Assembly: GCF_000150275.1 (NCBI RefSeq)
Contig: NW_002061024.1
Span: 8,402 to 16,007, forward strand
Origin: Trichoplax adhaerens
Taxonomy: Eukaryota; Animalia; Placozoa
Reading direction: 5' to 3'
Length of the DNA stretch: 7,606 nucleotides
Shown: positions 1 through 7,606 of the stretch, in pieces
Numbering within the stretch: position 1 is the stretch's first letter
Layout of the letters: each line of letters opens with the position of its first letter
Notes under the pieces: generated by a model
What the model was told of the DNA's origin: nothing
Databases searched by the model: none
The model's input: only the letters and a program-made list of their open reading frames with translations
Made by a program: the position numbers and the translations under genes

Positions 1-211
1 ACGTTACTTTATGACATCTAACGCTCCTCTGTAATATCTATAGTATTATATAGGGATTTATGGTCCAAAGTAATGAATCTATTTTCTATTAAACTATNTA
101 TTTCAATCTTTCAACAGTAGTATACCCTATTAGTATCTTTGCGGAGATTTAGATGGTGATAATCGTCGCTAAAAAACTGATTTGAGTTATAACGCAAAGT
201 TTAATATGAAA

Positions 212-252
212 TCAGAGTCTTGTCGTGTTACGCTTGAGATACGCTATCATAT
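212..252 (-). CDS. Putative terminal exon of the death-domain gene
   Basis: T-rich acceptor tttttaatttactgTAG (255-253). Read in phase 1 it gives xMIAYLKRNTTRL then TGA (214-212). Confidence 0.35.
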
Positions 253-425
253 CTACAGTAAATTAAAAATAGTCCATGAAAATTCGTTTATCATAAATTG
301 TGTAAATAATGAGAAGAAAATCTTGATAAACACTTTCTGTTTATAGCATAAAAGCTTACCATCTTCTTTTACAGCATTAGCTTTCCTTTTTAAATTTTTA
401 CATGTAGAAACAACTTTACACATAC

Positions 426-671
426 GATGATCTTCAGCTACAGAGCGCAGCCCGCTTTTAAAGAGTGCTTCAACTAATGCTTTCTTTGTGTAACTCCGAC
501 CTTTTCTACGCTTATTAATACTCAACATTTGCGCACATTGATCGTCAACTGATCCAATTTTTTCAGCTATAATTTTATCGATGTCGCCTTCATCAATTCC
601 AAATTCTCTTGCCAAAGTTTTCCACTTTGTTCCAATATCTTTTACGATTTTGCCGTTATACTTCTTGGCTG
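426..671 (-). CDS. Exon encoding a death domain (FADD/TRADD/ankyrin DD-like)
   Basis: The frame of ORF 253-615 extends upstream: AKKYNGKIVKDIGTKWKTLAREFGIDEGDIDKIIAEKIGSVDDQCAQMLSINKRRKGRSYTKKALVEALFKSGLRSVAEDH. This matches the DD pattern (I/L)G.xW..LAR.LG.....ID.I...ML...L..AL...GL..VAE. It is bounded by acceptor ttattgTAG (674-672) and donor GTATGT (425-420), giving 246 nt in phase 1-1. An alternative phase-1 donor GTAAGC lies at 359-354. Confidence 0.8.
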
Positions 672-956
672 CTACAATAATTTTATTTTATTTGCAAAAA
701 TAGGATCAGCGGCTACTTGCGGTACATCATATTAAACAGTATAATAGAAAATCGAATGTAGCAAGAATGAACGATTCTCTCTATACTAAATATATTCCTC
801 TTTCTAAGTTGCAATTGTTGAAAGCGCTTGCTATTCAAACCAATTAAATGACTCTATCTTACAAATCAGGTAAGTCGCTGCTATTACAGTATGCGATAGA
901 TTTTACCGTATTATCACTTAAAATAGTAAAAGAATGTTAGCCGCAGTACAACTTAC

Positions 957-1073
957 AAGAATTGGGTTCGTCCATTTCTATCTCAACAGTTTCATTAGAA
1001 TCGACAGAGACTTTAAATCGAATTGTGGATGCACAACCAGCATTGAATTTCTCAGTTTCGTCTGATTCTTGTT
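957..1073 (-). CDS. Putative internal exon upstream of the death domain (acidic linker)
   Basis: Acceptor ctctAG (1075-1074) and consensus donor GTAAGT (956-951). It is 117 nt, phase 1-1 and open: QESDETEKFNAGCASTIRFKVSVDSNETVEIEMDEPNS. It is phase-compatible with the DD exon. Confidence 0.55.
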
Positions 1074-1307
1074 CTAGAGTTGAATCGACATTACAAAGAT
1101 ACAGTATCATCAGCCATTAAAGAAACAAAGTATAATCTCATTCGCTACTATGCATGCAAGCGCTCAACATTTTTATAAAGTATTATAACATCGTTAAACG
1201 TTAAAAGTATGTACTCTTTTGGCTTAAATAATTCTAATATAGTGTGATTTACTTAACTCAATGTTGTTACACTAACTGCAAGCTATTCTCTTTAAAAATA
1301 CAGAGTG

Positions 1308-2082
1308 NNNNNNNNNNNNNNNNNNNNNNNNNNNNNNNNNNNNNNNNNNNNNNNNNNNNNNNNNNNNNNNNNNNNNNNNNNNNNNNNNNNNNNNNNNNNN
1401 NNNNNNNNNNNNNNNNNNNNNNNNNNNNNNNNNNNNNNNNNNNNNNNNNNNNNNNNNNNNNNNNNNNNNNNNNNNNNNNNNNNNNNNNNNNNNNNNNNNN
1501 NNNNNNNNNNNNNNNNNNNNNNNNNNNNNNNNNNNNNNNNNNNNNNNNNNNNNNNNNNNNNNNNNNNNNNNNNNNNNNNNNNNNNNNNNNNNNNNNNNNN
1601 NNNNNNNNNNNNNNNNNNNNNNNNNNNNNNNNNNNNNNNNNNNNNNNNNNNNNNNNNNNNNNNNNNNNNNNNNNNNNNNNNNNNNNNNNNNNNNNNNNNN
1701 NNNNNNNNNNNNNNNNNNNNNNNNNNNNNNNNNNNNNNNNNNNNNNNNNNNNNNNNNNNNNNNNNNNNNNNNNNNNNNNNNNNNNNNNNNNNNNNNNNNN
1801 NNNNNNNNNNNNNNNNNNNNNNNNNNNNNNNNNNNNNNNNNNNNNNNNNNNNNNNNNNNNNNNNNNNNNNNNNNNNNNNNNNNNNNNNNNNNNNNNNNNN
1901 NNNNNNNNNNNNNNNNNNNNNNNNNNNNNNNNNNNNNNNNNNNNNNNNNNNNNNNNNNNNNNNNNNNNNNNNNNNNNNNNNNNNNNNNNNNNNNNNNNNN
2001 NNNNNNNNNNNNNNNNNNNNNNNNNNNNNNNNNNNNNNNNNNNNNNNNNNNNNNNNNNNNNNNNNNNNNNNNNNNNNNNNNN
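1308..2082. other. Assembly gap (775 N)
   Basis: Run of N. Confidence 1.
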
Positions 2083-2774
2083 AGTTTTGTATCGCGTAGA
2101 GTTTAGAATGTAAATTACGCGTAAAGGGACGTATCAGTCTCACAATTACCATTACGAATACTTGTATTTAAATAGTATAGTATTCAAGTATTTGGCAAAG
2201 TTGTTTTCTCAGAGCTCGTAGTTGAGCGTGAACGATTAGTAAATTGAATTTCTCTTCAGAGATTATAAGTCCTGCATAGCCAGGCAATAACTTAGGATTT
2301 ACGTGCATTGCGTTATTCTGAACTCGCGGTTATGGGCAGTTTAGAGAATAGAGAAATAAAGCATTACTATACTTAACCGAAGATTACCAAGTTGTTGTGA
2401 GTCAGTAGGTCGAATATATCAGCTATCCGACAGTCGGAGTACCTCGTGAGTTAATTCCAGCTCCATCTCATCACGATATACCAAACTGTAACAATATTAT
2501 AACTACTAGCACGAATACTCATACCACCTTAGAATCACTGTTTAAGTTATATTGGGGCTGTACTACACACTACTACTACAATAGGTTTGTCATTGAACGA
2601 TTTTCGCGATCTATTAGATCTTATTAGACTAATAGACCGACTTAGAATTGAACAGGGTTGAAACGCTTATACTTTAAGAAATACTTGGTGGACATGTTGT
2701 TTACCGACTGCAATACTTCAGTATGGTGTCGTAGTGTGCTGTTAGTGCTGTAATTATAATGAAAAGCAGAATAC

Positions 2775-5240
2775 CTAAAGCAAATATCTAATCAAACACC
2801 TTACAAAACGCTCAATGGTACCTGCTAACTCATCTTCCTCTTCTTGCTTCTCGTGTTTCTCTTGCTTTTCTTGCTTCTCTTTCTCCTCTAGCTCCTCTTG
2901 ATGCCTTTTTTCCCCTTGCTCTTCTTGCTTCTCTTGCTTTTCTCGCTTCTCTTGCTCCTCTAGCTCCTTTTGCTTCTCTTTTTCCTCTTGCTCCTTTTTT
3001 TCCCCTTGCTTCTCTTGCTTCTCCTCTTGCTCTTCTTGCTCCTCATGCTCCTCTTGTTTCTCCTCTTGCTTTTCTTGCTTCTCTTGTTCCTCTTGTTTCT
3101 CTTGTTTCTCTTTGAGTGATTTCTCATTCGTAGAAATAGCTTCTTCATGCTTGCCTTCAGCAAAATATACATTTCCTAGACCGCTATACGACTCTGCCAC
3201 ATCAGGATGATTGCTACCCAAAACTGATAATTGAATCTTAAGGGATTGCTTATACATAGAAATAGCTTCTTCATGCTTGCCTTCAGCAAAATATACATTT
3301 CCTAGACCGCTATACGACTCTGCCATATCAGGATGATTGCTACCCAAAACTGATAATTGAATCTTAAGGGATTGCTCATACATGGAAATAGCTTCTTTAT
3401 GCTTGCTTTGATTACTATAGACACGACCAATGTTGCTATATGTTATAGCAATACTTGGATGATTGTCGCCAAGTTGTCTCAGTTTAATCTTGAGTGACTT
3501 GTTATACATTGATAGAGCGTCATCATACTTGCCTTGACGATTATAGACAGTTGCAATATTGCTATATGTTGTAGCAATACTTGGATAATTGTCGCCAAGT
3601 TGTGTTAGATTAATCTTGAGTGATTTGTTATACATTGATAGAGCGTCATCATACTTGCCTTGATCATCATAGACACTTGCAATGTTGTTATATGTATTAG
3701 CAATACTTGGATGATTGTCGCCAAGTTGTGTTTGTCGAATCTTGAGAGACTTGTTATACATTGATAGAGCGTCATCATACTTGCCTTGATCGCTATAGAC
3801 ATTTCCAATGTTGTTATATGTATTAGCAATACTTGGATGATTGTCGCCAAGTTTTGTTAGATTAATGTTGAGTGACTTATTATGCATTGATAGAGCGTCA
3901 TCATACTTGCCTTGATCGCTATAGACATTTCCAATGTTGTTATATGTATTAGCAATACTTGGATGATTGTCGCCAAGTTTTGTTAGATTAATCTTGAGTG
4001 ATTTGTTATACATTGATAGAGCGTCATCATACTTGCCTTGATCTTTATAGACACTTGCAATGTTGTGATATGTTGTAGCAATACTTGGATGATTGTCGCC
4101 AAGTTGTGTCAGTTTAATCTTGAGTGACTTGTTATACATTGATAGAGCGTCATCATACTTGCCTTGATCATCATAGACACTTGCAATATTGCTATATGTT
4201 GTAGCAATACTTGGATGATTGTCGCCAAGTTGTCTCAGTTTAATCTTGAGTGACTTGTTATACATTGATAGAGCGTCATCATACTTGCCTTGACGATTAT
4301 AGACAGTTGCAATATTGCTATATGTTGTAGCAATACTTGGATAATTGTCGCCAAGTTGTGTTAGATTAATCTTGAGTGATTTGTTATACATTGATAGAGC
4401 GTCATCATACTTGCCTTGATCATCATAGACACTTGCAATGTTGTTATATGTATTAGCAATACTTGGATGATTGTCGCCAAGTTGTGTTTGTCGAATCTTG
4501 AGAGACTTGTTATACATTGATAGAGCGTCATCATACTTGCCTTGATCGCTATAGACATTTCCAATGTTGTTATATGTATTAGCAATACTTGGATGATTGT
4601 CGCCAAGTTTTGTTAGATTAATGTTGAGTGACTTATTATGCATTGATAGAGCGTCATCATACTTGCCTTGATCGCTATAGACATTTCCAATGTTGTTATA
4701 TGTATTAGCAATACTTGGATGATTGTCGCCAAGTTTTGTTAGATTAATCTTGAGTGATTTGTTATACATTGATAGAGCGTCATCATACTTGCCTTGATCT
4801 TTATAGACACTTGCAATGTTGTGATATGTTGTAGCAATACTTGGATGATTGTCGCCAAGTTGTGTCAGTTTAATCTTGAGTGACTTGTTATACATTGATA
4901 GAGCGTCATCATACTTGCCTTGATCATCATAGACACTTGCAATATTGCTATATGTTGTAGCAATACTTGGATGATTGTCGCCAAGTTGTCTCAGTTTAAT
5001 CTTGAGTGACTTGTTATACATTGATAGAGCGTCATCATACTTGCCTTGACGATTATAGACAGTTGCAATATTGCTATATGTTGTAGCAATACTTGGATAA
5101 TTGTCGCCAAGTTGTGTTAGATTAATCTTGAGTGATTTGTTATACATTGATAGAGCGTCATCATACTTGCCTTGATCATCATAGACACTTGCAATGTTGT
5201 TATATGTATTAGCAATACTTGGATGATTGTCGCCAAGTGT
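2775..5240 (-). CDS. 42-residue TPR-repeat protein, copy B (5'-partial, runs into the gap): at least 14 core repeats, 3 C-cap repeats, E/K/Q-rich tail
   Basis: The tracked ORF 2775-5147 stays open upstream to the gap (LGDNHPSIANTY... starts at 5237), so Met at 5147 is internal to a repeat. The C-terminus EEEDELAGTIERFVRCLIRYLL is the same as in copy A. Confidence 0.88.
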   Translation of the reverse strand, partial: TLGDNHPSIANTYNNIASVYDDQGKYDDALSMYNKSLKINLTQLGDNYPSIATTYSNIATVYNRQGKYDDALSMYNKSLKIKLRQLGDNHPSIATTYSNIASVYDDQGKYDDALSMYNKSLKIKLTQLGDNHPSIATTYHNIASVYKDQGKYDDALSMYNKSLKINLTKLGDNHPSIANTYNNIGNVYSDQGKYDDALSMHNKSLNINLTKLGDNHPSIANTYNNIGNVYSDQGKYDDALSMYNKSLKIRQTQLGDNHPSIANTYNNIASVYDDQGKYDDALSMYNKSLKINLTQLGDNYPSIATTYSNIATVYNRQGKYDDALSMYNKSLKIKLRQLGDNHPSIATTYSNIASVYDDQGKYDDALSMYNKSLKIKLTQLGDNHPSIATTYHNIASVYKDQGKYDDALSMYNKSLKINLTKLGDNHPSIANTYNNIGNVYSDQGKYDDALSMHNKSLNINLTKLGDNHPSIANTYNNIGNVYSDQGKYDDALSMYNKSLKIRQTQLGDNHPSIANTYNNIASVYDDQGKYDDALSMYNKSLKINLTQLGDNYPSIATTYSNIATVYNRQGKYDDALSMYNKSLKIKLRQLGDNHPSIAITYSNIGRVYSNQSKHKEAISMYEQSLKIQLSVLGSNHPDMAESYSGLGNVYFAEGKHEEAISMYKQSLKIQLSVLGSNHPDVAESYSGLGNVYFAEGKHEEAISTNEKSLKEKQEKQEEQEKQEKQEEKQEEHEEQEEQEEKQEKQGEKKEQEEKEKQKELEEQEKREKQEKQEEQGEKRHQEELEEKEKQEKQEKHEKQEEEDELAGTIERFVRCLIRYLL
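2833..3112 (-). repeat. Low-complexity purine-rich coding repeat (about 9-nt CAAGAGAAG-like units) encoding the E/K/Q tail of copy B
   Basis: The + strand is a ctcttgctt-like pyrimidine tract. It translates as KEKQEKQEEQEKQEKQEEKQ... Confidence 0.9.
3474..5237. repeat. Coding tandem array: 14 x 126-bp units forming a 756-bp six-unit higher-order repeat, (abcdef)x2 + ab
   Basis: The unit order in the translation recurs every 252 aa. Shadow ORFs 3605-3850 and 4361-4606 are identical and exactly 756 bp apart. Confidence 0.95.
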
Positions 5241-5241
5241 G

Positions 5242-5291
5242 NNNNNNNNNNNNNNNNNNNNNNNNNNNNNNNNNNNNNNNNNNNNNNNNNN
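5242..5291. other. Assembly gap (50 N, probably a placeholder size)
   Basis: Exactly 50 N. The bases flanking it on both sides deviate from their repeat copies by small indels or substitutions, as expected at low-quality contig ends. Confidence 0.98.
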
Positions 5292-5297
5292 TCATGC

Positions 5298-5530
5298 TTA
5301 AGTTATATTGGGGCTGTACTATACACTACTATTACAATAGGTTTGTCATTGAACGATTTTCGCGATCTATTCGATCTTATTAGACTAATAGACCGACTTA
5401 GAATTGAACAGGGTTGAAACGCCTATACTTTAAGAAATACTTGGTGGACATGTTGTTTACCGACTGCAATACTTCAGTATGGTGTCGTAGTGTGCTGTTA
5501 GTGCTGTAATTATAATGAAAAGCAGAATAC
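5298..5530. repeat. Second copy of the 3' flank 2542-2774 (offset 2756)
   Basis: By-eye alignment gives about 4 substitutions in about 233 bp with no indels. Homology runs up to the 50-N gap. Confidence 0.92.
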
Positions 5531-7516
5531 CTAAAGCAAATATCTAATCAAACACCTTACAAAGCGCTCAATGGTACCTGCTAACTCATCTTCCTCTTCT
5601 TGCTTCTCGTGTTTCTCTTGCTTTTCTTGCTTCTCTTTCTCTTCTAGCTCCTCTTGATGCCTTTTTTCCCCTTGCTCTTCTTGCTTCTCTTGCTTCTCTT
5701 GTTTCTTCTCTTGCTTTTCTCGCTTCTCTTGCTCCTCTAGCTCCTTTTGCTTCTCTTTTTCCTCTTGCTCCCTATTTTCCCCTTGTTTCTCTTGCTTCTC
5801 CTCTTGCTCTTCTTGCTTCTCATGCTCCTCTTGTTTCTCCTCTTGCTTTTCTTGCTTCTCTTGTTCCTCTTGTTTCTCTTTGAGTGATTTCTCATTCGTA
5901 GAAATAGCTTCTTCACGCTTACCTTCAGCTTGATAGACATTTCTTAGATTGTTATATGACTTTGCGACATCAGGATGGTTGTGACCCAAAACTGATAATA
6001 GAATGTTATAGGATTGCTCGTACATAGAAATAGCTTCTTCATGCTTGCCTTCAGCAAGATATACATTTCCTAGACCGCTATACGACTTTGCCACATCAGG
6101 ATGATTGCGACCCAAAACTGATAATTGAATCTTAAGGGATTGCTTATACATAGAAATAGCTTCTTTATGCTTGCTTTGATTACTATAGACACGACCAATG
6201 TTGCTATATGTTATAGCAATACTTGGATGATTGTCGCCAAGTTGTCTCAGATTAATGTTGAGTGACTTGTTATACATTGATAGAGCGTCATCATACTTGC
6301 CTTGATGATAATAGACACTTGCAATGTTGTTATATGTTACAGCAATACTTGGATGATTGTCGCCAAGTTGTGTTTGTGTAATCTTGAGTGACTTGTTATA
6401 CATTGATAGAGCGTCATCATACTTGCCTTGACGATTATAGACACTTGCAATGTTGTGATATGTATCAGCAATACTTGGATGATTGTCGCCAAGTTGTGTT
6501 AGGTTAATCTTGAGTGACTTGTTATACATTGATAGAGCGTCATCATACTTGCCTTGATTATGATAGACATTTGCAATGTTGTTATATGTATCAGCAATAC
6601 TCGGATGATTGTCGCCAAGTTGTGTCAGATTAATGTTGAGTGACTTGTTATACATTGATAGAGCGTCATCATACTTGCCTTGATGATTATAGACATTTGC
6701 AATGTTGTTATATGTATCAGCAATACTTGGATGATTGTCGCCAAGTTGTGTCAGTTTAATCTTGAGTGACTTGTTATACATTGATAGAGCGTCATCATAC
6801 TTGCCTTGATTATCATAGACAAGACCAATGTTGTTATATGTTGTAGCAATACTTGGATGATTGTCGCCAAGTTGTGTTAGGTTAATCTTGAGTGACTTGT
6901 TATGCATTGATAGAGCGTCATCATACTTGCCTAGGTCTTGATAGACTTGTCCAATGCTGTCATATAATACAGCAATACTTGGATCATTATTTTCAAGAAT
7001 TTTCAGTTTAATCCTTAATGATTTATTGTATTCTTTTAATGCCTCGTCATGCTTGCCTTGATTGTGGTAGACCAAGCCGACCTTCTGATAGGACTTACAG
7101 ACATCAAGATGTTCACTCCCTAACGATTTTAATTTTATTTGAAGTGATTTGTTGTAATCACTCAAAGCACCCATAAAATCACTTTGAAGTCGTTTACAGT
7201 CGCCCTGGATATCGAAACAATAAGAAATCTTGACCTCTTCTAGTTTCTTAGCTAACTTTTCTGCTTTTCCACTGTATTCATTGGCTTCTATCAATTGATA
7301 TTTTTCCAGGTAAGATTGAGCCATAGCGAGATAAATAGAATATTCAAGTTGACGACGACAATCACTACTCTCCGCTATCGATTTGATTTGAGTTACAGCT
7401 TTTTGAAAATAAAATAATGCGTCTTCATAATTGCCTTCGCCATGATATTTCACGCCCTTTTTGCGTATAGATTCAATCTCGTCAAATATCGTAGAATTGC
7501 TAGTTCGATTGCCCAT
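5531..7516 (-). CDS. 42-residue TPR-repeat protein (kinesin-light-chain/nephrocystin-3-type repeats), copy A: MG-x3-S start, divergent N-cap TPRs, 5 near-identical core repeats, 3 C-cap repeats, E/K/Q-rich tail
   Basis: 661-aa ORF. An in-frame TAA at 7522-7520 lies just upstream of the ATG and there is an A at -3, which fixes the start. The repeat LGDNHPSIAxTYxNIxxVYxxQGKYDDALSMYNKSLxIxLxQ fits the TPR consensus (Y4, I7, G/A8, Y11, G15, Y17, A20, Y24). The true 3' end may be spliced at the CAG|GTACCA donor at 5577. Confidence 0.9.
   Translation of the reverse strand: MGNRTSNSTIFDEIESIRKKGVKYHGEGNYEDALFYFQKAVTQIKSIAESSDCRRQLEYSIYLAMAQSYLEKYQLIEANEYSGKAEKLAKKLEEVKISYCFDIQGDCKRLQSDFMGALSDYNKSLQIKLKSLGSEHLDVCKSYQKVGLVYHNQGKHDEALKEYNKSLRIKLKILENNDPSIAVLYDSIGQVYQDLGKYDDALSMHNKSLKINLTQLGDNHPSIATTYNNIGLVYDNQGKYDDALSMYNKSLKIKLTQLGDNHPSIADTYNNIANVYNHQGKYDDALSMYNKSLNINLTQLGDNHPSIADTYNNIANVYHNQGKYDDALSMYNKSLKINLTQLGDNHPSIADTYHNIASVYNRQGKYDDALSMYNKSLKITQTQLGDNHPSIAVTYNNIASVYYHQGKYDDALSMYNKSLNINLRQLGDNHPSIAITYSNIGRVYSNQSKHKEAISMYKQSLKIQLSVLGRNHPDVAKSYSGLGNVYLAEGKHEEAISMYEQSYNILLSVLGHNHPDVAKSYNNLRNVYQAEGKREEAISTNEKSLKEKQEEQEKQEKQEEKQEEHEKQEEQEEKQEKQGENREQEEKEKQKELEEQEKREKQEKKQEKQEKQEEQGEKRHQEELEEKEKQEKQEKHEKQEEEDELAGTIERFVRCLIRYLL
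5589..5881 (-). repeat. Low-complexity coding repeat encoding the E/K/Q tail of copy A
   Basis: Same pattern as copy B, differing by in-frame indels and a few substitutions. Confidence 0.9.
6242..6871. repeat. Coding tandem array: 5 x 126-bp core units of copy A, flanked by diverged units (about 5864-6241 and 6872-7123)
   Basis: ggatgattgtcgccaagttg and cattgatagagcgtcatcatacttgcct recur at a 126-bp period. Confidence 0.95.
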
Positions 7517-7606
7517 ATTTTACTTTTCAACTACGATCAAAATATACAATTTGAGAAAAATAGTCACAATTTGTCTACTCGATAGGGTAAAAATTTGATC
7601 GCTGAC

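Follow-up and report, generated by a model that had tools for sequence, protein, structure and literature searches.

A candidate spliced TPR-stalk-death-domain gene lacking a GTPase domain in Trichoplax adhaerens

Do the arrays of near-identical TPR units at this locus share one spliced gene with the death domain (DD) encoded behind them, or do the two belong to separate genes? The question is raised by a 7,606-nucleotide stretch of Trichoplax adhaerens DNA (the window), the minus strand of which carries two KLC-type TPR_12 arrays and then, downstream, a DD. Domain calls were made with Pfam profiles at their curated cut-offs, applied to the ORFs and exons of the window; positions and matches agree with the first-pass annotation that the TPR ORFs and DD exons lie on one strand with the DD downstream. 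The TPR part of the window contains the following features (/ marks the candidate exon end).

5531-7516, minus strand: TPR gene copy A, an ORF of 661 aa in which a TPR-like N-terminal region precedes regular 42-aa KLC-type TPR units and an E/K/Q tail
5579-5896, minus strand: E/K/Q tail of copy A, 106 aa, imperfect 9-nt repeat
5575-5584, minus strand: candidate phase-1 donor of copy A, TTAGCAG/GTA, GT at 5577-5576
5292-5530, minus strand: 3' flank of copy A, 98% identical to the copy B flank, without AATAAA/ATTAAA
5242-5291, no strand: 50-N assembly gap between the copy A flank and the interior of the copy B array
2775-5241, minus strand: TPR gene copy B, 5' end cut by the gap; its reading frame stays open from 5240 to 2775 (821 codons) and encodes 16 regular TPR units followed by an E/K/Q tail
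3446-5238, minus strand: exact 756-nt unit (6 TPRs) of copy B, present 2.37 times at 100% identity
2819-2828, minus strand: candidate phase-1 donor of copy B, TTAGCAG/GTA, GT at 2821-2820
2116-2818, minus strand: TPR 3' flank or start of the putative intron, without a canonical poly(A) hexamer

Both arrays scored far above the TPR_12 cut-off of 30.1 bits (copy A, 488 bits, E 7e-150; copy B, 639 bits, E 4e-197), and the 42-residue units, with their 42-aa periodicity confirmed, belong to the KLC-type TPRs (Pfam TPR_12/TPR_10). Copy A has an in-frame stop 5 codons upstream of its ATG, and its N-terminus MGNRTS fits a myristoylation-type motif (Gly2, a small/uncharged residue at position 3, Ser/Thr at position 6); by this motif a lipid anchor is a candidate feature of copy A. 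The E/K/Q tails of the two copies are 102-106 aa long (E 42%, K 23%, Q 20%) and are coded by a 9-nt repeat, and the 3' terminus of copy B is the same as that of copy A. In DNA sequence the units share 85-100% identity. The array had been called hypervariable, which is correct in the sense that variation within the 42-aa unit sits at positions 8, 21, 24, 28, 31 and 32; the overall pN/pS across units is 0.76, and positive selection on them is not shown. Homologous-protein searches with the TPR N-terminus or with the C-terminal TPR plus tail returned no placozoan relatives within the allowed length range, only generic bacterial/metagenomic TPR proteins (length-filtered), and the copy A ORF had no record in any assembly.

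The window consists of three contigs joined by runs of N. The sequences on either side of the 50-N gap do not run on from one another, and copy B lacks its 5' end. Positions 5238-4202 recur 756 nt downstream at 100% identity, a repeat that assembly may have produced or that arose by a very recent duplication; because the exact 756-nt unit occurs about 2.4 times, the length of the copy B array is unreliable. No DD set lies between copy A and copy B, and the scaffold joins are unreliable, both of which also speak against splicing.

The downstream part of the window is organized as follows.

1074-2115, minus strand: 5' part of the DD unit, including a 775-N gap; no credible ORF (judged from the paralog locus L002)
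957-1073, minus strand: exon 2 (linker), phase 1-1, acceptor AG 1075-1074, donor GT 956-955
672-956, minus strand: intron 2, whose 3' 155 nt recur in diverged form, together with the DD exon start, behind the body exon of gene P0075 in paralog locus L004
360-671, minus strand: DD exon, phase 1-1, donor GT 359-358
212-252, minus strand: terminal mini-exon, stop 214-212, followed by ATTAAA 205-200

The Pfam Death profile (PF00531) matched 669-427 of the DD exon with 47.3 bits (cut-off 22.6, E 2.3e-12) over profile positions 9-80 of 86, and the nearest solved chains were Fas and FADD (both E 0.0045), followed by PIDD (E 0.017). The first-pass annotation had placed this exon at 671-426; the start at 671 stands, but the end is at 360, since four paralog gene models read through 426 to ..AVKED and splice at donor 359-358. 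The borders and phase proposed for exon 2 (1073-957) were recovered unchanged. Exon 2 is of uncertain coding status. An in-frame ATG (1110-1108) lies just upstream of its acceptor, and in paralog loci L002 and L003 a deletion of 42 nt shortens the exon without shifting the frame. The ATG is conserved in 4 copies, and an overlapping out-of-frame ATG lies 7 nt upstream of it. The exon has no significant similarity to Roco C-termini or to the terminal exon of L004. The DD exons of the window are intact. Paralogs have diverged faster in the DD exon than in its introns, and the pN/pS of the exon exceeds 1, a pattern suggestive of selection rather than decay.

The colinear paralog L002 (1-100 equals window 2182-2083; 1396-1633 equals window 1307-1071) gives the 775-N gap (1308-2082) a true length of about 1295 nt without a credible ORF, and L001 agrees with L002 on the hidden DNA. 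Neither TPR ORF and none of the DD exons contains a NACHT or NB-ARC NTPase by Pfam, and NACHT, NB-ARC and Roc are likewise absent from the paralog sequence crossing the gap, in line with the earlier claim that no such domain is visible. In the window there are also no Pfam matches to Roc or COR, the pair that defines a ROCO protein, and none before the DD to ZU5 or UPA, the domains that a PIDD-like protein would carry there.

The case for a single gene turns on the end of the TPR exon. Phase-1 donors GCAG/GTACCA had been predicted behind the E/K/Q tail, and the GT dinucleotides are present in both copies; the predicted direct join to the DD part is in frame, reading ..DELA-E-QESDE... The TPR ORF stop lies 16 codons past the candidate donor. 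On its intron side GTACCA is weak, the other donors seen here all being of GTAAG, GTATG or GTAAT type. Every death-fold exon studied is phase 1, and introns of 1-3.5 kb are usual among the paralog gene models. In the 692-nt TPR flank neither AATAAA nor ATTAAA occurs (1.5 expected by composition), and 7/8 annotated gene ends in the paralog loci examined have a poly(A) hexamer within 200 nt; the absence of a hexamer behind the TPR stop is a weak hint in favour of splicing.

The 10-mer TTAGCAG/GTA occurs 4 times in 185 kb, against 0.18 expected, and one occurrence (L004 20635-20644) falls exactly where the 783-aa body exon of the Roco paralog P0075 (NB-ARC-Roc-COR, ..EEELA + G) ends in phase 1. 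The match between the TPR exon and P0075 at this junction extends over 17/19 nt, six of which are generic splice consensus. About 970 nt past the P0075 donor lies a diverged copy of intron 2 and the DD exon start (L004 21456-21656 against window 827-627, E 5e-34 at 74% identity), the acceptor of which is compatible in phase. Because a diverged DD exon start also follows the P0075 donor, the ELA-G donor and the DD exon appear to be an inherited module. A second Roco gene, in L001, likewise has a body exon that closes with acidic residues and a phase-1 donor, ahead of the DD of that gene. Pieces of the U-upstream segment behind P0075 in L004 are treated as weak sequence evidence, since this segment is a dispersed repeat.

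We therefore favour a spliced, GTPase-less TPR-stalk-DD gene over two separate genes, with a probability of roughly 0.55 as read from the sequence, because the ELA + G/GTA phase-1 junction is common to P0075, where it is also followed by a decayed DD exon. The sensor-stalk-DD receptor originally proposed is supported in part: the TPR array, the charged tail and the DD are confirmed on one strand and in compatible phase, and the junction is shared with P0075; one exon boundary was wrong. The gene would be a GTPase-less offshoot of the placozoan TPR/NB-ARC/Roc-COR family with a death-fold tail. One large exon would encode the N-terminal TPR region, the hypervariable near-identical 42-residue units and the E/K/Q tail of about 105 residues, probably a single long helix, and would close at ..ELA + G/GT in phase 1. 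It would be spliced over about 2.3-2.7 kb to the phase-1 DD exon, with exon 2 in or out, and then to a 13-codon terminal exon, giving a TPR sensor that is carried by a charged stalk and has the DD at the C-terminus. By analogy, TPR arrays clustered by ligand may nucleate a DD helical assembly and recruit other DD proteins. Any signalling role is inferred, and a receptor or immune role is conjecture. Points that speak against the spliced reading are the weak donor, the TPR ORF's own stop, the exon 2 ATG, the independently copied DD unit and the limited extent of the junction match (17/19 nt).

The set of DD exons is a shuffled module: at least 7 copies of 93-98% identity occur, following a TIR exon, preceding NB-ARC-Roc-COR exons or arranged in tandem. 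In an RNA-guided model from Trichoplax sp. H2 (P0073) the DD exon is internal, behind a TIR exon, and the same exon type, 82% identical, opens the JGI model of an NB-ARC gene. As to what lies past position 1 of the window, in the H2 strain another exon, DD-like plus TM, comes about 200 nt after the homologous point. The unit from about 2116 onward is duplicated behind unrelated DNA in L001, L003 and L004, partly in tandem, and L002 preserves the window's junction between TPR flank and DD unit. A deletion of 41 nt shifts the frame of the L001 copy, which lies more than 9.9 kb from any TPR and is the sole DD copy shown without a TPR exon close upstream; among the L004 units one is truncated, and neighbouring DD copies are visibly decayed. 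No intact DD copy provably without an upstream body exon was seen in the paralog loci examined. TPR-less tandem DD units were considered as strong evidence for two genes and were down-weighted, none being both complete and intact.

A rather unlikely alternative is that of two separate genes, a TPR-only protein ending at its own stop (..AGTIERFVRCLIRYLL) and an independent small DD gene with a promoter in the approximately 1.5 kb carried with the unit, starting at ATG 1110 or at the Met in ..EIEMDEP.. and producing a DD-only adaptor of about 140 aa. The recurrence of the unit behind other DNA fits such a gene, as do the in-frame ATG conserved in 4 copies, the DD gene's own stop and ATTAAA, and the weakness of the TPR donor. 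The JGI models P0001-P0003 are stand-alone DD proteins with ATG 1110 as start, but they are ab initio predictions (no mention of the JGI locus tags was found in the literature searched), and ATG 1110 is overlapped by the out-of-frame ATG. The alternative also has to accommodate the lack of a poly(A) hexamer after the TPR stop, the ELA-G/GTA junction that a Roco-type gene shares before the same DD exon, and the frameshift in L001, the only copy shown without a nearby upstream TPR.

An improbable alternative is a decayed or mis-assembled locus, in which scaffolding placed A and B in tandem although they are alleles or collapsed paralogs, the DD is an orphan duplicate and a functional TPR-DD transcript does not exist. 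The three contigs linked by N runs, a 50-N gap too small for the missing 5' end of copy B, the exact 756-nt unit repeated about 2.4 times, the location of all related DD copies on small or gap-rich scaffolds and the visible decay of neighbouring copies are consistent with it. However, both TPR ORFs are intact (661 and 821 codons), the tail indels are multiples of 3, the DD exons of the window are undamaged, the DD exon outpaces its introns with pN/pS above 1, and L002 independently has the same flank-to-unit junction.

Protocadherin and UGT1A clusters are models for variable exons spliced to shared constant exons, and a similar arrangement here, with tandem TPR exons that have their own starts and ELA-G donors and are spliced in turn to one shared DD set, would match the single downstream DD set, the identical donors of A and B and the contrast between their tails and flanks (98% identical) and their TPR units (about 10% different), but it is very improbable. 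The tandem order depends on the questionable scaffold join at the 50-N gap, in which the start of copy B is hidden, and the example is single. If true, it would give a basal animal a repertoire of switch-less TPR-DD receptors from one locus.

Among known systems, the proposed spliced TPR-stalk-DD gene is closest to placozoan families. The ROCO expansion comprises at least 17 T. adhaerens genes that combine Roc-COR with TPR, LRR, CARD, death and AAA domains (Civiero et al. 2014, PMC4104024). KLC-type TPR arrays, death-fold tail exons, the P0075 junction and the DD exon type are shared with it, whereas the window lacks Roc/COR and its charged tail directly follows the TPR array; P0075 itself shares with the window only the exon-end junction and the DD exon. 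Placozoan NLR-like genes, with the order DD/CARD, NB-ARC, TPR/WD40 (Kamm et al. 2019, PMC6321704), likewise combine TPR repeats with death-fold domains and include the 82% identical DD exon. Unlike them, the window has no NB-ARC/NACHT, and its order is reversed, with the TPR N-terminal and the DD C-terminal.

More distant systems offer partial parallels. PIDD1/LRDD is built as LRR, ZU5, UPA and death domain. It resembles the window in having a repeat sensor and a C-terminal DD without an NTPase switch, but the repeats are LRRs rather than TPRs, the window has no ZU5/UPA, and the similarity of the DDs is weak and generic. Repeat domains of fungal NLRs consist of hypervariable TPR, ANK or WD40 units with high internal conservation. 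The near-identical units, few variable positions and signs of recent unit duplication are common to these and the window, which in contrast represents an animal gene without a NOD domain.

Classical NLRs of the LRR type are missing from placozoans, as are many canonical innate-immune pathways (Kamm et al. 2019, PMC6321704), and their TPR, NB-ARC, Roc-COR and death-fold genes are expanded instead. If the spliced reading is true, a TPR array wired to a DD without an NTPase switch would be a receptor simplified and rebuilt by exon shuffling, with the old junction still readable in the window. A DD exon that evolves faster than its introns is the signature expected in host-microbe or self/non-self conflict, and the locus would offer testable candidates for receptor genes and adaptor genes from one of the simplest animals.

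The window is AT-rich eukaryotic DNA whose minus strand carries two TPR genes, copies A and B, followed by a set of death-domain (DD) exons:

7516-5531, minus strand: copy A, an intact ORF of 661 aa that begins MGNRTS
5240 (gap edge) to the stop at 2775, minus strand: copy B, open for 821 codons
1073-957, minus strand: exon 2
671-360, minus strand: DD exon
252-212, minus strand: terminal exon of 13 codons, with ATTAAA seven bases past its stop

Pfam profile searches showed that TPR_12/TPR_10 units are the overwhelming content of both copies, and both arrays keep a strict 42-residue periodicity. The overall pN/pS of the units is 0.76, which does not amount to evidence of positive selection on them, and, in the 11 distinct regular units compared, only positions 8, 21, 24, 28, 31 and 32 vary; to call the arrays hypervariable, as the first-pass annotation did, is fair if limited to these few positions. 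Each array runs into a tail of 102-106 residues (E 42%, K 23%, Q 20%) whose coding sequence is a degenerate 9-nt repeat. Copies A and B share 98% identity in their tails and 3' flanks, with indels of 9 and 21 nt in the tails. Homology searches of the TPR-DD model were run exon by exon, and generic TPR proteins dominated the results of protein searches with the TPR parts.

No GT occurs in the entire E/K/Q tail, and the first good one past it, CAG/GTACCA (slash, exon border; 2821-2820 and 5577-5576), is the phase-1 donor that had been proposed. The splice signals of exon 2 and of the DD exon start were also as first described. The DD exon, which matches Pfam Death with an E-value of 2.3e-12, had been given an end at 426, with GTATGT as its donor; the Trichoplax sp. 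H2 model and three JGI models continue to ..AVKED and the donor GTAAGC at 359-358, and because these four paralog models use that donor, we set the exon at 671-360, with phase 1 kept. The spliced model is weakest at exon 2, which had no match in the Roco paralogs compared and whose differences among copies are nearly all non-synonymous. The junction of a body exon with the DD exon is in frame with or without exon 2, and the ancestral arrangement is a body exon joined straight to the DD exon. Two overlapping ATGs are found at 1107-1117, shortly before the exon 2 acceptor; ATG 1117 is out of frame and meets a stop after 8 codons, and has a better context than ATG 1110, an awkward pair for a real start codon.

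Judged from these features and from paralogs, the locus would be, with a probability of roughly 55%, a spliced TPR-stalk-DD gene, a switch-less variant of the placozoan TPR/Roco/NB-ARC death-fold expansion already published (Civiero 2014, PMC4104024; Kamm 2019, PMC6321704). The 10-mer TTAGCAG/GTA, found four times in 185 kb against 0.18 expected, closes the TPR tail (..EDELA + G, phase 1) and also the 783-aa body exon of P0075, the JGI model of an NB-ARC-Roc-COR gene (..EEELA + G, phase 1). Window intron 2 and the first 45 nt of the DD exon recur, diverged but unmistakable, about 970 nt past the P0075 donor (74% over 211 nt, E 5e-34), and the acceptor there is compatible in phase; beyond these 45 nt the DD exon has decayed. 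The pairing of an ELA-G donor with this DD exon is therefore older than the arrangement in the window. In a second Roco gene, at L001, the body exon likewise has an acidic end and, ahead of the DD, a donor in phase 1; phase 1 is therefore a family rule, which permits swaps. At L004 20635-21700, the annotated 20-codon last exon of P0075 lies in a homologue of window intron 2, with a truncated DD exon remnant directly after it; its annotated 3' end is probably wrong, the gene having lost its DD tail.

Separate TPR and DD genes are the second, less likely reading. The TPR donor is weak, the TPR ORF runs past it to its own stop, the DD unit has been copied without any TPR, and JGI adopted the in-frame ATG at 1110, upstream of the DD, as a start. 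These points inclined us to two genes at first, but the lean was reversed because of the exon end shared with P0075, the decayed DD behind it and the phase-1 donor of the L001 Roco gene. Weaker points against two genes are that AATAAA/ATTAAA is absent from the 692-nt TPR flank, whereas seven of eight annotated gene ends have one within 200 nt, that models of these genes often have introns of 1-3.5 kb, and that none of the intact DD copies compared provably lacks an upstream body exon.

The 775-N gap (1308-2082) had been suspected of hiding an independent start of the DD gene. The paralog contig L002 crosses it colinearly with about 1295 nt holding no credible ORF, and L001 agrees; neither an NTPase exon nor an obvious separate first exon was found there. 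Part of this DNA (L002 1023-1384) is a dispersed repeat, also present at L004 22180-22540, 24711-25020 and 25519-25638, with several copies of differing divergence in introns and spacers of this gene cluster. The window was assembled from three contigs with N runs between them. The 50-N gap (5242-5291) separates two stretches that are not continuous with each other, the copy A 3' flank and mid-array sequence of copy B; copy B lacks at least its 5' end, and the tandem order A-B is supported by scaffolding alone. In copy B, 5238-4202 has a base-for-base match 756 nt downstream: the stretch 3446-5238 consists of 2.37 exact copies of a 756-nt block that holds six TPR units. There is not one mismatch, although adjacent 126-nt units diverge by about 10%. 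Either unequal crossover in the very recent past or an assembly artefact would explain this, and the number of TPR units is therefore untrustworthy. The initial observation was largely right, with one exon border corrected and these serious assembly caveats.

The DD exons form a module that has been shuffled and exists in several copies. Sequence 93-98% identical to window 1307-1 is present in L001-L005 and in the H2 contig L006, all related contigs being from T. adhaerens GCA_000150275.1 or Trichoplax sp. H2, and three annotated T. adhaerens proteins match the DD exon at 78-97% identity. The exon heads the JGI models P0075 (NB-ARC-APAF1_C-Roc-COR) and P0074 (471 aa), stands behind a TIR exon in the RNA-guided H2 model P0073, and DD units also form partial tandem arrays. 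The duplicated unit begins near 2116, upstream of which the window and L002 have the TPR flank and L003, L004 and L001 have other DNA; L005 and L006 share window sequence only from about 945 onward, so that the module there comprises the DD exon and the introns on either side of it. One L004 unit is truncated, and the L001 copy (10400-10700, scaffold_1; P0002, TRIADDRAFT_52769) is probably a pseudogene, a 41-nt deletion shifting its frame before the last helix. In the sister lineage H2, the model in L006 (914-5696) places the DD exon internally in a TIR-DD gene, which about 570 nt downstream also encodes another DD-like segment and a hydrophobic C-terminus. The equivalent position lies about 200 nt past the window end, and in L001 the same exon is found 2 kb further on. 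In L002 (8177-9157), on the same strand about 6 kb downstream of the DD cassette and beyond a 2.4-kb gap, an ORF has a GTPase-type P-loop (GPPNVGKS), then degenerate TPR_12-like units broken by stops.

Among the paralogs L003, L004, L005 and L006, the DD exon (360-671) diverges 2-4 times faster than the flanking introns and 3' UTR (29/312 against 13/591 for L003 versus L005, Fisher p 3.5e-6). Its pN/pS exceeds 1 in many pairs, and L003 and L006 differ by 20 non-synonymous and no synonymous changes. Since the exon outpaces its own introns and pN/pS is above 1 in many pairs, we favor selection over decay, and the DD surface looks like one under diversifying selection. An immune-receptor function of the TPR-DD gene, a helical stalk formed by the E/K/Q tail and a myristoyl anchor are conjectures. 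The TPR genes resemble a gene of Roco/NB-ARC type that has lost its NTPase part and retained its final codons, donor and DD tail.

What the first reader, a model, noticed from the sequence alone, without database searches (positions are those of the whole stretch)
3474..6871. Repeat variation is concentrated at ligand-binding groove positions, like a combinatorial code
Seen: across 19 core units (11 distinct types) most of the scaffold is invariant even in DNA. Variation falls at TPR position 2 (T/N/D/V), 5 (S/N/H), 8-9 (AS/AT/GN/GL/AN), 12-13 (DD, NR, KD, SD, DN, NH, HN, YH) and 31-33 (NLT, KLR, KLT, RQT, TQT, NLR). Only a few synonymous variants occur (aac/aat, cta/ctg, aag/aaa, tca/tct). 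Known: positions 2, 5, 6, 9, 12 and 13 line the concave TPR binding face. Inference: concerted evolution plus diversifying selection. The 12-13 di-residue is reminiscent of a TALE-RVD or PPR-style per-repeat specificity code, with a peptide or nucleic-acid ligand unknown.
Basis: partly seen in the sequence, partly recalled or inferred. Interest (0 to 1): 0.8.

Follow-up and report, generated by a model that had tools for sequence, protein, structure and literature searches.

The report
Hypervariable-groove TPR arrays in Trichoplax
Two copies of a Trichoplax gene carry runs of nearly identical 42-residue TPR repeats that differ almost only at the residues expected to touch a bound peptide; this is a fast-evolving binding surface of the kind known from fungal immune receptors, not a TALE-like code.

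Summary
The counts are right: 19 core units and 11 types, with variation at unit positions 2, 5, 8-9, 12-13 and 31-33, and also 29 and 34. But 3474-6871 is not one array. It spans two minus-strand gene copies, separated by a stop codon, 239 bp of 3' flank and the assembly gap, with no frame continuity. Fourteen of the units are 2.37 exact copies of one 756-bp six-unit block, so only 11 units are independent.

Scaffold codons are 97-99.6% identical in DNA. The six a-priori groove codons hold 62% of non-synonymous differences (p = 2.5e-5). Their pN is about 3 times the unit's pS (95% interval 1.4-7.5). All six positions with three or more residues are peptide-contact positions in kinesin light chain 1 (p = 1.6e-5).

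Best reading: a highly internally conserved TPR array, shaped by unequal crossover and conversion plus diversifying selection on a peptide-binding groove. This regime is known from fungal NLRs. Here the protein has no NOD domain, starts with a myristoylation motif, and probably splices to a Death domain.

A TALE/PPR-like di-residue code is not supported.

The scan found the same pattern before on other DNA of this genome (s1-739359, s1-741782).

The parts
5531..7516 (-). Copy A: complete 661-codon ORF. It holds the MGNRTS start, degenerate TPRs, the core array, cap TPRs and an E/K/Q tail. The last 15 codons are probably intron read-through.
   Evidence: TPR_12 7e-150, TPR_NPHP3 1e-88; no NOD domain
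7496..7516 (-). Start codon plus G-N-R-T-S-N, which fits the PROSITE N-myristoylation pattern
   Evidence: Paralogs P0200 (MGNKHS) and the H2 ORF at L003:11869 (MGIWTS) share it. Pattern match only.
6848..7477 (-). N-terminal degenerate TPR-like units A00-A03 and transitional unit A04 (79% identical to the core consensus)
6218..6847 (-). Copy A core array: five highly internally conserved 42-codon units (A05-A09), all of different type
5903..6217 (-). Copy A cap units A10-A12, 33-55% identical to the core consensus
5578..5902 (-). Copy A charged tail, 109 residues, 84% E/K/Q/R, 9-bp periodic. It ends at a candidate phase-1 donor, G|GTACCA, with GT at 5577-5576.
5292..5530 (-). 3' flank of copy A, about 98% identical to the 3' flank of copy B (2540-2775)
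5242..5291 (.). Assembly gap. It separates A's non-coding flank from the middle of B's array. There is no frame continuity, and the 5' end of copy B is missing.
3450..5241 (-). Copy B core array: 14 units plus a partial one, made of a 756-bp six-unit block (types B00-B05) repeated 2.37 times without a mismatch
3135..3449 (-). Copy B cap units B14-B16. B15 and B16 are more alike (95%) than A11 and A12 (85%).
2822..3134 (-). Copy B charged tail, 105 residues, ending at the same candidate donor (GT at 2821-2820)
2540..2821 (-). Read-through codons, stop at 2775, and the 3' flank or intron of copy B
957..1073 (-). Candidate 117-nt exon X. It is phase 1-1, with acceptor ctctag and strong donor GTAAGT, and carries an in-frame 42-nt indel relative to paralog L002.
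   Evidence: inference, no transcript evidence
360..671 (-). Death-domain exon, 312 nt, phase 1-1, compatible with the donor at the end of the tail
   Evidence: (Pfam Death 30.8 bits, cut-off 22.6)

Best explanation
The interval covers the central repeat arrays of two copies of one Trichoplax adhaerens gene. The copies are either tandem paralogs or two alleles or paralogs joined wrongly by the scaffolder.

The gene encodes a cytosolic solenoid of 42-residue, kinesin-light-chain-type TPRs. Its central units are kept almost identical by unequal crossover and gene conversion between units. The same process changes unit number and order.

Selection favours amino-acid change at the helix-A residues that line the concave groove (positions 2, 5, 9, 12, 13) and at position 31 on the groove rim. 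An invariant Asn at position 6 would hold the backbone of an extended peptide. The result is a quickly re-programmable peptide- or protein-binding surface.

Shown here: the anatomy, the concentration of change, the excess over synonymous change, and the match to KLC1 contact positions.

Inferred: the ligand is a peptide or protein; the protein is myristoylated; it signals through a Death domain spliced on downstream; it acts as a sensor or adaptor in a death-fold (immune-type) network.
For: - Two ORFs share one architecture.
- There are 19 units of 11 types. The scaffold is 97.4-99.6% identical in DNA, while mean protein identity is 85%.
- A 756-bp block is repeated 2.37 times exactly. Copy A has 5 core units and copy B at least 14, with no unit type shared.
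- Thirty pairs of variable sites fail the four-gamete test.
- The six a-priori groove codons hold 62% of non-synonymous differences, p = 2.5e-5.
- Groove pN over pS is 3.2 (1.4-7.5) against all codons and 4.3 (1.8-13.2) against non-groove codons.
- Minimum state changes are 16N:1S against 10N:7S, Fisher p = 0.039. The groove non-synonymous rate against the synonymous rate gives binomial p = 0.005.
- In the AlphaFold model, pLDDT is above 90 over the TPRs. Helix A spans positions 40'-13 and helix B spans 17-35.
- The best structural fit is ligand-bound KLC1 TPR, 6fv0 and 6fuz, TM 0.76.
- A gapless alignment to KLC1, combined with the contact list in PMC6214655, puts KLC1 contacts at unit positions 2, 5, 6, 9, 10, 12, 13, 17 and 31. 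All six window positions with three or more states are in that set, p = 1.6e-5.
- The helix-A variable positions span a 100-degree arc (R = 0.80).
- The same regime is described for fungal NLR TPRs (PMC4986451, PMC13449251).
Against: - Only 11 independent units come from one individual's assembly.
- The NG86 ratio inside the groove codons alone is 0.95.
- No tree-based or recombination-aware codon model was run.
- Variation at 29 and 32-34 is not on one helical face and is not a known contact.
- Copy B's block copy number and the A-B join are doubtful.
- No close family members could be fetched to enlarge the sample.
- No ligand, expression or splicing evidence is available.
Confidence: 0.68

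Rival explanations
1. Neutral pattern. The array expanded very recently, so synonymous change is low everywhere. The variable positions are simply unconstrained surface residues, and no selection for diversity acts.
For: The within-codon NG86 ratio at groove codons is 0.95 and the whole-unit ratio is 0.78. Exact 756-bp duplicates show very recent expansion. Every hypervariable position still has Asn AAY as one state, and 13 of 19 other codons are one step away, so the diversity is shallow.
Against: Without constraint, pN cannot exceed pS. Yet groove pN is 0.33 against pS of 0.08-0.11, and the bootstrap fraction at or below 1 is 0.002-0.004. Conversion that homogenises codons 14-28 would also erase neutral variants at 12-13. 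The convex-face surface residues of helix B (18, 19, 22, 25, 26) do not vary.
Confidence: 0.15
2. A TALE- or PPR-like per-repeat code. Each unit reads one base or residue of a linear ligand through the 12-13 di-residue, possibly on a nucleic acid.
For: The units are nearly identical, with the greatest diversity at 12-13 (8 pairs in 11 types). Pfam PPR models give secondary hits.
Against: Five other positions vary as much, and in mosaic combinations. There is no small reused alphabet. Groove charge is -2 to +1 per unit, with no basic stripe. The period of 42 and the gapless match are to KLC TPRs, which bind peptides. PPR scores (1e-20) are far below TPR_12 (7e-150).
Confidence: 0.04
3. Assembly artefact. 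The unit variants or their order arise from collapsed or chimeric Sanger reads of a larger repeat family, so the pattern is not that of real genes.
For: The window matches short, gapped scaffolds of the 2008 assembly. Copy B's array ends in a gap and is built from exact 756-bp copies. Copy A has no room for its own downstream exons before copy B unless the 50-N gap hides several kb.
Against: Both ORFs are open over 661 and 821 codons. Variants fall at the same codons in both contigs and avoid frameshifts and stops. Chimeric reads would shuffle units but would not create groove-restricted differences. Earlier follow-ups report the same pattern at other loci of this genome (not checked here).
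Confidence: 0.08

Closest known systems
Highly internally conserved (HIC) TPR repeats of fungal NLRs (e.g. Podospora Pa_2_10340; 42-residue repeat structure 4Y6C/4Y6W)
   Same: Both have 42-residue KLC-type TPR units at about 85% or more internal identity. Both show repeat-number differences between copies. Both have hypervariable, positively selected sites on the concave face of the helices (PMC4986451, PMC13449251). The 4Y6C and 4Y6W chains hit the array at 1e-19 to 1e-22.
   Different: Complete copy A has no NB-ARC or NACHT module. The organism is an animal (a placozoan). The protein has an N-terminal myristoylation motif, a 105-109-residue E/K/Q tail and a probable Death-domain exon. RIP plays no part.
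Kinesin light chain TPR domain (KLC1/KLC2)
   Same: The unit length and register are the same, with a gapless 151-residue alignment at about 30% identity. The model superposes best on peptide-bound KLC1. An Asn sits at position 6, and contact positions 2, 5, 9, 12, 13 and 31 are shared.
   Different: KLC has six diverged repeats conserved across animals. This protein has 5 to at least 14 near-identical units that differ at exactly those contacts. It has no heptad-repeat region for binding a kinesin heavy chain.
Placozoan NB-ARC/NACHT proteins with TPR or WD40 repeats (Kamm et al. 2019, PMC6321704)
   Same: Same organism group and same repeat class. A Death module 82-90% identical to the one in this window sits on an NB-ARC-Roc-COR protein (P0124) and on a TIR protein (P0121).
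   Different: This gene has no NOD module. That paper does not describe internal conservation or hypervariable positions, and it judged the TPR/WD40 NLRs unlikely to act in recognition.
TALE repeats with repeat-variable di-residues
   Same: Both have near-identical tandem units with hypervariable residues at positions 12-13 of a helical repeat.
   Different: TALE variation is confined to the di-residue and uses a small alphabet, one base per repeat, on DNA. Here six to eleven positions vary, the groove is not basic, and the homologous fold binds peptides.

Membership tests
TPR_12 / KLC-type 42-residue TPR | Pfam TPR_12/TPR_10 match, 42-residue period and a helix A-turn-helix B fold | tested here: met
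   TPR_12 7e-150 and 2e-202, TPR_10 1e-85. TRF period 126. Model helices at 40'-13 and 17-35. Foldseek hits to KLC1 and OGT TPR.
HIC (highly internally conserved) repeat arrays | At least about 85% identity between units over at least 100 residues (Dyrka 2014 criterion) | tested here: met
   Mean pairwise protein identity is 0.85 for the 19 units and 0.84 for the 11 types, which is borderline. DNA identity is 0.92, and 0.974-0.996 at scaffold codons.
HIC repeat arrays | Repeat-number and repeat-order differences between alleles or copies | tested here: met
   Copy A has 5 core units and copy B at least 14, with no shared type. An exact 756-bp block is duplicated. Whether the copies are alleles or paralogs is unresolved.
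HIC repeat arrays | Hypervariable positions lie on the ligand-binding surface | tested here: met
   All six positions with three or more states coincide with KLC1 peptide contacts, p = 1.6e-5 (PMC6214655). They also match the concave hypervariable TPR positions 2, 5, 9, 12, 13 (PMC1261162). Positions 29 and 32-34 are not known contacts.
HIC repeat arrays | Positive diversifying selection at those codons, by site models robust to recombination | tested here: inconclusive
   Groove pN over unit pS is 3.2 (1.4-7.5), and the tree-free count test gives p = 0.005. The within-codon NG86 ratio is 0.95. No FUBAR, MEME or PARRIS run was possible, and only 11 units were available.
NLR / STAND receptors | Central NB-ARC or NACHT NTPase domain | tested here: not met
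   No NTPase family appears among the Pfam hits of the complete copy A or of its N-terminal 140 residues.
TALE-like repeat code | Variation restricted to a di-residue, a small reused alphabet and a nucleic-acid-binding surface | tested here: not met
   Thirteen codons vary, six of them with three or more states. There are 8 di-residues in 11 types. Groove charge is -2 to +1. Binding itself cannot be tested here.
PPR | 35-residue period and best match to PPR models | tested here: not met
   The period is 42. PPR scores 1e-20 against 7e-150 for TPR_12.
Diversity-generating retroelement target | Reverse transcriptase plus a template/variable repeat pair with adenine-specific changes | tested here: not met
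   The window has no other ORF longer than 120 codons. Changes also occur at non-A sites and at third positions. The genome is eukaryotic.
Death-domain protein | Death fold encoded in the same transcript as the TPR array | not testable with these tools
   The exon at 671..360 scores 30.8 bits against a cut-off of 22.6. Strand, phase-1 donors and acceptors, and conserved synteny in L002 all fit. No transcript data were available, and the exons were not joined for any search.
N-myristoylated proteins | N-terminal Met-Gly followed by the NMT recognition pattern | tested here: met
   MGNRTSN fits G-{EDRKHPFYW}-x(2)-[STAGCN]-{P}. Two paralogs fit too. The modification itself is untested.

The most novel reading that the evidence does not exclude
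Trichoplax may run a split, germline-variable receptor system. Membrane-tethered proteins with hypervariable TPR grooves would act as the sensors. Through a Death domain that is 82-90% identical to those on separate NB-ARC-Roc-COR and TIR proteins, they would recruit the oligomerising and signalling modules in trans. Unit shuffling inside the TPR arrays would supply the recognition diversity. This would be an NLR-like immune or allorecognition logic, split over several polypeptides, in one of the simplest animals.
Probability: 0.15. Interest if true: 0.85.

Novelty: new variant of a known kind. Interest (0 to 1): 0.58.

Why it matters
Repeat arrays that stay uniform except on their binding face are the hallmark of fast-diversifying recognition proteins in fungi. 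In the literature I could search, they are noted only in general terms for animals, and not at all for placozoans.

A placozoan version without a NOD domain, tied to a Death module shared with NB-ARC and TIR proteins, would bear on how early animals built recognition diversity.

It also offers a natural scaffold, with fixed framework positions and six to seven specificity positions per unit, for engineering modular peptide binders.

Tried and rejected
- Whole-genome search of the window's own assembly: no genome is held.
- Exact-product look-up of copy A: not on record.
- Word search with copy A: the best hits are cyanobacterial and rotifer TPR proteins at 51% identity or less.
- Word search with its N-terminal 140 residues: nothing.
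- Word search with the six-unit block: best are P0200 (57%, metagenome contig) and Trichoplax sp. H2 'Nephrocystin-3' P0207 (57%). No close family members could be fetched, so no genome-wide unit alignment was made.
- The H2 paralog locus L003 has only about 76% internal identity and no Death exon of this type.
- NG86 restricted to the groove codons gives 0.95. I rejected it as a test because the six codons hold only about 2.5 synonymous sites and multi-step codon paths inflate pS.
- DGR-like adenine mutagenesis was considered, because every hypervariable codon set contains AAY. I rejected it (no RT).
- Marold et al. 2015 (42-residue repeat structure) is not held.
- Model coordinates are not exposed, so no surface map could be computed. 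I used helical phase and KLC1 contact positions instead.
- The protein atlas was busy.
- Complex prediction was not run. Death-Death pairing is only part of the speculative reading.
- The spliced model was searched exon by exon only; the joined product was not built.
Full report
**What is in the window.** The window is low in G+C (about 35%), sparsely coding, and holds three runs of N: position 98, 1308-2082 and 5242-5291. Earlier notes of this scan name the genome as Trichoplax adhaerens. I checked this: window 1-948 matches scaffold DS985679 of GCA_000150275.1 at 94.3%, and 399-1307 and 2083-2182 match DS985451 at 90-96%.

All features of interest lie on the minus strand. Copy A (7516..5531) is a complete 661-codon ORF. 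Copy B (5241..2775) is open for 821 codons, but its 5' end is cut off by the gap.

Both copies have the same plan: 42-residue TPR units (TPR_12 7e-150 and 2e-202; TPR_NPHP3), three diverged cap units, and a 105-109-residue tail that is 84-85% E/K/Q/R. Copy A also shows the N-terminus. It has the start MGNRTS, which fits the PROSITE N-myristoylation pattern, followed by four degenerate TPR-like units. It has no NB-ARC, NACHT or other domain.

**The gap, tested first.** The high side of 5242-5291 is 239 bp of non-coding sequence after copy A's stop codon. It is about 98% identical to the sequence after copy B's stop. The low side begins in the middle of a TPR unit of copy B. So the letters on the two sides are neither continuous nor in one frame, and the finding's interval 3474-6871 spans two arrays in two ORFs.

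**The observation.** I cut both ORFs in the TPR register.

Synonymous variants occur at only eight codons. The numbering is right: the units align to consensus TPR with an eight-residue insertion after position 31, and to kinesin light chain 1 without any gap over 151 residues.

Two caveats apply. First, B's fourteen units are a six-unit, 756-bp block repeated 2.37 times, with no mismatch over 1037 nt at that offset. Only 11 units are therefore independent. Because this exact repeat runs into the gap, its copy number in a Sanger assembly is uncertain. Second, A and B share no unit type.

**Is the concentration real?**
- Excluding the eleven recurrently variable codons, DNA identity between units is 99.6% within A, 97.4% within B and 98.4% between A and B. 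This is about the same as the 97.9% identity of the two 3' flanks.
- Mean protein identity of the units is 85%.
- The six codons that the literature names a priori as TPR ligand contacts (2, 5, 6, 9, 12, 13; PMC1261162) make up 14% of the unit. They carry 62% of all non-synonymous differences (permutation p = 2.5e-5).
- A tree-free minimum count gives 16 amino-acid state changes to 1 synonymous change in these codons, against 10 to 7 elsewhere (Fisher p = 0.039). Per site, the groove non-synonymous rate is 3.2 times the unit's synonymous rate (binomial p = 0.005).
- With Nei-Gojobori proportions, groove pN is 0.33, pS of all codons is 0.11, and pS of non-groove codons is 0.08. Bootstrapping over codons gives ratios of 3.2 (95% interval 1.4-7.5) and 4.3 (1.8-13.2).
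- The remaining scaffold is under purifying selection, with pN/pS of 0.11.

The ratio computed inside the groove codons alone is 0.95. Those six codons hold only about 2.5 synonymous sites, and the multi-step codon differences are split over paths, so I do not regard that figure as a test. I could not run a recombination-aware site model, and I found no further units of this consensus. Formal proof of omega above 1 per codon is therefore still open.

**Where the variable residues sit.** An AlphaFold2 model of copy A residues 1-560 has pLDDT above 90 over the TPR region. It places helix A at unit positions 40'-13, helix B at 17-35, and the loop at 36-39. Its best local superpositions are the peptide-bound KLC1 TPR domains 6fv0 and 6fuz (TM 0.76, rmsd 3.8-3.9 A).

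The eLife paper on KLC1 with the JIP1 and TorsinA peptides lists the contact residues (PMC6214655). Using the gapless alignment, these fall at unit positions 2, 5, 6, 9, 10, 12, 13, 17 and 31. Every residue letter agrees with that placement.

All six window positions that show three or more amino acids (2, 5, 9, 12, 13, 31) belong to this set. The chance of that is 1.6e-5. Position 6, where KLC1's Asn pairs hydrogen-bond the peptide main chain, is an invariant Asn here.

On a helical wheel, the variable helix-A positions span 100 degrees (R = 0.80) and the invariant ones fill the other side. Model coordinates are not exposed, so I could not compute a surface map.

The second cluster (29, 32, 33, 34) lies at the extended end of helix B and points all round the helix (R = 0.11). 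Apart from position 31, it is not a known contact. The criterion of one continuous surface is therefore met for the main cluster only.

**How the diversity looks at codon level.** Each of the six hypervariable positions has Asn (AAY) as one of its states. Thirteen of the nineteen other codons are one nucleotide step from AAY. The amino-acid alphabet (D, H, Y, S, T, K, then R, L, V) is thus a shallow mutational cloud around an all-Asn groove.

Thirty pairs of variable sites within the 126-bp unit fail the four-gamete test. Variants have therefore been reshuffled by conversion or have arisen repeatedly.

Together with the exact 756-bp duplication and the 5 versus at least 14 units, this fits unequal crossover and gene conversion as the homogenising and shuffling process. 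Selection would then preserve and promote groove differences.

**The code reading.** A TALE- or PPR-like di-residue code is not supported. Positions 12-13 are the most diverse, but five other positions vary as well, in mosaic combinations. There are eight di-residues among eleven types rather than a small reused alphabet. The six groove residues of a unit carry a net charge of -2 to +1, with no basic stripe. The homologous fold binds extended peptides. The PPR hits in Pfam are secondary to TPR_12 by 130 orders of magnitude. "Combinatorial" is fair only in the sense that unit shuffling recombines binding modules.

**Gene context (inferred).** Both tails end in ...DELAG, with GCAG|GTACCA. The 15 codons that follow before the stop look like intron read-through.

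Downstream on the same strand lie two open, phase 1-1 exons:
- Exon X at 1073..957 is 117 nt. It has a pyrimidine-rich acceptor, a GTAAGT donor, and an in-frame 42-nt indel relative to paralog L002.
- A Death-domain exon at 671..360 is 312 nt (Pfam Death 30.8 bits against a cut-off of 22.6).

The phase-1 donor of the tail fits both. Scaffold DS985451 (L002) carries the same order: TPR-gene flank, 1.3 kb, exon X, Death exon. It therefore fills the 775-N gap. Scaffold DS985679 (L001) shows that further exons follow the Death exon beyond the window's left edge. I searched the exons separately and did not build the joined product. There is no transcript evidence.

The Death module is 82-90% identical to those of a TIR-Death protein, a Death-NB-ARC-APAF1_C-Roc-COR protein and others of T. 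adhaerens.

If A and B are truly adjacent, A has no room for its own exon X and Death exon unless the 50-N gap hides several kilobases. The join is therefore doubtful. The two copies differ by 2% in flank and tail, and may be alleles or unlinked paralogs.

**Comparison with what is known.** Arrays of near-identical WD40, ANK and TPR units, with repeat-number polymorphism and positively selected sites on the binding face, are established for fungal NLRs. These include 42-residue TPRs modelled on KLC2 (PMC4986451). They were recently said to occur in NLRs of animals, plants and bacteria as well (PMC13449251). The Podospora 42-residue repeat structures 4Y6C and 4Y6W hit this array.

Kamm et al. 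describe 42 NACHT/NB-ARC genes with TPR or WD40 repeats in Trichoplax sp. H2. They do not mention internal conservation or hypervariable positions (PMC6321704). No paper in the library combines Trichoplax, tetratricopeptide and diversifying selection.

This locus meets the repeat-level criteria of the HIC class. It fails the NLR criterion because it has no NOD module. I file it as a new variant of a known kind.

Two earlier follow-ups of this scan reached the same reading on other DNA of this genome (s1-739359, s1-741782). I did not re-test their loci.

Noticed in passing
window 360-671 (-); proteins P0121, P0122, P0123, P0124: The Death-domain exon is a phase 1-1 module. It recurs at 82-90% identity in T. 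adhaerens gene models with quite different partners: TIR_2 plus Death, Death plus about 370 residues with no Pfam match, and Death plus NB-ARC, APAF1_C, Roc and COR-A. This looks like recent exon shuffling of one Death module among immune-type genes.
   Followed up: partly
window 957-1073 (-) and L002:1627-1699: A candidate 117-nt phase 1-1 exon lies between the TPR tail and the Death exon. It stays open in both copies despite a 42-nt (in-frame) indel, and it has a consensus GTAAGT donor. The JGI model P0123 starts at an internal Met of it.
   Followed up: partly
window 1308-2082 (gap) versus L002:101-1395: Scaffold DS985451 is collinear with both sides of the 775-N gap, at 96% and 90% identity. 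It holds 1295 bp there, so the gap length is underestimated if the two are equivalent.
   Followed up: yes
window 5242-5291 and flanks: If copies A and B are truly adjacent, copy A lacks its own exon X and Death exon, and copy B lacks its promoter and N-terminus, unless the 50-N gap hides several kb. The scaffold join may link alleles or paralogs.
   Followed up: partly
window codons 2, 5, 9, 12, 13, 31 of units at 3450-5213 and 6218-6847: Every hypervariable position keeps Asn (AAY) as one state, and most other states are single-step neighbours of AAY. The ancestral groove was probably an all-Asn ladder.
   Followed up: yes
window 3118-3406 versus 5886-6174: The two last cap units are 95% alike in copy B but only 85% alike in copy A. 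Cap TPRs differ by 8.4% between the copies, while flank and tail differ by 2%. This points to local conversion inside copy B's cap.
   Followed up: partly
window 2842-3112 and 5598-5880: The E/K/Q tail is itself a 9-bp tandem array of about 30 copies. It differs between the copies by 9-nt and 21-nt in-frame indels. It may form a long single alpha-helix spacer.
   Followed up: no
L003:11869-18830 (Trichoplax sp. H2 contig NOWV01000140): An H2 paralog has the same MG...S start and N-terminal domain, but its TPR units are only about 76% alike. It is modelled as one 1524-residue protein together with a Roc/COR-like region.
   Followed up: partly
L004 (ENA metagenome contig k141_911695), protein P0200: A 374-residue protein in a marine metagenome assembly is the closest database relative of the array (57%). 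It has an MGNKHS start, the same N-terminal domain and 42-residue units. It is presumably placozoan DNA in an environmental sample.
   Followed up: no
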